Virus record (IMG/VR): IMGVR_UViG_3300032288_004964
Coordinates: 186,001 to 250,000 of that record
DNA length: 64,000 bases
Reading direction: 5' to 3' (one strand)
Part shown: piece by piece, positions 1-64,000 of the stretch
Numbering within the stretch: position 1 is the first letter of the stretch
How the letters are laid out: every line of letters begins with the position of its first letter
Made by a program: the position numbers and the translations under genes
The notes under the pieces: model-generated
What the model was told of the DNA's origin: nothing
What the model saw: only the letters and a program-made list of their open reading frames with translations
The model's database searches: none

Positions 1-1
1 T

Positions 2-2290
2 AATAATGATAACTTTGATTCTATTACTGGTAAAACAATAGATTTGACAGTAACTCCTGAATTACTTACTTGTAATGGTGGTACTCCAGATGTTGATATA
101 CAATATCTACAATCTAATAACACAGTAACTATTCATATACCAACTTCAATTACTTCATTTACTCCAACATCAGCTACTTTCTCAGGTACAACTGTTAGTG
201 TTGTGGGTAAAGGATTCTACGCCATTGATTCAGTAAAAATAGGTGGAGTTGAAGTTGCGACTTATTCACTTGATAGTTTTACTAATTTAAGTTTAGTTAC
301 AGGTACTGTTTCAGATGGTTCTGTTTCAATTACTGGTACTTATGGTTCAGCTTCCAAATCTGGATTTGAATGGGATGCTACCGTTAAGTTTAGTTATATT
401 GCCACTCCTTTAAATGTTTTACCAAATACTTGGACTGATTTATCGTCTTACTATAAAGATTTAGAAATTAAATCAGGCGTATCACTTGATACACTATATT
501 CAGTTTTATTTGATGGTAGTAATTCAGGATATGGAACTTCAAGTCAAATGACTGTAAAATACACAAATGGATTTACAATAGAAACTTGGGTTAATTTCTC
601 ATCATTAACATCTGCTAATTATATAATGCAGTTTGTTGATCAAGATTATACAAATACTAATCCAGATTTAACTCTACTTACTATTGATAATGATTTAAGA
701 ATTCAATCAAGTAATTCTGTTAGTTTTTCTACTAATATAACTGCTAATAAATTCATCAAGGCTGTTGTTACATATGATTCATCAAATGGTGAAACTAAAA
801 CATATATAAATGGTCAATTAACAAATACTAGTACACTTAATTTATCCACAAGCTATAAGAAAACAATTGGTAAACTTTTTGTTGGTAATATAGGATCTAA
901 TCAACCTATGAGAATAGGCATGTTAAACTTTGTAAATTATATACAAGATTCAACAACTATTCTTAATAATTATAACAATGAAAGAAACACTTATGATGAA
1001 GCTAAAGGAAGTTTCTTATTTAATTCATCAAGTAGTCAATACTTATCATCTAGCTCACCTGATTATGTAATTGGTACAAATAGCTTTACTTTAGAAGCAT
1101 TTGTTAAAACAACATCTCAAAGCGGTTATGATGGTGTGATTTCAATGTTAGATAACAATGCTCCATTTAATGGTGTTTCTATTAATATTTTTGATGGTAA
1201 TTTTGACTTCTATTCTAAAGGTGGTCAATATACTTCATATACTGCTTCTAATGATACATGGTACCATGTTGCTATAGCAAGAGATAATGGAACTATAAGT
1301 TATTTTGCTAATGGTAGATTGGTAGCTCAATACTCTGATTCTTATAATTATACTCTTCAAGATTTAGTTATAGGTAGATATTATACAGATCTTAATGACC
1401 ACTATATAGATGGTGTTATTGCACAACCTAGATTAACAATAGGCACTGCATTATATAATGGTACATTTAGTGTAACTCCTCCATTAACAAGCGGTTCTAA
1501 TACTAAATTATTATTATTAGATGCTTATAATAACCAATTATTAGATTCTTCTGGACTTACACACTCTGTTATCTCTAATAATAATGTTGGTTGGACAAGT
1601 AGTTTACCTTCAACTATAGGAAGTACTTATGTACAAGATGCTCTTCAGTTTTATGTAGATGCTTCATTAAATACATCTTATCCTGGTTCAGGTACAATTT
1701 GGTATGATATATCAGGAAACTCAAGAGATCTTTCTTGGGGTTATGGATTAACTTATGATTCTGCAAATGGTGGTAATATTCATTTTGATGGTACTAATAG
1801 AGCACTAAGTGGTTCTAACTATACAATTAACTTCTCTAATGGAATTACGGTTGAGGCGGTTGCTAAATATCATTCAGGTTTTTATGGTGGTGTATTTGCA
1901 TTCAATGGTGGTGGTGACTATATTAATGTTCAATTTATGTCTTCTGGTACACAACTTAGATTTGAGCTTGATGCGGGTCAATCCTTATACACAACTGGAG
2001 TCTCTCCTGATAATTGGTACCATATAATGTGTGTTTATGAAGGCGCTTCCAATGGTGGTAGTGCTACTGCTAGAATTTACATAAATGGAGTTCAAACTAC
2101 TTATACTACCTTATCTGCTAGTAGAAGTTATGGTAGTGTAAGTGGTGATCAAAATTCTCCTATCTATTTAGGTCTTCACGATGGTTATTTAAATGGTAAT
2201 ATTGGACTTTCAAGATTCTATAATAGAGCATTAAATTCTTCAGAAGTTCTACAAAACTTTAACTCATCAAAAGATAGATTTGGTTTATAA
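2..2290 (+). CDS. Virion structural/adhesin-like protein with an IPT/TIG-like segment and three LamG (concanavalin A-like) domains; 5' end truncated by the window
   Basis: Frame is open from position 2, so the TTG at 44 is not a real start; LamG hallmarks FTIETWVN, FTLEAFVK...WYHVAIAR, WYHIMCVY...RIYING, SRFYNRAL. Confidence 0.75.
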   Translation, partial: NNDNFDSITGKTIDLTVTPELLTCNGGTPDVDIQYLQSNNTVTIHIPTSITSFTPTSATFSGTTVSVVGKGFYAIDSVKIGGVEVATYSLDSFTNLSLVTGTVSDGSVSITGTYGSASKSGFEWDATVKFSYIATPLNVLPNTWTDLSSYYKDLEIKSGVSLDTLYSVLFDGSNSGYGTSSQMTVKYTNGFTIETWVNFSSLTSANYIMQFVDQDYTNTNPDLTLLTIDNDLRIQSSNSVSFSTNITANKFIKAVVTYDSSNGETKTYINGQLTNTSTLNLSTSYKKTIGKLFVGNIGSNQPMRIGMLNFVNYIQDSTTILNNYNNERNTYDEAKGSFLFNSSSSQYLSSSSPDYVIGTNSFTLEAFVKTTSQSGYDGVISMLDNNAPFNGVSINIFDGNFDFYSKGGQYTSYTASNDTWYHVAIARDNGTISYFANGRLVAQYSDSYNYTLQDLVIGRYYTDLNDHYIDGVIAQPRLTIGTALYNGTFSVTPPLTSGSNTKLLLLDAYNNQLLDSSGLTHSVISNNNVGWTSSLPSTIGSTYVQDALQFYVDASLNTSYPGSGTIWYDISGNSRDLSWGYGLTYDSANGGNIHFDGTNRALSGSNYTINFSNGITVEAVAKYHSGFYGGVFAFNGGGDYINVQFMSSGTQLRFELDAGQSLYTTGVSPDNWYHIMCVYEGASNGGSATARIYINGVQTTYTTLSASRSYGSVSGDQNSPIYLGLHDGYLNGNIGLSRFYNRALNSSEVLQNFNSSKDRFGL

Positions 2291-2307
2291 TTTTTAATAT
2301 ATAAACT

Positions 2308-3252
2308 ATGATTAAAAGATACTTTGAGTTTATAAAAGAAGATTTTAGTGGTTTTAATTCACTTGGTGAATGGGTTGAGTCTCTTATAGAAGATCAATAT
2401 GTTAAAAATATAATTAACCGTTATACACAAGATATTGATCCAGAGATTGAATTATCTAATGCTATTAACATTTTAGACAAAAGAATTCAAAATGAAATCA
2501 AAACTCAAATTGAAAACTATTTACAAAATGGTATTGATGAAAAAGAACCTGAAGTTTTAGCTTCTACTGATTTAGATATACTAACTGAATCTGCTGGTAA
2601 AGGTATATTTACTTCTTTTCTAAAAGCATTAACTGCTTTAGGTCAAAAAGAAACAAATCCTAATTGGGAAAAATGTCCTGATAACTTCTTATTATTTTAT
2701 TATTATCCTAATTTAGATGCTACTATTGTTAAACAAATATTCACAAGATTTAAATCACTTTCAATGTATTTAGATACTATTGACTATGGTAAAAATGAAG
2801 TTAATTTATACTTTGGATTAAAGTCAGATGGTGTATTTGAATATGGTATAGGTTATGATAACTTAACACCAATAGGTCAATTTAAAATAAATCAATCTAT
2901 TATTAAATGGATGTTAAGTTTAGAATCTAAATCAGCTCACTCATTAAAGAAAGAGTTAGTTAATTTGACTTTGGTTGATATTTTAACTTTAAGTAAAATT
3001 AAATCTGATATGAAAGAGTTTAATCCGGGATATCATGAAAAGAAAGGTCAAGTAATTATTAAAGATAGAATAATATCTTTTGCTTGGTATGGTGTTGGTA
3101 AATGGGATAATGGTAAGTTAGATGAAGGTGAGTTAATGAATATTAAAAACAATTTTACAAACTTTGTTTTAAGTAAGAAATGGGGAGAGAAAATATTAAT
3201 TTCTATAAAACCATCAAGCTTTTGGCTTAATATACACATCAAATTAAAGTAA
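2308..3252 (+). CDS. Hypothetical phage protein with capsid-targeting-like N-terminus (MIKRYFEFIKE)
   Basis: 314-aa ORF preceded by TAATATATA at 2295-2303. Confidence 0.6.
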   Translation: MIKRYFEFIKEDFSGFNSLGEWVESLIEDQYVKNIINRYTQDIDPEIELSNAINILDKRIQNEIKTQIENYLQNGIDEKEPEVLASTDLDILTESAGKGIFTSFLKALTALGQKETNPNWEKCPDNFLLFYYYPNLDATIVKQIFTRFKSLSMYLDTIDYGKNEVNLYFGLKSDGVFEYGIGYDNLTPIGQFKINQSIIKWMLSLESKSAHSLKKELVNLTLVDILTLSKIKSDMKEFNPGYHEKKGQVIIKDRIISFAWYGVGKWDNGKLDEGELMNIKNNFTNFVLSKKWGEKILISIKPSSFWLNIHIKLK

Positions 3253-3253
3253 T

Positions 3254-3997
3254 ATGAAAATTAAAAACTATAAACTATTCTTAGAATCAAATGAATTTGA
3301 TTTTGAATTTTTAGCAAATATTGGTAAAATGAAAGAAGCTATTCTTAAAATAGTCCAACTTCACGAACAAAAATGTTATGGTGATAATAAACTATCATCT
3401 TACGAAAGATTCAAAATTTCATTAAATGATCTAATAGATAGCGCTGTTAAAGGTGAATTTACAATTACTGAAGATTACTTATCTGTAATTAATTTATTCG
3501 AAAAAGAAGTTTATGGTAGGAGTTTACTAAATTCTTATGAGGAATCTATGTTTAGTCATATAGATGACTTAATATCTTGTTTTAATAGCTTATTAGATAA
3601 CAAGGAAAGAGATGAAGAAGATATTATGAGATTAGGTAAAGAAGCTGATCATTATTTAAATAAAATGGATGATACTTGGATTTATAGTTCAGAAGAATCT
3701 GATGATAGTGGTTCTGAAATTAATACTGATGGTATTGATGATGTTATTACCGGTTTGGAAGATAGATTATCTGAAGATGTTGATGATATGTGGACTTCTG
3801 AAGAAGATTTTGAAAAAGATATCGAAGGATATATTGGTAAAAAGATGGAAGATTTTGACTATTCTGAAAAACTTCAAGCTTATAAATATATTGAGAACAA
3901 ACAATGGGTAAAAAATATACTTGAAGGTGGTTCTCAAAAAGATAAAGATTTTGTTAATAATTTTCTTTCAGAAATGAAAGATTTATTTGAGCTATAA
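3254..3997 (+). CDS. Acidic hypothetical protein, putative head-internal protein (MKIKNYKLFLES)
   Basis: 247-aa ORF; N-terminal motif shared with several other ORFs in the window. Confidence 0.55.
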   Translation: MKIKNYKLFLESNEFDFEFLANIGKMKEAILKIVQLHEQKCYGDNKLSSYERFKISLNDLIDSAVKGEFTITEDYLSVINLFEKEVYGRSLLNSYEESMFSHIDDLISCFNSLLDNKERDEEDIMRLGKEADHYLNKMDDTWIYSSEESDDSGSEINTDGIDDVITGLEDRLSEDVDDMWTSEEDFEKDIEGYIGKKMEDFDYSEKLQAYKYIENKQWVKNILEGGSQKDKDFVNNFLSEMKDLFEL

Positions 3998-4012
3998 TTT
4001 AATATATACATT

Positions 4013-4237
4013 ATGAAATACTTAAAGAAATACAATGAATCTAATAGTTCAAAAATTGAAGAAATTGAATTAAAAATTCAAGACGCTGCTTATAGTTTGA
4101 AAACATTTGGAACTATGACTAAACAAGCATCATTTATAAACGGTGCTAAATGGGCTATTCACAATCTAACAGATGAAGAAATAAAACATTTAAGAGAAAA
4201 CTCGGATCCTGATGATCATAGTTTCTTTGGACTATAA
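4013..4237 (+). CDS. Small hypothetical protein, putative head-internal protein (MKYLKKYNE)
   Basis: 74-aa ORF; promoter-like motif plus first codons duplicated with the next gene. Confidence 0.6.
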   Translation: MKYLKKYNESNSSKIEEIELKIQDAAYSLKTFGTMTKQASFINGAKWAIHNLTDEEIKHLRENSDPDDHSFFGL

Positions 4238-4251
4238 TTAATATATACATT

Positions 4252-4563
4252 ATGAAATACTTAAAGAAATATAATGAGAATCAAGAACAACAAGATCCTA
4301 CCTTTGCTATTGCTAAAATTAAAGAAGAATATCCTGTTGCTAATGTAAAGGATATGTTAGAAAAAGAAATTAAAATGTGGGAACCTGAAGAATCGGATCC
4401 TGACTTTTATTCTACTTCAGGAAATGGTGAAGCAGAAGATGTTATTATCAATCAAATGATAGGTTGGTTTGAGAAAAAGTATTATTCTTTATCTGATGAA
4501 AACTTTGAAAGTGTAAAGGAACTGATTCTAAAAGAGTATGAATTCTTAAACTTTAACTACTAA
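4252..4563 (+). CDS. Small hypothetical protein, putative head-internal protein (MKYLKKYNE)
   Basis: 103-aa ORF; same first 9 aa as the preceding gene. Confidence 0.6.
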   Translation: MKYLKKYNENQEQQDPTFAIAKIKEEYPVANVKDMLEKEIKMWEPEESDPDFYSTSGNGEAEDVIINQMIGWFEKKYYSLSDENFESVKELILKEYEFLNFNY

Positions 4564-4573
4564 ACTAAAAACT

Positions 4574-4609
4574 AAAACTTTTCTATAATAAGAAAAGTTT
4601 TTTTGTTTT
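4574..4609 (+). terminator. Probable intrinsic terminator
   Basis: AAAACTTTTCT-ATAATA-AGAAAAGTTTT inverted repeat followed by TTTGTTTT; the stem is AT-rich. Confidence 0.5.
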
Positions 4610-5029
4610 ATGAATAAACCAAATAAAGAAGAAATAATGAAAAAATGGGCCAAGGCTTTAGGGTCTATTGAAGAAACTAAATCAGAAGAGTTTCCAAGTT
4701 TACTACCAATAGCTATGAAAGTATCCTCTAAACTAATATCAAATGATTTAATATTTGCTTCAAAAGAAGAAATTGATGCTGTAAAAAGTAGAGTACAATC
4801 TGATAACCGTGATGGTAAAATTGAAGCTATTATAGAAGATAAAGAATTTACGGAAAAGAAGTTAGAAGATGATGAAGAATATAAAGAGTTGATGAAAAAA
4901 GGAGTTACTCCAATGTCTGCCCCATCAGGTACTTTATTCTATTTAGATTATAAATATGGTGATGATTTACCTAAACCACACAAGAAAACAAGAAGAAGTA
5001 AAAAGAAGAAATCAAATGGGAGTATTTAA
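4610..5029 (+). CDS. Short protein resembling a fragment of a T4 gp23-like major capsid protein
   Basis: LLPIAMKV...ISNDL and PMSAPSGTLFYLDYKY resemble the N-terminal conserved block of gp23-type capsid proteins; only 139 aa. Confidence 0.5.
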   Translation: MNKPNKEEIMKKWAKALGSIEETKSEEFPSLLPIAMKVSSKLISNDLIFASKEEIDAVKSRVQSDNRDGKIEAIIEDKEFTEKKLEDDEEYKELMKKGVTPMSAPSGTLFYLDYKYGDDLPKPHKKTRRSKKKKSNGSI

Positions 5030-5198
5030 GAGTCCTGGTGTTTTTGTTAAAGAGGTAGATATATCTATTGTTAGACCTAATTTTTCTAAAAGATATTCAA
5101 GAAAAATAAAAATAGGTAAAATATTTGGAATAGATGTTCCTAATGTTATTATAACCTCTACACCAAAAGGACCAAACAACTTTCCACAAATCTGGTAG
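5016..5198 (+). CDS. Small protein with a tail-sheath-like N-terminus
   Basis: Likely start ATG 5016; MGVFKSPGVFVKEVDIS matches the SPGVxVxExDxS start typical of gp18-type sheath proteins; only 60 aa. Confidence 0.5.
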   Translation: MGVFKSPGVFVKEVDISIVRPNFSKRYSRKIKIGKIFGIDVPNVIITSTPKGPNNFPQIW

Positions 5199-5226
5199 GG
5201 AATCATGATGACAGAATATATACTCC

Positions 5227-5559
5227 ATGTATTTTGTCTATTTAATATGTGCTGAAATTGGAGGTGAAAGAGTTCATAAGATTGGTTATACCAGGAGAAC
5301 ACCAGAACAAAGAATTAAAGAGTTTAAGACTGGTAACGCATCTGATTTTTTTATTGTAGATTCATTTAAGTCTAAATGGGGTACTAAAATAGAAGCTAGT
5401 TTACACCGTTTATATAGAACAAAAAAGATAAATGGTGAGTGGTTTCTTTTAAATGAAGAAGAAATCAAGGATTTCAAACCACAATGTGAATTGTTACATA
5501 GAAATTTTGAAGCAATATCAACTCTGAATACCTACTACATAGATAGAGGTCACTTCTAA
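5227..5559 (+). CDS. GIY-YIG-superfamily (T5orf172-like) nuclease domain protein
   Basis: YFVYLI...HKIGYT..PEQRIKEF..GN...EASLH...NGEWF motif pattern. Confidence 0.75.
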   Translation: MYFVYLICAEIGGERVHKIGYTRRTPEQRIKEFKTGNASDFFIVDSFKSKWGTKIEASLHRLYRTKKINGEWFLLNEEEIKDFKPQCELLHRNFEAISTLNTYYIDRGHF

Positions 5560-5604
5560 ACAAATCATATATTTAATATATAAATAAAAAATAAACTTTC
5601 GAAT

Positions 5605-5877
5605 ATGAGCTCAATGAAAGAAATGGCAATCAGAGAATATGTATCTAATATTGATTTTAGCCATGATGATTGGAAACTATCAAAGATAAAAGAAGACATG
5701 AGAAGATTCTTAGGTGAAGAACCAGGAATTGAAGTTGTTTATAAAAAAGATGTAATGTTGAATGAGGTATCAGGAGAAGCAAAGGAATTTGTTGATGTTG
5801 ATAAGATTCAAATTATATTCACTGATACAGATGATAAATTCAAGAAATTAGAATTTATTGTTGGTCAAAAACTTTAA
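5605..5877 (+). CDS. Hypothetical protein
   Basis: 90-aa ORF after TAATATATA at 5574-5582. Confidence 0.6.
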   Translation: MSSMKEMAIREYVSNIDFSHDDWKLSKIKEDMRRFLGEEPGIEVVYKKDVMLNEVSGEAKEFVDVDKIQIIFTDTDDKFKKLEFIVGQKL

Positions 5878-5878
5878 T

Positions 5879-6091
5879 ATGAAAGTAGATAACTATTACT
5901 TAGATCTTAAAAAAGTATCTGAGATAAAAGACAAACAAGAAAGAGAGCAAATTCACTCTTATTACCGTGATATGTTACATTGTAACTTTGATGGTAGAAC
6001 CGAAATGGCTCAATCTTATATGAACACTCTTTTGAAATCTGGATATTTAGTTGATATAAGAAATGAAAAAATAGACCAAATTCTAAGCTAA
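5879..6091 (+). CDS. Small hypothetical protein with C-terminal RNEKIDQIL motif
   Basis: ATG at 5879 follows the previous stop; tightly coupled to the next gene. Confidence 0.55.
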   Translation: MKVDNYYLDLKKVSEIKDKQEREQIHSYYRDMLHCNFDGRTEMAQSYMNTLLKSGYLVDIRNEKIDQILS

Positions 6092-6447
6092 TGACTATAC
6101 AAACATCAATATTAGATTACATGGGAAAAATTGAACAAAGTATCTTTGTTTTAGTTTCTTTTGTTTATAATGATAAGTATTATGAAGGTATTTTTGTTTA
6201 TACAAATGAACAAATAATGCTTAATGTTGATGATGAATTAGAAGAAGTCTTAGGATGCACAATCAAGAAGCATAAGGAATATGAGGATATATTAAGATTC
6301 CTAATTAAAAATGTAGTTCCTTGGAGTGAAATGATAAATAGAATAGATGATATTGATTTATCAGTATATGAGCCGGTAACATCAGAAACGGTAGTTTTAG
6401 CTCAAGATATAGATAGTGACCAAATTACCTCAGCCACACAATCATAA
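6091..6447 (+). CDS. Hypothetical protein
   Basis: 118-aa ORF, stop/start overlap with the upstream gene. Confidence 0.6.
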   Translation: MTIQTSILDYMGKIEQSIFVLVSFVYNDKYYEGIFVYTNEQIMLNVDDELEEVLGCTIKKHKEYEDILRFLIKNVVPWSEMINRIDDIDLSVYEPVTSETVVLAQDIDSDQITSATQS

Positions 6448-6500
6448 TTACTAAACTTAAACTGGTTATTTCTATATAAAAATAAAAATAATCAATATTA

Positions 6501-8240
6501 ATGTTAATTAATGAACTAGGAATCAGAGGATTCAAAAGTTATGGCAATAACGAACAAATTTTAAAACTAAATACAGAAAGGGGGGAATTAATTCTCCTTG
6601 TTGGTAATAATGGTGCTGGTAAATCATCACTATTAGATTCATTTGATTATACAATTTACGGTAAAGTAAGAGGCCGTAAAAAAAGATGGGCTACACTTTC
6701 TACTCTGCCAAACCGTATAAACGGTGAACTATTAAATCGCATTAAATTTATTTCTAATGGAACTGAAGTTGAAATTAAAAGAGGTATATCTCCTAGTGTA
6801 TTAGAACTTTGGGAAAATGGAATTCTAAATGAAAGAGCCGGTAAATCTAATATAGATGAAAAGATTGAAGGATATGTTGGAATGGATATAGAAACATTCA
6901 AATCCTTTATCTCAATGTCAATAAATGATTTCAAAAATTTTATTTCACTTTCAAATGAAGAAAAACAATTACTACTTGATAAGTTATTTAACTTAGAAGT
7001 AATTAACATTCTTAACAATATCCTAAAAGATATTAACAAGAATAATAAAATCAGAATGGCTTCTCTGGATTCTGAAATCAGAACTTTAGATGATTCTATT
7101 GCTTCTATTAAAAGATCCATAGATAAAGCTATTGAAAGAGAAAAAGAAGAAGCTAGATTAGCAGCAGAAAGAGAAAAAGAAGATATTCAATCTGAAATTG
7201 ATAAGTTAGTTGAGGAAATGAACTCTAAAAAAGATGATTATAAAAGTCTTAAAGATAAGATGGATAAAATCAAAGAAAAAGAGAATGAACTCAATGAAGA
7301 GATTGATAAAGAAAAGAAGCAATATATCAATTGTCAAAATGATATTAAAAATGTTCAAAGAGAATTAGATTTATATGATTCTGGTAAATGTCCTACTTGT
7401 AAAACTGATTTTGATTCAGAACACTTTTCTAATTTAAGAACCGCTTTAGAAGAAAAGAAAAAAGGATTTGAAGATATTAAACTTGAAATTGAAGAGAATA
7501 TTAAAAAAGTTAAAGAAAGACAAGTTAAGTTAAAAACACTTTCTGAAAGCACAACAACTGCTTTTAATGATTTAAGTTATTTATTGAAAAATTACAAATC
7601 AGATATTGATAAGTTAACACAAAAGAAAGCTAATCAATCTGCTCAACCTGTTACAAAATCATCTGTTAATGTTCAAGAGTTTCAAAATACAATTACTGAA
7701 CTTGAAGATAAAAAAACAATTAGCTCAGATAGTGTTACTGTTTGTAAAGAGAAAGAACTTTACTACAAGGAAATGAATAGAATATTTGGTGAAGATGGTG
7801 TTAAAAAATCAATTATTGCTGGTATTATTAAACCAATCAACCACTTTATTTCCGAGAATATTAAGAAGATGGGTCTTAACTTTGAAGTTAAGTTAGATGA
7901 AACATTCACCGCTGAAATTAGACAATTAGGTTCAGTTATTGAACATGATTCTTTATCAACTGGAGAAACTAAAAAGATAAATATTGGCATCTTAATTGCT
8001 TACTTAAAATTAATTAGAACTAAGCGTCATATCAACATACTTTTCTTAGATGAGGTTTTCTCTTCAATTGACATAGAAGGTATAGATTCTATTTTGGCTC
8101 TCTTAAAATCATTTGCAAATGATTATAACATCAATATATTTGTTGTTCATCATGCTATTTTGAATCAAGAAATGTTTGATAGAATTCTGAAAATTAATAA
8201 AGAGGTTTTTTCTTCCATAGAGGAAGTTGTTTATGAATAA
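6501..8240 (+). CDS. Rad50/SbcC/T4 gp46-like recombination ATPase
   Basis: Walker A GNNGAGKSS, coiled coils with Zn-hook CPTC, signature LSTGE, Walker B LFLDEVFS and D-loop. Confidence 0.9.
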   Translation: MLINELGIRGFKSYGNNEQILKLNTERGELILLVGNNGAGKSSLLDSFDYTIYGKVRGRKKRWATLSTLPNRINGELLNRIKFISNGTEVEIKRGISPSVLELWENGILNERAGKSNIDEKIEGYVGMDIETFKSFISMSINDFKNFISLSNEEKQLLLDKLFNLEVINILNNILKDINKNNKIRMASLDSEIRTLDDSIASIKRSIDKAIEREKEEARLAAEREKEDIQSEIDKLVEEMNSKKDDYKSLKDKMDKIKEKENELNEEIDKEKKQYINCQNDIKNVQRELDLYDSGKCPTCKTDFDSEHFSNLRTALEEKKKGFEDIKLEIEENIKKVKERQVKLKTLSESTTTAFNDLSYLLKNYKSDIDKLTQKKANQSAQPVTKSSVNVQEFQNTITELEDKKTISSDSVTVCKEKELYYKEMNRIFGEDGVKKSIIAGIIKPINHFISENIKKMGLNFEVKLDETFTAEIRQLGSVIEHDSLSTGETKKINIGILIAYLKLIRTKRHINILFLDEVFSSIDIEGIDSILALLKSFANDYNINIFVVHHAILNQEMFDRILKINKEVFSSIEEVVYE

Positions 8241-8529
8241 GATAGATGAATTATTAATAGAAATGTTTGAATCTAAAAGATTGAAAAGTGAGGCTATAAG
8301 ATATCAGAAATATGAAGATGCTGCCTCTGCTAGAGATAAAGAAAGACAATTATCAGAACAGTTATATAAACTTATTATAGGAAGAGATGATGTTGGATTT
8401 ATTAAATGGGTTGAATGTGAGAAGGCGGTAGATGATTATTGTAAAGAAAAATATGGATTTTCATATATTGATTCTGATTCATTGGTTCAATTAAAAAGAC
8501 AAATTGCCCTTAAGAATTTAGGTATTTAA
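8233..8529 (+). CDS. UVR (UvrB/C-motif) domain small protein
   Basis: KSEAIRYQKYEDAASARDKERQL resembles the UVR coiled-coil motif. Confidence 0.5.
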   Translation: MNKIDELLIEMFESKRLKSEAIRYQKYEDAASARDKERQLSEQLYKLIIGRDDVGFIKWVECEKAVDDYCKEKYGFSYIDSDSLVQLKRQIALKNLGI

Positions 8530-8553
8530 TATATAAACAAAATTAAATCAAAT

Positions 8554-9246
8554 ATGAAATTAAAATTCACATTACTATTTTCACTAATTAGTTTATTAAG
8601 TTTTTCACAAGTAGACACAGTTACAATTAAACATTCAGGTTACACAACTCTTTGGAGTTCAACTTTAGATTATCCACTTATGGTTCAATGGTGGGACACA
8701 AAGTTAAGATGTGATTGTAATAGAATACCAAGAAAAGATGATTTTGGACCAGATCCGGCTTTGGTAAAACAAACAGATATTCAAAGTGAATATGATTCTG
8801 CTAATAAAACGGAAAAAGCTAAAGGTCTTAAAGGATTCGATAGAGGTCATATGACACCAGCGGCTGATAATCAATGTCCTTTAGTAAACAATGGTAAAAA
8901 AATTACTGCTGAAAAGTTACAAGAAGAGTGTTTTTATTTCACAAATATGGCTCCTCAATATCACTCATTAAATGCTGGTGATTGGAAAAAGCTAGAAGAA
9001 AGAACAAGAGAATTAACAACAACATATGATTCAGTTTATGTTTGGTGTGGTTCTGTGGGAACTAAAATGACAATTGATGGATTACATATTCCTACTAAAT
9101 GTTGGAAAGTTATTTACATTAAGAAAACTAAAACTTATGAATGTTATATCTTTAATAACACACCAGATAAACCAGTTGGTTTAGACAAGTGGAAAGTTAG
9201 AAAAGAGGAAGTTGAAAAATTAACAGGGTTTAAACTCAACTTATAA
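8554..9246 (+). CDS. Exported DNA/RNA non-specific endonuclease (NucA/EndoG family)
   Basis: N-terminal signal-like peptide; catalytic DRGH motif, FYFTNMAPQ...LNAGDWKKLE and IPTKCWKV motifs. Confidence 0.85.
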   Translation: MKLKFTLLFSLISLLSFSQVDTVTIKHSGYTTLWSSTLDYPLMVQWWDTKLRCDCNRIPRKDDFGPDPALVKQTDIQSEYDSANKTEKAKGLKGFDRGHMTPAADNQCPLVNNGKKITAEKLQEECFYFTNMAPQYHSLNAGDWKKLEERTRELTTTYDSVYVWCGSVGTKMTIDGLHIPTKCWKVIYIKKTKTYECYIFNNTPDKPVGLDKWKVRKEEVEKLTGFKLNL

Positions 9247-9268
9247 TTAACTTATTCATAAAATTAAA

Positions 9269-9496
9269 ATGAAAGCAAATATCCTAAATAATGTAATTGT
9301 GACTGGATCTGGAATTGCAATTGACAATTCTTCTGGATCAATAAATGTATCAATGAATTCTGATTTAATTCAGTTTCAGGAACTTATTTTAGCGGCACTT
9401 GGTGTTGACATCACATATGAGCAATTTTGTTCAATGTCAAATGATGAAAGAAAATCATTAATCAGAGATATAAAAATAAATAGAATATTATGTTAA
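9269..9496 (+). CDS. Small hypothetical protein with C-terminal RDIKINRIL motif
   Basis: 75-aa ORF. Confidence 0.5.
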   Translation: MKANILNNVIVTGSGIAIDNSSGSINVSMNSDLIQFQELILAALGVDITYEQFCSMSNDERKSLIRDIKINRILC

Positions 9497-9681
9497 TAAT
9501 AGAAGTTAATGAAAAGCAACCAATTGAGAAAGCTCTTAAAAAGTATAAGAAGAAATTTGACAAAATTAAAATTCTTAGAGAACTTAGAAACAGAAAAGAG
9601 TTTACTAAAAAATCTGTCAATAAAAGAGAGAAACTTAAAAAGGCTATTTATTTACAAAAGAAGTTTGGCAATAATGAGTAA
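9490..9681 (+). CDS. rpsU: 30S ribosomal protein bS21 (phage-encoded)
   Basis: MLIIEV..IEKALKKYKKKF...LRELRNRKEFTKKSV matches the Bacteroidota-type S21 pattern. Confidence 0.85.
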   Translation: MLIIEVNEKQPIEKALKKYKKKFDKIKILRELRNRKEFTKKSVNKREKLKKAIYLQKKFGNNE

Positions 9682-9919
9682 AGAATATATTGATATACCA
9701 CAATCACACTTATCAATGTGTTGTCCTAAATGTGGTTCTGAAAATGTCAAAAGAAGATTTATTGTATCTGTATCTAATTATGGACATTTACCAAATAAAA
9801 AACCAGTAGATATTTGTAGTGATTGTAGGTTCGAATCTATTGAATCCTTTACAGATATAAATTTTAGAAATAATAGAAATAAAAAAATTGAACAAATATT
9901 AAAAGAAGATGGGATTTAA
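9674..9919 (+). CDS. Small Zn-ribbon protein with C-terminal RNKKIEQIL motif
   Basis: Likely start ATG 9674 overlapping the rpsU end; CPKCGS...CSDC. Confidence 0.55.
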   Translation: MSKEYIDIPQSHLSMCCPKCGSENVKRRFIVSVSNYGHLPNKKPVDICSDCRFESIESFTDINFRNNRNKKIEQILKEDGI

Positions 9920-10109
9920 TAAAAGATATATCAATAAAGAAACATTGATGGAATATAAAAAACAGGGTTTGCAAAGTTTAATTAATTTTATTAAAAAGCC
10001 AGATTCTCTAATAATAGAAGATGAGTTTTCTCAAAAAGTTTGTAACATAGTATTAAAGACTGATGAAAAACTTCTTTTTGTTGAACTATCTAAAATAGGA
10101 TTTTACTAA
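9909..10109 (+). CDS. Hypothetical protein (MGFNKRYI)
   Basis: 66-aa ORF coupled to its neighbours. Confidence 0.55.
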   Translation: MGFNKRYINKETLMEYKKQGLQSLINFIKKPDSLIIEDEFSQKVCNIVLKTDEKLLFVELSKIGFY

Positions 10110-10816
10110 TGAATTTATCTAAAAACTACTACTCTATTCTTGGAGTAGATTCTCAGTCTGATGAGAAAACAATAAAAAAAGCCTACTATAAACTATCATT
10201 CACACACCACCCAGATAAAGGTGGTGATCAAGTTATTTTTGGTGATATTACAGAAGCATATGATGTTCTTTGTGGTGAACAGAGAGTAGATTATGATTTA
10301 AAAAGTAAATTTGGTAATAACTATAATGAATATTTTGAATTATTTGAAATTAAAATTGACTTAGACTATGATGCTGAGAAAGAAAGATACGAAACATTTA
10401 AAAAGAATGATGTTTATAATATTCATGTAAAAGTTGATGAAAATTTTGATGGTAATTTAGAATATGAAAGATGGGTTAAATGTAAAACTTGTGATGGTAC
10501 TGGAAAAGACCTTTCCTCTAAAATAGTAATAAGAGATATTAATGGTAATATAACTAAAACTTTTGATGCTGATGATGGTTGTGACTTTTGTGAAGGTACT
10601 GGAAAAGACTATATGGGTAATTCTTGTTCATTTTGTTCCGGTAAAGGCAAAGTAGGATTAACACCTTGTAAGACTTGTAAAGGTGAAAAAAGAATATTAG
10701 GTAAACAAAAACTTACAGGTATTAAATTAACTGGTAAAGAAACTAAAATAGAAGCTATGGGTCATTTTGCTAAAAATGAACCAGGTAAAGTAGGTTATTT
10801 GTTGATACTAAATTAA
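10109..10816 (+). CDS. DnaJ-like co-chaperone
   Basis: J domain with HPD motif (HHPDKGG) and four CxxCxGxG zinc-finger repeats. Confidence 0.85.
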   Translation: MNLSKNYYSILGVDSQSDEKTIKKAYYKLSFTHHPDKGGDQVIFGDITEAYDVLCGEQRVDYDLKSKFGNNYNEYFELFEIKIDLDYDAEKERYETFKKNDVYNIHVKVDENFDGNLEYERWVKCKTCDGTGKDLSSKIVIRDINGNITKTFDADDGCDFCEGTGKDYMGNSCSFCSGKGKVGLTPCKTCKGEKRILGKQKLTGIKLTGKETKIEAMGHFAKNEPGKVGYLLILN

Positions 10817-13800
10817 GGAGCACCTGGACCTTCGATATCAAATAATCCAAAGTCAAAATTAACCTGTGCAGACCCACCATCCACTACTATAACTCCACCA
10901 CCACTTTCTCCAACTGAAACACCAACTCCACTAACAGGTAAACTAGAGGAAACAACACTCACACTATCAAACCCTATTGATATATTATCAAGGAATGAAA
11001 AGTTAGAATTTGTATAATCTATAAAAGGAGCTACTCCTTGGAAAGGAATTTGAACAGATTTGTTAATATTAACTTCAGTAAAATATTTGAAGAATGGCAC
11101 CATGTCTATTTCAAAGAAATTTAAATTATCAATTATAAAAGTTGATAGAGAAGATCCGTATAATCCACTGCCTTTAAAATTCATTGATAGATTTGTTTTT
11201 CCATAAAAATACTCATACTTTCTTGTAGAGGGTATGTCTATTGTTTCATTAGATATATATTTACTGGTTGATAAGTGGTCAATATTTTGATATATTGGTA
11301 AATATGTTGCTGGTAAAACAGTTGGAACTATTGGACTAGCTGTTGCTCCAAGTGTGTTAAGATATGCTACGCTGTCATAGTAAACATCTCTAACTATAGT
11401 ATTTATATTATTAAAGTGTATAACTGGTTGTAACCAATTATCTCCTTTATTCTTTGATCCACCACTTTTTTTATTATCTTGTTCTAATACAAAATAGTCA
11501 GTATTAACAGAATATGTTAGTAAATCAAACTCAACAACTGTATATCTTTGTTTTTCTATTGATGATATACTTCTGTTTCTTATAATATTCGGTGGTTGTG
11601 TTATATTCAATATACCTCCATTTCCAAATGCCTCAACCTTTAACTCTTTTCCTGTTATAGGATCAATACCTGAGTCAGTTGTTCTAGAGAATGTTATAGA
11701 TCCGGTTATTGGAGTTGGGTTAAGAGCGTTAACGAATGATGCTGATGAATATGTCCATCCTTGGTCTACGAATAATTGAGCATCTGGTCCGGTAGGTCCA
11801 AAATAGTCTTCAAATTTAGAAGAGTCTCCAATATAGTCTTCAAATATTTTATATTTTGTTCCTAATTTATAATCTCTTTCAGTGATTGAAAAACTATCTC
11901 TAAATTTAGATGTACTTGATAAAACATCATATGTTGGCCATCCATATAAATTATTTTGTGAATATGATCTTCTAGATCCATCTAATAATGTTTGTGGTTT
12001 TCCTATATTAACAGCAGAATATGAATCAAAGTTAACATCTATCCATGAGTTATAAATAAAAACACTATCAGAATCAAGTGATGTAACTGATGTTATTGTT
12101 GACACATTATGACTTCTGAAGTCAAAATTTTGAACTAGTCCATTTGATATATGTGTATAAACCCATCCACTTTCACTTATATTTGTTGCTGTGCCCCAAT
12201 CTATATTAGTTATAATTTGATATTCACTAGGTACTTGCAATACAGTTGTCCATCCATTATATTGTGGATTTACACTGATATTATCTTTACTTATGTATAT
12301 GTTATCACCTACTGTTAATTTATGTGGTGTAGAAAAGGTTAATCCAACTTTAGATGATGGTCTTAACCCTACGGTAACTGATGAATATACAGTATTGCTA
12401 AATGTCATTCCTAATTGAGTGGCATTAAAGTGACCACCATCAAATACACCATCTATCCAATTTGATTCAAACATTTCTGTTATTAGAGGGTAACCTTTGA
12501 ATAATCCATAATTCCAAACACCTTTAAAATATCCATTTAGAAATGCTCCTGATAACCAAACATTTTTAGTTATAAGTATTCTATGATCTTCCGAATCTAT
12601 TTCAATTCTTCTTAATGGAAAATTATTTACAAGTTCAACTATAATATAATTTGATGTTGATAATGTAGTTGTTGTTGAATAATTAACTGATAATATTGTA
12701 AAATAATTCTTAATAAGCTTTCTATCCTCATTAATATCTATAGCTACTATATTACCGATAGATACTTTATCACCTACACTAAATTTAGAAACTGAAGATG
12801 GTGGTCCTGATATTACAAATTTCCAATTTTTACCTTTTGTATAATCATAATATTTATTTACCTCATAAAATTCATAAACACCATCATCATACCTCCAACC
12901 ACTATTCCAAACACCATTTTCCCAAATACCTGATTTAAATAATCCGTTTCCTATTTTAGAAAATAATTGACTAACATTTAATGATTGAGTAGCATTAATT
13001 GTATTCCCAACACCGATATATGTACTATATACTGCTGATGTTAATCCTATTGCTGACAGTGTTGTTGGATTTGAATATGTTGCAGAGTTTGTTAATAGAT
13101 ATTGTCTATTATTACCAGGATGATAACCACCATCTACTTTTAGATTACTCAATACTATTGATGAGTATGTTGCTGATTTATTAGCTACAATTAGTAAATA
13201 TTGGTTACCTAATAGTCCGTAAAATTGAGCATCTGCTGATGATTGAGTAATAGATGCAATTAAAGTGCCCCCTGGTGGTAAAGAAAATGTAGGCCCTGCC
13301 GATGATGGTAATGATGGTGATAAGTATACCTTAATACCATCATTTAATCCACCTTGAATCTTTTGATATATAAAACTTACATTAAAGAAAGGATAAGGTA
13401 TTAACTTACTTAGAAAATTATTACCTCTAAAGTCATATGATGGTGCTCCAATTTTACCAATAGAAGTATCTACAATACCACACGGGTAATATAAACTAGT
13501 TGAACTATCAAACCAAACATATGACTTACTATCATCATAATATGCCCAACCAAGTGTGTCACCACTTGGGAAATTAGGATTTGCATAAGTATTAGATAAT
13601 CTATAGAAAGAAAATCCTTGTATATAAAAATCTATTTCATGAATTTTTAAATCTACTAAACCCTCTGTTGGTGATGTATCTGGTCCAAATTTAGTATTGG
13701 CTTTATACACAGCATAAGTGTTTGATGAAACATCAGTACTTGGAGATGAATAAAAATGTAAATAACCATTGCCTGGTGACGCTGGTGTGGCTGTGGCATA

Positions 13801-14082
13801 TCCCGCAGGATACCCAGTTACTATTATTGGATAATTATCATACATGAAACTAATATTCCAAGGATTTGTTACCGAAAATGAAGTTCCGGTTGAGTAAAAA
13901 TTTTCTACTTGTGTTATATACTGATAGTTTTTATTACTATTAAATGTTTTTGCAGAATCAGTATATGTTAATGATGGATAGTCTAATAAATTAGAACTAG
14001 ACACTTTTAAACTACCGCTACTAAAAATCCAACTATTGTAATTAGTAGACATTGATGTATAATATGAAGATATCCAAGTCAT
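10813..14082 (-). CDS. Large virion structural protein with W/G/F-rich beta-solenoid-like repeats
   Basis: 1089 aa, S/T/G/N-rich; SGIWENGVWNSGW and WLSGAFLNGYFKGVW repeats; appears related to the adjacent gene. Confidence 0.5.
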   Translation of the reverse strand: MTWISSYYTSMSTNYNSWIFSSGSLKVSSSNLLDYPSLTYTDSAKTFNSNKNYQYITQVENFYSTGTSFSVTNPWNISFMYDNYPIIVTGYPAGYATATPASPGNGYLHFYSSPSTDVSSNTYAVYKANTKFGPDTSPTEGLVDLKIHEIDFYIQGFSFYRLSNTYANPNFPSGDTLGWAYYDDSKSYVWFDSSTSLYYPCGIVDTSIGKIGAPSYDFRGNNFLSKLIPYPFFNVSFIYQKIQGGLNDGIKVYLSPSLPSSAGPTFSLPPGGTLIASITQSSADAQFYGLLGNQYLLIVANKSATYSSIVLSNLKVDGGYHPGNNRQYLLTNSATYSNPTTLSAIGLTSAVYSTYIGVGNTINATQSLNVSQLFSKIGNGLFKSGIWENGVWNSGWRYDDGVYEFYEVNKYYDYTKGKNWKFVISGPPSSVSKFSVGDKVSIGNIVAIDINEDRKLIKNYFTILSVNYSTTTTLSTSNYIIVELVNNFPLRRIEIDSEDHRILITKNVWLSGAFLNGYFKGVWNYGLFKGYPLITEMFESNWIDGVFDGGHFNATQLGMTFSNTVYSSVTVGLRPSSKVGLTFSTPHKLTVGDNIYISKDNISVNPQYNGWTTVLQVPSEYQIITNIDWGTATNISESGWVYTHISNGLVQNFDFRSHNVSTITSVTSLDSDSVFIYNSWIDVNFDSYSAVNIGKPQTLLDGSRRSYSQNNLYGWPTYDVLSSTSKFRDSFSITERDYKLGTKYKIFEDYIGDSSKFEDYFGPTGPDAQLFVDQGWTYSSASFVNALNPTPITGSITFSRTTDSGIDPITGKELKVEAFGNGGILNITQPPNIIRNRSISSIEKQRYTVVEFDLLTYSVNTDYFVLEQDNKKSGGSKNKGDNWLQPVIHFNNINTIVRDVYYDSVAYLNTLGATASPIVPTVLPATYLPIYQNIDHLSTSKYISNETIDIPSTRKYEYFYGKTNLSMNFKGSGLYGSSLSTFIIDNLNFFEIDMVPFFKYFTEVNINKSVQIPFQGVAPFIDYTNSNFSFLDNISIGFDSVSVVSSSLPVSGVGVSVGESGGGVIVVDGGSAQVNFDFGLFDIEGPGAP

Positions 14083-14122
14083 TATTTTATATATTTATTT
14101 TTACTGTTTTATTAATTTTATT

Positions 14123-17100
14123 TTAAAGTTCTGTTTCCTCCGGTGCTACATAAGTTGGTGGATTAACTGGTGATCCTGGTGTTGCATCTATAACTAAAGT
14201 ATTACTTGAAGGATCTTCAAATATATTCCAAATATGACAAGATGAAGTTCCACTCCATGACATACCTCTAAATAATATTTGTCTAGTATAGTCGTCCGTT
14301 ACTGAACCATCAAATTCAAAAGATGAACCATACCAGTTACCATTTCTCCATAATCCATTTTCCCAAAATACATTAAAGGCATTCATATAGTTAGAAGTAC
14401 CATTCTGCCATATCATACCATTTGCTGTACCTAAAGTAAATAAACCATCATTCCATTTAGATATATTAAAATCACCACCACTAAACACACCATTTTTCCA
14501 AACACAAGTATCATCATTTATATTAAAAGAGTTTGTAAGTCCAAATTTATTTGATGAATCTAATCTTCTAACATAAGGATTAAAAGAACTATTATTAAAT
14601 GTTCCTTGTTCGAATGTACCATCTAACCAAACACAGTTATTCATTTGACCACTTCTATGACTAAAAGTCCCGGTGACCCATAAGGCATTTTTCATAGTTG
14701 CCCTTTTTCTATTAACCAATTCAGAAAATTTTATATTATTTGAGCTTCTCTCAACTGTTGTTAATAATTCTTTATTTTTAATAAATTTATCTTTTGTTTC
14801 AGTTACAAAACCATCTCTCCACAATCCATAATATGAATGTGTGAAAGAATCGACAAATGATATAGAATTTGACTGATATGGATCATCTAAATATTCTACA
14901 ATTGATAAATAACTTATAGCTAATGATCCGGCTTGAGGACCAGCACCATCATAAAATGCTCTTATATTAATAATATCCTCTGTACAAGTAACAACACCTG
15001 TGAATGTTCCGTTATATGAATATATATACGGACCACTTGTAAAATAAGATGTTGGTGTTACAATAAGCATATTATCCTCTCCTTCTATTGGAGAATATGT
15101 TGACGCTGATCCAAGAAATACAACAAGTCCAACAGGATCTGTTTCACCATAAGCATAATCAACTGTTATTGTTATTAAATACTTACTGCCTGGTGTTAGA
15201 TTCGCTGGTGTTGTATTATATATTGTTAGTGGTACCATATTTAGTGTTCTATAATACAATATATAGCCACCACTTTGAAAAACTCTACCAAATCTATCAT
15301 CACTTTCAGCATCTATTATAAAACTTCCTACTGATGAGAAAACATTAGATGTAAAGGAAGTACTTGGACAATATTCTATCAATGATTTTAAATTAGTAAC
15401 TGGACCAACAGATGACCAAGTAGAACCTCCTTGAAATTCACCAGATACTAATATTCCATTATTCCAAACTTTTCCCTTGAATATTCCTCCATGCATTTCA
15501 CCATTCCACCAATTAGAATTTGTTAGACCATCAGCGGTCCCGAATTCACCACCGTTAAATACGCCATTTTGCCAAGTATATTCAGATTGATTATTTGATA
15601 TAGTATATGTTGCCCCATAATAAGAAGTTAACTTACCACCATTAAATGTTCCATTTAACCAAACAGCTGTGTTTGTGAAATTTCCACCATTGAATGTTCC
15701 GCTGGCCCAAGTAGCAGTTGCTTGTGGATCATTAACATTATTTCCAAAAATACCTGATTGAAAAATACCATTTTGCCAATTTATTCCAGTAAATCCAGTT
15801 GAATATGTTCCACCTGAGTAAAAGTTTGAGTTAATTACAACACCACCACTAAATGTACCACCATAGAAGTTATTATCAGTAACATTAAATTTATCATCAC
15901 CAAAAATACCATCATAGAATATACCATCTGTCCATGTTGATTTATAAATTTTACCACCTTTAAATGAACCTCTTTCCCAAACAGACTCAAAAAACTGACC
16001 ATTATAAAATGTTCCATTTTCCCAAGTAAACCTATCATTTATCATAGCAAATGGAATGTTACCTGAACTCTTATAGTAGCTAGATTCCGAGTTATCAAAG
16101 AATAAATTATTATAAATAGATGTTTTATTTTGATAAAAAATTCCATTATTAAATGATCCATTTTTCCAATTAGATTCTACGAATGATCCATTATTAAAAT
16201 TAGCACCTTCCCATAAAGATCTCCAAAATACACCATTATACCATACATCATTATTAATATTACCTATTCTATTTATATAGCTTGTTGAAATTAATCCTGA
16301 CTTTATTGAATTTCCATTTTTTGAAAAAATAGAATCCATTATAACTAAACTTTTTAATTTAATTTTATCATTAAATAAATAATCAGAGTTATCAAATGTA
16401 TCTGAATATATTGTAGAATTAGATATAAAAGCTCTTCTAATTATTCCACTTTTAATAGTAGAATTATTAATTCTAACTTTATGTAAATAATTATATCTGT
16501 TTGTTCCAATTATACTACTTGTTAGTCCATCTGGTGATGTTAAAAATATACCACTACCTGTTAAAGATGATACTATTGTAGATGTTGTTCCAATTAAATA
16601 TTCACTTAATCTAAAAGGAAATATAGTATCAATTTTCCAAATATTTGTAAGTCTAGTTACACTATTACCATTATTGTAATCAATAGCATTAAGATAAACA
16701 ACATCACCAGCTTTGTAATATTCATCTTTTAGTCTAGTAGTATCAATTGGTAAAGTAGTTGATAATTGAGTAGATGAAACTACCGATATAGAATACGATC
16801 CATAGTTAGGATTACCATCAATTTTAGTATCTGAATTATAGTTATACAAATCACCACTGTTCCAATTAGACCTTTCAAATAAACCACTATTAAAGTAGGA
16901 ATCTACTATATAAGCATCTGATATATTTATATTGTTACCAATATAAGATAAAGTACCACCAATTGGTAAACTTTCAAATGTGTAGTTATAATCATTAGTG
17001 GTACTGAAAAATCCACCTATATATGATAAGTAAGGTTCGATTCTTACAGTTACATCAATAGACGGTAATTGAATATCATTTAATGAATATGTTCCAGTTA

Positions 17101-18820
17101 CATAAGTAATTCCCGTTAAGTAAGCACTTAATTTATAAGTATTTTCTGCTTTACTTGAAAGTTTACATGTAAAATCAATTGATTTTTTTGTAAATCCTGT
17201 AGTAGTTTCTACATCTTCATAATCTGAATAAGAATCTAATATAAATCCTCTATCAAAGAAATTTAATATCTTATTATATTTAAGTGTCCAATAATCTTCC
17301 GAATTTAATTTAAGTCCTTTTATAAAAAACTTATCTAAACTTTTCATTCTAGAATAATCTGATTCTGAAATATAAAATTTGTATATTTTATACTTAGTAT
17401 TGGAACTATTTCCATTTAAATGTGCGTTCCACTCATCATATGCTTGTATTTTAATAATATTATCACTATTATAATTTGATTTATAAAATACAGCATCAGT
17501 AAAATATGAGTTGATTGATTTTACATTTTCAAAATATGAGTTATTTGTTCTACTATTCTTAACAACAGAGTTATAAACATAAGAACTTTCAAAATCACAA
17601 GAAGTAAAATCACCTTTATTAATTTTATTTGAAACATCAACTGATAGATTTTGATAGTATTTATCAGCCACTGAATAAGTTGAACTAGCTAATCCTACAT
17701 TACAATGTATAAAATTACCATTATTAATTACAGATTTAGTAAAATCCATGTTTATAAAATAACTATATCCAAATCCTCTATTATTCACAATGTTATCTTT
17801 TTGAACTGGTAATCCAAACTCATCAAACTCAGCAAAATAACTTTTTTCAGGTATGAAGATTGAATTTATTGCTCCTGACTTCCATTCAGTATTTATAACA
17901 GTACCGTTATTCCAAGCTGAGTCAACACCTTCCCAATTTATCTTTTCATCATAAGATCCATAAACACCTTTATTCCACTTCCCCTTAAAATTACCTCTTC
18001 TAAAATTTGACTTAGTTATAAAAGGTCTCATATACTGTGGATCTATCTCCCAAGTATTTGTTGATGTTTTATAAAAATAAATATCATCTTCTCTAAACTC
18101 TTTACTACCATAAGTAAAATTCTCATTAATTACAATAACTCTACCATTATTACTAAAGTTAGTAGATAAATAAGAGGTTAAGTTATTAGATAAGAAATCA
18201 TTAGTTATATTAACCCAGTTAGCGGGTGAACTTGTATCTCTAACATAAAATCCAGACTGTGTTACACCACCATTATCACCTAAGTCTGTTAAAAGAGATG
18301 CTGGTGGTTTGCCATTATAAGCACCATCTACAAATATGATATTATTTTGACCAATTTCAAATTTATTAGCAAAAGAATCTCTAGCTATATATTGGTCATT
18401 AACATAATCAAATTCTCTTTGATTTCTAACATGGTGAACTTTAATAAAGTTATCATAATCATCTTCTATCCAAGGTAAATCACCGGTATAATCTAAATCA
18501 AGTGTGATTTTACATCTATCAATATCTAATATTTTATATCCATCTCTGCCTCTTTTATATCTATCAGCATCAATTAATAAATCACTATCATAATTACCAT
18601 TAATAATAAAAACTCTATCGCCTTTTTTTAGATTACTATCAATTTCAGTGTAAATAATAGTTTTTTCATACCCAGCAATAATAACAGGTTCAACCCAATT
18701 TATTAATCTAGGTGAAGCAGAAAGATTTGAATAATCAACAATAGCCCTTTTTCTAACAAGACTTCCTTCTGATTTTATGTTTCTACTAATATTTAAATTC
18801 CTTGTTGATAAATTAATCAT
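14123..18820 (-). CDS. Very large virion structural protein with WxxGxFxxG repeats
   Basis: 1565 aa; many W(E/Q/K)NGxFxGG-type 10-aa repeats. Confidence 0.55.
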   Translation of the reverse strand: MINLSTRNLNISRNIKSEGSLVRKRAIVDYSNLSASPRLINWVEPVIIAGYEKTIIYTEIDSNLKKGDRVFIINGNYDSDLLIDADRYKRGRDGYKILDIDRCKITLDLDYTGDLPWIEDDYDNFIKVHHVRNQREFDYVNDQYIARDSFANKFEIGQNNIIFVDGAYNGKPPASLLTDLGDNGGVTQSGFYVRDTSSPANWVNITNDFLSNNLTSYLSTNFSNNGRVIVINENFTYGSKEFREDDIYFYKTSTNTWEIDPQYMRPFITKSNFRRGNFKGKWNKGVYGSYDEKINWEGVDSAWNNGTVINTEWKSGAINSIFIPEKSYFAEFDEFGLPVQKDNIVNNRGFGYSYFINMDFTKSVINNGNFIHCNVGLASSTYSVADKYYQNLSVDVSNKINKGDFTSCDFESSYVYNSVVKNSRTNNSYFENVKSINSYFTDAVFYKSNYNSDNIIKIQAYDEWNAHLNGNSSNTKYKIYKFYISESDYSRMKSLDKFFIKGLKLNSEDYWTLKYNKILNFFDRGFILDSYSDYEDVETTTGFTKKSIDFTCKLSSKAENTYKLSAYLTGITYVTGTYSLNDIQLPSIDVTVRIEPYLSYIGGFFSTTNDYNYTFESLPIGGTLSYIGNNINISDAYIVDSYFNSGLFERSNWNSGDLYNYNSDTKIDGNPNYGSYSISVVSSTQLSTTLPIDTTRLKDEYYKAGDVVYLNAIDYNNGNSVTRLTNIWKIDTIFPFRLSEYLIGTTSTIVSSLTGSGIFLTSPDGLTSSIIGTNRYNYLHKVRINNSTIKSGIIRRAFISNSTIYSDTFDNSDYLFNDKIKLKSLVIMDSIFSKNGNSIKSGLISTSYINRIGNINNDVWYNGVFWRSLWEGANFNNGSFVESNWKNGSFNNGIFYQNKTSIYNNLFFDNSESSYYKSSGNIPFAMINDRFTWENGTFYNGQFFESVWERGSFKGGKIYKSTWTDGIFYDGIFGDDKFNVTDNNFYGGTFSGGVVINSNFYSGGTYSTGFTGINWQNGIFQSGIFGNNVNDPQATATWASGTFNGGNFTNTAVWLNGTFNGGKLTSYYGATYTISNNQSEYTWQNGVFNGGEFGTADGLTNSNWWNGEMHGGIFKGKVWNNGILVSGEFQGGSTWSSVGPVTNLKSLIEYCPSTSFTSNVFSSVGSFIIDAESDDRFGRVFQSGGYILYYRTLNMVPLTIYNTTPANLTPGSKYLITITVDYAYGETDPVGLVVFLGSASTYSPIEGEDNMLIVTPTSYFTSGPYIYSYNGTFTGVVTCTEDIINIRAFYDGAGPQAGSLAISYLSIVEYLDDPYQSNSISFVDSFTHSYYGLWRDGFVTETKDKFIKNKELLTTVERSSNNIKFSELVNRKRATMKNALWVTGTFSHRSGQMNNCVWLDGTFEQGTFNNSSFNPYVRRLDSSNKFGLTNSFNINDDTCVWKNGVFSGGDFNISKWNDGLFTLGTANGMIWQNGTSNYMNAFNVFWENGLWRNGNWYGSSFEFDGSVTDDYTRQILFRGMSWSGTSSCHIWNIFEDPSSNTLVIDATPGSPVNPPTYVAPEETEL

Positions 18821-18869
18821 TAACTAAATAGAATGTTTCTACTATATATAAATTTATTAATAGTTTCTA

Positions 18870-18900
18870 TTGTATAACTTGAGATTTTTACCTATCTTTG
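18870..18900 (+). promoter_or_regulatory. Bacteroidota-type sigma-A promoter (-33/-7)
   Basis: TTG (18870-72), 20-nt spacer, TATCTTTG (18893-900) upstream of the Sir2 gene. Confidence 0.65.
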
Positions 18901-18923
18901 TTATATAATTTCATATAAATTAA

Positions 18924-19664
18924 ATGAGAAAAAAAATATTAGTATTTACTGGGGCTGGAGTCTCTGCTGAAAGTGGAATACAGACCTTTAGAGACTTAAA
19001 TAACGGGCTTTGGTACAACTTCAAGGTTGAAGATGTAGCTACACCAGAAGGTTGGAAAAAAGATAGATTAAAGGTTCTTGATTTTTATAATCAAAGACGT
19101 TCTCAACTAAAAGATGTTCAACCTAATTTAGCACATAAAATAATTGCAGATTTAGAAAAAGAATTTGATGTTACTATTATTACACAGAATGTAGATGACT
19201 TACATGAAAGAGCTGGATCTACAAATGTTGTTCATCTTCATGGTGAACTAACAAAGGCAAGGGGATGTATGTATGACCAATCACTAGAATTAGATAATAT
19301 TATTGATATTGGATATAATCCTATTAATATAGGAGATAAATGTCCTAAAACTGGTTCTCAGTTAAGACCACATATTGTTTGGTTTGGTGAAATGTTAGAT
19401 TATGGAAATCTTGAATATTCAAGAAAAGTAGCCACAATGGCAGATGCTTGTGTTGTTATTGGGACTTCTATGCAAGTAACGCCTGCTAATATGATACCAT
19501 TCACAACAAAAGAAAATTGTTTGATTTACTATGTAGATCCAAGTGAGGTTGATTTTAAAATATCAGATTATAGAATGGCTTTCTTTTATCATTTTCAAGA
19601 AAAAGCAACAATTGGGATGAAAAAAGTATATGATGATTTAATTAACACTTTTAAAAATAAATAA
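18924..19664 (+). CDS. Sir2/CobB-family NAD-dependent protein deacylase
   Basis: GAGVSAESGIQTFR, TQNVDDLHERAG, HLHG, RPHIVWFGE and GTSMQV motifs. Confidence 0.9.
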   Translation: MRKKILVFTGAGVSAESGIQTFRDLNNGLWYNFKVEDVATPEGWKKDRLKVLDFYNQRRSQLKDVQPNLAHKIIADLEKEFDVTIITQNVDDLHERAGSTNVVHLHGELTKARGCMYDQSLELDNIIDIGYNPINIGDKCPKTGSQLRPHIVWFGEMLDYGNLEYSRKVATMADACVVIGTSMQVTPANMIPFTTKENCLIYYVDPSEVDFKISDYRMAFFYHFQEKATIGMKKVYDDLINTFKNK

Positions 19665-19665
19665 T

Positions 19666-20046
19666 ATGGAAAAGAAAAAAATCGAATTGGAATCACGTAT
19701 TTCCGAAATTATCAAAATGGATAATAAATGTCATGCTCATTTTGAATATAATAAATCTAATATCACCATAACAACATTTAATCCAATAAAGAATGAAACA
19801 TTCTTACTACTTAATATACCTTGTAGTAATGAAGTAGAAGGTTTGGAAAAAGCTTTAATTTGGGTTAAAGAACATTCAAGAGAAGAAGTATCTCATACAG
19901 TTATTTGGACAAAAAGAGGAGAAGCAAGTACATATAAATCATATTTTTACGCTTCAAATATGAGAAAAGTAATTGATAAATTTTATCATGATAAAAATGA
20001 ATTAGATTATATTATCTATGAAATTAAAGTAAATCCAATATCATGA
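19666..20046 (+). CDS. Hypothetical protein
   Basis: 126-aa ORF in operon. Confidence 0.55.
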   Translation: MEKKKIELESRISEIIKMDNKCHAHFEYNKSNITITTFNPIKNETFLLLNIPCSNEVEGLEKALIWVKEHSREEVSHTVIWTKRGEASTYKSYFYASNMRKVIDKFYHDKNELDYIIYEIKVNPIS

Positions 20047-20381
20047 TAAATATCTTAAAGTTTGATAATTATCGAGATGGTGGTACTATTGCTCTAAAGT
20101 GTAATATAGGTGGAACACAATGGTCTAAGTATCTATCTGACCATCATTTAAATAATGATGAGTATGAGATTTGCTTAGATGGAAGATCTGGTAAAGAACC
20201 TAAAATTTGGTTGGGTTATCCTGGTTCAGAAGACTCTCAATTAATTGAGGAAAAGGAACTGATTGATGATATTATTAAGAGAATAGAGTCATTTAAAAAG
20301 ACTCAAAATTGGAGAATGGATCAATTTATTAATTTTGAAGCAAATGTAAGAGATTGGAAAATTAAAAATATATTAAAATGA
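20043..20381 (+). CDS. Hypothetical protein with C-terminal RDWKIKNIL motif
   Basis: 112-aa ORF, ATGA overlap. Confidence 0.55.
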   Translation: MINILKFDNYRDGGTIALKCNIGGTQWSKYLSDHHLNNDEYEICLDGRSGKEPKIWLGYPGSEDSQLIEEKELIDDIIKRIESFKKTQNWRMDQFINFEANVRDWKIKNILK

Positions 20382-20656
20382 AAGAAGACTTTTTAGACAT
20401 ATATAAAAAATACTCAAAGAGTAAATTTGGAAAATATCATATCTCATATGATCCAGCTAATGAATCATTTGAAGTGAATGGATATCATGATAGTTCTAGT
20501 AGTTGGGGATATGAGGATTTAATTAAATATGCTACAGATTATTATAATGATCATACTATTGTAATGCCCGAAACTCCTGAAGAAAAAGCAGCTCGTGAGT
20601 TAAAAGAAAAGGCTATTAATCGAAATGAAAAAATAGATAAAATTTTAGGAGAATAA
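20378..20656 (+). CDS. Hypothetical protein with C-terminal RNEKIDKIL motif
   Basis: 92-aa ORF, ATGA overlap. Confidence 0.55.
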   Translation: MKEDFLDIYKKYSKSKFGKYHISYDPANESFEVNGYHDSSSSWGYEDLIKYATDYYNDHTIVMPETPEEKAARELKEKAINRNEKIDKILGE

Positions 20657-21216
20657 TGTCACAAATATCAATTATGAATTGGATTATGGCTTTTTTAATA
20701 GTAGTGCCTTTATTTGCTTTTTTTATTTCTATTCCAAGTTTCTCATCTATGTATAAGATTGGATTCAAATATTATTTTAAACAATTATCACTTCTAAGAA
20801 TAATGTTAAAGAAATTATCTCTTAGTTATAAAATTACTAAGCCTCAAACATATACATATACATATGGTAATTCTCAAATATCAAAATCTACAGTTATTGA
20901 AACCAATTACTTTTTTCCCATCTTTATTAATAAAGATCGCCTTTTAGTTATTTCTAAAAAAGAGGGAAAATTTAATACTTTGTATATTCAAGATTGTACT
21001 CAGAAAGATAGTGAATGGATAAGTAATAGTATTGAGATAAAAACATCTACCTGTTTATTAACACAAATTCTAAATGATAAGTTACAAAGAAAAGTTGATA
21101 ATCTTATGAAAGAATCTATTCAACTTGAAGATGTTGAAAATTTAAATGAATTATTGAATAGTGAAATAACTTCTATTAAAAGAGAAGATAAACTTAAAGC
21201 CTTGTTAGATGGATAA
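20656..21216 (+). CDS. Membrane-anchored hypothetical protein with C-terminal REDKLKALL motif
   Basis: N-terminal hydrophobic helix; 186 aa. Confidence 0.55.
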   Translation: MSQISIMNWIMAFLIVVPLFAFFISIPSFSSMYKIGFKYYFKQLSLLRIMLKKLSLSYKITKPQTYTYTYGNSQISKSTVIETNYFFPIFINKDRLLVISKKEGKFNTLYIQDCTQKDSEWISNSIEIKTSTCLLTQILNDKLQRKVDNLMKESIQLEDVENLNELLNSEITSIKREDKLKALLDG

Positions 21217-21373
21217 AAAAGATATTATTATAGTAGATCATATTAGTATGATAAGTCAGACTAAATATGATTCTAGTTTGATTGAGAGACTTAGTATAAA
21301 AGTTGCTAATATTCGTAAGTACAGAGGTAGAATTAATCGGAGAAAAGAAAAAATTAAAAGATTATATGAATAA
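21209..21373 (+). CDS. Small protein not in the ORF track; helicase Walker-B-like IIIVDHI segment
   Basis: Hand-translated 54 aa MDKKDIIIVDHISMISQTKY...RRKEKIKRLYE, overlapping both neighbours. Confidence 0.45.
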   Translation: MDKKDIIIVDHISMISQTKYDSSLIERLSIKVANIRKYRGRINRRKEKIKRLYE

Positions 21374-21554
21374 AGAAACTCTTGAGATATTTGGTCAATA
21401 TCTAAATGGTGGTAGGAAAATTATTATGTCAAAAGCTAGGCAAACTGGTAGATCAGATATAACTGTTTCTATAATGGCTTGGAAACATTTACATCATAAA
21501 TATGAAAGAAGATTATTAAGAAAAGAAACCATAAAACGGATCTTTAATATATAA
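21366..21554 (+). CDS. Small protein with a terminase Walker-A-like segment (IIMSKARQTGRS)
   Basis: Likely start ATG 21366; 62 aa. Confidence 0.45.
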   Translation: MNKETLEIFGQYLNGGRKIIMSKARQTGRSDITVSIMAWKHLHHKYERRLLRKETIKRIFNI

Positions 21555-21572
21555 TCAAACAAAAATAATTTT

Positions 21573-22133
21573 ATGAATTTACAGGAACTACTTAATAAAT
21601 GGAATATCAAATGTGATGTTAATACATTACTTTCAATGTGGAATGAATCACATAGAGCTTACCATACTTTAGATCATCTAAATGATGTTATAGACCAAAT
21701 AAATGAGAGTAAATCAAAATACTCTGAAAAAGAATATGAAAAGTTAATGCTAACAGCTCTTTTTCATGATTGTGTTTATGATCCTATGAGAAATGATAAT
21801 GAAGAAAAATCAGCTGATTTCTTTTTAGAATGTTGTTCAGATAAATCAAATTCAGACATTTTAGAAGTTAGACAAATGATTTTAGATACAAAGACTCATC
21901 AATCAACAACTAATCTTTCTGAGTCATTTAATCACTATGATATGAGTATTGTAGAAAGAAATTTTGACCAATTATTAGAGTGGGAAAATGGAATACATGA
22001 AGAGTTTAAAGGATATGGTAATGAAAAATATAAAGAAGGTAGATTGAAATTTTTAGAATCTATTTTAGACAAATATCCACATAACACCGACAACCTACTT
22101 AAATTAATTGATTGGGTAAAAGTTAACTACTAA
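21573..22133 (+). CDS. HD-superfamily metal-dependent phosphohydrolase
   Basis: RAYHTLDHL, ALFHDCVYDP..NDNEEKSA, ILDTKTH motifs. Confidence 0.8.
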   Translation: MNLQELLNKWNIKCDVNTLLSMWNESHRAYHTLDHLNDVIDQINESKSKYSEKEYEKLMLTALFHDCVYDPMRNDNEEKSADFFLECCSDKSNSDILEVRQMILDTKTHQSTTNLSESFNHYDMSIVERNFDQLLEWENGIHEEFKGYGNEKYKEGRLKFLESILDKYPHNTDNLLKLIDWVKVNY

Positions 22134-22555
22134 TGGAATACGGTATAATTTATATAAAAGTTTGTCCTGTTAAGGGTAGCAAAGCAGAATGGGTAAAATA
22201 CTGTCATATATTCTCATCAACTCCTCAATCATTTCAACAAAATGTTAAGGAAATTGCTAATGATATAAATACTAAATATTCTAGTGATATTGTAATACCT
22301 ATGGATATTAGAGTTCATCCTGGATGTACTACTACCTCGGAAAAAGTAGAAGAAATCGCTACTGATATGTATAATCAATTTCTAGAATTAGCTGATAGAC
22401 AAGGAATTCCTAACTCAGTTAGATGTGTCTATTCAATTGGTGAATTATCATATGTTGATGTTGATTCAACTCATAAATTAGGTAATGATGAGGTTATGAT
22501 AAAATTAGGAAGATTTTTAGATGAATCAGATGAACCAGGCATTTATAAGATATAA
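22133..22555 (+). CDS. Hypothetical protein
   Basis: 140-aa ORF, stop/start overlap. Confidence 0.55.
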   Translation: MEYGIIYIKVCPVKGSKAEWVKYCHIFSSTPQSFQQNVKEIANDINTKYSSDIVIPMDIRVHPGCTTTSEKVEEIATDMYNQFLELADRQGIPNSVRCVYSIGELSYVDVDSTHKLGNDEVMIKLGRFLDESDEPGIYKI

Positions 22556-22584
22556 AAAAACCTCTCAAAATTGAGAGGTTTTTT
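22555..22584. terminator. Bidirectional intrinsic terminator between convergent genes
   Basis: AAAAAA-CCTCTCA-AAAT-TGAGAGG-TTTTTT. Confidence 0.8.
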
Positions 22585-22592
22585 AATTAATA

Positions 22593-23168
22593 TTATTGAA
22601 ATATAGCAGCGTATCTAACACCGTTTGTTTCTTCATCCATGTGACTTTTTTGTAATTTCACTCCAAATGACTCTAATTCTTTTTTCAATAGTTCAGCTTT
22701 TGATTTGTGAACAATAACATCTAAATTTCCATTATCCCAAAGTTTAATATAGATATCAGGTTCACTATATTCACTTGATTGATCTACAGTTCTCATTTTA
22801 TTTTCTTTTGCCCAATTTACTAATTTATCAAAAGCTTCTTTGGCTGCTGGAATTTTATCACCTAATTCATTTTTTGGTTCTACAATTTTATTAACAGCAG
22901 ATAATTGTTTTTTAGTTTCTTCAACTATATAGGATGTATTTAATTGGTAAGTTTCACCTTTTTTCATTCCTTTATATTCAGTAGTTTTATTTTCTTCCAT
23001 TACTTCTCCAATGAAGTATTTATCATTGACAATTTTCACAACTTTAATTTTGAAAGGTGGATAATCTTGTACTCCTGATTTATAATTATATTCTTCACCA
23101 ACTTCTATATGAGCTGTTGAAGCCATTGCTTCATTTAAGAAATTTTCAAATAATTTAATATATTTCAT
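22593..23168 (-). CDS. Hypothetical protein, putative head-internal protein (MKYIKLFENFLNE)
   Basis: 191 aa; TAATATATA upstream on the minus strand (23191-23199). Confidence 0.6.
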   Translation of the reverse strand: MKYIKLFENFLNEAMASTAHIEVGEEYNYKSGVQDYPPFKIKVVKIVNDKYFIGEVMEENKTTEYKGMKKGETYQLNTSYIVEETKKQLSAVNKIVEPKNELGDKIPAAKEAFDKLVNWAKENKMRTVDQSSEYSEPDIYIKLWDNGNLDVIVHKSKAELLKKELESFGVKLQKSHMDEETNGVRYAAIFQ

Positions 23169-23201
23169 AATTTGTATTTTTTTTCTAATGTATATATTAA
23201 T

Positions 23202-23927
23202 TTAAAAATTCATAATTAGATACTCAGTGCCCATTATTGTAGCTTTTTTTTCAATTTTACAATTGGGATAAAGTTCTCTTAATCCATCAAAGTAAAAATA
23301 ACTTAAAAGAAATCTTCCTTTAATATTATTCAAAACTTTAGCTAATTCTAAATGTGAATCTTCTGTAAAATCATGGTTGATATAATATTTTTCCTTACCC
23401 ATATAAGGTGGATCAACATAAAAGAAAGCATCTTTAGAATCATACTTTTTAATAACATCTATATAATCTAATTTTTCAATTTCTGTTATTTTATCAACAT
23501 GATATTTATAAGCACCATATTTAATCTTGAATATGTCAAATTCTGAACTACCAACCCAAGAGTCTTCACCTACTTTATAAGGAGATGAACAAGTTAAAAT
23601 AACTAGCCAATAGAGTGAAAGCAATCTTTCATCTTTCTCTATAAATATATCTTTAAGACACTCTATATAAAATTCCTTATCAACCTTTGTGGATTTAACC
23701 AAGTCTATAAAATCTGAATCATCTTTAAGGTGTTTAAATAGTAGGTAGTTTAAATAGTTTTTATCATTATAGATAAAGTTGATATTCTTAAATTTAGTAA
23801 AATCTAAGCAAAAGAAAACACCAAACATCCCAGAGAATGGTTCTACATAAGTAGAAATATCTGTCGGAATGTAAGGTGTTATAAAATTAGCAAGTTTAGA
23901 TTTCTCACCAAGATATGGTATTAGCAT
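23202..23927 (-). CDS. Dam-like (D12 class) DNA adenine methyltransferase
   Basis: YxGxKS motif, YVEPFSG, catalytic FFYVDPPY. Confidence 0.8.
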   Translation of the reverse strand: MLIPYLGEKSKLANFITPYIPTDISTYVEPFSGMFGVFFCLDFTKFKNINFIYNDKNYLNYLLFKHLKDDSDFIDLVKSTKVDKEFYIECLKDIFIEKDERLLSLYWLVILTCSSPYKVGEDSWVGSSEFDIFKIKYGAYKYHVDKITEIEKLDYIDVIKKYDSKDAFFYVDPPYMGKEKYYINHDFTEDSHLELAKVLNNIKGRFLLSYFYFDGLRELYPNCKIEKKATIMGTEYLIMNF

Positions 23928-23936
23928 TCTTGATAA

Positions 23937-24179
23937 TTATTTTTTTCTAGACTCTTTAATTTCTTTGTGTAATTTCTTAAATACGGATTTTACTTCCCCG
24001 AACTTAATCTTACCACTTAGAGCTGCCATATAAGCAGTTTCTAAATTTGTCATTTTAGCACGAATTACTTTATTTACATCTAATTCTGCTTTCTTAACTA
24101 CTTTTTTAGTAGTTGTTTTCTTTTCAGCTTGAACAGGCTCTGCCTTAATTACTGCTGGTTTTTTTGTCTTTGTATTCAT
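23937..24179 (-). CDS. Small basic Lys-rich protein
   Basis: Likely start ATG 24179 (MNTKTKKPAVIKAE), immediately after the M16 gene stop. Confidence 0.5.
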   Translation of the reverse strand: MNTKTKKPAVIKAEPVQAEKKTTTKKVVKKAELDVNKVIRAKMTNLETAYMAALSGKIKFGEVKSVFKKLHKEIKESRKK

Positions 24180-24180
24180 T

Positions 24181-25299
24181 TTATTTGTTTTTACTTTTAA
24201 ATTCTTTCTTATCAGAAGAGATGTGAAATTTATCAAAGTCATAGTATTTATCATAGACTTCTCTAATTTTCTTTAGATTTACCTTATCTAAGATGTCATA
24301 TACTGACCAACCTTCTGGGTTAATCCACTGATTAACATTTTTATATCTTAAGATTTCATCTTTTTGTTTTCTTACTTTATAGTAATCTTTAACAAGGTCA
24401 AATCTTTCTTTTATTAAATACTTATCAGGATTATTAATTACTAATTTAGTAGCTTCTAAAACCTCATCAAAGTTTTTATTTGATGTTAAAGTTGAAATTG
24501 TATTAATTCCTTGATTATTCATTCTTGATTGATAACAATGAACATAGTAAACTAATCCTTTTTTCTCTCTAATTTCTTGATATAAAGGAGATTTCAAACC
24601 TAATGATAACATCGCATTTATGAAATGAACATAAGCAAAATCTTCTTCAATAATAGGTGAAAGAATAGCAATAGATGTTTTATCTTTGAATTCATTGTTT
24701 AACTCAAGTGTATTATTATAATCACCAAACTTAGTTACTTTTTCAATTTTTCTTTCAGCAAACTCAATAGTATTGTTTTTATATTGTTTGTTTTTAGAAA
24801 CATTTATAATTTTAGTTGGCTTAGCATATTGTAATTCAAAGAAATTAAGACAATCCATAAACTTAAGATTCTCTAAATCTTCATTAAGACCAATTGGGTC
24901 AAAATCATTAAATAATTTACGAGAAAGATTTAACATATGTGATTGAGTTTGGTCATTAAATGAATCCATATACTCTTCAAGAACAATATTTCTTTCATTT
25001 TCAAATTGTTCTTTAGTAACATTAAATTGACCAAGTAAGTTCATAAACTCACCTTTCCATTTATTTACTTTTTCATCTAATCCAGTTAAATAGAAAACAA
25101 TTTCATTTGATGATGTGTATGCGTTCCAGTCTATAGAATCCCTATCAAAGTCTTCTTGTAGATGATCAAAGTTCTTGCACATCAAATGTTCCATAAGATG
25201 ACTGATTCCATACCATCCCTTCTTCTCAAGGTTTGTTGAACCTTCGTATACAACATAGAACCCAGAAAGTTCTGTCTCGCTTTTTAAATTAATTATCAT
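24181..25299 (-). CDS. M16 (insulinase-family) zinc peptidase
   Basis: Inverted zinc motif HLMEH, NAYTS and ERNIVLEE motifs. Confidence 0.85.
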   Translation of the reverse strand: MIINLKSETELSGFYVVYEGSTNLEKKGWYGISHLMEHLMCKNFDHLQEDFDRDSIDWNAYTSSNEIVFYLTGLDEKVNKWKGEFMNLLGQFNVTKEQFENERNIVLEEYMDSFNDQTQSHMLNLSRKLFNDFDPIGLNEDLENLKFMDCLNFFELQYAKPTKIINVSKNKQYKNNTIEFAERKIEKVTKFGDYNNTLELNNEFKDKTSIAILSPIIEEDFAYVHFINAMLSLGLKSPLYQEIREKKGLVYYVHCYQSRMNNQGINTISTLTSNKNFDEVLEATKLVINNPDKYLIKERFDLVKDYYKVRKQKDEILRYKNVNQWINPEGWSVYDILDKVNLKKIREVYDKYYDFDKFHISSDKKEFKSKNK

Positions 25300-25453
25300 T
25301 TTCTTTTATATATTTTTTTATTAAAAATTCAATAAATCTTGACTTTTTATAGAATTTAGACTCCAATATCTTATCGACCTCTTTATTTAAAAGAGGATCA
25401 ATACTTATTGATATTTTAATTCTTTTTTCATCATCAGGTATTTTATTATTCAT
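25289..25453 (-). CDS. Ribbon-helix-helix DNA-binding protein (not in the ORF track)
   Basis: Hand-translated MNNKIPDDEKRIKISISIDPLLNKEVDKILESKFYKKSRFIEFLIKKYIKENDN: alternating beta-strand followed by two helices. Confidence 0.65.
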   Translation of the reverse strand: MNNKIPDDEKRIKISISIDPLLNKEVDKILESKFYKKSRFIEFLIKKYIKENDN

Positions 25454-25538
25454 TATATTTTATATAAATTAAATATTAAAAGTTTAAAATAAATACAAAA
25501 AAGTGTGTAGGAAAGTGGTAATTTTTAATATATAATAT

Positions 25539-26372
25539 ATGATTTTAGATAAGGAAGTTAGAATAAAAAATAATGGTAGAATTATTAATCACTATAGATC
25601 AATTGGATTAGATGTTAGTAGTGAATTCATAATAGTTCCAATAGGTCTCATAACAAACGGATCACATATAGAAGTATCTTGTTGTTGTGATACTTGTGGG
25701 ATGATTAATAGAATGATGTTTAAAACATATAAAGTTCATACAAAATATGACGGGTTATATTATTGCGAAAGATGTTCTTTGATAAAAAAGAGGAAAGTTA
25801 TTAGTGAAAAATATGGAGTAGATAGTTACACACAAACAGATGACTTTAAAAATAAATCAAAGGTTTCATGTTTAGAAAAATACGGAACTGAATTTTACCA
25901 AAGCTCTATTGAATATAAAGAACAGATTAGAAAGACATGCTTAGATAGGTATGGATGTGAGAATGTTATGCAAAGTTTTAGAATTTTTAATAATCAACAG
26001 AGTATTTCATATAATATCTACAAATATAAAGACACTGAAATAACTTATCAAGGAACTTATGAGTTAGATTTTTTAGAAAAATATTATAATGAAATAAAAA
26101 TTGAAAAAATAAATCCTGTTAAATATACTTTCAATGAAAAAGAACATTATTATCATCCGGACTTTTACTTACCTGATTATAATCTAATTGTTGAAATTAA
26201 ATCATCATATACTTATAACTATGATGTTAATAGAAATATATCAAAAAAAGACGAGTGTCTGAGAAAAGGATATAATTTTATATTTATAATAGATAAAAAC
26301 TATATTGAACTTAATGATATATTAAATTTCTTGGAACACTCAAGTAAATCTAGTTCAAGTCCCAAGGGTTGA
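25539..26372 (+). CDS. Putative homing endonuclease (Cys-rich N-terminus, EKYG repeats, PD-(D/E)xK C-terminal domain)
   Basis: CCCDTCG...YCERC, SEKYG/LEKYG/LDRYG repeats, YHPDFY...IVEIKS. Confidence 0.65.
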   Translation: MILDKEVRIKNNGRIINHYRSIGLDVSSEFIIVPIGLITNGSHIEVSCCCDTCGMINRMMFKTYKVHTKYDGLYYCERCSLIKKRKVISEKYGVDSYTQTDDFKNKSKVSCLEKYGTEFYQSSIEYKEQIRKTCLDRYGCENVMQSFRIFNNQQSISYNIYKYKDTEITYQGTYELDFLEKYYNEIKIEKINPVKYTFNEKEHYYHPDFYLPDYNLIVEIKSSYTYNYDVNRNISKKDECLRKGYNFIFIIDKNYIELNDILNFLEHSSKSSSSPKG

Positions 26373-26856
26373 AAGTATCAAAGCCAACCTCTGGATGCAT
26401 ATCACTTATTCTACTATAAACTTCTGATGTATTACTACTTACTTCTCTATAATCGCCTACTTGACCAACTACTATACAAAAAGTAATATTTAAACTAAGA
26501 TATCCTGATTTAAAACCATCTATAATTTCACTGATTGGTTTAGTAACCTCATTTGACCAATATAAGTTTTCTTCTATGTCTGGTGATTCAAATGAATATT
26601 CACCTCCTAATAAGTTTCCTTCAAATTCATTTTCTTTACTATGTAAATCTACTATAAATAATATTTTTTTATCCATTATAGTATTATCTTCATCATTATC
26701 ATCAGAGAATCTATTATCACTTACATGTCTTACATCTAAGTATTCCAATGAAACATCTTTTAAATCATAAAGAATATTAATCATATTACTTACTTCTAAG
26801 ACTTTATTTTCCCAATCTTCTCTGGAAAAACTCTCAAATAACTTCAGTCTTTTCAT
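26350..26856 (-). CDS. Hypothetical acidic protein (MKRLKLFESF), putative head-internal protein
   Basis: 168 aa; shared N-terminal motif. Confidence 0.55.
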   Translation of the reverse strand: MKRLKLFESFSREDWENKVLEVSNMINILYDLKDVSLEYLDVRHVSDNRFSDDNDEDNTIMDKKILFIVDLHSKENEFEGNLLGGEYSFESPDIEENLYWSNEVTKPISEIIDGFKSGYLSLNITFCIVVGQVGDYREVSSNTSEVYSRISDMHPEVGFDTFNPWDLN

Positions 26857-26859
26857 AGT

Positions 26860-26988
26860 CTACTTCTTTTCCTCTTTATTTATGTCTACTTTTTCAGTAG
26901 ATTCATCTACTGATTTTTCATCATAGAAATCAGGATCAATATATCCGACATCACTATCATTAAAAAAAATTTTAGTTTCCATATACAT
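26860..26988 (-). CDS. Possible 42-aa acidic peptide
   Basis: Fills the gap between two minus-strand genes; ends with TAG. Confidence 0.3.
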   Translation of the reverse strand: MYMETKIFFNDSDVGYIDPDFYDEKSVDESTEKVDINKEEKK

Positions 26989-27525
26989 TTAATTATTTCT
27001 AGATATAAAATCTTCAAAGTTGTAATTGGCGAGTTCTTGTAATCCTAATTCCTTAACCTTTGGTAAATAAACATCTGCTATTATACTAATAATATCCATA
27101 TAAGTTACTCCTTGTTCTTCAAAAGTTTCTAATTCTTCTTTATTATTAACATCATCAACATAGATATAAATATCATAATTATTCATAGAATTGATTTTAA
27201 TACCTAAAATCAATAGGTGTGTTTTTGACTCCACCATGAAGTTATAATAATCTTCTTCTTCATCATACTTTGTGTATAATTTAAAATTATCAAACTTAAT
27301 TTCACTATCATCATTATTAGTAGCATCAGTGAATGCTCTCATAAATGGATAATGTATATCTGATATTTTATTAATAAGATTTCCTATATTTTCAGTTTTG
27401 AAGTCATAATCTATTTTATTACCAAATGAATAAGAAGTATCTCCCGTTAATTTCATTAACTCATGCTCTGGTAAGTCTCTCAATTCTTCTGAATCAAAAA
27501 ATTCATTAAATTTCTTTAGTTTCAT
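26989..27525 (-). CDS. Hypothetical acidic protein (MKLKKFNEFF), putative head-internal protein
   Basis: Likely start ATG 27525; shared N-terminal motif. Confidence 0.55.
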   Translation of the reverse strand: MKLKKFNEFFDSEELRDLPEHELMKLTGDTSYSFGNKIDYDFKTENIGNLINKISDIHYPFMRAFTDATNNDDSEIKFDNFKLYTKYDEEEDYYNFMVESKTHLLILGIKINSMNNYDIYIYVDDVNNKEELETFEEQGVTYMDIISIIADVYLPKVKELGLQELANYNFEDFISRNN

Positions 27526-27580
27526 AGTTATTTGTTTTTTTAATTTATTATCTATATATTTGTATTCTAAAGTGTAAATT

Positions 27581-28207
27581 ATGATCAAAGTAGGACTAAC
27601 GGGAAATAGATATTCTGGAAAAGATACAGTAGCTTCTTTATTTAAGAAAATTAGTATTCCAGTATTTGATGCTGATGTTATTATTAAATTTCTTATAAAT
27701 CATAACTTTGAAATGGATTATAAGATTAAAAAGAAAATTGATAGTTCATTTTTTAAGAATGACCGATTGGATTTAAGTAAACTAACCGGTCCAGTTTTAG
27801 ATCAAATTATTGATATTGTTGAGTATGATTTATTTGATGCTTATAAAAAGTATGAATTAAAAAATATGAACTCTATTTATACCATTTTTCATTCCTCAGT
27901 CTTATTTGAAAGAGATTGGAATAAAAAAATGGATTTTACTATTTCTGTTTTTTCACCAATATCTGATAGAGTTGAAAGATGTCAGAAAGAATCCGATCTT
28001 AAATTAGCAAATATTTATAACTTATCACAAAGAGAAATGAAAGATCTTTCTAAAAATTCTCTTTCTGATTATGTTATACACAATTATAATGATGAAATTA
28101 ATCCATTTGGTGATATATTGACACAAGTAAATAAAATTGACCAAAGACTAATAGATAACTACTTGTCAAGCGAACGTAAACTTAGATTAAAAAATGGAAT
28201 GTATTAG
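27581..28207 (+). CDS. coaE: Dephospho-CoA kinase-like protein
   Basis: IKVGLTGNRYSGKDTV...IPVFDAD N-terminus, RVERCQKE lid, SDYVIHN C-terminus. Confidence 0.7.
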   Translation: MIKVGLTGNRYSGKDTVASLFKKISIPVFDADVIIKFLINHNFEMDYKIKKKIDSSFFKNDRLDLSKLTGPVLDQIIDIVEYDLFDAYKKYELKNMNSIYTIFHSSVLFERDWNKKMDFTISVFSPISDRVERCQKESDLKLANIYNLSQREMKDLSKNSLSDYVIHNYNDEINPFGDILTQVNKIDQRLIDNYLSSERKLRLKNGMY

Positions 28208-28595
28208 TATTAAATTGATTTATCCTTCAAATACCAAGCTAAAACTTGTTAAGTTGATTAAGGATTGTAGTGGTCTTGGTCTAAAAGACTCAAAAGATAT
28301 ATGTGATGAATTACACTCAAATCCTGGTAAGTCTGTTAAAATGCAAGTTCTACCTGTTGCATCTGATGGTACTAATTACATCAGGAAGTTTATCAATGAA
28401 CTGAAAGAGGTAGATGGTATGTTTGAAGTAACTGGTGGAAGAGAATGGCAAAGAAACTATAAAATGCTTGCTATTGGATTAGGTGATAAGTCTGAATATG
28501 TTGATTTTATAAGTGAACATATTTCTGACAATAGAACACTAGAGGAATCAAAAAATTTGATTAAATTTATAATTGAAAAACTTTCCGAAAAATAA
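28194..28595 (+). CDS. Protein with an N-terminal ribosomal L7/L12 C-terminal-like motif
   Basis: KLKLVKLIKDCSGLGLKDSKDICD resembles the L12 CTD KIxVIKxVRxxTGLGLKEAKDLVE. Confidence 0.55.
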   Translation: MECISIKLIYPSNTKLKLVKLIKDCSGLGLKDSKDICDELHSNPGKSVKMQVLPVASDGTNYIRKFINELKEVDGMFEVTGGREWQRNYKMLAIGLGDKSEYVDFISEHISDNRTLEESKNLIKFIIEKLSEK

Positions 28596-28630
28596 ATTCA
28601 AGAAGTTTTTTCTAAAATTAAAATTGACAT

Positions 28631-29359
28631 ATGATAGTTATTTGTAAAAAAGCAACAAAGAAAATGGTTAAAGGACTTCGATATGAAGTTTTAAATCTAC
28701 ATAATGACGGCACCAGTCAAAGATGGCAAGAAGGTAAGGTAGAAATTCTTGGATTTGGTAGATTTGTAGTAGGTAATTTTACAGACACTGATGGTAATCC
28801 TCTTCCAAAAATTAAAATAGTAAATCCTATTCCTCGTGTAGCAAATTTAGAATTTACTACCTTAAGAAAAGGTGATATACTTGTTTGTAAATCAGACCGT
28901 TATAAAACAATAGCTAAAGGAGCTATGTATAAAATAGAGTCTCTGAAAGAAGTAGTAACTACAAAGGTTGGATGGAATAAACAACCATATAATCATACTG
29001 AAAGAACTATTAAACTTGAAGGTCTACCAAGGTCTATGAAGTTTAAATCTTGGGTTTTTAGAAAATTAACACCTGAAGAAAGTAGAGAAATTAATTTAAA
29101 TAAAATTCTTCACAATGAAGATGCTAAAATAGTTACCGACTCTAAAACTAGAAAAATAGAATTAGTAATTAATAAAAATTTAGAATTAATGAAAAATCTT
29201 TCTAAATCTATTATAGATGAAAATAGACATCATCTTTCTATATTAGATTGGTCTTGTTATAAAACAGGATCTACAATGGGTATTGTAAAGGAAGACTACA
29301 ATGAACTTATGAATATGTCTCTAAAAGATATTTTAGGACTAATAGAAACTTCTAAATAA
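28631..29359 (+). CDS. Hypothetical protein
   Basis: 242-aa ORF. Confidence 0.6.
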   Translation: MIVICKKATKKMVKGLRYEVLNLHNDGTSQRWQEGKVEILGFGRFVVGNFTDTDGNPLPKIKIVNPIPRVANLEFTTLRKGDILVCKSDRYKTIAKGAMYKIESLKEVVTTKVGWNKQPYNHTERTIKLEGLPRSMKFKSWVFRKLTPEESREINLNKILHNEDAKIVTDSKTRKIELVINKNLELMKNLSKSIIDENRHHLSILDWSCYKTGSTMGIVKEDYNELMNMSLKDILGLIETSK

Positions 29360-29622
29360 TGAAGTATAACAAAGGTGATATTATAGTTTGTTCTAACAAT
29401 AAAATTAATTCATATGAATATAACCTTGTAGTAGGTGATAAATATGAGATTATTGGATCTATGCTAATTCACGGTGGTGGAAATGATGGACTTAGTAAAG
29501 TAGCATTAGATGTTAGAAAATGTAATAGTAATGACAATACTGTCCAATACATGCAGCCGGATAATTTATTTATACCACTTGATGTTTATAGAGAGTTTAA
29601 GTTAAGACAAATTTTGGATTAA
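29359..29622 (+). CDS. Small hypothetical protein with C-terminal REFKLRQIL motif
   Basis: 87 aa, stop/start overlap. Confidence 0.55.
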   Translation: MKYNKGDIIVCSNNKINSYEYNLVVGDKYEIIGSMLIHGGGNDGLSKVALDVRKCNSNDNTVQYMQPDNLFIPLDVYREFKLRQILD

Positions 29623-29647
29623 TATATTTTATCCTTATATTTACAAT

Positions 29648-30388
29648 ATGTATAATAAAATCTATGATTTTTGTAAAGTAAGAAATAAGGGAAGTATTTA
29701 TCAAAATGATAATAACCCTACACCAAGAGTTCAATTTCTAATGAGCCTTCTTGATAATGAATGTATTTCTTATGAGTTAGATAAATTTAATACTGATAAA
29801 GTAACTGGTTATAATATTATCATGAAAGGAAATTCTACTAGAATGGTAGTTGCTCATCATGATATTTCCAATCCAAATATTGACAATGCTAATGATAATT
29901 CAGCATCTGTTATCAATGCTATAATGATTAAGAAGTTAATGCCTGAGATGAATGTTGTTCTTTTGGATGGTGAAGAATGTGGTGGTATTGGTTCTCAAAG
30001 ATGTTCTGAAAGGATAAATGAAGGATATTTTGGAAAAATTGATTGGGTTCTTAACCTAGAGCTAACTGGTAGAGGGGGTAAACACTTTTTTATTGGTGAT
30101 TATCCTGGTACACTAACTAATCATATTAAATCTATATTTAACTGTCCTATTACAAGAACTCCTTATAATGATTCTGTTACTTTTAGAAAAAATGGAATTG
30201 ATTCTTGTGTTATTAATCCGCTACCACCTCTTAATGAAGGAACATCACAGGTTAAATGGGATGAAAATACTTATCTAGACTACTCTATGTTATTTAACTG
30301 CCATTCTTCTAAAGACACTATTGATACAATTGATATTAGTGATATGAAAGAATTTGTAGAAGATGTTGTTTTAAAGATACTTTCTTAA
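29648..30388 (+). CDS. M28-family aminopeptidase-like protein
   Basis: VVAHHD, ANDNSASV, DGEECGGIGS, LNLEL and C-terminal HSSKDT metal-ligand motifs. Confidence 0.8.
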   Translation: MYNKIYDFCKVRNKGSIYQNDNNPTPRVQFLMSLLDNECISYELDKFNTDKVTGYNIIMKGNSTRMVVAHHDISNPNIDNANDNSASVINAIMIKKLMPEMNVVLLDGEECGGIGSQRCSERINEGYFGKIDWVLNLELTGRGGKHFFIGDYPGTLTNHIKSIFNCPITRTPYNDSVTFRKNGIDSCVINPLPPLNEGTSQVKWDENTYLDYSMLFNCHSSKDTIDTIDISDMKEFVEDVVLKILS

Positions 30389-30423
30389 TTTAATATATAA
30401 TATATTAAAATAAAGAATTATTA

Positions 30424-30873
30424 ATGAAACATATTACTAAATTTGACCAGTTTATAAATGAAGAGTTTTATAAAAAAAATCAAAGCCTAACTTATCTTAA
30501 ACAACCTGTTGAAATCAGAATTGATGTTGAGAAAGTATCTCACGCAACTGATAGACAATTCAGACACGGTCTTTCTGATAAAATATCAAATGATGATATT
30601 ATTGAAACTATTGAACTTGCAATTGAACAAATAACTATTGATTTAATGCAAGATAACTTTGATATCTACCAAGATGAGGATAATTATCCATCAAAAGGTG
30701 TCAAAGCTGGAGAACCAAATAGATTTATAATTAAGAATAAAACAAATAACTTAAATGTTGTTTGTCAGTTAGAACCAGGTGATAATGAATTCACATTAAC
30801 AGTTATAACAGTTATGACTAAACCTGATTTCAAAGCTTATCCAGGACAATATATTGTTGAAGTACAATCTTAA
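30424..30873 (+). CDS. Hypothetical protein (MKHITKFDQFINE), putative head-internal protein
   Basis: 149 aa; TAATATATA at 30391-30399. Confidence 0.6.
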   Translation: MKHITKFDQFINEEFYKKNQSLTYLKQPVEIRIDVEKVSHATDRQFRHGLSDKISNDDIIETIELAIEQITIDLMQDNFDIYQDEDNYPSKGVKAGEPNRFIIKNKTNNLNVVCQLEPGDNEFTLTVITVMTKPDFKAYPGQYIVEVQS

Positions 30874-30876
30874 AAT

Positions 30877-30906
30877 AAAAAACCTCAGAGAAATCTGAGG
30901 TTTTTT
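30877..30906. terminator. Bidirectional intrinsic terminator between convergent genes
   Basis: AAAAAA-CCTCAGA-GAAA-TCTGAGG-TTTTTT. Confidence 0.85.
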
Positions 30907-30907
30907 A

Positions 30908-33900
30908 TTATCTTAGTAAAGTAACATGTCCGAATTTATCTACAACATCACCATCTGAAGTTTTGAATTTTATTCTATAAACATAAACTTCTTCTTTAGC
31001 AGGATTTCCTTTATAAAGACCATCCCATCCTTTTTTATAATCATTAGTACTGAATAGTAATGATCCCCATCTATCAAAAATCTCTAGTTGATAGAATCTC
31101 TGATCAAATCCATATGTAGTAAATACTGGTAGAAAAACATCATTCAATCCATCGTAGTTTGGAGTAAATGAATTTGGTATTGTTATATTAAAATCATTTT
31201 TAACTTCTACCCATTTAGTCATCCAATCTTTACAACCTTCTGGTGTAATTGATATTAAAGTTACTTCATACTTACCCACTTTAGGAAATACAACAATAGG
31301 ATTAACCTCATTTGAAGTAAAACTCATACTTGGTATTGACCAAGTGTAAGTGCAAGATCCTAGTATATTTGTTTTATTACTTAGTTGTAACTTTGGATCA
31401 GATATTAAAACATCATTAACTATAAAGTTAGTAACCGGCTTTGAGAAAACACTTACATTAGGAATTGATACTAAGTTAGCTACACAACCCTCAGCACTTA
31501 TGTAACTAAAATTAGCAGTATAAGTTCCATTTGATGTATAAGTATGTGATGTATATAATCCCTTAGACTCGCTACCATCATCAAATTTCCAAGAACCAAC
31601 ACCATCATTTCTATCAGTTCTAAATATAACTTGTAATGGATTACAACCTGATAATTCACTTGTTAAAACATTAACTGTTGGTGTCTCAGAAACAAATATA
31701 TTAATCATTGAACTATCTTTACAAACATTATTGATTGAGTTTGTCCAATAGATAACACGATTGTTACCAACATTGGCTAGGTTCGGATGAAACATATTAC
31801 CAATTACACCAGGACTACCTGACCAAGTATAGCCAGGATTTTGAACAAGTGAGTTAAGATTAAATGGAAATTCAGATCCTTTACAATAAGCCGATTTAGG
31901 ATATTTATCAAAATCAGCAGAGATAAACTTTTCAACACTGATAGTTGTTTGTGCATAAGCAACACAAGGACCAGCAGTGATACTATAATTAACAATGTTA
32001 TTACCATTTACACCAAATGCTGGGTTAAAGACACCATTTAGTGAAACGGCGTTATTATTAAACCCACCAAATATGCCACCAACTGGAGTTACTATTAACT
32101 GAAACGGTGTTGATGTGTTACAGATTCTATTCACACTTGTTATAATAGGAGAAGATAGTGAATAAACTTTAACCGCAACAGTTGAACTGTTAGGGCATAA
32201 CCCACTTGGTGAAGTAGATGTGCTGTGAGTTAATACAATGTTTCCAGTACCAGAAGTTGATGGATTAAATAGTGATCCAGAAATACCAGGACCAGACCAA
32301 ACACCTGATGATAAAGCATATGGTCCTAAATTTATAGCTGCGCTTGTATTACACAAATCAGGAATTTGATTTGTGATTGTAGATGGAACATAAGCTTCAA
32401 CATTAATAACTTTAGTTTGTTGAGCAAAACATGTATTTGTACCAACAACATAAGATACTTGATTAGAACCGATTGAAGCAAGACTTGGAGTAAATACGCC
32501 TGATGTTGATAGATATGAAGAAGCCACCCAGTTACCAGTATTTGGTGTGACTGATAATTGTATTGGAGAATTCATATTACAAACTGTAGGTACATTTTCT
32601 ATATTAGGCATTATAGGATTATAAACAGATACATTTATAGTTTTAGTATCTGGACATAAAGTAGAATTCGGTGTAGAAGTAGTGTTATAAGTTAATGTAT
32701 AAACACCAGTTGGTAAATTAGGATTAAGATAGTTATTACTAATATTAGGACCGTTCCAATATCCTGTAGTATTTTGAATAATGGCCATTAGATTAACTAA
32801 ACCACCATAAGAACACTGGTTGTTTACAGTACCTGTAATTATAGCTGGTCTGAAAATAGAAGGTGAAATTGAAGTAGATCCAGTATTAATACAAGGTCCT
32901 ATATTAACTGTGTAAGTAACTAATGTATTTTGAGGCGCAGAATTAGAAGGCGTTACTACACCAAGTGATGAAACAGCTTGATTTGAGCCCCAAGTACCAC
33001 CTGATGGACTAGCATTCATCACAAATGAAGAAGCATTTGTACAAAAAGGTGATATCTGTATAATACTAGGCACTAAAGTAGATGTCACTGATACATTTAG
33101 AATTGTACTTGATGGACAAACACTAGCATTTGGATTTGATTGAGTTGAATAAGTTAATTGATAATTACCAGTAGATAAACCACTTGGATTAAAGATACCA
33201 TTACTAACATTAGATCCTGTCCAAGTCCCTGTTGTGTTTTGAACTATTGTCATTAAATTAATAGTTGGGTTAGTAACACAAATAGGACTTACACTTGATG
33301 TTAAATTAGAGTTATTGAAATGATTTAACTGAAATGTTACTGAGTTAGAAGCTGAACAACTATTAGTTAAAGTTGAGTAAGTAATTAAGTTAGTTCCAAT
33401 TGTATATGTATTTGAAGTTGGTATAATAATACCATTAGGTATGTTAAAAGTACCACCAGATGGAGTAGCCTGAATAGTATAAGGATTTCCATTATCACAC
33501 ATATTAGGTATAGCAACAAATGTTGGAGTCATTGGATTTGTTACTAATAAAGACATTGTTTTTGTTTGAGGACAATTAATAACAGAAGGAGTAACTGTAA
33601 CTGAATAGGTTATAAGAGTTGAAGTACCTGGTGCCACACTTGCACTTATGATATTGTTTTGAAATGTACTACCAAATAACATAGTATTAGGAGTCCAATT
33701 GTATAAATATTGATTTGGTGAAACAACATATCCAAAACTAACACCACCAGCAATTTGTTGACCTTGACATAATGTGCTATTACCTGGTGATAAAGTCCAA
33801 GTAAAAATATGAGTAGGTACATTCAATGTTGTTGAATAAGAACAAGAACCATCAAATACATTAATGCTATAAGTACCTGCAGATAAGTTATTAAATGTAT

Positions 33901-35551
33901 AAGTTGTTAATGGTGTTGTTATTAAAGATGAAGTATATGCTAATGTGTTTGATGTAACAATAAAGTAATTTGTATTTGGCGGTGAACCAGCAGCAGGCGA
34001 TAGATTAATTGTTCCAGTGCCATTACTTCCATTCGGACAAACAGATGATGATGAAACTGAAATAGCACCCGGAGGAGAAGCCATTAGTGTATATGAGATA
34101 ACTTCATTACAATTATAAATTGATGTATAAGTTAGATTATAAACAGCACCATTTGTTGGAGATGTTACGGTATAACTTGATGCGATACCAGTTGATCCAG
34201 TTATTGCAGAATTACCAAGAAACCATTGAAAGTTAGTACCACCACCGGTTGTTAAATAAGCTTGACCATTACAGTAAGGCTTTAGAACATTCTGTGGAAT
34301 TGGTGTGCCAGATCCTACAGCAACTGTAGCTGAAGCTGTTCCACACATAGCATTACCCAAACCAGCAATAGTAACAGAATAAATACCCGCTGGTAAGTTT
34401 ACGGCAACAGATGAGTTACCAACAACAGAGTTTGATGAGTTTGTCCAGGTATAAGTATAACCTGAACCACTACCATTACCTTGTACCGTAGCAGAACCAG
34501 AAGAACCATTCAAACATGTTGTTGATGATCCAATACCAGCAATACTAATTGTTGATGTGTTTAAGGTATTGATTGACATTAATTGACAACCACCCTGAGA
34601 CATTAATTGAACTGTGTAAGTTTGACCGGGTATAGGATTTGTAACTGTTAATACAGGCATTGTTCCTTGAGGAGCAGCAATTATACCATTAGGTCCATAC
34701 CATTGATAAGTGTTATAACCTAAGGGTGCTGCGATTGTAGCAACACCTGAACCAGAACAATAAGAAACAGGTCCCGGTATTTGACCACCTGGTATTCCAC
34801 CAAGTCCTTGACCTATTAATTGACCACCACACATCGCATCAAAGAAAGTAGTACCATAGTGACCACCAAAGTTACAATCAGCAGTCCAAACTTCTATAGT
34901 AACACAACCTCCGATATAAGGTGTTAAATCGATAGCTTTTACTTGCCAGTTAGTCATCACACCAGCAGTTCCACAATTTGTGAAAGAAACATTGGCTAAT
35001 GAACCACAATTAGCGGCTAATGTCATTGAAGAGCATGAGGCAACGGTATTACCACTACAAGCATTAAGAACTCGTAAATAAAGTCCTGGTTGATCACAGC
35101 AACTATGACCACCATTTTCATAATAACCAGCAAAAGCAAATTGAAATAAAGTATTGGCTGATGTTACGTTAAATGTAGTAGCCATTTTATTTCTTGAATA
35201 ATTTGCTGTATTATCTCCAATCTTAGCAACTTGAGTGCCCCCAAAAGGAGAATTACCTAATATGAAAGAACACCCACCAGAAGAACTATTATAAGTTAAT
35301 GGTGTATTTACTATGTAGAATTCATTAGCACCTAAATTATAAGGTGTTCCTAAGTTAGCACAATTGTAACCAGCATTAGTAGCGTAGTTACCGTATAATG
35401 TCCAACTTGTTACAGCATAAGCATTACCAGATCCATTATAAGTCCCGGATGGTGTTTGTTCAAAGTTTATGTTTGTGGGACATTGAGCGTTTCCAAATAT
35501 AGTTACTAAACTAAAAAGAAAACTAATAAGTATTTTACTTAGATTCTTCAT
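30908..35551 (-). CDS. Large secreted surface protein with Ig/PKD-like repeats and a gliding-motility-associated (T9SS type B) C-terminal domain
   Basis: Sec signal peptide; PKD-like WKFDDG..SHTY; C-terminal IPNSFTPNYDGLNDVF...IFDRWG...GWDG...GHVTLLR. Confidence 0.85.
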   Translation of the reverse strand: MKNLSKILISFLFSLVTIFGNAQCPTNINFEQTPSGTYNGSGNAYAVTSWTLYGNYATNAGYNCANLGTPYNLGANEFYIVNTPLTYNSSSGGCSFILGNSPFGGTQVAKIGDNTANYSRNKMATTFNVTSANTLFQFAFAGYYENGGHSCCDQPGLYLRVLNACSGNTVASCSSMTLAANCGSLANVSFTNCGTAGVMTNWQVKAIDLTPYIGGCVTIEVWTADCNFGGHYGTTFFDAMCGGQLIGQGLGGIPGGQIPGPVSYCSGSGVATIAAPLGYNTYQWYGPNGIIAAPQGTMPVLTVTNPIPGQTYTVQLMSQGGCQLMSINTLNTSTISIAGIGSSTTCLNGSSGSATVQGNGSGSGYTYTWTNSSNSVVGNSSVAVNLPAGIYSVTIAGLGNAMCGTASATVAVGSGTPIPQNVLKPYCNGQAYLTTGGGTNFQWFLGNSAITGSTGIASSYTVTSPTNGAVYNLTYTSIYNCNEVISYTLMASPPGAISVSSSSVCPNGSNGTGTINLSPAAGSPPNTNYFIVTSNTLAYTSSLITTPLTTYTFNNLSAGTYSINVFDGSCSYSTTLNVPTHIFTWTLSPGNSTLCQGQQIAGGVSFGYVVSPNQYLYNWTPNTMLFGSTFQNNIISASVAPGTSTLITYSVTVTPSVINCPQTKTMSLLVTNPMTPTFVAIPNMCDNGNPYTIQATPSGGTFNIPNGIIIPTSNTYTIGTNLITYSTLTNSCSASNSVTFQLNHFNNSNLTSSVSPICVTNPTINLMTIVQNTTGTWTGSNVSNGIFNPSGLSTGNYQLTYSTQSNPNASVCPSSTILNVSVTSTLVPSIIQISPFCTNASSFVMNASPSGGTWGSNQAVSSLGVVTPSNSAPQNTLVTYTVNIGPCINTGSTSISPSIFRPAIITGTVNNQCSYGGLVNLMAIIQNTTGYWNGPNISNNYLNPNLPTGVYTLTYNTTSTPNSTLCPDTKTINVSVYNPIMPNIENVPTVCNMNSPIQLSVTPNTGNWVASSYLSTSGVFTPSLASIGSNQVSYVVGTNTCFAQQTKVINVEAYVPSTITNQIPDLCNTSAAINLGPYALSSGVWSGPGISGSLFNPSTSGTGNIVLTHSTSTSPSGLCPNSSTVAVKVYSLSSPIITSVNRICNTSTPFQLIVTPVGGIFGGFNNNAVSLNGVFNPAFGVNGNNIVNYSITAGPCVAYAQTTISVEKFISADFDKYPKSAYCKGSEFPFNLNSLVQNPGYTWSGSPGVIGNMFHPNLANVGNNRVIYWTNSINNVCKDSSMINIFVSETPTVNVLTSELSGCNPLQVIFRTDRNDGVGSWKFDDGSESKGLYTSHTYTSNGTYTANFSYISAEGCVANLVSIPNVSVFSKPVTNFIVNDVLISDPKLQLSNKTNILGSCTYTWSIPSMSFTSNEVNPIVVFPKVGKYEVTLISITPEGCKDWMTKWVEVKNDFNITIPNSFTPNYDGLNDVFLPVFTTYGFDQRFYQLEIFDRWGSLLFSTNDYKKGWDGLYKGNPAKEEVYVYRIKFKTSDGDVVDKFGHVTLLR

Positions 35552-35819
35552 CTTTCCTCCTAACTGTAAAAAACTTTTGATTTATGTAGTCTCTTTTAAG
35601 TTGCTTAATGTGATTCTCTAATTCTGAACCAACTACATTATTAAACTTTAGTTTTTCTCTTATTTCAGATTCATTGAACCCTTTCAAAGAGTCTATAGGA
35701 TATTTATCCATATCTGGAGTGAAGGTTTGTGACTTTATCACAAAAGGTAGTAGAATTGCGATGAATAATATTAGCCTTGCCAACTTCTCCATCTTTTTAA
35801 TTTTCATATTATTTTTCAT
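35535..35819 (-). CDS. Small exported protein
   Basis: Signal-like hydrophobic segment; directly upstream of the T9SS cargo gene. Confidence 0.5.
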   Translation of the reverse strand: MKNNMKIKKMEKLARLILFIAILLPFVIKSQTFTPDMDKYPIDSLKGFNESEIREKLKFNNVVGSELENHIKQLKRDYINQKFFTVRRKDEESK

Positions 35820-35896
35820 ACCTAAATTGATTTAGATGTTTATTTATATATTCTATGATATTATTGGACAAAGATATACACTAATCAGTGAGCAAT

Positions 35897-35924
35897 AAAA
35901 AACCCCTGATATAATCAGGGGTTT
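35897..35924 (-). terminator. Intrinsic terminator downstream of the S1-like gene
   Basis: Minus strand AAACCCCTGAT-TAT-ATCAGGGG-TTTTTT. Confidence 0.8.
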
Positions 35925-35980
35925 AGTGTTTTAGAATGTCCCACGGGTGAGTGAGTGATACTAGTTACTTAGCGAATGAA

Positions 35981-37054
35981 TTACCCTAAAGTTAAAAATA
36001 TCTTTCTATTCATTCTATCAACTGATAGAACTTTCACTTTCAACTGTTGACCAGATGTGAATCTTTTACCCAGTTTCTCCATTTCTGAAGTGTGAATAAG
36101 ACCAACAGTCTCGCTGTCTAAGTTGATAAGTGTACCAAATTGTTTGGTGTCTCTAACAACACCATCTAATACTTGGCCGTTCTTAATATTATCCCAAAGA
36201 GTTTCTCTTAAGATCTGAGTAAGAATAATCTTATCCTTAATCACTTCTTTAATATAAAACTGGATTTCAAATCCTGGTTTAATAGAAGTTAATTTCTCTT
36301 GCCACTCTGGGTCAACATTTGCTTTGTGGATCATTCCAGTCAAACACTCATTGAATTCAACGAATACTCCAAAAGGAGTTGTTCCTGTAACATGTCCATT
36401 GTAAACTTCACCACTTTGAAGTTCTTTGATTGCTGAAGGAATTAGTCCTTGTAGGTATCTGCGTCTACTTACAATATAGGTTCCTTCGTCACCTGAATAA
36501 GATTCAATCATAACCTCAAGTGTTTTACCAACAATAGAAGTTGGGTCATGAAGTTTATTGATACCAGCTAATGTGTTTGGCATAAATGCCGGTAGTGTTA
36601 CACCACCGTGTGATAACTCGATATCATAACCAGCTGGGTTAAGTGATTTGATATAAGCTGTCACTGATTGACCTTCTTCCAAAGTCATAAGATTGTGGTG
36701 AGCTCTTGATTCATAGATAGCAGCGATGCTACCTGTGATATAATAATTATCTTGGTCAATATCAAGAATTAGAACATCAATCATGTCACCAACATTAGAA
36801 TTCTTCAGATATTTAGACTCAGACAATCTGTCTTCAATTCTAATATCATCTTTGTATCCTAATACACTGAACAAGTGTTGGTCTGCTAATTTTCCGCGGT
36901 ATTTAGCAGAAACAACTCCTCCTTTTTCAGGAGATTTTGCTTCGTAAGCATCATAGAGCTTACTCATTTCAATAAATTTTGAAGTGTTTTTTGAACTTTC
37001 TTCTTCAAATAAGAAAGCTAATTCGGGATTACCCATTGTTTTTTCCATATACAT
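35981..37054 (-). CDS. rpsA: Ribosomal protein bS1-like multi-S1-domain RNA-binding protein
   Basis: Repeated S1 motifs (GEVYNGHVTGTTPFGVFVEF...GMIHK; DGVVRDTKQFGTLINL...GLIHTSE); YIVSRRRYL. Confidence 0.75.
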   Translation of the reverse strand: MYMEKTMGNPELAFLFEEESSKNTSKFIEMSKLYDAYEAKSPEKGGVVSAKYRGKLADQHLFSVLGYKDDIRIEDRLSESKYLKNSNVGDMIDVLILDIDQDNYYITGSIAAIYESRAHHNLMTLEEGQSVTAYIKSLNPAGYDIELSHGGVTLPAFMPNTLAGINKLHDPTSIVGKTLEVMIESYSGDEGTYIVSRRRYLQGLIPSAIKELQSGEVYNGHVTGTTPFGVFVEFNECLTGMIHKANVDPEWQEKLTSIKPGFEIQFYIKEVIKDKIILTQILRETLWDNIKNGQVLDGVVRDTKQFGTLINLDSETVGLIHTSEMEKLGKRFTSGQQLKVKVLSVDRMNRKIFLTLG

Positions 37055-37109
37055 AATTTTTAAAGTTACTTGGTTTGTAGTTGAAAATAATTCAGAAGTT
37101 TTAATTTAA

Positions 37110-37517
37110 TTAAAAATTATTTAATCTTTTTATTCCATTTTTCATCATATAATCTCTTACTCTAGCTGCCTCTTCAAACTTCTCTCCTTTAATAAGATTA
37201 TCTAATTTTTGATTAATGTCTTTAGTTAGTTCTTCTAAACTCTTTTCTTTTGATATTTGACTTATATCATCTAAAAATGAATCATAAAAATCATTCATTT
37301 GTGTTATATTGACAAAATATACTGGAATATTTACTGATTTATCAGAATCATCTGATATTTTTTTAAGTTTATCGCTATTTGTTAGCTTATTAATAAAATC
37401 ACTATTAAGTGCTGAATTTTCTATTAAATATTTAGCTAGATGATAAGGTCTATTCTTAAACATCTTTAGTAAGACAACTAAACTTTTATTTAATTCCTCA
37501 TTTTTATCCATAAACAT
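37110..37517 (-). CDS. Hypothetical protein with C-terminal UVR motif
   Basis: KLDNLIKGEKFEEAARVRD. Confidence 0.55.
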   Translation of the reverse strand: MFMDKNEELNKSLVVLLKMFKNRPYHLAKYLIENSALNSDFINKLTNSDKLKKISDDSDKSVNIPVYFVNITQMNDFYDSFLDDISQISKEKSLEELTKDINQKLDNLIKGEKFEEAARVRDYMMKNGIKRLNNF

Positions 37518-37540
37518 TTTATGGATTTTAATTAATAAGT

Positions 37541-38230
37541 TTAAATTTTTTCAAAGAAAAGATTAAAGTAGTAATTAAAACTATACTTGGAACTTGGTTG
37601 CTCCTGACTAAATGTTACTTTAACAGAAGAATAATCATATGCTGTCTCAGTTTGTATCTTTTTTAAAGCCGTACCCGTTTTTAAAATATCAACATTCCAA
37701 GAATTACTGTATTTTAATACATTTTGATCTCTTAAATCAATATACTTTATATACAACTCTAATTTAGAATATTTATATCTATTTAAAACATTTTTTGATA
37801 TGTAATCTTTCATTGCAAAATTAACATCATTATAAATAGTCATTCCGTTTCTAACACCTTCAAATGTTCTATTCTCCTTTAACTTAGCAAAAAGATAATT
37901 AGTAAGAATTTCATTTAGATTTATATCTAAAATCCATTTTGTATTATTATTCTTATCAAATTCAGTTTGAGCTTCATCTATTTTTATAGTATGATTAGCT
38001 AACTTATCATTACTTGAATTATAAATATAAGGTGTTAGAGTATTCTCTGTAGTTAAATCTATTTGTTCATTATTTAAATTTTGATAATAAATTAAATTAC
38101 CACTATCTATAGAAATAGAATCTTCTATTTCAAGCATTTTAGACCCAAAGAAAGAACTTTCTTCTTTCATATTGTATGTTCCATAAACCGGATTATATTT
38201 AAATTCAGGTGATATATAATGTCTTCTCAT
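37541..38230 (-). CDS. Putative virion structural protein
   Basis: Likely start ATG 38230 (MRRHYISPEF), just downstream of the previous structural gene. Confidence 0.55.
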   Translation of the reverse strand: MRRHYISPEFKYNPVYGTYNMKEESSFFGSKMLEIEDSISIDSGNLIYYQNLNNEQIDLTTENTLTPYIYNSSNDKLANHTIKIDEAQTEFDKNNNTKWILDINLNEILTNYLFAKLKENRTFEGVRNGMTIYNDVNFAMKDYISKNVLNRYKYSKLELYIKYIDLRDQNVLKYSNSWNVDILKTGTALKKIQTETAYDYSSVKVTFSQEQPSSKYSFNYYFNLFFEKI

Positions 38231-38243
38231 ATCTATTTTTATT

Positions 38244-41200
38244 TTATGATGGTAGTGGCCCTGGCGGAGGTGGAGTTGGTGGTGCTGTTGTAGTTGTAGT
38301 TGTATCAATTGATAATGTCAACTCACTTAACTCATTCATTATATTATTTGATATAAAGCTCATATTAATTGATTCTACAATATCTTCAGTTGCTCTACTA
38401 TTGGTATTTACATTTTCTAAACACTCATAGTGGTAATTAAAATCCCATGTTGATTTGAAAATAAAGAAATCTACTGTTGTATATCCAAATTCATCTAACA
38501 TTGGATATATTGATCTAAAATCATTTCTATCTTTAAGTTTTAAAATAGATTTCTTTCTATTTACTTTAGAGATTATTCTTTGTTTAACTCTACCAAAATT
38601 AGTTAATTCGGTATCAAATTTATAATTACCATATAAAGATGAAGTTATACCAGGTCTTTTGAATAAGTCTATTTCATAGAAAATAGGCATGTAATATCCA
38701 CTATGTCTATAAATGTTATTATAAACTATATTCTTAATTCCATGAGTACTTCTAGAAACCACTCTCATTGGTGGATTAGAAGCATCTGTTGCAGCCGTTG
38801 GATTTGTATTAAATTCACCCATTTTGCTTATTTTATAAGCCGGAATTAAACTATTATAGTAGTTTAACTTGCTGATATTATCTAAAATACCGCCAACTAG
38901 TGCTCTATTAGGTTTCATTAAATTTATAGGAGATAATTCCTCTTTATAGTTTAATGAGTCCACTCTTATATTTAACTCATCCGGATATTCACACTTTATC
39001 AGGTGTGTAAGTCCAGTCAAATTCTTATAGTTATAAGTTTTTGATGTACCGTCTTCACTTATAACTATATAGTTTAAATAATCAGTAAATCCATATTTAT
39101 TACTCAAGTCATTTATACAACTCATAACATTAGCAGCAGTTAATTTTACATTAACTGGACTATCTAATCCTACTGAATAAGTCATTCCAAGTTGATACAT
39201 ATTAAATCCATATAAATGGTCTCTATCTACATTTGAAATGTTTTTAATAGTGTTATCATCTATTGAAATATTTACTAATATATTTTTCCATTTTTTATTT
39301 ATATAGATGTTTATACCATTCTGTAATGTAGCATTAGATGTATTACTTTGTATAATATAGTATTTATCATTTAAATATATAACAGCATTATTTGAAGTGT
39401 TGTAAACAACATCAGTATCTGGTATTATAGAAGATACTCTACTCCAATGTTCTTTATTTGTAGGTGCTTTTGTATCAGTGCTTCCTGTAAAGTTAGAATT
39501 TATACACTTATAAACGACATCGTAATAAACAACAATATTATTTACAGAATATGTTTTATTAACATCATACAATTCAATTAATTCCCATTTACAATTATAG
39601 CTCGCATTGGATACTGTCCAATATTGGTTGACTCCTTTTTTTGTAACTTGACCTGATGATGGTCTATTAGTATTACTAGATGTTGATGATGCCCAAAAAA
39701 TTCCTTTATATAAAACAACATCACCAAGAGCGTATGTTGAATATGGATTCCATAGAGAATGTGTTGATCCTGGACTAACATATTTATAATATTCACCACT
39801 ATTATAAATAACATCATTTATTGAATAACTTCCACCTAATTCATAGTTAGGATTCCAAAGTAATGATCCGGTAACTCCTGGATGATTGTATGTTGACCAA
39901 CCAGAATATAACCAAGGACAAAATTGATTACCTAATATAGTGGTAATTGGACCAGATTGCGTTGATACTTGAAATAACATGTCATCAAAAACAACTATAG
40001 ATCCTGGGTAATATATTTCTTTATTATTCCACTCATCAACAATATACCAACTCATATCATTATCAACATTATCCGATAATAATATAGAAAATTTATAATC
40101 AGAAAATGTATTAGAAGTCTTTAAACTAATATCAGTAAGATTACCATTCTCATATTTAATATTTTCAACATCATACATTAAGAATTTAATATTTCTAAAT
40201 AAGGTAATATTTGGAGTATCTTTATCTCCTAAATTAAATTCAGAATACTTTTTAGTGTTTTTAACTATATTTCCATTATTAAAATATGTCTTCTTTCCAA
40301 AGAAATAAGAAAAATAATCAAAACTATAAGTTGCTGATGATGTACCAATAGAATATGTTCCAGTATTTAAATACTTATCTAATTCAAATCTAAAATTTGT
40401 ATTTAGATATCCATTTGTATGATCCTCAACATGTAAAGTGTGATGTATATAAGAGGAAGTAGATGAGTTAACAGTATAGAAATAATCTAAATTTCTTTCA
40501 ATCCTTGATGGAATTGGTAAAAATAAATTAGCACTTCTGTTAAAGTCTTCAAATAAATCCGAGTTATTTAAAAGGTATGGTTGATCATTTGCTGAAAGTG
40601 ATCCTTCGAATCCCCATCTAGAATAAACCGCATTTTTTCTCCATATTTCTGTTAAATCATTATTAACAATTCTAAATGTTTCAAGACCTGATGTATATTC
40701 AGATGCTGATGGTATATTAATAACATCTCCATTGTAAACATAGTCATCATAATCATTAGGAAATGACTTACTTCTTAAGTCAGGAAAATACATTTTAGTC
40801 TCATCAGTATCTGTAAGTGAGGTTGATTTTTCATATTCATATTTAGAATACTCAGTGTCTATTATTGCGGTATCAAAATCTTTAATGTCTAAAAAGTTAA
40901 GTCTGTATATTTTAAAGTTTTTAGGTACATTATTAAAATCAACGGTTAAGTCAACCTTTTTTGTATATGATGTATCTGACTGATTTATATAATATTTATA
41001 ACTATCTATTGTGAATTCAAAAGCATAATCAGTGTTAACTTTTAATTTACCACCATCATTAATAATATTGTGCATTTTACTATCAATCTCAATTAACCAA
41101 ACATCGACATCATCAAATCCATCAATAGTAAATGATGAATAATCTGAATATTTAATTATATGATTTGTACTATCAAATAAACAAATATTCTTGTTAATGT

Positions 41201-42386
41201 AAGATTCTTTACCATAAAGGCTAATATTACTTACAATTTTATAAGTATATAACTCAGGTTGAGTAAATTGTTCAACAGTTACTGGATTTTTAGTATTACT
41301 AGTAAATTTTTTAACAGTTGGTACTTTTGTTTTAGTAAGGGGTTGTTTTACTTTATACTGCTCTACTTTATAGAAATTACCTAAATATTCAACATAATAA
41401 TATCTATCACCAAATGTGTCTTCACTTTTTTTATCATTAAATGGATAGTTTCCAGTAGATAATGATTTAATATTATTATTTGAATCAATATAAATATCAG
41501 ATTTTAATTGAATAGGTATATAAGGAGATATTGAAGTAACCAATTCTATATCTTTTAAATAAAATCCAAAATATCTATTTAAACTCCATTTTCTTAGTGA
41601 TGTTGGAGTTGCGGGTGTATCATCAAATAAAAATGAAAAATTAATAATATTAGGAAATACTACTTTATTTCTTTGATATCCATCAAATACAAACTTTTCT
41701 AAATCAAAAATAGGATTTTCATATTCTAAAGTTTCATTTAAAAAAGCTGATTTGTAAGAATAACCACCTGTTGTAAAATCTATACCATACCATCTAGTAA
41801 ATTCATCTCTTCTGAAATCAACTTCTAATGGAGTGTCTGGGAATAAGGTATTTTTTGTAAAGTTTTTTTCAACCCATTGACCAAGTAATGTATTTCTTGT
41901 TAGGTCAAATATTTTAATACATTTTAATTTATTAATTATTTCAGATTTAAAATTATCTTTATTTAGATTAATTAATCCCGGTCCATCAGCTCTGAATATT
42001 ATAAAATATTTAGGGAATTTACTTTTAGTGAAATAAATTGGTGCAAAAAATTCAAATTCTTCTGTATAACTTTTATTATTATCAATGTTTCTAGCACCCA
42101 TTTGATATAAATCATCATATTGATTCTCAAAAGTAGTGAATTGATTATCATTATCATCTTCATATTTAATATGAAATGCTATTTCAGCAGGTAGATTCTT
42201 ATAAAAGAAAGAAAAAAACTCATCAAAATAATTATCTTTATTGAATCTAACTCTTTTAAATTTAGATGCAGACAATTCAGTAGCAGAGTCAATACTCTCC
42301 ATGAATAATCCATAGTTTGAGTCAACAACTATTTTTAGATTGGTTGTTAGACCTACATTTGTTTTAAGTATAGAAAAACTATCCAT
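38244..42386 (-). CDS. Large virion structural protein with CBM5/12-like aromatic repeats and a Thr/Pro-rich tail
   Basis: 1380 aa; WxxxxxYxxGxxVxYxxxxY repeats; C-terminal TTTTTTAPPTPPPPGPLPS. Confidence 0.55.
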   Translation of the reverse strand: MDSFSILKTNVGLTTNLKIVVDSNYGLFMESIDSATELSASKFKRVRFNKDNYFDEFFSFFYKNLPAEIAFHIKYEDDNDNQFTTFENQYDDLYQMGARNIDNNKSYTEEFEFFAPIYFTKSKFPKYFIIFRADGPGLINLNKDNFKSEIINKLKCIKIFDLTRNTLLGQWVEKNFTKNTLFPDTPLEVDFRRDEFTRWYGIDFTTGGYSYKSAFLNETLEYENPIFDLEKFVFDGYQRNKVVFPNIINFSFLFDDTPATPTSLRKWSLNRYFGFYLKDIELVTSISPYIPIQLKSDIYIDSNNNIKSLSTGNYPFNDKKSEDTFGDRYYYVEYLGNFYKVEQYKVKQPLTKTKVPTVKKFTSNTKNPVTVEQFTQPELYTYKIVSNISLYGKESYINKNICLFDSTNHIIKYSDYSSFTIDGFDDVDVWLIEIDSKMHNIINDGGKLKVNTDYAFEFTIDSYKYYINQSDTSYTKKVDLTVDFNNVPKNFKIYRLNFLDIKDFDTAIIDTEYSKYEYEKSTSLTDTDETKMYFPDLRSKSFPNDYDDYVYNGDVINIPSASEYTSGLETFRIVNNDLTEIWRKNAVYSRWGFEGSLSANDQPYLLNNSDLFEDFNRSANLFLPIPSRIERNLDYFYTVNSSTSSYIHHTLHVEDHTNGYLNTNFRFELDKYLNTGTYSIGTSSATYSFDYFSYFFGKKTYFNNGNIVKNTKKYSEFNLGDKDTPNITLFRNIKFLMYDVENIKYENGNLTDISLKTSNTFSDYKFSILLSDNVDNDMSWYIVDEWNNKEIYYPGSIVVFDDMLFQVSTQSGPITTILGNQFCPWLYSGWSTYNHPGVTGSLLWNPNYELGGSYSINDVIYNSGEYYKYVSPGSTHSLWNPYSTYALGDVVLYKGIFWASSTSSNTNRPSSGQVTKKGVNQYWTVSNASYNCKWELIELYDVNKTYSVNNIVVYYDVVYKCINSNFTGSTDTKAPTNKEHWSRVSSIIPDTDVVYNTSNNAVIYLNDKYYIIQSNTSNATLQNGINIYINKKWKNILVNISIDDNTIKNISNVDRDHLYGFNMYQLGMTYSVGLDSPVNVKLTAANVMSCINDLSNKYGFTDYLNYIVISEDGTSKTYNYKNLTGLTHLIKCEYPDELNIRVDSLNYKEELSPINLMKPNRALVGGILDNISKLNYYNSLIPAYKISKMGEFNTNPTAATDASNPPMRVVSRSTHGIKNIVYNNIYRHSGYYMPIFYEIDLFKRPGITSSLYGNYKFDTELTNFGRVKQRIISKVNRKKSILKLKDRNDFRSIYPMLDEFGYTTVDFFIFKSTWDFNYHYECLENVNTNSRATEDIVESINMSFISNNIMNELSELTLSIDTTTTTTAPPTPPPPGPLPS

Positions 42387-45300
42387 TATCTAGTTTCTTG
42401 ATTTGCTGGGCTAGCTGTCTTTCTAACAACTACCTGACTTCTGTTAATGATAAATTTAATGGAAAATTGGAATGCTTTATTATCAGCTTCATTTTCTAAG
42501 AAAAATTTCACTTTTTTAATATGTTTAATTGTGCTTCTAGTTGAATTTAAATCAATGAATTCATAATTCAATCCAGAATTAGTAGGATCAAGAGAATTCA
42601 TTTTAAAGTATATGTTTATTGGAACTAAAATAGCTTTATTATCACCACCATTTACTGTTTTTACTTTTTCTGTATTTGTTTCAGTTAAATCCTCTAAAGT
42701 TGGAGTAACTGGATGAATAGTAGTTAATAGCTTACTTTGAGAAGTAGCAGTAGGAACAGTATCTATCCACTTTTTAGTATCTAATAATGATTTATTATTA
42801 CCAACAAATGATAATAAAGTTGTTTCATTATACCCAACATTAAATTCACTTGATGCTAAAACCGAAGTAATAGAATTTGAATTATTAGTAACAAACGCAT
42901 TTCCTATATTTTCAGATAGCTTTGTAACTATTGTCTGTGAATCATTTACAGTTTCAAAGTTAACATTCCATAAGAATTGATTGTTTAACTGAGATCTTGT
43001 TTGACCAGTTGCTGCTGAAGCTAATAACTCATCTTTATCATTTACCCAGAACACTTGAGGTGCTCCGGTGTTATACATATCTGAGTTTTGAACATAACTT
43101 CTATTTGAAAGTAGACCTAATGGTGAATCAATAGAGTTATTTCTAACCTTAACAACAAAATCTTTAATAACATAAATATTATTAGCATAAATTCTTCCTG
43201 CTTGAACTTGCCTAGATAGAGCAGATCCAACAAATTTATCTAAATAGTCTTCACATTCTATATTGAATGTAACTTCAGCTCCATTATCAACAATAAATTC
43301 TTTATTGTTTCTAAGAATAACAACTTGAAGCTCACCTTTAACTCTTTTAATTTTATCTTCTAATGAAGAAATTCTATCCTGAAGAGACTTTAAATATGTT
43401 AATAGATCAAGTGATACACCATTAGCATCTTTGAATCCTGATAAAATAGCATCAGCCGTATGATTATATGTTTTATTACCAACAACTATTGTTCCGGATA
43501 AATGCTGATCTAATCCTTTAGCAGAAAGTTCAGCATTTAATCCAGTTTTTAATTCTTCTTTTGATGCTTCCTTTAGAATAAAGTCATTCTCATTTAAAAC
43601 ATTGTTTAAATCATCTGGAAACTGAACAGTTAATACATCAGACCAATCTGATTCAACTGCTGATTCAGGCCAACCAACTTCAGAGATAGATTTAATTCTA
43701 ATTTCAACCTTTTCATTTGACTGAATTGGAATATCTATCTGATTAATATTTGGAGTATCAGCATTTTCAATATCTTCTATTTGCCAAGTATAAGTTCCAT
43801 TAGTTGTATTATAAACTCTTTTTCTGGCATCTGTTTTAAATTCAGTCCAGTTAGAAAAAACTGCTGTTTGGTTTTTACCAGCTAAACTTTTTACTTTGAA
43901 AGTTTCAGTAGGAGTTTCTTTACCATCTTTAGAAATATATCTATATTGAACTCTAAACTGAACAATTTCTTGCGGAGCGGTTCCTTTAGTTATAATAGCC
44001 TCTGGTATGTTCCAAAAGCCTCTAACAGAGAATTTTGGTTGTATTTTAGTAAGAGAAGGTGATTTTGAAAGATCAATAATCTCTTGAGTAATAGTAGATA
44101 ATAATTTAGATTTACTTTCTCTTTGCTTTGTAAGTAAATCTTTTTCTAAATCTATTTGTTTTCTTTCAGAATCTGAGGTAAATCTTTGTACTTTAGATTT
44201 TTTATTCTTAGACTCAATTGATTCATTAATCTGAGTAACTTCAGACTTCAAAGACATCATTAAATTATGTTTTGTCTTTATTAAATTTGAATCAGGAGAA
44301 TCTGTTAAATGTTTATTAATCTGAACAACTTTAAAGTTTTCAGAGTTTAATGTTGGAGCAACTGGTGTACCAGCTAATTTATTAGGAGTTTTCTTTGCTA
44401 CCAAATCTTGTAGAACTTCACCATAATCATATACATAATCAATATAATATTGTTCCATAGTAAGACCATTACTATTATCAGTAGATGATAGTCTTAAATC
44501 ATTAGTCCAAAATGCAGTACCACCACTCCAATTCTTAGCCATTAAATTAGTTTCAGCATTCATTGGTTTTAAGAAAATAACATTTCTCTCATTATAACCA
44601 ACACTTACTTTAACAGTTTTTGTATAAACAACCGGTGAGTATATTTTCAAAGTACCTAATCCTACTGGAATTGGCTGATTTCCTTCTACTCTTTCAAATC
44701 TAACTCTGTAGTTGGATTCAACTTTAGAAAGTTCAATAATTTTATATCTTGTATTAGATTGTGCTGTATTTATAATTACTTCATCATTAAGAGATAATTG
44801 TCTTACTTCATTTGTATCAGTAACTAAATAGTCAAATGTATTTAAATAATACCAAAGTTTTCTATTTAATTTATCTTCTTCTGTACCTAATACACTAAAA
44901 ACACCATCATATAATAATTGATTAGGATCTAAATCAAAAACTTGCTCATCATAATTTGGATTTGTTGGATTTACTAACCCAGCGGTTGTGGAATACCAAT
45001 CAACAAAGTCATCAATATTAATATTAGATTTACCACTAAATTTTGTATTAAAACTATTAAGTGCTGACTGACCAAGTGGTGTTAGATTACCAGCTGCATC
45101 TACTGCAAAATCAACAATATATCTTCTAACTAAACATTTTCTAACATTATCTTCAACTTTACCAGAAAGATCTATCTCAACAGAGAGCATTGGGTTCATT
45201 AAACCATCAAATATCCAGTTTTTGCTTGATTTAAATGTAGTTAAAGTTTGAAGTTCAGCAATAGGAGAAGGTTCTTTATTAAGATCAATAGTAATAACCT

Positions 45301-45583
45301 TCTTAAATTTATTAGCAGAGGTTCCAGATACTAGAGCACCTGATGTATTTAAATTATAAAGTGAATTTATATTATTATTAAGCCTATCAATTTCACCTTT
45401 CAAATATGAAAAAGATGGTAATGAATATTGAGTAATAACACCACTTGCATCAACTATTTGAACATTAATTACAGGTTCTGTAGTTGTTGTAAGCGAATTT
45501 ATTTTTGAAAGAACTTCAGTTAAATTCTTATTATATGTTATTATTTGTTCTGCTACTGCTGGAAATGAACTTCTTGCTGACAT
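42386..45583 (-). CDS. Large virion structural protein with coiled-coil segments
   Basis: 1065 aa; TAATATATA upstream on the minus strand (45605-45613). Confidence 0.55.
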   Translation of the reverse strand: MSARSSFPAVAEQIITYNKNLTEVLSKINSLTTTTEPVINVQIVDASGVITQYSLPSFSYLKGEIDRLNNNINSLYNLNTSGALVSGTSANKFKKVITIDLNKEPSPIAELQTLTTFKSSKNWIFDGLMNPMLSVEIDLSGKVEDNVRKCLVRRYIVDFAVDAAGNLTPLGQSALNSFNTKFSGKSNINIDDFVDWYSTTAGLVNPTNPNYDEQVFDLDPNQLLYDGVFSVLGTEEDKLNRKLWYYLNTFDYLVTDTNEVRQLSLNDEVIINTAQSNTRYKIIELSKVESNYRVRFERVEGNQPIPVGLGTLKIYSPVVYTKTVKVSVGYNERNVIFLKPMNAETNLMAKNWSGGTAFWTNDLRLSSTDNSNGLTMEQYYIDYVYDYGEVLQDLVAKKTPNKLAGTPVAPTLNSENFKVVQINKHLTDSPDSNLIKTKHNLMMSLKSEVTQINESIESKNKKSKVQRFTSDSERKQIDLEKDLLTKQRESKSKLLSTITQEIIDLSKSPSLTKIQPKFSVRGFWNIPEAIITKGTAPQEIVQFRVQYRYISKDGKETPTETFKVKSLAGKNQTAVFSNWTEFKTDARKRVYNTTNGTYTWQIEDIENADTPNINQIDIPIQSNEKVEIRIKSISEVGWPESAVESDWSDVLTVQFPDDLNNVLNENDFILKEASKEELKTGLNAELSAKGLDQHLSGTIVVGNKTYNHTADAILSGFKDANGVSLDLLTYLKSLQDRISSLEDKIKRVKGELQVVILRNNKEFIVDNGAEVTFNIECEDYLDKFVGSALSRQVQAGRIYANNIYVIKDFVVKVRNNSIDSPLGLLSNRSYVQNSDMYNTGAPQVFWVNDKDELLASAATGQTRSQLNNQFLWNVNFETVNDSQTIVTKLSENIGNAFVTNNSNSITSVLASSEFNVGYNETTLLSFVGNNKSLLDTKKWIDTVPTATSQSKLLTTIHPVTPTLEDLTETNTEKVKTVNGGDNKAILVPINIYFKMNSLDPTNSGLNYEFIDLNSTRSTIKHIKKVKFFLENEADNKAFQFSIKFIINRSQVVVRKTASPANQETR

Positions 45584-45663
45584 TTTAATCTAATGATTTT
45601 TTATTATATATTAAATTCTCTCTTTTTCTTTATTATTTGTTTATTTATTTTTATATTTGTATT

Positions 45664-45903
45664 ATGTTAAAAATATGGACAGTTACATTTAATGATGGTG
45701 GTTGGCATAGTTCCAGACCCGAATATCAAGTAGTAGCCGAATCAAAAGAAGTGGCTATTGAAAAAGTTTTACAAGAAAATCCTCGATACAGAACAGGACA
45801 TGATAAATGGGCCTATGAGTTCAAAATTGAAGGATATGTAATTGAGGTTTATGATGAAAAAACATATAATCGTGATAAAAATTTAGAAAAGCTTGATATT
45901 TAA
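45664..45903 (+). CDS. Small hypothetical protein
   Basis: Likely start ATG 45664 just after TATATTTG (45652-59). Confidence 0.55.
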   Translation: MLKIWTVTFNDGGWHSSRPEYQVVAESKEVAIEKVLQENPRYRTGHDKWAYEFKIEGYVIEVYDEKTYNRDKNLEKLDI

Positions 45904-45922
45904 AAATAATTACTTATCTTTG
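45893..45922 (+). promoter_or_regulatory. Bacteroidota-type sigma-A promoter (-33/-7)
   Basis: TTG, 19-nt spacer, TATCTTTG immediately before the ligase start, suggesting a nearly leaderless mRNA. Confidence 0.6.
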
Positions 45923-45926
45923 TAAT

Positions 45927-47795
45927 ATGATAGAACAATTAAAAGAACAGATTATTAAAGCCAATGATGCTTATCGCTCTGGTAAATCTATAATTTCAGA
46001 TGTTAAATATGACCAACTAATTGAAGAATTATCTTTACTATCACCTGATGATGAACTACTTACAAAAGTAGGACATGTGGTTGTTGATGAAACTCGTAAG
46101 AGTAAACTACCTATTGAAATGGCTTCAATGAATAAAATTAAGTCTATGGGAGACATAGATAATTGGACTCGTCTTAAAGGAATAAATCAAAATGAATTAG
46201 TTATAATGACACCTAAGTTTGATGGTCTTTCTCTTTGTGTTAAAGAAGATGATAATGAAGCTTGGACTCGTGGTGATGGTGAATTTGGTCAAAAATCTGA
46301 CGAACACTATAAACTAATTCAAAATCACTTATATGAAGATGGATTTACTGATGATACAACCGATCCATTTGCACCCATTGAATTCAAATATACTTATGGT
46401 GAGGTGATGATGCCTAAGAAAGTATTCATTGATAAATATTCTACTGACTTTGCTAATCCAAGAAACTTGGTAGCTGGTCTTATTAATAATAAAGAAGCTA
46501 CAAATCCTTTATCAGATTGTCAGTATATTAAATATGGTGGAATGCCTTCCAAAGCTTTTAATCCAAAAACTAAAAAAGAAATACTTGATACTCTTAACAA
46601 TGGCCAGAGAAGTAAAGTAAACTATCATATCTGTAAAGTTTCTGAATTAACAGAAGAACTACTAATCGGATTATTCCATAAGTGGTCTGTTGATTTTGAA
46701 ATTGATGGAATTATTATTGAAATTAATGACTTAACATTACAAAATAAATTAGGTCGCGAAACCTCATCAAACAATCCTGTTTGGGCTCGCGCTTTCAAAC
46801 ATCCTTCTTTTGAACAATCTGCTGAAACAGATGTTATTGGAATCTCTTGGAATATTTCTAAACAAGGTTTATTAAAACCAACTCTACATATTAATCCTGT
46901 TAAATTAGACGGTGTTACAGTGTCTAATGTTACTGGTAACAATGCTCGTTTTGTAAAAGACTTAGGACTTGGTGTAGGTGCTAAAGTAGTTGTAAAACGC
47001 TCAGGAATGGTTATTCCAATCATTGCTGATGTTATCAAACCCGTTGATTTTGTTCAACCTACTATTGATGGAGTTGAAATAGATTGGAATGAGGCTGGCA
47101 TTGAGTTAATTACTTTAACAGAAACTGACGATCAAAAATTAAAAAAGATTGTTGCTTTCTTTGAAATCTTAGAAGCAGACAATGTGTCAGAAGGAGTTAT
47201 TACTCAACTATGGGATGCTGGTTATAAAACAATAAAAGATATTTTAAGTCTAAAAACTTCTGACTTAGAAAAAATTGACAGATTTGGTAAGCGTAAGGCT
47301 CAAATTGTTTTTGATTCAATTCAAAAATCTGTTAGTAATGTTCAGTTGTCTAAACTACAACACGCTACTGGTATCTTCAAAGGATTAGGATCTAAGAAAT
47401 TAGTTCTTTTAGAAGATTTCAAAACTAAACCAACTATTGACCAAGTAATGTCAATTGAAGGATTTGCTGAAGTATCTGCTAAATCATATATTGATTCATA
47501 TGATGTATTCTTTGATTTTATCAAAGATTTGCCTGTCACAATTGTAGAAAAAGTAGAAGCTGCAAAAGTTGGCACGGATCTTGATGGTAAACAATTTGTA
47601 TTTACTGGAGTAAGACGTGCTGATTTAGAATCAGTTATTGAATCCCGTGGTGGTAAGATTGGTAGTGGTGTATCTAAAAATACAACATATTTAGTTATGA
47701 AAGCAGTAGGTAGTGGTTCTTCTAAAGAGAAGAAGGCTATTGAATTGGGAGTACAAGTTATTACAGTTGAACAATTAGAAAAATTATTATCATGA
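45927..47795 (+). CDS. ligA: NAD-dependent DNA ligase
   Basis: Adenylation motif PKFDG, TRGDGEFG, NPRNLVAG, EIDGIII, OB fold (RSGMVIP), HhH motifs, C-terminal BRCT (GKQFVFTG...GVSKNT); no Zn-finger cysteines. Confidence 0.92.
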   Translation: MIEQLKEQIIKANDAYRSGKSIISDVKYDQLIEELSLLSPDDELLTKVGHVVVDETRKSKLPIEMASMNKIKSMGDIDNWTRLKGINQNELVIMTPKFDGLSLCVKEDDNEAWTRGDGEFGQKSDEHYKLIQNHLYEDGFTDDTTDPFAPIEFKYTYGEVMMPKKVFIDKYSTDFANPRNLVAGLINNKEATNPLSDCQYIKYGGMPSKAFNPKTKKEILDTLNNGQRSKVNYHICKVSELTEELLIGLFHKWSVDFEIDGIIIEINDLTLQNKLGRETSSNNPVWARAFKHPSFEQSAETDVIGISWNISKQGLLKPTLHINPVKLDGVTVSNVTGNNARFVKDLGLGVGAKVVVKRSGMVIPIIADVIKPVDFVQPTIDGVEIDWNEAGIELITLTETDDQKLKKIVAFFEILEADNVSEGVITQLWDAGYKTIKDILSLKTSDLEKIDRFGKRKAQIVFDSIQKSVSNVQLSKLQHATGIFKGLGSKKLVLLEDFKTKPTIDQVMSIEGFAEVSAKSYIDSYDVFFDFIKDLPVTIVEKVEAAKVGTDLDGKQFVFTGVRRADLESVIESRGGKIGSGVSKNTTYLVMKAVGSGSSKEKKAIELGVQVITVEQLEKLLS

Positions 47796-48166
47796 TATTA
47801 TTTTTAGGAATTATTATAGGATTTATATTAGGTCTTCCAATTGGTTTTATCAAGTGGAAGAAAAAACCCGCTATTGAGAAATACTCAAGAAGGGGTTTAT
47901 TAGAAAAGAGTTTTTCTGTTATGGGTATGGTTGAAAAAGAAACAGTTGATGTTTTATTTGAGATTGGTGAGTTAGAATCAACTGATGTATTATCAAAAAT
48001 TGAAGTCATTAATCTCAAACCAAATAAGTCAGAGTATAATTCAGAGTATAATAAAAAAAGATTAACGGATATGGTTGATAATTCTTGGGTAAATAGTAAA
48101 GATATTACCTGGATTACAACTGCTGCTGATACAAGAAATAAAAAAATAGACCAAATACTTAATTAA
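47792..48166 (+). CDS. Membrane-anchored hypothetical protein with C-terminal RNKKIDQIL motif
   Basis: N-terminal TM helix; ATGA overlap. Confidence 0.55.
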   Translation: MILFLGIIIGFILGLPIGFIKWKKKPAIEKYSRRGLLEKSFSVMGMVEKETVDVLFEIGELESTDVLSKIEVINLKPNKSEYNSEYNKKRLTDMVDNSWVNSKDITWITTAADTRNKKIDQILN

Positions 48167-48167
48167 T

Positions 48168-48464
48168 ATGAATTTTGAAGATTTAGTACTTCCTCATATT
48201 ATGTATATTTCTTTTCCTGATTCTGAAAGGATAGGGCTGTGGTACTTAGGTGGAGAACCAGAGGAAAATCATAGTAGATTAACTGTTGGTAAATTGTATC
48301 ATCTTAATACAAAGCTATACTCACCAACCAGAGATATAGAAAGAGTTAAGGTTTGGACTACAGAAGATAATGAAAATAGAGGAAGACTTTGTAAAGTTAA
48401 GTTAGAAAATTTTGGTACCTTAGCTGACTTAAGAAATAAAAAAATAGAACAAATATTAAAATAA
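48168..48464 (+). CDS. Hypothetical protein with C-terminal RNKKIEQIL motif
   Basis: 98 aa. Confidence 0.55.
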   Translation: MNFEDLVLPHIMYISFPDSERIGLWYLGGEPEENHSRLTVGKLYHLNTKLYSPTRDIERVKVWTTEDNENRGRLCKVKLENFGTLADLRNKKIEQILK

Positions 48465-48863
48465 ATGGCACTGACTTGTCCTAAATGTGAAAAAACAAAC
48501 AAATGTGATTGTAAAACTTGCAACCCAGATGGTACCGCAACTGATTTAGTTATTATACTTGAAGATGAAAGACTTTATCAATGTTGTTTTTGTGGTCATA
48601 AGTTTGATGAACAAGACTCATTAGATTTTGACTGGGATAGAATGATTGCTCATATTGCTGAAAAAGCAACACCCGAATTGTGTTTAGAGTGGTTGTCATT
48701 AGTTCATAAGGAAAGAATTGCTTTAGAGGAAAAGGTTGGTGTAGGTGAGTTTGGATTTGAACAAGCATTTAGATATCATTTCAAAATGAATTGGGGTGAT
48801 TGCGATAGAGCAACATTTATAACACTTAAAAGAGATTTAAAAATAAATAAAATTATAAATTAA
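48465..48863 (+). CDS. Cys-rich Zn-binding hypothetical protein with C-terminal RDLKINKII motif
   Basis: CPKC..CDCKTC...CCFC. Confidence 0.55.
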   Translation: MALTCPKCEKTNKCDCKTCNPDGTATDLVIILEDERLYQCCFCGHKFDEQDSLDFDWDRMIAHIAEKATPELCLEWLSLVHKERIALEEKVGVGEFGFEQAFRYHFKMNWGDCDRATFITLKRDLKINKIIN

Positions 48864-48864
48864 T

Positions 48865-49380
48865 ATGGGTTGTGACATACACTTTTTTACCGAAAGATGG
48901 ACTTCAGACAATAAATATGAAGGTCCAAAAGATTTAGCTGAAGATAGAGATTCTAAGCTAGAAGAAATATTAGAAAATACCGAACCTACTTATAGGTGGG
49001 TTTCTGCTGATAAGTGGTCCACTGATAGATATGGTGATGATAGTTGGTCTGCGGATGAACTTTATGGTGGTAGAAACTATTTTCTATTTGCTGTTTTAGC
49101 TGATGTAAGAAATGGATACGATATAGATCCGATAGATTACCCAAGGGGAATACCTGATGATTTATCATCTGGATATAAGTATATTACAAATAGATGGGAT
49201 GGTGATGGACATTCACACTCTTATTTTACTTTAGATGAATTACTAAATGTTAATTGGTCAAAATATGAAAAATCGGATAGAGTAGGTTGGTTATATGAGT
49301 TTATGGAAACTATTGAACAAATGAAATCTATTGATCCTGATCCAAAAAATGTAAGATGTTGTTTCTTTTTTGACAACTAA
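48865..49380 (+). CDS. Conserved phage hypothetical protein (MGCDIH...RNYFLFAVLADVRN...FFFDN)
   Basis: Motif pattern commonly seen in phage hypothetical proteins; 171 aa. Confidence 0.6.
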   Translation: MGCDIHFFTERWTSDNKYEGPKDLAEDRDSKLEEILENTEPTYRWVSADKWSTDRYGDDSWSADELYGGRNYFLFAVLADVRNGYDIDPIDYPRGIPDDLSSGYKYITNRWDGDGHSHSYFTLDELLNVNWSKYEKSDRVGWLYEFMETIEQMKSIDPDPKNVRCCFFFDN

Positions 49381-49405
49381 ATATTAAATTACTAAAACCA
49401 GATAT

Positions 49406-49606
49406 ATGAAACAGAAAAAATTAAAAAAACTCGGATACGGAGTAGCTATTCATTATAATGAATATAAGGGTATCTTTGAAGTTTATCAGATTGGTACTTA
49501 CAATCCAAGTGATCCAAGTATTAATAAGGAATCACAAATTGTGACTAAAAATAAAAGCCTGAAGAAAGCTGTTAAAAGTTTTCAAAATTACCGTAAATTA
49601 GTTTAA
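49406..49606 (+). CDS. Small basic hypothetical protein
   Basis: 66 aa. Confidence 0.5.
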   Translation: MKQKKLKKLGYGVAIHYNEYKGIFEVYQIGTYNPSDPSINKESQIVTKNKSLKKAVKSFQNYRKLV

Positions 49607-49739
49607 AGGAGTTGAAACTTTTTTATATATATTTTATATAAATTATTCCAATAAACGGAAATTAACGGCAATAAAAAGAAATTAAAAACCCAAATTGATA
49701 GCTAATAAAGGCAGTCAACAAAAAAATAAATGGCAATAT

Positions 49740-50348
49740 ATGCAATCTAAAGCAAAGACAACAATTCTATTCTCTGAACAAGAGAAAGTTTTCAAAGAAA
49801 GAACAGGAAAAGACTTTAACAGTCTTTACACAAAGTACTACCCTAAATTAGTTTACTTCACTTCTAAAATCTGTAATGATACTCAAAAAGCTGAAGACAT
49901 TTCAACAGAATCATTTTTATCAGCATTTGATAAAATTGAAAAATATGAAAAAGACAAATCACAATTTTCTACTTGGCTTTTTACAATAGCCAAAAACTTA
50001 GCACTTCAAGAAATTAAAATTCAAAAGAAAACAACTTCTATGGATCTTGAATATGATGAGGAAGGAACAACTATGAAAGACTTTATTCAAGAAGATGAAG
50101 ACTATTCATATCTACATGAGGTACATGCTAAAAAGGCAGATATCATGAAAAGTAAAATATCTCAATTAAAAAACCCATATAAAAAGGTGATTGAAATGAG
50201 AGAAATTAAAAAGATGTCATATAAAGATATCTCTGATGAATTAAATCTTAATTTATCAACAGTTAAATCACAAATTAGAAACGGAAGAGCTATCCTTATC
50301 AAAGAAACTCAAAAGGAATTTGATGAGATAGATGAAATGTATTTATAA
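49740..50348 (+). CDS. Sigma-70-family (ECF-like) RNA polymerase sigma factor
   Basis: Likely start ATG 49740; region 2 ([16 protein letters not shown]...[11 protein letters not shown]) and region 4 ([24 protein letters not shown]). Confidence 0.85.
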
Positions 50349-50362
50349 ATAATAAATACCTT

Positions 50363-50450
50363 GGAGAAATGGCAGAGTGGTCGATTGCGGCAGTCTTGAA
50401 AACTGTTGAACCGTGAGGTTCCTGGGGTTCGAATCCCTATTTCTCCGCCA
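50363..50450 (+). tRNA. tRNA-Ser(UGA), canonical type II
   Basis: GGAGAAA/TTTCTCC acceptor, CT-TGA-AA loop, long variable arm, TTCGAAT T-loop, G73 and encoded CCA. Confidence 0.95.
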
Positions 50451-50474
50451 AGGTATTTTTTAAACCTAGTAAAA

Positions 50475-51776
50475 ATGAATATAGAATCTTTAGGCAGACA
50501 AGCTATAGACAGGATTAAATCTCAATGGGGTTTACCTAAAAATGGTTTTATCGCCGGTGGGTCAATCGCCAACATTGTTTGGGAATTGGTATCTGGTAAT
50601 AAAGCTATCATTAATGATATTGATGTTTTTGTTTTTGATGGTATTCAAGACGAGTTAGATAAATCTGACAAATCTTCATTATTTAACTATCAAGAAAAAG
50701 AAACCAAATATGGTGAAGATTATACTGGTATGTGTTTCAATACATATACTAAGGACTTTTATTCTATAGTTGAGTCTACTAAAGATGATATATTTAATAT
50801 TGTTAAATACAAATCAAATAGTAAAGATCCTTCTTTAATTATTAAATCATTTGATATTAACTCAACAAGAATTGGATATTCTATCGAGAAAGATGAAATA
50901 TACTGGACTCCTGATTTTGAAGAGTTCTTAAAAACAGGTGAGTTAAAAATCACAAATCTTATGACACCTTCTCATACAGCAGTAAGAATTGCTAAGAAAA
51001 GTAAAGAGTTAAAAGCTAAAATAGACATTTTTGAATTTAAACTTTTACAATATGCGCTTTGCCATGGATTTTCTGATAGAATTAAGTTTAGATTTAAGGA
51101 AAGATATCACCAGATGTATAAAGATAACTTAGATATACTTGATAGTATGTTTTGTTTATCTAGAGATACTGAGGCTGAACAATATGTTAGATCTCAATAT
51201 GGTGATATTACTGAACTTTATTACTTAAGTCCTAAAGTAGAAGATGGTAATCCAGAACTTGAAATTCCTCATTATATTAATACTAGTCCTTCTTTTGGTA
51301 AAATTTTTGGAGAATCAGATAATAATGTTAATATTATAAGTAAGTCTATAGATTTTTTATTTTATATGAGAAATATCTGGGGTAATGAAAATCTTCAAAA
51401 CATTTGGAAAAATGTTTATTACTTCTTTACTGATGTTAATTATATTGATAGAGAGATAAATAATGAGGATTTAGAATTGTTATCAAGGTTTTCACAATAT
51501 GCTCCTAAATCTATTGAGAATCTTAAAGGAATGAAAATATCTGAACAAATTGATATCATTAAAACATTTTTAGATAAATTTAAAGATGATCCTTTAGTTG
51601 CCATTTCCATAATAGAGAAGATTAAAGTAACTAAAGACTTGATATTGGATGATGAAACAACTCTTATTTTAGAATTATCTGTTAGAAAAGAAATTGTAAA
51701 TGATACAAGAAATAAGGTTAGAAGAATTTTGAATAATGAAAATGATAGAAATCAAAACTTTTTAGCAGATTTTTAA
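50475..51776 (+). CDS. Nucleotidyltransferase-superfamily protein (poly(A) polymerase/CCA-enzyme-like head)
   Basis: Likely start ATG 50475; GFIAGGS...NDIDVF and downstream FDIN motifs. Confidence 0.55.
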   Translation: MNIESLGRQAIDRIKSQWGLPKNGFIAGGSIANIVWELVSGNKAIINDIDVFVFDGIQDELDKSDKSSLFNYQEKETKYGEDYTGMCFNTYTKDFYSIVESTKDDIFNIVKYKSNSKDPSLIIKSFDINSTRIGYSIEKDEIYWTPDFEEFLKTGELKITNLMTPSHTAVRIAKKSKELKAKIDIFEFKLLQYALCHGFSDRIKFRFKERYHQMYKDNLDILDSMFCLSRDTEAEQYVRSQYGDITELYYLSPKVEDGNPELEIPHYINTSPSFGKIFGESDNNVNIISKSIDFLFYMRNIWGNENLQNIWKNVYYFFTDVNYIDREINNEDLELLSRFSQYAPKSIENLKGMKISEQIDIIKTFLDKFKDDPLVAISIIEKIKVTKDLILDDETTLILELSVRKEIVNDTRNKVRRILNNENDRNQNFLADF

Positions 51777-51800
51777 TATAAAAAAGAAAAATATAAAATT

Positions 51801-52127
51801 ATGGTGGTTTATACAACTGAATTAAATAATGAAAACTATAATACATTCGTAGGATCTAATTTGGCTCTTGTGGATGTTTGGGCAACTTGGTGTGGTCCTT
51901 GTAGAATGATCTCTCCTATTGTAGATGAAATTTCTTCTGAATATCATGATAAAGGATTATCTGTTGGTAAATTAGATGCAGATGCTAATAGAGAAACTGT
52001 TACTGAACTTGGAATTAGAAACATCCCAACAATTCTTCTTTATAAGAATGGTGAGATTGTTGACAAAAGCACAGGTGCTGTAACCAAACAAAAATTAGTA
52101 GAAATGATTGATAAACACCTTTCTTAA
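51801..52127 (+). CDS. trxA: Thioredoxin
   Basis: WATWCGPC active site, IRNIPT cis-Pro motif. Confidence 0.92.
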   Translation: MVVYTTELNNENYNTFVGSNLALVDVWATWCGPCRMISPIVDEISSEYHDKGLSVGKLDADANRETVTELGIRNIPTILLYKNGEIVDKSTGAVTKQKLVEMIDKHLS

Positions 52128-52705
52128 TGAAAGATATTAATTATCTATTTGATCTATTAAAGCAATCTAATGTATCTCTTTTAGGATATACATTTAGACA
52201 AGAAAGACTCAAAGACGAGATTATTTCAAAATTACCTCATGTTGTAATTCCGGAAATAGACTCGTCTTTTTCTTTTAAATCTTTTTTAAGAGATTTGAAA
52301 TTAAAATCAATTTTAGAAACTGGAGAGATTGTAAATAATCCAGAGTATTTTGTTTTAGATTTAAATAATATCAGATCTGTTGAGTCTGATATAATTGGTA
52401 GACAAAGACAAATAAAGAGTATTGTAAATAACATTGTGGTGAGTAGCATGTCTATGTCTCATTCTTATAAACTTTTATTACTTACTACACTATATAAAAG
52501 TGGAACTAATACAGATAATTCTGATATTACAAATTTTTCAGGAGGTAGTCAACCAATCTATATGAGTGATATTGCTATTGTAATGAAAGATAAATCTATG
52601 AAGGTAATAAAAAATAGATTTGGTAATGATGGTGATGATATATTAATATCATTTGATAAATTAAAAGAATATAATTACATTTGTAACTATGAACATAACA
52701 ACTAA
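52127..52705 (+). CDS. Hypothetical protein with a DnaB/RecA-like helicase C-terminal-like segment
   Basis: SGGSQPIYMSD...KVIKNRFG; no Walker A motif. Confidence 0.45.
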   Translation: MKDINYLFDLLKQSNVSLLGYTFRQERLKDEIISKLPHVVIPEIDSSFSFKSFLRDLKLKSILETGEIVNNPEYFVLDLNNIRSVESDIIGRQRQIKSIVNNIVVSSMSMSHSYKLLLLTTLYKSGTNTDNSDITNFSGGSQPIYMSDIAIVMKDKSMKVIKNRFGNDGDDILISFDKLKEYNYICNYEHNN

Positions 52706-53123
52706 TAGAAAAGCACATTATGAATTCTCAATACTTCAAGAGTTTGAGGCAGGTATTGTGCTTATAGGAACTGAAGTTAAATCTATTAGAAAAGGTGATG
52801 TAACTATTGGTGATTCCTTTATCTATATTAAAAATGGTGAAGTTTGGGCCAAAAATGTCAAAGTAGCTAAATACAAACAATCTTATTCTGGAGATACTCA
52901 CGATGATAACCGTGATAAAAAACTACTACTAAACAGATCTGAAATTAATAAAATAGAAAAACTTCTTCAAGATAAAGGAGTAACTATTGTTCCCTTAAGT
53001 ATTTTTACTTTAAACAATAAAATCAAAATGAAGATTGCTGTTGTAAAAGGTAAAAAGATGTATGATAAAAGGGAAACTATCAAAAAGAGAGATGTTGAAA
53101 GAGATTTAAGAAGAGTTGCTTAA
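52689..53123 (+). CDS. smpB: SsrA-binding protein SmpB
   Basis: NRKAHYEF...EAGIVLIGTEVKSIR...RDKKLLL...GKKMYDKRETIKKRDVER. Confidence 0.95.
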   Translation: MNITTNRKAHYEFSILQEFEAGIVLIGTEVKSIRKGDVTIGDSFIYIKNGEVWAKNVKVAKYKQSYSGDTHDDNRDKKLLLNRSEINKIEKLLQDKGVTIVPLSIFTLNNKIKMKIAVVKGKKMYDKRETIKKRDVERDLRRVA

Positions 53124-53125
53124 TC

Positions 53126-53491
53126 ATGAAAAGAGAAGAGAAATTTCAACAAGTATTAAAGCTTTTAGAGAACTCTCAAAATGAGGAAGAAGTTATTTCT
53201 CATCTTACTAAAATGCTTAAAGAATTTAGTATCTACTTTTATAAAGATATTATCTTTTCAAATCCTTACTTTAAATCCCTTATTCCTGAAATAAAAGAAG
53301 TTGTTAAAATAGATTTATTATCAGTGAAGAAATCTATTTTAGATGAGTTAAAATCTATTCAAAAAGAAATAGATATGTTTAAGGGATATGGTAATGTTAA
53401 TAATTTAGAAAAATACAAAGATCTTAAAAGAGATTGTTTATTACTATTAGATGAAGTTATTGAAAGAGAGAAGGAATTAGACTCACTTTAA
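53126..53491 (+). CDS. Hypothetical protein
   Basis: 121 aa. Confidence 0.5.
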   Translation: MKREEKFQQVLKLLENSQNEEEVISHLTKMLKEFSIYFYKDIIFSNPYFKSLIPEIKEVVKIDLLSVKKSILDELKSIQKEIDMFKGYGNVNNLEKYKDLKRDCLLLLDEVIEREKELDSL

Positions 53492-55105
53492 TATAGAGTT
53501 AATTGCCTTTTCAATATGTTTTAGTCTTTCTTTAGTTTCCTCTAAATCTTTCTTATTTACTCTATCCATGTAATAGCTAACATCTGATAAATCATTGAAG
53601 TATTTTAATATAGCTTGAACTCTATCTGGCAACAAAAAGACATCTTCATTTATTATATTTCTAATAGTATCTACTTTAGATTTAATAACTCTCATATCTT
53701 CAATACTATTAGCTTCTTGAGAGTAAATTATATCAAATATTTTAGAACCGATTTCTGTACATTTAGATATAATTTCCCTAATTAAAACATCTTCTTCACT
53801 TTCACTATTGTGATTTTTCATAATCCAATTGTATGATTTTTCATATTCTTTTTTAAAATTTGAAGACCTATTATAAATTGTTTTATATTGTTCCATTAAT
53901 TCTTTAAAATAGTACTGTCTATCTTCTTGACTATTTTTAAAATGTCTTATAAAATTATATAAGTAGTTTATAAAATTATCAACTGGTTTATAACTACCAG
54001 AATAAATAGAAAACAATGAATATTTACCAACTAGTGAGGTTGCAATAACCTTTTGTAAATTTTTAACATCTGACTTATCTACTGAGACTCCAAATTTTAA
54101 TATCAATTGATTTAAATATCTTTCTAAATTAACCTTTTTGATTTCTTCATCAGACATTAGTTTAAGAGCTCCTTTACGAGATTCCTTTCTTTCTTTTGAA
54201 ATATCAGAAGGCATTTCATAGAATGCTGCTTTATCTGGGTTAATCATATCATCAAAGAATAAAATTATTGAAAAGTCTGCTTCTTGTAATAAACCATCAT
54301 TATCTATACTTGAAAAGGAATTTTCCCATTTTGTTATTGTACCATCTGATCTAACTGGTAGATTCCAATCTAATGGGTTTTCTAAATCTTCAATAATATC
54401 ACTTTCTAATCTAAAAGGTTTATCATCTATAATATAATGGTGTAATTTACAATGATCATCTCCTATATTATTTAATCTACCAAGATTCCAACTATATCTA
54501 CCAAATTGATTCCAGTCTATATAATCACTTGGAGAATCTCCATCAGCAACATTCTGTATAGCAAATAATCTATCTCTTTCTAATATAATAGTAGCCGGTG
54601 CTGTGTAATCTTTTTCTGGATAACTCGCAAAACAACCAACCACTTCATCACCTGTTTTAAGTGATGAGTAATTTTTTACAGGAACTAACTTACCAGAGTT
54701 ATAATCAAATTTATTTTTTATAAATTCCAACTCACTTTCACTGAAAGGTTCATTTTTACCCGGTTTTGACAATGTGTATTTATAATTCTTATTTGATGTG
54801 GCTGTATATCCTAAATATCCTGATTCTAATGAAAACCAAAACTTTAAGCAATATATACCCCAACGGTTATTTAATTCACCATCAAATTTTATTTTAAGAG
54901 CTTCTTTTCTATTTGTGTATTTTATGAAAGAATCATCTATTTTATCAATTGGATAATCATAATTATCCTTCATTTTTCTTAATACTTTAAGAAATTGTTC
55001 CTTAGATTTTTTAGACCTTTTATCTAAAAATCCTAATGTTTTTGAAATAGCTTTTGAATCAAAAGCTTCATTTAAAAATTGATATCTTTGTTTGATATAT
55101 TTCAT
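53483..55105 (-). CDS. Hypothetical protein (MKYIKQRYQFLNE), putative head-internal protein
   Basis: 540 aa; TAATATATA upstream on the minus strand (55112-55120). Confidence 0.6.
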   Translation of the reverse strand: MKYIKQRYQFLNEAFDSKAISKTLGFLDKRSKKSKEQFLKVLRKMKDNYDYPIDKIDDSFIKYTNRKEALKIKFDGELNNRWGIYCLKFWFSLESGYLGYTATSNKNYKYTLSKPGKNEPFSESELEFIKNKFDYNSGKLVPVKNYSSLKTGDEVVGCFASYPEKDYTAPATIILERDRLFAIQNVADGDSPSDYIDWNQFGRYSWNLGRLNNIGDDHCKLHHYIIDDKPFRLESDIIEDLENPLDWNLPVRSDGTITKWENSFSSIDNDGLLQEADFSIILFFDDMINPDKAAFYEMPSDISKERKESRKGALKLMSDEEIKKVNLERYLNQLILKFGVSVDKSDVKNLQKVIATSLVGKYSLFSIYSGSYKPVDNFINYLYNFIRHFKNSQEDRQYYFKELMEQYKTIYNRSSNFKKEYEKSYNWIMKNHNSESEEDVLIREIISKCTEIGSKIFDIIYSQEANSIEDMRVIKSKVDTIRNIINEDVFLLPDRVQAILKYFNDLSDVSYYMDRVNKKDLEETKERLKHIEKAINSILK

Positions 55106-55127
55106 GTTACTTATATATTAAAATTTT

Positions 55128-55159
55128 TTTGGATAATTAAAACTTTAACTCTATATTTG
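55128..55159 (+). promoter_or_regulatory. Bacteroidota-type sigma-A promoter (-33/-7)
   Basis: TTTG, 20-nt spacer, TATATTTG; followed by about 410 nt without a convincing ORF. Confidence 0.7.
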
Positions 55160-55164
55160 TGTAA

Positions 55165-55535
55165 TAATAAAATAAGTTATTAGAATAGTATCACAATAGA
55201 TTTTTGATATGATTTCTTTTAATGTTTATGGTAGTAAGTAGCTGTTAAATAAGTTAATACCCTTGTTAAACACAGTGAACTACCTTGTATTATAATATAT
55301 GATATAAGTTAAGGGTGTAGGCATTGAAGTTGTATTGGTGATAGATGTCTCAAATTATAATGTAGTAAATCCAATATTGTGAAGATTAATTCGAGTAGAA
55401 TGGTAACACTACTCAACCAAAGACCGAATAGACTGGATCGAAAGGTTTTTAAGAGATAAGTCCAAGTGATTAGATCACTAAAAGTTAGGTTAAGGTTATA
55501 GGCTTTCGACCATACCTAACAGAAGTTCCAACAAT
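55165..55535 (+). ncRNA. Candidate structured non-coding RNA or long 5' leader, class unknown
   Basis: Own promoter; several helices in a locally G/C-enriched stretch (see findings). Confidence 0.35.
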
Positions 55536-55571
55536 TTTCACATTAATATTAAACAATTAAAATAAAATAAA

Positions 55572-55997
55572 ATGACACTAAAAGAAAGAATAAATGCTGA
55601 CTATATTAAAGCATTTAAGGAAAAGAACAGTATTGAAAAGAATTTGCTTTCAGTAGTAAAAGCTGAAATCACTACAATTGAAAAAAATACCTCGGTTGAG
55701 AATCTTTCGGATGCTGATGTTACAAAGATTCTTAATAAAACAGCTAAATCACTGAATGAAACTATTAAATCTTTAACATCTACTGATCATAGTGAAAATT
55801 TAGTACAAGCTTGTATGGAATTGGATATCATTCAAAGTTATCTTCCAAAACAAATGTCTAAAGAAGAAGTTGATGCAAAAGTAAATGAACTTGTTACATC
55901 TGGTATTACTCAAATTGGTGCTATTATGAAAGAATTTGCAACTTTACCAGTCGACAAGAAAATGGTTTCTGAGTCAATAAAAGAAATTGTAAAATAA
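55572..55997 (+). CDS. GatB/YqeY domain protein
   Basis: MTLKERINADYIKAFKEKN...YLPKQMSKEEV...IGAIMK. Confidence 0.85.
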   Translation: MTLKERINADYIKAFKEKNSIEKNLLSVVKAEITTIEKNTSVENLSDADVTKILNKTAKSLNETIKSLTSTDHSENLVQACMELDIIQSYLPKQMSKEEVDAKVNELVTSGITQIGAIMKEFATLPVDKKMVSESIKEIVK

Positions 55998-56045
55998 AAT
56001 AAACAAAAAGAATATTTTTGAATATATAAAATAAAATATAATTTT

Positions 56046-56255
56046 ATGAGTCTTAGAAATAACGGAATAATTTCAGAATCTGAATACAAAGGAAAAACCA
56101 TTGAAGAAGCTAAAAGATATGCTGAAGAAGGTGGATTTGTTACTAGAGTAGTAGAAGAAAATGGAATTGCTCTTATGTTAGACATGACTGCTAAATCTAA
56201 CAGAATTAACTTTAGAGTTAGAGATGGATTTGTAACCGCAGCATTTGGCGGATAA
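56046..56255 (+). CDS. Small protein resembling I78/potato-I-type peptidase inhibitors
   Basis: RVVEENG...DMTAKSNRINFRVRDGFV...GG pattern. Confidence 0.45.
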   Translation: MSLRNNGIISESEYKGKTIEEAKRYAEEGGFVTRVVEENGIALMLDMTAKSNRINFRVRDGFVTAAFGG

Positions 56256-56275
56256 TTTTTAATATATATAATAAT

Positions 56276-56320
56276 ATGATGTAGATTTTAACATATAACA
56301 ACTTAGAAAGACCTCCTTAA
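56276..56320 (+). promoter_or_regulatory. Leader ORF with internal amber codon: MM*ILTYNNLERPP (stop TAA)
   Basis: ATG ATG TAG ATT TTA ACA TAT AAC AAC TTA GAA AGA CCT CCT TAA after TAATATATA (56260-68); its last codons overlap the 5' arm of the terminator. Confidence 0.65.
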
Positions 56321-56385
56321 TAGGAATTTAACTGACTAGCTAAATAGCACTCGGTTAGACACTTATTATGGAGGTATTTTATTTT
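56311..56385 (+). terminator. Attenuator-type terminator upstream of the Pth2-like gene
   Basis: ACCTCCTTAATAGG (56311-24) pairs with CTTATTATGGAGGT (56362-75) with one mismatch, enclosing TAACTGA/TCGGTTA; followed by ATTTTATTTT. Confidence 0.6.
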
Positions 56386-56407
56386 AAACAAAAACAAAAA
56401 AACAATT

Positions 56408-56764
56408 ATGAACAATTAGATTAATGAAACAAAATTAATAGTTATCACAAGAAGTGATATCTCAAATGGCTACCAAGTAGTACAATCAACACATTCAATA
56501 GCAGACTTTGCCTTTGAATTTCCTCAAACATTCTCCCAATGGAAAGGAGAATCAAATTCTATTATCTGCCTTTCAGTTAAAAATGAATTTGAATTACAAA
56601 AACTTTATCATAAATACAAAGACCTGACCGAAACAGTTATGTTTTTTGAACCTGATGTAGATCAGTTTACATCACTGTGTCTTTATGGTACACCAAAAAT
56701 CCGTAAAAGCCTTTCTCACTTACCCCTGGCTCTAAAAAATAAAAATCAAGAAAATGAAATTTAA
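56408..56764 (+). CDS. Peptidyl-tRNA hydrolase 2 (Pth2)-like protein with in-frame TAG at codon 4 (not in the ORF track)
   Basis: MNN*INETKLIVITRSDISNGYQVVQSTHSIADF...W..ESNSIICLSV..EFEL...FFEPD...TSLCL...LPLAL; 118 codons with no other stop. Confidence 0.7.
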
Positions 56765-57437
56765 TTTATTCAAAAAAAAGGAAAAAGTGGTAGAACCAGT
56801 TTTACCTAAACCAGTAATATACACAGTTAATAATACAAATTATACTATAGAAGATAGTTTTCCAATAAAGATACAATCACAAGCTGGTGATGTTTCTGTA
56901 TATGGTTATACATTAGAAGTTAGATGGAAAGACCAAAAAGGAGAATGGTATAGTTGGATGACTTACTGGAATCATAGAATCTATGTTAGTAGAAGTTCAG
57001 CTTTAGATGCTGCTATTAAAGTATTCCCAAGCTATAGAGATGGATATGAATGGAGAATAACTCCACTTTACAAAATGACTGAACCAGAATACAGAGATTA
57101 TAAAATTGACCAATTATTATCAGAGAAAAAAGTTAATAGAGAACCAATTGTATATGAGATTAAAGCTTGGAAAGTAAAAGATGATTGTGAAATTCATTAT
57201 GAAAAAACAAACCATACTTACAAATACTCAAAAGGAACTTTATTCATCCAAATGGAGAATGGTAATATTGTAACAATAAAGGATCCAAGGACTTTTGTTG
57301 GATATGGTAGTAGACATCATCTATTTAATGAATTGGTTAAAGATGAAAGAGTAGAAGAAGTAGACATTCAAAATGAAAAGTGGGCACATCCTCACTTATG
57401 TAAAGAATTAAAAACAAAAATAAAAAATAAAAACTAA
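56754..57437 (+). CDS. Hypothetical protein with internal RDYKIDQLL motif
   Basis: 227 aa; overlaps the end of the Pth2-like gene. Confidence 0.6.
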   Translation: MKFNLFKKKEKVVEPVLPKPVIYTVNNTNYTIEDSFPIKIQSQAGDVSVYGYTLEVRWKDQKGEWYSWMTYWNHRIYVSRSSALDAAIKVFPSYRDGYEWRITPLYKMTEPEYRDYKIDQLLSEKKVNREPIVYEIKAWKVKDDCEIHYEKTNHTYKYSKGTLFIQMENGNIVTIKDPRTFVGYGSRHHLFNELVKDERVEEVDIQNEKWAHPHLCKELKTKIKNKN

Positions 57438-57441
57438 AATT

Positions 57442-58029
57442 ATGTTGTAGATTACAAAACAAGAATTAAGTCAAAAAATGACTGAATGTTATCAGACCAA
57501 AGGTCAGTCTGTTTTAGAACACGGCATTTCAGTTAAAAATTACTTATTTGATTTAGTCAATCATTTAAGAAGTAATGATCCATTACAATATGAATGGAAT
57601 CTACCAGATTGGTTATTGCAAAATAAAGACCTTATTTTATCATCATCACCAGATGATGAAACTCTAGAACTATACACAGTCTATCATGATTGTGGTAAAC
57701 CCTTTTGTACAGAAATAGATGAAAATGGTAAGAGACATTTTCCAAATCACGCGGAAGTATCTTATAACTATTTCAACCAAGTATTTAGTAACCCAGTCGC
57801 TGCAGATTTAATACTACATGATATGGACATTCATTTATTGAAATCCGATGGTGTTGTAGAATTCTGTCAGAATCCTCAAGCTTTAACTTTATTATTAACA
57901 GGTTTAGCCGAGTTACATTCAAATGCTCAAATGTTTGGTGGTACTCAATCAACCTCTTTCAAGATTAAATGGAAGAGTATTAATCAAAGAGGTAAACAAA
58001 TTATTAATCAACTAAAAAATAAAAACTAA
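57442..58029 (+). CDS. HD-domain hydrolase; probable true start 57442 with in-frame TAG at codon 3
   Basis: EHG...YHDCGKPF...HFPNHAEVS...HDMDIH motifs; ATG TTG TAG ATT is in frame with the annotated ATG at 57478. Confidence 0.7.
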
Positions 58030-58033
58030 AATT

Positions 58034-58417
58034 ATGAAAACAACAGAACAAATCAAATCAGAAATCGTTAATTATTTAACAAAAACATCAATTCACACTT
58101 TTGCGAAACCAAAATCAACTTATAAATATGGAAAAGAAGGTTCATATTATGAGTATGACTATGAAAACTTTACTTATTTCAAAGTATTTAAAAAAGATGA
58201 AGACTTTTATGTATTAGAGAATAGCAATGGTCAAAATACACCTACAACTTATAAGTTGAGAAAAATTGATATTGATTATTATATAACTTATTATGGTAAT
58301 AATGCTAAATGTGTTATTAGTAATAATTTATTCTTAGATAAAAAAATGAAGAGCACTAAGAAGAACAAGTATGTTATGTCTGAGATTGATGAAATTACTA
58401 AAAATATTACAAAATAA
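58034..58417 (+). CDS. Hypothetical protein
   Basis: 127 aa. Confidence 0.55.
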   Translation: MKTTEQIKSEIVNYLTKTSIHTFAKPKSTYKYGKEGSYYEYDYENFTYFKVFKKDEDFYVLENSNGQNTPTTYKLRKIDIDYYITYYGNNAKCVISNNLFLDKKMKSTKKNKYVMSEIDEITKNITK

Positions 58418-58449
58418 TTTGGTGGGTTAAAAAATTCATCTTATATTTG
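58418..58449 (+). promoter_or_regulatory. Bacteroidota-type sigma-A promoter (-33/-7)
   Basis: TTTG, 20-nt spacer, TATATTTG. Confidence 0.7.
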
Positions 58450-58455
58450 TATTCA

Positions 58456-58535
58456 TAAGGGTGTTAGTATAATACGCAAAACTTAATTATGATAAGCGCT
58501 TCCCATCTCGAAGGATAAAATCATAACCCTTTTTT
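58456..58535 (+). ncRNA. Candidate stand-alone small RNA of about 80 nt
   Basis: Starts about 7 nt after the -7 element; 5' AAGGG pairs with 3' CCCTT, TTATGAT pairs with ATCATAA, ends in a T-run. Confidence 0.45.
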
Positions 58536-58643
58536 GAAAAAAAATTAAAAAATATTAGGTAGATATAAAACTTTTATCTATATTTGTATAAAATAAGAAA
58601 AAAATAACAAAAGAGAGAATAATTTTTTAATATATAAGAAATA

Positions 58644-58739
58644 ATGACAACAATTCGCACACATAAACATTTTAGTAAATCGAGTAAGTGGTTTAGTCTC
58701 CACGGGTTCGGTACTAATAGCGTATTGTTTAAATTTTAA
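58644..58739 (+). promoter_or_regulatory. His/Phe/Trp(/Lys)-containing leader peptide MTTIRTHKHFSKSSKWFSLHGFGTNSVLFKF
   Basis: 31-aa ORF after TATATTTG (58579-86) and TAATATATA (58628-36), upstream of a terminator and tRNA-His/Phe/His/Trp. Confidence 0.75.
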
Positions 58740-58774
58740 GTATGATAAAATTATAAATTGACAATATTCAAATT

Positions 58775-58810
58775 AAGTCCGAACTAAAAAGTTCGGACTT
58801 TTTTGTTTTT
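58775..58810 (+). terminator. Intrinsic terminator (attenuator) directly upstream of the first tRNA
   Basis: AAGTCCGAACT-AAAA-AGTTCGGACTT perfect 11-bp stem plus TTTTGTTTTT, 4 nt before tRNA-His. Confidence 0.85.
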
Positions 58811-58814
58811 ATAT

Positions 58815-58906
58815 GGTATCGTTAATGTTAGCGGTTAGTGTTGAGAAATCAACCAGCATATGGCTCTGTGAAAGCCAAGGGATGGATTCGAATTCCATAC
58901 GATACC
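58815..58906 (+). tRNA. tRNA-His(GUG) with G-1 and a hairpin insertion in the D-loop
   Basis: GGTATCGT/ACGATACC, TGGCT-CTGTGAA-AGCCA, ATGGA-TTCGAAT-TCCAT; D-loop contains GTTGA-GAAA-TCAAC. Confidence 0.85.
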
Positions 58907-58911
58907 CAAAA

Positions 58912-58987
58912 GGAACCTAAGCTAATCAGGTGAAAGCACTAGACTGAAAATCTAGGGAGCCCGGATCGATACCGGGAGGTTCCACCA
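58912..58987 (+). tRNA. tRNA-Phe(GAA)
   Basis: GGAACCT/AGGTTCC, CTAGA-CTGAAAA-TCTAG, CCCGG-ATCGATA-CCGGG, encoded ACCA. Confidence 0.92.
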
Positions 58988-58993
58988 AAATAT

Positions 58994-59067
58994 GGTGTGT
59001 GTAGCTCAATCGGTAGAGCGTTGGTTTGTGGAGCCAAAGGCAGCGGGATCGTAACCCGTCACACACC
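58994..59067 (+). tRNA. tRNA-His(GUG), second copy
   Basis: GGTGTGTG/CACACACC (G-1:C73), GCTC/GAGC D-stem, TTGGT-TTGTGGA-GCCAA, GCGGG-ATCGTAA-CCCGT. Confidence 0.9.
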
Positions 59068-59185
59068 CTGTAAGGATGGTAATCCCCTACTTTGAGTGAA
59101 AAGTAACGATGTGACGACAATCACAGAAGAGTGAAAAGTAACAAAAAAAGTAAAATTGTACTCCTCTCTTGTCGGAGAGGTAAAT

Positions 59186-59256
59186 ACGTCATACAGACAA
59201 GGTGTCGGTCAGGTCTCCAAAACCTCGATGGCTGGGTTCGATTCCTGGATGGCGTG
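59186..59256 (+). tRNA. tRNA-Trp(CCA)
   Basis: ACGTCAT/ATGGCGT acceptor, AGGT-CTCCAAA-ACCT, CTGGG-TTCGATT-CCTGG, G73. Confidence 0.85.
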
Positions 59257-59262
59257 CAAAAA

Positions 59263-59307
59263 ATGAAATATAAAAAAATGAAAACTAAAATGAAATATAA
59301 ACGATAG
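59263..59307 (+). promoter_or_regulatory. Lys-rich mini-ORF MKYKKMKTKMKYKR followed by an 11-bp hairpin, upstream of three tRNA-Lys genes
   Basis: 7 AAA codons in 14; stop TAG overlaps GGCAACGGTTC-ATAC-GGATCGTTGCC (59307-59332). Confidence 0.45.
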
Positions 59308-59345
59308 GCAACGGTTCATACGGATCGTTGCCCAAACAAGACAAT

Positions 59346-59418
59346 GATTCCGTAGCTCAATTGGTGGAGCTTCTGGCTTTTAACCAGAAGGTTGTGGGTT
59401 CAAACCCCACCGGGATCA
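59346..59418 (+). tRNA. tRNA-Lys(UUU), canonical type I
   Basis: GATTCCG/CGGGATC, TCTGG-CTTTTAA-CCAGA, GTGGG-TTCAAAC-CCCAC. Confidence 0.92.
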
Positions 59419-59427
59419 CTAAAAATA

Positions 59428-59512
59428 GATCCTGTCGCTTAGCGGCTATAGCAACTGGCTTTTAACCAGTAGAGAGAAATCTCAACCGTGGGTTCGAGTC
59501 CCACCAGGATCA
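59428..59512 (+). tRNA. tRNA-Lys(UUU) with long variable arm
   Basis: GATCCTG/CAGGATC, ACTGG-CTTTTAA-CCAGT, 17-nt variable region A-GAGA-GAAA-TCTC-AACC. Confidence 0.88.
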
Positions 59513-59517
59513 CTAAA

Positions 59518-59598
59518 GCTTTCGTCGCTTAGTGGCTATAGCAACTGGCTCTTAACCAGTCGAGAAATCAACCGTGGGTTCGAGTCCCACCGAAAGCA
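59518..59598 (+). tRNA. tRNA-Lys(CUU) with extended variable arm
   Basis: GCTTTCG/CGAAAGC, ACTGG-CTCTTAA-CCAGT, 13-nt variable region C-GA-GAAA-TC-AACC. Confidence 0.88.
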
Positions 59599-59607
59599 CA
59601 AATATAT

Positions 59608-59737
59608 GGGGAGTTAGCTCAGTGGTAGAGTATATATAACCTCTTTTGAAATTTTACCTCACAAGAGTGTTGATTAAAAGAGTTACTTCGTTTGAATTGA
59701 AATCAAAAGGTCATAGGTTCGAATCCTATACTCCCCG
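59608..59737 (+). tRNA. Interrupted tRNA-like gene of uncertain identity, with a 58-nt insertion between the D-arm and anticodon arm
   Basis: GGGGAGT/ACTCCCC acceptor, GCTC-AGTGGTA-GAGT D-arm, ATAGG-TTCGAAT-CCTAT T-arm, TTTGA-ATTGAAA-TCAAA arm. Confidence 0.6.
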
Positions 59738-59756
59738 CAAAAAAGAAAAATAAATT

Positions 59757-59831
59757 ATGAAAAATATTAATACATCAAAGTCGTCAAGTAGTCGCTCGTC
59801 AAGAATGAGTGAGATTCGATTGTATTCATAA
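59757..59831 (+). promoter_or_regulatory. Ser/Arg-rich leader peptide MKNINTSKSSSSRSSRMSEIRLYS
   Basis: 24 aa with 9 Ser and 3 Arg codons, upstream of a terminator and tRNA-Arg plus three tRNA-Ser. Confidence 0.8.
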
Positions 59832-59850
59832 TAGTCAGAAGATATTTATG

Positions 59851-59888
59851 AAACCCTCGAATCTAATGATTTGAGGGTTTTTTATTTT
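59851..59888 (+). terminator. Intrinsic terminator (attenuator) directly upstream of tRNA-Arg
   Basis: AAACCCTCGAATC-TAAT-GATTTGAGGGTTT 13-bp stem (one G-U) plus TTTATTTT. Confidence 0.85.
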
Positions 59889-59893
59889 AATAT

Positions 59894-59967
59894 GGTTCCA
59901 TCGTTCAACTGGATAGGACACTCGGCTACGAACCGAGAGATTGGGGATTCGAATTCCTCTGGAACTA
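59894..59967 (+). tRNA. tRNA-Arg(ACG)
   Basis: GGTTCCA/TGGAACT, CTCGG-CTACGAA-CCGAG, GGGGA-TTCGAAT-TCCTC. Confidence 0.92.
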
Positions 59968-59972
59968 CAAAA

Positions 59973-60059
59973 GGAAAAGTAACTTAGCCGGCGCTAAGCA
60001 CAGTCTTGAAAACTGCTGGTACCTACGGGTATGGGGATCGACACCTCACTTTTTCGCCA
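59973..60059 (+). tRNA. tRNA-Ser(UGA), atypical (6-bp D-stem, can fold 8/4)
   Basis: GGAAAAGT/ACTTTTTC, CTTAGC-CGGC-GCTAAG, CAGT-CTTGAAA-ACTG, long variable arm, GCCA end. Confidence 0.85.
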
Positions 60060-60062
60060 AAT

Positions 60063-60148
60063 GGAGAGTAATCTAGTCTGGTGACTAGCACCGCCTGCTA
60101 AGCGTGTGGTACGTTTAATCGTATGGAGTTCAATTCTTCTACTCTCCG
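60063..60148 (+). tRNA. tRNA-Ser(GCU), 8/4 cloverleaf
   Basis: GGAGAGTA/TACTCTCC 8-bp acceptor, GGAG-TTCAATT-CTTC 4-bp T-stem, CTAGTC-TGGT-GACTAG D-arm, CT-GCT-AA loop. Confidence 0.85.
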
Positions 60149-60153
60149 CAAAA

Positions 60154-60239
60154 GGAAGATAATCTAGTCTGGTGACTAGCCACGCCTGGAAAGCGTTGGG
60201 TGCGTTCAATCGCATGGGATTCGATTTCTCTATCTTCCG
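60154..60239 (+). tRNA. tRNA-Ser(GGA), 8/4 cloverleaf
   Basis: GGAAGATA/TATCTTCC 8-bp acceptor, GGGA-TTCGATT-TCTC 4-bp T-stem, same D-arm, CT-GGA-AA loop. Confidence 0.85.
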
Positions 60240-60242
60240 CAA

Positions 60243-60539
60243 ATGGTAGCAATAGTTAAAATAAAAATTACATACTTTAGAAAGTCAGCAAGTGCTGAAG
60301 ATGGTAGTATTATTTGGGTTTATAAAACTAAAGATGAATCATTACATAACGGTAGTGGAATAAGTGAATCAGCTTTAGACAGAAGTGGTTATAAATTAAT
60401 GAAATATAATAGTGATTTAGAACAATATGCAATTGACTTATCATTTAATGGTAAAAAAGATATAATTTATTCATCAATTGAAAGTGAAATTAGACCTTTA
60501 TTAAGAAACAAATTATTAACAGAATTATTAGAATATTAA
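60243..60539 (+). CDS. Hypothetical protein with C-terminal RNKLLTELL motif
   Basis: 98 aa starting just after the last tRNA. Confidence 0.5.
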   Translation: MVAIVKIKITYFRKSASAEDGSIIWVYKTKDESLHNGSGISESALDRSGYKLMKYNSDLEQYAIDLSFNGKKDIIYSSIESEIRPLLRNKLLTELLEY

Positions 60540-60540
60540 A

Positions 60541-60852
60541 ATGGAAACAATATATTTAAGACATAGAAGAGGTTCTACCTCATTTGAAGGAACTTTGAGT
60601 TTACTTCAAGATTTATTAACATCTAGATTACTTCCTGGATATAGAAGAATTTGGGTACAAGGTAGTAACTCAGGTAGAGCAAATTTAGTATTTACTATTT
60701 TTCAAGATGGTAGAGATTATAGAATGGAGTTTTTAACTATTTCAAGTTTTAGACAATGGAGACCTGACGGTGACATTGAAACAGAAATTAGATTAATTGA
60801 AGAATTGATTGATAGATTAAAATCGGATATTTTATCAAAAATTATAGAATAA
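60541..60852 (+). CDS. Hypothetical protein
   Basis: 103 aa. Confidence 0.5.
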   Translation: METIYLRHRRGSTSFEGTLSLLQDLLTSRLLPGYRRIWVQGSNSGRANLVFTIFQDGRDYRMEFLTISSFRQWRPDGDIETEIRLIEELIDRLKSDILSKIIE

Positions 60853-60958
60853 AGAAAGGATAAATGATATATAGAATTATGAAAGTCATAAAATATATCA
60901 TTTATCCCTTTGTTTATTATATTCAATGTAGAATTGAATCTAGAAAGAACTTTTAAAA

Positions 60959-63900
60959 CTAATCATATACTCTTATTTCAATTGATGCTCCCATGAGGCC
61001 GTCAACTAATACATTAAAATTGAAATAAGTAGCTAATAATATTTGAGATGTATAAACTGCCGGTACAACTGTTCTATCAGGTGCTGCAGTATTAGTAATA
61101 AAAACAACACATTTAGTTGGATCAAACAACACATTTGTTGCTTGATAGACACCAGTTGATACATAGTCCCATGTTGGATTAAATCCAAGTGTATTTTTAA
61201 AAACCTGTGTTGTTGTTAATGATGATGTAACACCATATCCATTACCAATTAGATTGGCAACATATACTTTATATCCATTGGATAAATTAGATGATGCTGT
61301 CCAAGTACCAACACCATTAGTATCAGATACTAAAACATAACCATCTGATTGTGTTGTATCTTCTAATCTAAATGCTCCTGATTGTGTAGCATAAACATGC
61401 AATTTAGCAGTAGATGATGCTGTTCCTATACCCACTTGACCATTAAATACATATTTATGTAGAGTACCAGATTCTCCAAAATTAAATTCATTATCTTGTG
61501 TAGTTATAGAATTATATCCAATTGCCCAAGAGTTATTATGTGATGACACAGCATTTCTACCTATTGCTACACCTCTAACACTTGAGTTAACAGTCGATGA
61601 TCTACCAATTGCTATACCATCTGTTGTACCTGAAACAATATTTGAAAATAAACCAACCGCTATACCATCATCAGATGAGACTACACCAGACCCAATAGCA
61701 ATAGCTCCACCATTTCCAGAGTCATTAAGTGTATTACCATTACCTATTGATATATTAGGTGCTCCAAATCCTTGACTCATCTTAATAGCTGTATAAGATC
61801 CAATATTATATGAACTAGAAAGTCCTGATAATTTAATATTACCACTTACTTCTAATTTTTCGGAAGGAGTTGTGGTTCCAATTCCAACATTTGAGCCAGT
61901 TACATAAATAGAACTTGTTGATGAAAGTGTTGTAGATGATGTATAATAAGGCACATAATTAGTACTTCCTGATAATGAAGTGCTTGATGTTGCTATCAAT
62001 AATCCATCAACACTTACTGCTACAAGACAAGAAACTGATGATGTCATAGATGTTATAATGATATCATTAGCATGAGCCGTATATTGTCTACTTGCGGTTA
62101 TGTTAGATCCTAAAATAGAAGATCCTGTCATACCATTTGTAGTATTATTACATCCACCAATTATAGAACCAAATGGTGCATTTGAAGTATTACAATAACC
62201 CCCACCTATAGCAGAATAAGATGAGCAATATCCAGAAATTGTATTTTGTTGACCACCTCCTATTGTTGAAAATGATGAATTAGTACCTGATATTGTATTT
62301 GCTATACCACCTCCTATTGTTGAATTAATTGAAGAATACCCAGAGATTGTATTTGAATTACCACCATTTATAGTTGAGTGATACGAATAATAACCTGAGA
62401 TTGTATTTTGTTGACCACCACCTATATTTGAGTTATTTGAATATTGACCACTTATTGAGTTTAATGATCCACCATTTATAGTTGAGTTGTATGAGTTGAA
62501 TCCAGATATTGTATTTTGTTGACCACCTCCTACTGTTGAACTATATGAATTAAATCCAGATATTGTATTTAATGTACCACCGCTTATAGTTGATCTATAT
62601 GAATTTGTACCAGATATTACGTTTTGAACACCTCCGCTTATAGTTGAGCAATGTGAATAAGTACCACATATTTTGTTTAAGCGTCCGCCTCCTATTGTTG
62701 AATCTATTGAGCAGTATCCAGATATTTCGTTTTGTCTACCACCAGATATAGTTGATTGATGAGAGAATTGACCTGAGATTGTATTTTGACATCCACCACT
62801 TATAGTTGAAGAGTTACTAGTAGCTCCAGAGATAATATTACAAGAACCTCCACTTATTGTTGAATAATATGAAATATTTCCAGAGATTAAATTACAATAT
62901 CCACCGCTTATAGTTGAAATAGTAGAAGTATTACCAGAGATTGTATTAAGTTTACCACCACCTATAAATGATTGATATGAGTAAAGACCAGAAACTATAT
63001 TATAATAACCACCACTTATAGTTGAAAAACATGAATTGGTACCAGAAATTGAATTAGATCTACCACCGCTTATAGTTGAATATTCCGAATTAATTCCAGA
63101 TATTATATTGGCGTTTCCTCCTCCTATTGCTGAAAAAAATGAGTTAGAACCAGAGATTGTATTACAAGAACCTCCTCCTATTGTCGAATTATCTGAATTA
63201 GGACCAGATATTGTGTTCGTCTGTCCACCGGATATAGTAGAGTAATATGAATTAATTCCAGAAATTGTATTATCACATCCACCACTTATAGTTGATTGAT
63301 ATGAATTTGTACCTGAAATTTTATTTAATTGACCACCAGATATAGTGGAATAATAAGAAGATTTACCAGAGATTGTATTAGTACTACCACCACCTATAGC
63401 TGAGTAATATGAACATTCTCCAGAGATTGTATTTGTTAGACCACCACTTATTGTAGATCTATATGAATTTGTACCTGAAATTATATTATTATAACCCCCA
63501 CCTATAGTAGAAGAATCTGAATTATATCCTGATATTGTATTAGTACCACCACCACTTATAGTTGATTGATATGAATAACAACCAGAGATTGTATTAGTAC
63601 TACCACCACTTATAGTTGATTTTTGTGAGTAAAAACCAGAGATTGTATTAGTACTACCACCACTTATAGTTGATTTTTGTGAATAATATCCAGATATTGT
63701 ATTTTGCTGACCACCTCCTATAGTTGATAAGCACGCACTGTAGTATGATGAAACTGTATTACAACATCCACCACTTATAGTTGATAAACATGAACTCTCT
63801 ATACAATTACAATAACCACCACTTATAGTTGAACAATTTGAGCTAGATATATAATTAAAATAACCACCACTTATAGTTGATCTATATGAATAAGAGCAGA

Positions 63901-64000
63901 TCATATTTGCTTCACCACCACTTATAGTTGATAAGCATGAGTCAGTTATACAATTATTCCAACCGCCGCCTATATTAGAGTAATTTGATGCTCTTATTGT
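60959..64000 (-). CDS. Tail fibre/adhesin-like protein with many STISGGxxNxISG repeats and a YadA-head-like segment; 5' end truncated by the window
   Basis: Frame remains open from 63904 to 64000; about 17-18-aa tandem repeats, AIAIG/GIAVG/GIAIG/GVAIG motifs, NVGIGTTTPSEKLEV motif. Confidence 0.75.
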   Translation of the reverse strand, partial: TIRASNYSNIGGGWNNCITDSCLSTISGGEANMICSYSYRSTISGGYFNYISSSNCSTISGGYCNCIESSCLSTISGGCCNTVSSYYSACLSTIGGGQQNTISGYYSQKSTISGGSTNTISGFYSQKSTISGGSTNTISGCYSYQSTISGGGTNTISGYNSDSSTIGGGYNNIISGTNSYRSTISGGLTNTISGECSYYSAIGGGSTNTISGKSSYYSTISGGQLNKISGTNSYQSTISGGCDNTISGINSYYSTISGGQTNTISGPNSDNSTIGGGSCNTISGSNSFFSAIGGGNANIISGINSEYSTISGGRSNSISGTNSCFSTISGGYYNIVSGLYSYQSFIGGGKLNTISGNTSTISTISGGYCNLISGNISYYSTISGGSCNIISGATSNSSTISGGCQNTISGQFSHQSTISGGRQNEISGYCSIDSTIGGGRLNKICGTYSHCSTISGGVQNVISGTNSYRSTISGGTLNTISGFNSYSSTVGGGQQNTISGFNSYNSTINGGSLNSISGQYSNNSNIGGGQQNTISGYYSYHSTINGGNSNTISGYSSINSTIGGGIANTISGTNSSFSTIGGGQQNTISGYCSSYSAIGGGYCNTSNAPFGSIIGGCNNTTNGMTGSSILGSNITASRQYTAHANDIIITSMTSSVSCLVAVSVDGLLIATSSTSLSGSTNYVPYYTSSTTLSSTSSIYVTGSNVGIGTTTPSEKLEVSGNIKLSGLSSSYNIGSYTAIKMSQGFGAPNISIGNGNTLNDSGNGGAIAIGSGVVSSDDGIAVGLFSNIVSGTTDGIAIGRSSTVNSSVRGVAIGRNAVSSHNNSWAIGYNSITTQDNEFNFGESGTLHKYVFNGQVGIGTASSTAKLHVYATQSGAFRLEDTTQSDGYVLVSDTNGVGTWTASSNLSNGYKVYVANLIGNGYGVTSSLTTTQVFKNTLGFNPTWDYVSTGVYQATNVLFDPTKCVVFITNTAAPDRTVVPAVYTSQILLATYFNFNVLVDGLMGASIEIRVYD

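Follow-up and report, generated by a model that had tools for sequence, protein, structure and literature searches.

A probable YrlA-type Y RNA with an unpermuted tRNA-like topology at the end of a phage tRNA cluster

A tRNA-like element interrupted by a hairpin

The window, the whole 64-kb stretch of DNA analyzed here, covers positions 186001-250000 of a 385,333-bp virus record (28.7% G+C, ~95% complete). It contains a cluster of tRNAs that is flanked by two strong terminators and ends in a tRNA-like element, its last RNA (59608-59737, Table 1). The acceptor, D, anticodon-like and T arms of this element are perfect, and a 58-nt hairpin interrupts them. The sequence reads as the initial annotation had described it: near-perfect acceptor, D and T arms, a 58-nt insert, a TTTGA/TCAAA arm whose loop ATTGAAA would present the triplet UGA, and G73. 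The minimum free energy fold consists of the outer arms and the insert hairpin; its z of -2.0 is modest.

Standard tools recognize the element poorly. ARAGORN makes no tRNA call on the native sequence, and the Rfam tRNA model (RF00005) matches only its 3' part (59680-59733, 30.6 bits). Once the insert is deleted in silico, ARAGORN returns a tRNA-Ser(UGA) of 73-74 nt with a class-I body. This holds for each of three plausible junctions, all of which were used because one T is common to both exon borders and their exact place cannot be fixed. Elsewhere in the genome, Ser(UGA) is also represented by a tRNA-Ser(UGA) (50363-50450) and a Sec-like Ser(UGA) (59973-60055), and unusual extra arms are abundant among its tRNAs, as in the Lys, Glu, Asn and Thr tRNAs with long variable arms.

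Mapping of reads from DNA metagenomes over 1.7 kb at the locus revealed strain variants, and the locus was found in four other freshwater metagenomes with small variations, none of them disruptive. No insert-less allele, the uninterrupted version whose search had been proposed, was seen among the reads mapped over these 1.7 kb. A single ‘skip’ joint, from 59630 to 59708 (19 other letters between), proved to come from a different tRNA that shares the D and T arms.

Table 1. Features of the element (window coordinates, except where marked as genome coordinates), related copies in the same phage genome, and associated features
Feature	Position	Strand	Remarks
Terminator	58775-58800	+	strong; flanks the cluster
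Acceptor 5' strand, GGGGAGT	59608-59614	+	7/7 pairs with ACTCCCC (59730-59736)
D arm, GCTC-AGTGGTA-GAGT, then A59632	59617-59631	+	G10-U25 wobble
Insert, 58 nt	59633-59690	+	
A/U-rich joining strand from tRNA body to P2, TATATAAC	59633-59640	+	fits the family consensus
Helix P2, 5' strand, CTCTTTTGA	59641-59649	+	9 bp with 59674-59682, one G-U
U-rich junction strand J2/1, AATTTTA	59650-59656	+	compare family strand ..UUUUCUC / ..UGUUCC
Helix P1 and cap, CCTC-ACAA-GAG(T)G	59657-59669	+	4 bp, bulged U (U59668)
5'-strand junction motif, presumed Ro60-contact strand, UGUUGAUU	59668-59675	+	compare relatives
Helix P2, 3' strand core, AAAAGAG	59676-59682	+	fold, family covariation
Family signature UUACU-UCG; GUUACUUCG including G59682	59683-59690	+	recurring 9-mer
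Anticodon-arm-like hairpin, TTTGA-ATTGAAA-TCAAA (‘V’ hairpin of YrlA nomenclature)	59691-59707	+	loop triplet UGA
T arm, ATAGG-TTCGAAT-CCTAT	59713-59729	+	partial Rfam tRNA match; three compensatory pairs (orthologs)
Acceptor 3' strand ACTCCCC and discriminator G73 (59737)	59730-59737	+	CCA not encoded
Terminator	59850-59881	+	strong; flanks the cluster
Bare-hairpin copy of the module	genome ~112.5 kb		just upstream of the Ro60 gene
Gene for TROVE+vWA protein, 483 aa	genome 112963-114414		Ro60/Rsr ortholog
Circularly permuted tRNA-like unit with the module	genome 257309-257445		GTTACTTCG precedes the unit
D/anticodon/T body, module in place of the acceptor stem	genome 263149-263270		

A recurrent module and its association with Ro60 genes

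The insert ends in a 9-mer, GTTACTTCG, that is carried by four sites of the genome with the same surroundings, and when the element was searched against its own genome, its 3' part recurred 17.5 kb away. The copies differ in arrangement. The circularly permuted unit runs from a leader through the anticodon-like hairpin, the T arm, the acceptor 3' strand and an 11-nt linker to the acceptor 5' strand, the D arm and a trailer. In the copy at 263149-263270, the 3' half of the module matches the element at 89% over 35 nt.

Beyond this genome, the family was searched with the pattern GTTACTTCG-N15-45-GGTTCRAWTCC. Matches came from IMG/VR and from bacterial genomes, in at least 120 contigs each. Among the matches listed, a strict rule classes 54 of 135 viral and 57 of 136 bacterial instances as permuted, and ~19 viral instances are unpermuted like the element. 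Automatic parsing of P1 and P2 was noisy for the unpermuted copies, and parsing by eye together with a covariance model was used instead; GNRA or UUCG tetraloops typically cap P1 in these ~19 relatives. For 43 permuted units, the pairing of each leader with its own trailer was compared with non-cognate combinations. Cognate pairs form the longer helices, both for P2 (mean 6.35 bp versus 4.34, p=1.6e-13) and for P1 (7.88 bp versus 5.98, p=7.5e-11). The resulting layout places P2 directly before UUACU and P1 as the outer helix, with leader and trailer of one unit pairing with each other. RNAalifold on alignment A1 recovers a covarying P2 (13-21 compensatory sequences per pair), the T arm, a closed acceptor and the D arm.

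Several unpaired stretches are conserved as well: an A-rich strand after the tRNA 5' half, a U-rich 3'-strand motif between the helices (..UGUUCC / ..UUUUCUC) and an invariant UUACU-UCG. The junction motif of the 5' strand varies by lineage (UGGUGAAG, UGCCGUAG, UGCGCAGG or UAGCAAUG). Of 256 relatives, about half have a 7-nt loop in the anticodon-like hairpin (U33 in 81%, R37 in 92%), and the loops resemble many anticodon loops, GUU being the commonest and Lys, His and Asp types also occurring. Half-profiles of leader and trailer built without the signature and run with nhmmer were too insensitive, missing even the genome's own permuted copy. Hundreds of Y-like RNAs that lack annotation, in phages as well as in bacteria, are marked by the GUUACUUC signature and a T arm, with crAss001, Gordonia phage Trax, Chryseobacterium, Streptomyces and Paenibacillus among the cultured carriers. 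These RNAs are missed by the Rfam YrlA model, and tRNA finders skip or miscall them.

Genomic neighborhood analysis links the signature to Ro60. Among the matches listed, a Ro60 (TROVE) homolog lies within 67 of 120 viral and 83 of 120 bacterial loci of ~7-8 kb each, 150 of 240 in total; for so rare a gene, this association is far above chance. In crAss001, two GUUACUUCA elements immediately follow the Ro gene, and in Gordonia phage Trax four elements precede it, one of them a permuted tRNA-like unit. The elements adjoining the Ro genes of these two phages read GTTACTTC(A/C), and the Ro genes are flanked by GUUACUUC elements. The phage studied here encodes its own Ro60/Rsr ortholog (Table 1), ~131 kb from the element. 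Some phages bear the module without a TROVE gene; no TROVE match was found in the L260 genome (281 kb, 94% complete), which hosts the closest ortholog of the element, and the close relative LR745206.1 has Ro60 (81% identity) with no element at the syntenic site.

Architecture, orthologs and relation to described Y RNAs

Read on the family template, the insert is composed of an A/U-rich strand, P2, a U-rich junction, P1 with its bulged U and tetraloop cap, a ‘UGGUGAUU’-type junction, the second strand of P2 and UUACU-UCG. The joining strand TATATAAC agrees with the consensus UAA(A/C)(A/G)U(A/U)N found after the tRNA 5' half in the permuted relatives and differs by 2 nt in length in metagenome X4. 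J2/1 is almost identical to that of the copy at 263.2 kb. In all four other metagenomes, A59661G turns the P1 loop into GCAA, a GNRA tetraloop. Between P1 and the P2 3' strand, which the template parses as TTAAAAGAG, the junction is TTGA, giving UGUUGAUU overall. Its counterparts in relatives are UGGUGAUU, the form of the 263-kb copy, UGGUGAAG, UGCCGUAG and UAGCAAUG, from which the element departs by G to U at 59670. Downstream, AGGTC separates the anticodon-like hairpin from the T arm.

Two orthologs were found in other phage contigs, L260 (a 281-kb phage) and L095, both within tRNA clusters. L260 preserves the synteny of the element, namely Lys, element, Arg(ACG) and three Ser tRNAs, and in L095 a second, hairpin-type element follows the ortholog. 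Every tRNA helix is 100% paired in the three sequences, and six pairs are compensatory: two in the acceptor (positions 6 and 7, changed in L260 and L095, the same variant recurring in metagenomes X4 and X9), one in the anticodon-like stem (L095) and three in the T stem. No shuffle matched this covariation. The D arm, including its G-U pair, is invariant, and the discriminator of L095 is A73, not G73. P1 has been restructured while remaining paired, with 4 bp and ACAA in the element versus 6 bp and GAAA in L260, around the same bulged U. Since the orthologs are fully paired, carry compensatory changes and keep a restructured P1 paired, the element is, judged by sequence comparison, a selected and structured RNA and not a decayed gene. 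The earlier argument that well-preserved outer arms speak against simple decay is upheld, and the random divergence that would mark a pseudo-tRNA was not found in these two orthologs, which carry compensatory changes and keep all arms.

Membership in the family was assessed by leave-one-out with R1, a covariance model trained on 14 unpermuted modules from outside the window. The top match of R1 in the 64-kb window is 59625-59690, with 32.3 bits and E 2.6e-5, and the runner-up scores 13 bits; the R1 score is conservative, since the MAFFT alignment A2 mis-registers P2 in some rows and R1 was therefore limited to 6 base pairs. The Rfam YrlA model (RF02553) has no match in the window even at E≤1. 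For the permuted relatives, YrlA is the sole recurrent Rfam match, at 30-55 bits and thus below threshold (gathering score 69). The missing match to the element is expected from its changed connectivity, and membership thus rests on R1; the element, unpermuted and without a YrlA match, is therefore filed as a topological variant and not as a standard YrlA.

In YrlA RNAs, the Ro60 stem bears a GNCGAAN0-1G motif on its 5' strand, a conserved YUAY opens the hairpin ahead of the T arm, the T and D arms are nearly invariant, and one stem resembles an acceptor (Chen et al. 2014, PMC4201824). The element resembles this type in its canonical T and D arms and in its 7-bp acceptor-like stem, and its putative Ro60-associated stem has a large internal loop. 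YUAY is represented by UUAC (59683-86), behind which come the UCG hairpin and then the T arm, as in all relatives. A distribution over phages and many bacterial phyla and, at the level of the family, the link to TROVE are further likenesses. The junction motifs of the relatives correspond to GNCGAAN0-1G. P1 with its bulged U, the junction and P2 also match the relatives; the motif, however, is UGUUGAUU versus UGGUGAUU, UGGUGAAG or UGCCGUAG. As it departs from both GNCGAA(N)G and UGGUGAUU, and P1 has only 4 bp, Ro60 binding could be weak.

The two differ in connectivity. YrlA ends in the Ro60 stem and has a closed acceptor, a layout exactly that of the permuted copy at 257.3 kb in the same genome, whereas the element has free acceptor ends and a Ro60 stem capped as a hairpin. 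In addition, known YrlA genes usually lie ~4 kb or less from rsr while the Ro gene of this phage is 131 kb away, the Rfam model does not score the element, and the junction motif has diverged. Deinococcus radiodurans Yrn1 places D-like, anticodon-like and T arms in tRNA order, with the Ro stem at the acceptor position (PMC4201824). This is the layout of the copy at genome 263.1-263.3 kb; in Yrn1 the Ro60 stem replaces the acceptor stem, whereas the element keeps a full acceptor stem and holds the module at the D/anticodon hinge. The Ro60 of Thermus phage phiLo binds the phage Y-like RNAs Yrl1 and Yrl2 and host PNPase (2025 study, PMC12135203). Likeness to that system lies in a phage-encoded Ro60 together with putative phage-encoded Y-like RNAs. 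The phiLo RNAs carry a CGAA motif and enter a ternary complex with host PNPase (PMC12135203), but they are simple stem-bulge-stems beside the Ro gene, with no complete tRNA cloverleaf described.

Most likely, the insert is the module through which Y RNAs of bacteria and phages, the tRNA-mimicking YrlA family, bind Ro60; as predicted here, it is a tetraloop-capped hairpin inside an unpermuted cloverleaf with free acceptor ends. The element as a whole is probably a YrlA-type Y RNA in a new, unpermuted topology, with the Ro60 module at the D/anticodon-like hinge. In three dimensions, it should equal YrlA with its chain broken at the acceptor end instead of in the Ro stem. A Y RNA that mimics tRNA is a known kind, and the connectivity of the element appears to be new: it is absent from the 2014 description of YrlA and from Rfam, and the literature search found no instance.

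Alternative readings and a proposed mode of action

The initial annotation had offered three readings: a spliced intron, a decoy tRNA and a tRNA-scaffolded regulatory RNA. The latter two are essentially what the evidence supports, with an insert that is most likely a Ro60 module in a phage that encodes Ro60, and the intron, which was to be spliced by a phage endonuclease and ligase, is the least supported. This last reading was the one initially favored here, on the ground that the same flanks also surround permuted tRNA-like genes, and the TROVE link reduced it to a minor rival. It takes the 58 nt for a true intervening sequence, whose module directs cleavage at both borders and ligation into a 73-74-nt class-I tRNA with anticodon UGA, the agent being the module itself as a small ribozyme or enzymes of host or phage; in the permuted relatives the same reaction would circularize the tRNA before opening by RNase P/Z. 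Several observations are in its favor. Removal in silico yields a canonical cloverleaf, in which joining GAG to CG gives a perfect GCTC/GAGC D stem and G26. The permuted relatives become one-piece tRNAs only with positions 27 and 28 joined. Strongly conserved unpaired nucleotides mark both borders exactly, UCG is kept, depending on context, as tRNA positions 28-30 or as U8-N9-G10, and the anticodon loops appear authentic. By the junction rule of the family, however, all three orthologs keep GAGU and UCG, one nucleotide too many. Archaeal and red-algal BHB introns and permuted or split tRNA genes do offer likenesses, in insertions away from 37/38, permuted order and a short acceptor linker, but that type depends on a bulge-helix-bulge (bulges of 3 nt around a helix of 4 bp at the exon-intron borders) cut by an EndA-family endonuclease and joined by RtcB. 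The genome lacks both the splicing endonuclease (PF01974) and RtcB (PF01139), and the element has no BHB motif, its borders forming an asymmetric loop (8 nt versus 1 nt) beside a 4-bp AGTA/TACT pairing. Its flanks, moreover, are conserved in sequence and linked to Ro60. The insert, with its 58 nt, is much too short for a group I intron, as had been pointed out, and Rfam yields no catalytic match, whether ribozyme or intron family, at E≤1 in 58500-61500 or in 12 related loci. The literature search found no report of such splicing or of permuted tRNA genes in phages. Finally, the module co-occurs with Ro60 genes, its characterized relatives keep it in the RNA, and YrlA of M. smegmatis stays bound to Rsr as two halves, which persist unligated (PMC4201824). 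Splicing or circularization, given up as the main reading because of the sub-threshold YrlA matches, the TROVE+vWA gene of the phage and the TROVE genes within the motif loci, is improbable.

A working tRNA that retains its arm is quite unlikely too. The hairpin would then issue from the 26/44 hinge and act as a class-II long variable arm, for example in SerRS recognition with G73, and decoding of UCA or UCN by the RNA would not depend on Ro60. The free acceptor ends, G73, the UGA triplet and the canonical D and T loops all suit such a tRNA, as do its position beside the Arg/Ser tRNAs, shared by two phages, and the many tRNAs of the genome whose extra arms are unusual (such as Lys, Glu, Asn and Thr). 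The arm nevertheless bears the signature of the Ro60 module and is not an arbitrary helix, L095 has A73, and two other Ser(UGA) tRNAs are already present; to our knowledge, a 58-nt arm on the 5' side of the hinge is without precedent in decoding tRNAs. A decoy or sponge for host defenses that target tRNA, or for tRNA-modifying enzymes (for example anticodon nucleases), with the module as a mere stabilizing clamp and Ro60 non-essential, has a slim chance of being correct. It concerns mostly downstream function and is compatible with Ro60 binding; the mimicry of varied anticodon loops within the family, most often GUU, and the module-bearing phages devoid of a TROVE gene are consistent with it, while the link to Ro60 genes far above chance counts against it. 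Very improbable, lastly, is a dead tRNA gene split by an inserted fragment, or a chance resemblance. The silence of ARAGORN, the partial Rfam match and a fold z of only -2 are what could be expected of a pseudo-tRNA; against this stand the covariation of the acceptor, anticodon-like and T stems, the restructured yet paired P1, the conserved synteny, the recurrence in four other metagenomes with no disruptive change, and the significant match to R1 (32.3 bits).

In the preferred reading of a YrlA-type Y RNA, Ro60 binding, processing and function are inferred. The element would be transcribed as the last RNA of the tRNA operon, as its observed position between two strong terminators suggests. 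By analogy with YrlA of M. smegmatis, RNase P and 3' processing would trim the RNA, and CCA would be added as to a tRNA. The insert would stay in the RNA and recruit the phage Ro60 ortholog or host Rsr. The tRNA-shaped part may stabilize the RNA, tether Ro60 to a partner that recognizes tRNA, or both; PNPase would be one such partner, as the published Ro60-Y RNA-PNPase complexes suggest, and other tRNA-binding machinery another.

That some Y RNAs mimic tRNA has been known since 2014, but their tRNA-like domain is without an established job. In the forms described, the acceptor stem is closed or replaced. The element presents a complete cloverleaf with free ends and an anticodon-like loop, in phage tRNA operons and conserved between huge phages, and makes two questions testable: whether Ro60 is tethered to RNase P, the CCA enzyme, synthetases, EF-Tu/ribosome or PNPase, and whether such RNAs serve phages to hijack host RNA decay or blunt defenses directed at tRNA.

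A further reach of this reading is rather a long shot: an unpermuted chimera of tRNA and Y RNA may be a chargeable carrier of Ro60, competent for tRNA pathways, and at the same time a prokaryotic and viral counterpart of vault RNA. If true, the RNAs bound by Ro60 and by TEP1 would share a tRNA-derived ancestry. TEP1, the partner of vault RNA, carries the TROVE domain that also defines Ro60. The likeness, only a 9-nt identity plus a resemblance in boxes A and B, is a lead rather than a finding. Vault RNAs agree with the element in this 9-mer, in how the elements are ordered and in the unpermuted topology. Human vtRNA1-1, 1-2 and 1-3 contain ..UAGCUCAGCGGUUACUUCG.. (also written ..AGCUCAGCGGUUACUUCG..) followed by the T-arm-like GGUUCGAGACC, with their 5' and 3' ends paired (PMC10087102). 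Vault RNA and the element have in common paired ends, an identical GGUUACUUCG box, a hairpin in the center, and boxes A and B that resemble a D arm and a T arm, respectively.

Ro60 ortholog and Y-RNA-like units outside the window

Outside the window, the phage encodes an ortholog of Ro60/Rsr, whose counterpart in the close relative LR745206.1 is 81% identical. A YrlB-like hairpin Y RNA lies just upstream of this gene, and a degenerate second hairpin with AUACUUCG is found ∼60 nt beyond it (see table). The permuted YrlA-type unit, which presents UUC in its anticodon-like loop, has GCA at this position in its LR745206.1 ortholog, the accompanying stem change being compensated. Likewise, relatives of the Yrn1-type unit (loop UCU), whose arms follow the tRNA order, carry UAA or CAA in the loop position. 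The ‘anticodon’ of both units thus varies freely between orthologs.

The YrlA-like unit of L247, a bacterial contig, has directly joined acceptor strands, without a linker, such that one RNase P cut would at once generate the mature 5' terminus and place a 3' terminus at the discriminator. The hairpin that follows UCG is truncated in this unit, whose Rfam YrlA score of 54.9 bits is the highest seen, yet remains below the gathering score.

The signature of the presumed Ro60-binding module is identical to the GGUUACUUCG box of human vault RNAs 1-1, 1-2, and 1-3, in which a D-arm-like AGCUCAGCGG is followed by GGUUACUUCG and then by a T-arm-like GGUUCGAGACC (PMC10087102). TEP1, the protein partner of human vault RNAs, possesses a TROVE domain, in common with Ro60.

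Features in the window, elsewhere in the phage genome, and on the bacterial contig L247 (L255, L005, L002, and L006 are stretches of the phage genome outside the window)
Feature	Coordinates	Details
Ro60/Rsr ortholog	genome 112963-114414 (L255 916-2364)	TROVE + vWA, 483 aa
YrlB-like hairpin Y RNA	genome about 112532-112598 (L255 about 482-548)	contains GUUACUUCG
Permuted YrlA-type unit	genome 257309-257445 (L005 7309-7445)	
Yrn1-type unit	genome 263149-263270 (L002 1493-1612)	
YrlA-like unit	L247 2642-2732	minus strand
tRNA-like gene, Ser UGA	window 59973-60055	Rfam tRNA-Sec 40.9 bits
tRNA-like gene, Ser GCU	window 60062-60148	Rfam tRNA-Sec 51.3 bits
tRNA-like gene, Ser GGA	window 60154-60238	Rfam tRNA-Sec 50.0 bits
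Long-variable-arm tRNA	window 59428-59513	
Long-variable-arm tRNA	window 59518-59599	
Long-variable-arm tRNA	genome 254993-255079	
Long-variable-arm tRNA	genome 262501-262587	
Long-variable-arm tRNA	genome 263270-263350	
tRNA-like sequence	window 58816-58910	GUG loop
tRNA-like sequence	window 59185-59256	CCA (Trp) loop, D region irregular
24-codon ORF	window 59758-59832	Ser/Arg-rich (MKNINTSKSSSSRSSRMSEIRLYS)
Strong terminator	window 59850-59881	3' of the ORF
GOLLD RNA	genome 282430-282837 (L006 14430-14837)	Rfam RF02032, 270 bits
tRNA, anticodon CUA	genome 370132-370204	TAG suppressor; ARAGORN label ‘Pyl’

Unusual tRNA and tRNA-like genes

The three serine genes matching tRNA-Sec, none of which was called by ARAGORN, are characterized by long acceptor stems and 6-bp D stems. 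Their predicted architecture points to an allo-tRNA-like or Sec-like fold serving serine. A homologous block is present in LR745206.1 and in L260, a 281-kb phage.

In bacteria, class-II tRNA bodies are usually confined to Ser, Leu, and Tyr. Here, Lys (UUU, CUU), Glu, Asn, and Thr anticodons are found on tRNAs with long variable arms (81-87 nt), each adjoined by a normal-length isoacceptor.

Two tRNA-like sequences in the window were also left uncalled by ARAGORN, and the signature GUUACUUC is absent from both. In the sequence with the GUG loop, the acceptor and the T arm are well formed, and ∼12 extra nt (GAGAAATCAACC) separate the D arm from the anticodon arm.

Putative attenuator and further RNA genes

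The Ser/Arg-rich ORF and its terminator are located directly upstream of tRNA-Arg(ACG) and the three tRNA-Ser genes. This region (59758-59881), which is kept in LR745206.1 and weakly matched by Rfam His_leader, resembles a leader-peptide attenuator governing Arg/Ser tRNA expression.

Elsewhere in the genome, tRNA genes adjoin the GOLLD RNA. The sequence of the CUA tRNA raises the possibility of TAG recoding across part of the phage.

Follow-up and report, generated by a model that had tools for sequence, protein, structure and literature searches.

Content and organization of the locus

The window is the whole stretch of DNA that was analysed (64,000 nucleotides; positions 186,001 to 250,000 of IMG/VR record IMGVR_UViG_3300032288_004964; identical to part of a 385-kb IMG/VR contig). 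It is 28.7% GC and looks like phage DNA. A tRNA cluster lies on the + strand at about 58.8-60.24 kb. Within this cluster, a short Ser/Arg-rich ORF is followed by an intrinsic terminator and then by one tRNA-Arg and three tRNA-Ser genes (Table 1). The nearest annotated relatives are LR745206.1 (634,780 bp) and LR756502.1 (642,428 bp), both uncultured phages. These lengths match two of the four largest genomes (634, 636, 642 and 735 kb) reported in Al-Shayeb et al. 2020 (PMC7162821), where genomes over 634 kb are assigned to the 'Mahaphage' clade and Bacteroidetes hosts are predicted. An alternative genetic code was considered, as related megaphages recode TAG, and was rejected for this window: the ORFs are long under code 11, and the long ORFs end in TAA 29, TAG 3 and TGA 3 times. 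In any case, the leader ends in TAA followed by TAG.

Table 1. Features of the Ser/Arg unit and of a sister unit in the window (a)
Coordinates	Strand	Feature	Characteristics
58644..58804	+	Sister unit A	His/Phe/Trp-rich leader (58644-58739; MTTIRTHKHFSKSSKWFSLHGFGTNSVLFKF) and terminator (58775-58804), followed by tRNA-His, -Phe, -His and -Trp
59741..59756	+	Spacer between the preceding tRNA-like gene and the leader ATG	A-rich, unstructured; presumed translation-initiation region; no Shine-Dalgarno sequence; no promoter fits in these 16 nt
59757..59831	+	Leader ORF	24 codons (9 Ser, 3 Arg) plus TAA (59829-31); encodes MKNINTSKSSSSRSSRMSEIRLYS
59775..59801	+	Regulatory Ser/Arg codon run (b)	Codons 7-15: TCA AAG TCG TCA AGT AGT CGC TCG TCA
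59792..59812	+	Hairpin P1, predicted	TCGCTCGT (59792-99), loop CAAGA, ATGAGTGA (59805-12); candidate transcription-pause hairpin; abuts the antiterminator
59812..59831	+	5′ strand of the antiterminator (c)	H1 AGATTCGA (59812-19), GU (59822-23), H2 TTCATAA (59825-31); H2 includes the stop codon
59846..59864	+	3′ strand of the antiterminator (c)	TTATGAA (59846-52), AC (59853-54), TCGAATCT (59857-64); overlaps the 5′ arm of the terminator
59850..59888	+	Intrinsic terminator	5′ arm 59850-63, loop TAAT 59864-67, 3′ arm 59868-81 (14-pair stem), T-run 59878-88; −19.9 kcal/mol
59894..59967	+	tRNA-Arg (ACG)	Starts 5 nt after the T-run; ARAGORN; Rfam 55.4 bits
59973..60060	+	tRNA-Ser (UGA)	Long variable arm, atypical T-loop; anticodon loop CUUGAAA; Rfam 40.9 bits, below the gathering score; not called by ARAGORN
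60062..60148	+	tRNA-Ser (GCU)	Anticodon loop CUGCUAA; Rfam 51.3 bits; not called by ARAGORN
60154..60238	+	tRNA-Ser (GGA)	Anticodon loop CUGGAAA; Rfam 50 bits; not called by ARAGORN
a Coordinates are those of the window. b The regulatory role is inferred. c Predicted by folding of the nascent RNA. H1, GU-AC and H2 designate the successive helices.

The ORF, the terminator and the 8-bp complement between H1 and the terminator 5′ arm were found exactly as in the original prediction. So were the codon counts: TCA x4, TCG x2, AGT x3, CGC, CGA and AGA. TCA/TCG are read by tRNA-Ser(UGA), AGT by tRNA-Ser(GCU) and CGC/CGA by tRNA-Arg(ACG). In the long ORFs of the window, AGA makes up 86% of Arg codons, CGC 2% and CGA 1%, and TCG is 1% of Ser codons; the codons of the leader are therefore unusual here. 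Three points of the original prediction were corrected or completed. A third tRNA-Ser gene (GGA) lies downstream. The AGA codon is not conserved (most homologues have AAA or AAG at this column) and is not read by any downstream tRNA. The 8-bp helix is only the base of a longer predicted antiterminator, which contains the stop codon.

The terminator hairpin, followed by TTTTTTATTTT, is the strongest terminator-like site in the region. There is no room for a promoter between the T-run and tRNA-Arg, so the four tRNA genes can be expressed only by readthrough of the terminator.

A chance ORF next to an ordinary constitutive terminator, or an RNA-processing hairpin, was considered. Short ORFs are frequent in AT-rich DNA (208 ORFs of 20-45 codons in the six frames of the window). 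However, this ORF is the richest of the 208 in Ser+Arg (50%, against 30% for the next; binomial P=5e-6), and a constitutive terminator 5 nt before four tRNA genes without promoter would silence them. This explanation is also contradicted by the comparative data given below and is hardly tenable.

Conservation of the leader

A degenerate DNA pattern derived from the end of the leader detected 24 distinct homologues in viral and metagenome contigs. One more copy (L035) was found through a neighbouring protein and is therefore independent of the search pattern. Three other hits from the viral scan (L007, L009 and L010) have no ORF, terminator or tRNA context and were discarded as chance hits. A scan of bacterial and archaeal genomes with the leader pattern gave no match, so that no host or prophage copy is available to give context.

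All 25 copies keep an ATG-to-TAA frame, the Ser/Arg run and the terminator. The ORF has 24-34 codons; indels are multiples of 3, including a 27-nt insert. The middle is always a Ser run interrupted by Arg, and AGT-CGC is invariant. Ser is kept whereas the codon family switches between TCN and AGY at the same alignment column (TCA in 16 and AGT in 8 sequences), which indicates selection for Ser codons and not for nucleotides. Arg inside the run is always CGC, with an extra CGT in four sequences. Homologues also use TCT/TCC, read by tRNA-Ser(GGA). From AGT-CGC to the stop there are exactly 13 codons in all 24 homologues, and the spacing from the last Ser codon to H1 is a fixed 13 nt; indels occur only upstream of this block or in the antiterminator and terminator loops.

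Downstream, tRNA-Arg(ACG) plus Ser tRNAs are always found; the tRNA starts 4-15 nt after the T-run in nearly all homologues. Some copies have their own promoter of the form TAnnTTTGTA, which appears to correspond to the −7 box of Bacteroidota promoters. Others, as in the window, directly follow a tRNA. In the window, the unit has no promoter of its own and lies downstream of another gate.

Alternative RNA structures

A MAFFT alignment misaligns terminator arms of different register. Per-sequence folds and a shorter alignment were therefore used. The terminator is canonical in all 24 homologues (−15 to −20 kcal/mol). When the RNA is folded only up to the terminator loop, i.e. before the 3′ arm is made, all 24 give the same long imperfect hairpin (−12.5 to −21 kcal/mol). 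In the window, this putative antiterminator of roughly 17 bp is the MFE and centroid structure (−18.2 kcal/mol; z=−4.6 against dinucleotide shuffles; 0 of 200 shuffles as stable) and is nearly as stable as the terminator.

RNAalifold recovers H1 and H2. The H1 pair 10/70 is G-C in 16, A-U in 5 and G-U in 3 sequences, without any mismatch; the A-to-G change also switches Ile to Val in the peptide. Overall, 97.6% of cells are paired, against 21-45% in slid registers, and the covariation score exceeds all 500 shuffles. A leader pairs better with its own terminator arm than with permuted arms (−9.7 against −9.0 kcal/mol; p=0.0008). Covariation within the family is nevertheless thin, as the homologues are close: H1 has one fully compensatory pair and H2 shows only wobble changes. 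Hairpin P1 (8 bp) is predicted in all 24 homologues (−6.7 to −11.4 kcal/mol) with a T-A to A-T compensatory change. It carries the invariant AGT-CGC-TCG codons and may be a pause site, which is an inference.

A promoter hidden in the conserved spacer (AGATATTTATGAAA, 59840-59853) could start transcripts inside the terminator 5′ arm and express the tRNAs independently of the leader. The spacer motif is conserved and loosely resembles the TAnnTTTG −7 box. However, it lacks the TTTG core that every recognisable promoter in these loci has (TAcaTTTGTA, TAtaTTTGTA). Variants with a 1-nt deletion or with TTGTGG keep the H2 pairing but do not keep a promoter match, and the conservation of the motif is fully explained as the 3′ strand of H2. 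This possibility was rejected as very improbable.

Sister units

Scanning all loci for an ORF followed by a terminator and a tRNA revealed sister units that have unrelated sequences but the same topology. Each is enriched in the codons read by the tRNAs that follow it. His/Phe/Trp leaders include that of unit A. In this unit, the antiterminator covaries between genomes: GTTCGG with CCGAAC in the window, and ATTCGA with TCGAAT in L002 (another genome). Glu/Tyr leaders, for example MNTITNIASYESYYEEGNLVRRNNYVVM, are followed by tRNA-Glu and -Tyr. Ile/Gly/Ala leaders include that of L023 (another locus), in which ATA x3, GGA x2, GGG, GGC and GCG x2 are followed by tRNAs whose anticodon loops read UAU, UCC and UGC. 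In a permutation of five leaders against five tRNA sets, the true assignment ranks first of 120. The neighbouring Lys-leader unit has a hairpin without a T-run and could not be explained by the same mechanism; the design is thus not uniform.

As a control, 6 or more 5′-arm bases paired upstream in the nascent fold were found in 42 of 43 leader units but also in 23 of 59 (39%) ordinary terminators of the same loci. Pairing alone is therefore weak evidence; the recurrence, the placement of the stop codon and the fixed spacing are the strong part.

The leaders share an N-terminus (MKT/MTT-I-x-N), which suggests duplication followed by re-addressing. The ORF could alternatively encode a functional Ser/Arg-rich micropeptide, the hairpin being a leaky terminator that ends its mRNA and the tRNAs being made by constitutive leak-through. 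The N-terminal (MKTI.N) and C-terminal (SE[IV]RLYS) residues are indeed conserved at the amino-acid level. However, the C-terminal codons form the antiterminator strand, which explains their conservation. The sister leaders share only the N-terminus and differ exactly in the residues that match their tRNAs. A Pfam scan of leader peptides C and A gave zero families at E<=10. Nothing explains why a peptide gene would sit 5 nt upstream of tRNA genes in four separate contexts. This reading is considered very unlikely.

Proposed mechanism

The sequence-level predictions of a leader-peptide attenuator concerning the ORF, the codons, the terminator and the antiterminator hold, which supports the original prediction that a ribosome stalled in the Ser/Arg run favours antitermination and a ribosome reaching the stop codon favours termination. 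On computational evidence only, the unit is most likely a ribosome-mediated transcription attenuator that gates tRNA-Arg(ACG) and three tRNA-Ser genes of the phage. Translation of the ORF, ribosome footprints, and the direction and size of the response are inferred.

In the proposed mechanism, RNA polymerase arrives from upstream and a ribosome loads on the A-rich start region. If the aminoacyl-tRNAs reading TCA/TCG, AGT and CGC are plentiful, the ribosome runs on to TAA. Assuming a boundary about +12 nt from the first base of the A-site codon, it then covers about 59812-59841, i.e. the whole 5′ strand of the antiterminator and none of the terminator. The segment 59846-64 pairs with 59868-81 and transcription stops at the T-run. 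If one of these tRNAs is scarce, the ribosome stalls inside codons 7-15. With the last Ser codon (59799-801) in the A site, it ends at about 59811, one base before H1. The antiterminator forms first, sequesters the terminator 5′ arm, and the polymerase reads through into the four tRNA genes. As the output is the sensed molecule itself, the circuit would be a direct homeostat for tRNA supply. The unit would be one of at least four paralogous, codon-addressed gates that split the megaphage tRNA array into sub-operons. Extra tRNA would not help under true amino-acid starvation; the relevant signal is therefore probably tRNA abundance (for example host tRNA loss or a codon mismatch), which is inferred. 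As the phage rarely uses CGC, CGA or TCG, why it needs tRNA-Arg(ACG) is unclear.

The antiterminator is the predicted nascent fold even without a ribosome, and no anti-antiterminator competes with it. Termination would therefore require translation, unlike in the trp leader, and readthrough is the predicted default whenever ribosomes lag. The unit could thus be a general sensor of translation capacity, switching on the tRNA genes when translation as a whole falters without responding specifically to Ser or Arg tRNAs. This is unlikely: four or more leader classes are each enriched in a different set of codons matching the tRNAs immediately downstream, Ser is maintained through TCN/AGY switches, and rare codons (CGC, TCG) are used. 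A general sensor needs none of this.

A broader hypothesis, possible but tentative, is that the whole array is a set of codon-addressed feedback modules (His/Phe/Trp, Lys, Ser/Arg, Glu/Tyr, Ile/Gly/Ala). The phage would measure, codon family by codon family, whether the infected cell can still decode, and would replace only the missing tRNAs, for example after a host anticodon nuclease attack, after host tRNA decay, or because of a codon-usage mismatch. This would be the first known case of tRNA genes under ribosome-mediated attenuation and a built-in counter-measure to tRNA-targeting defence.

Why phages carry tRNA genes and how these genes are controlled is still debated, the main proposals being codon-usage compensation and replacement of tRNAs destroyed by host defences. 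A leader-peptide gate would show that the phage actively measures decoding capacity for specific codons and responds by making the matching tRNAs. It would extend attenuation to tRNA genes, to Bacteroidota-type promoters without Shine-Dalgarno sequences, and to a modular architecture in which paralogous leaders were re-addressed by changing a few codons. The set of naturally re-addressed leaders is also a ready-made parts list for codon-specific or tRNA-specific biosensors.

Comparison with known systems

The switch mechanism is known; the target, the carrier and the modular organization appear to be new. tRNA clusters of T4 and of other large phages are arrays transcribed as polycistronic precursors. 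To our knowledge, none is described as gated by leader peptides, and full-text searches found no report of tRNA genes under such attenuation in phages or in cells, although an older precedent cannot be excluded. The paper describing the closest relatives contains neither 'attenuat' nor 'leader' (PMC7162821).

No Rfam leader or T-box family was found at gathering score in the window. At E<=1 in 59590-60260, no T-box match was found; the best sub-threshold leader hit is His_leader (RF00514; 28 bits against a gathering score of 49), which was treated, like STnc150 and BTnc005, as chance or generic terminator similarity. T-box riboswitches share the regulatory logic proposed here, i.e. a terminator/antiterminator choice that reports the status of a specific tRNA. 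However, a T-box binds uncharged tRNA directly, through a specifier codon and the T-box bulge, and needs no translation, whereas a conserved ORF, presumably translated, is found here.

Leader-peptide attenuators of enterobacterial amino-acid operons (trpL, hisL, leuL, pheL; multivalent thrL and ilvL) also have a short ORF with a run of regulatory codons, an intrinsic terminator, and a mutually exclusive antiterminator that overlaps the terminator 5′ arm. In these systems, a ribosome at the stop codon blocks the antiterminator and a stalled ribosome permits it, as proposed here. Two amino acids would be sensed in one leader, as in thrL and ilvL. Here, the genes presumed to be regulated are tRNAs and not biosynthetic enzymes, and the element is carried by a phage. 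P1 does not compete with the antiterminator, so that no 'superattenuation' state is predicted. The pheST-himA attenuator (pheM leader) of E. coli is a leader-peptide attenuation applied to a component of the translation apparatus and responding to the level of charged tRNA. It regulates an aminoacyl-tRNA synthetase, not tRNA genes, and is a single unit, not a modular set.

Features found in and around the tRNA cluster and in related loci

Locus a	Coordinates	Feature
Window	50363-50450	Isolated tRNA-Ser(UGA)
Window	58579-58804	Sister attenuator A
Window	58579-86	TAtaTTTG promoter box of attenuator A
Window	58644-58739	His/Phe/Trp-rich leader of attenuator A
Window	58775-58804	Terminator of attenuator A
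Window	58806-58906 and 59187-59258	Two tRNA-like genes, His(GUG)-like and Trp(CCA)-like
Window b	59263-59333	Lys-rich mini-ORF unit
Window	59428-59513 and 59518-59599	Two of the three tRNA-Lys genes (anticodons UUU and CUU)
Window	59607-59740	tRNA-like gene (anticodon UGA)
Window	60959-63904 (- strand)	981-aa ORF
L002	4422-5141	Class I Trp/Tyr-type aminoacyl-tRNA synthetase gene
L036 c	45030-45174 and 46082-46216	Glu/Tyr and Ile/Gly/Ala leader-terminator units

a L numbers refer to related loci. L002, the 642-kb relative. L036, LR745206.1. b Also found in L001, L002, L004, L008, L013, L014, L017, L020, L028, L030 and L035. c Equivalents are found in L023 and L016/L017.

Additional genes of the tRNA cluster and its surroundings

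The tRNA-like gene with the UGA anticodon has a normal acceptor stem, D-arm and T-arm. About 50 nt are inserted between the D-arm and an anticodon stem-loop whose loop reads AUUGAAA. Only its 3′ part is matched by Rfam (30.6 bits), and the gene is not called by ARAGORN. It could be either a tRNA with an unusual insertion or intron, or a decayed gene. Homologous 3′ ends precede the leader in L014 and L021. The His(GUG)-like and Trp(CCA)-like genes were read by eye and are missed by ARAGORN and by Rfam at gathering score. The former has a long insertion in the D-arm region. The 118 nt between tRNA-His (59068) and the Trp-like gene are unassigned. The two listed tRNA-Lys genes are 82-86 nt long and apparently have a long extra arm, which is unusual for tRNA-Lys. 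Relatives in L001 and L002 show the same feature.

The isolated tRNA-Ser lies 8.5 kb from the cluster. It abuts the end of ORF 49695-50348 and overlaps ORF 50406-51776. No leader-terminator unit was seen in front of it. The 981-aa ORF consists mostly of about 30 tandem copies of a roughly 18-residue STISGG..NTISG..S repeat, with a non-repetitive C-terminal part. It has no Pfam match and probably encodes a fibre or surface protein. In L002, the synthetase gene (239 aa; Pfam PF00579, E=4e-38) and two small ORFs are inserted inside the tRNA array, between the Lys tRNAs and the Ser/Arg leader.

Other leader units

The Lys-rich mini-ORF (MKYKKMKTKMKYKR, followed by a stop codon; 7 Lys in 14 codons) lies directly upstream of three tRNA-Lys genes. 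A stable hairpin (-14 to -20 kcal/mol) starts 0-1 nt after its stop codon. The hairpin sequence differs freely between genomes, and the hairpin is followed by an A-rich tail, never by a T-run. The codon-to-tRNA logic is the same as in the Ser/Arg unit, but the switch, whose mechanism is unexplained, cannot be an ordinary intrinsic terminator.

The Glu/Tyr and Ile/Gly/Ala units lie in front of the matching tRNAs in the relatives; the window ends before the corresponding region, if it has one. Sister attenuator A is followed by tRNA-His, -Phe, -His and -Trp. It has the same antiterminator topology as the Ser/Arg unit with an unrelated sequence, and its pairing covaries between the window and L002.
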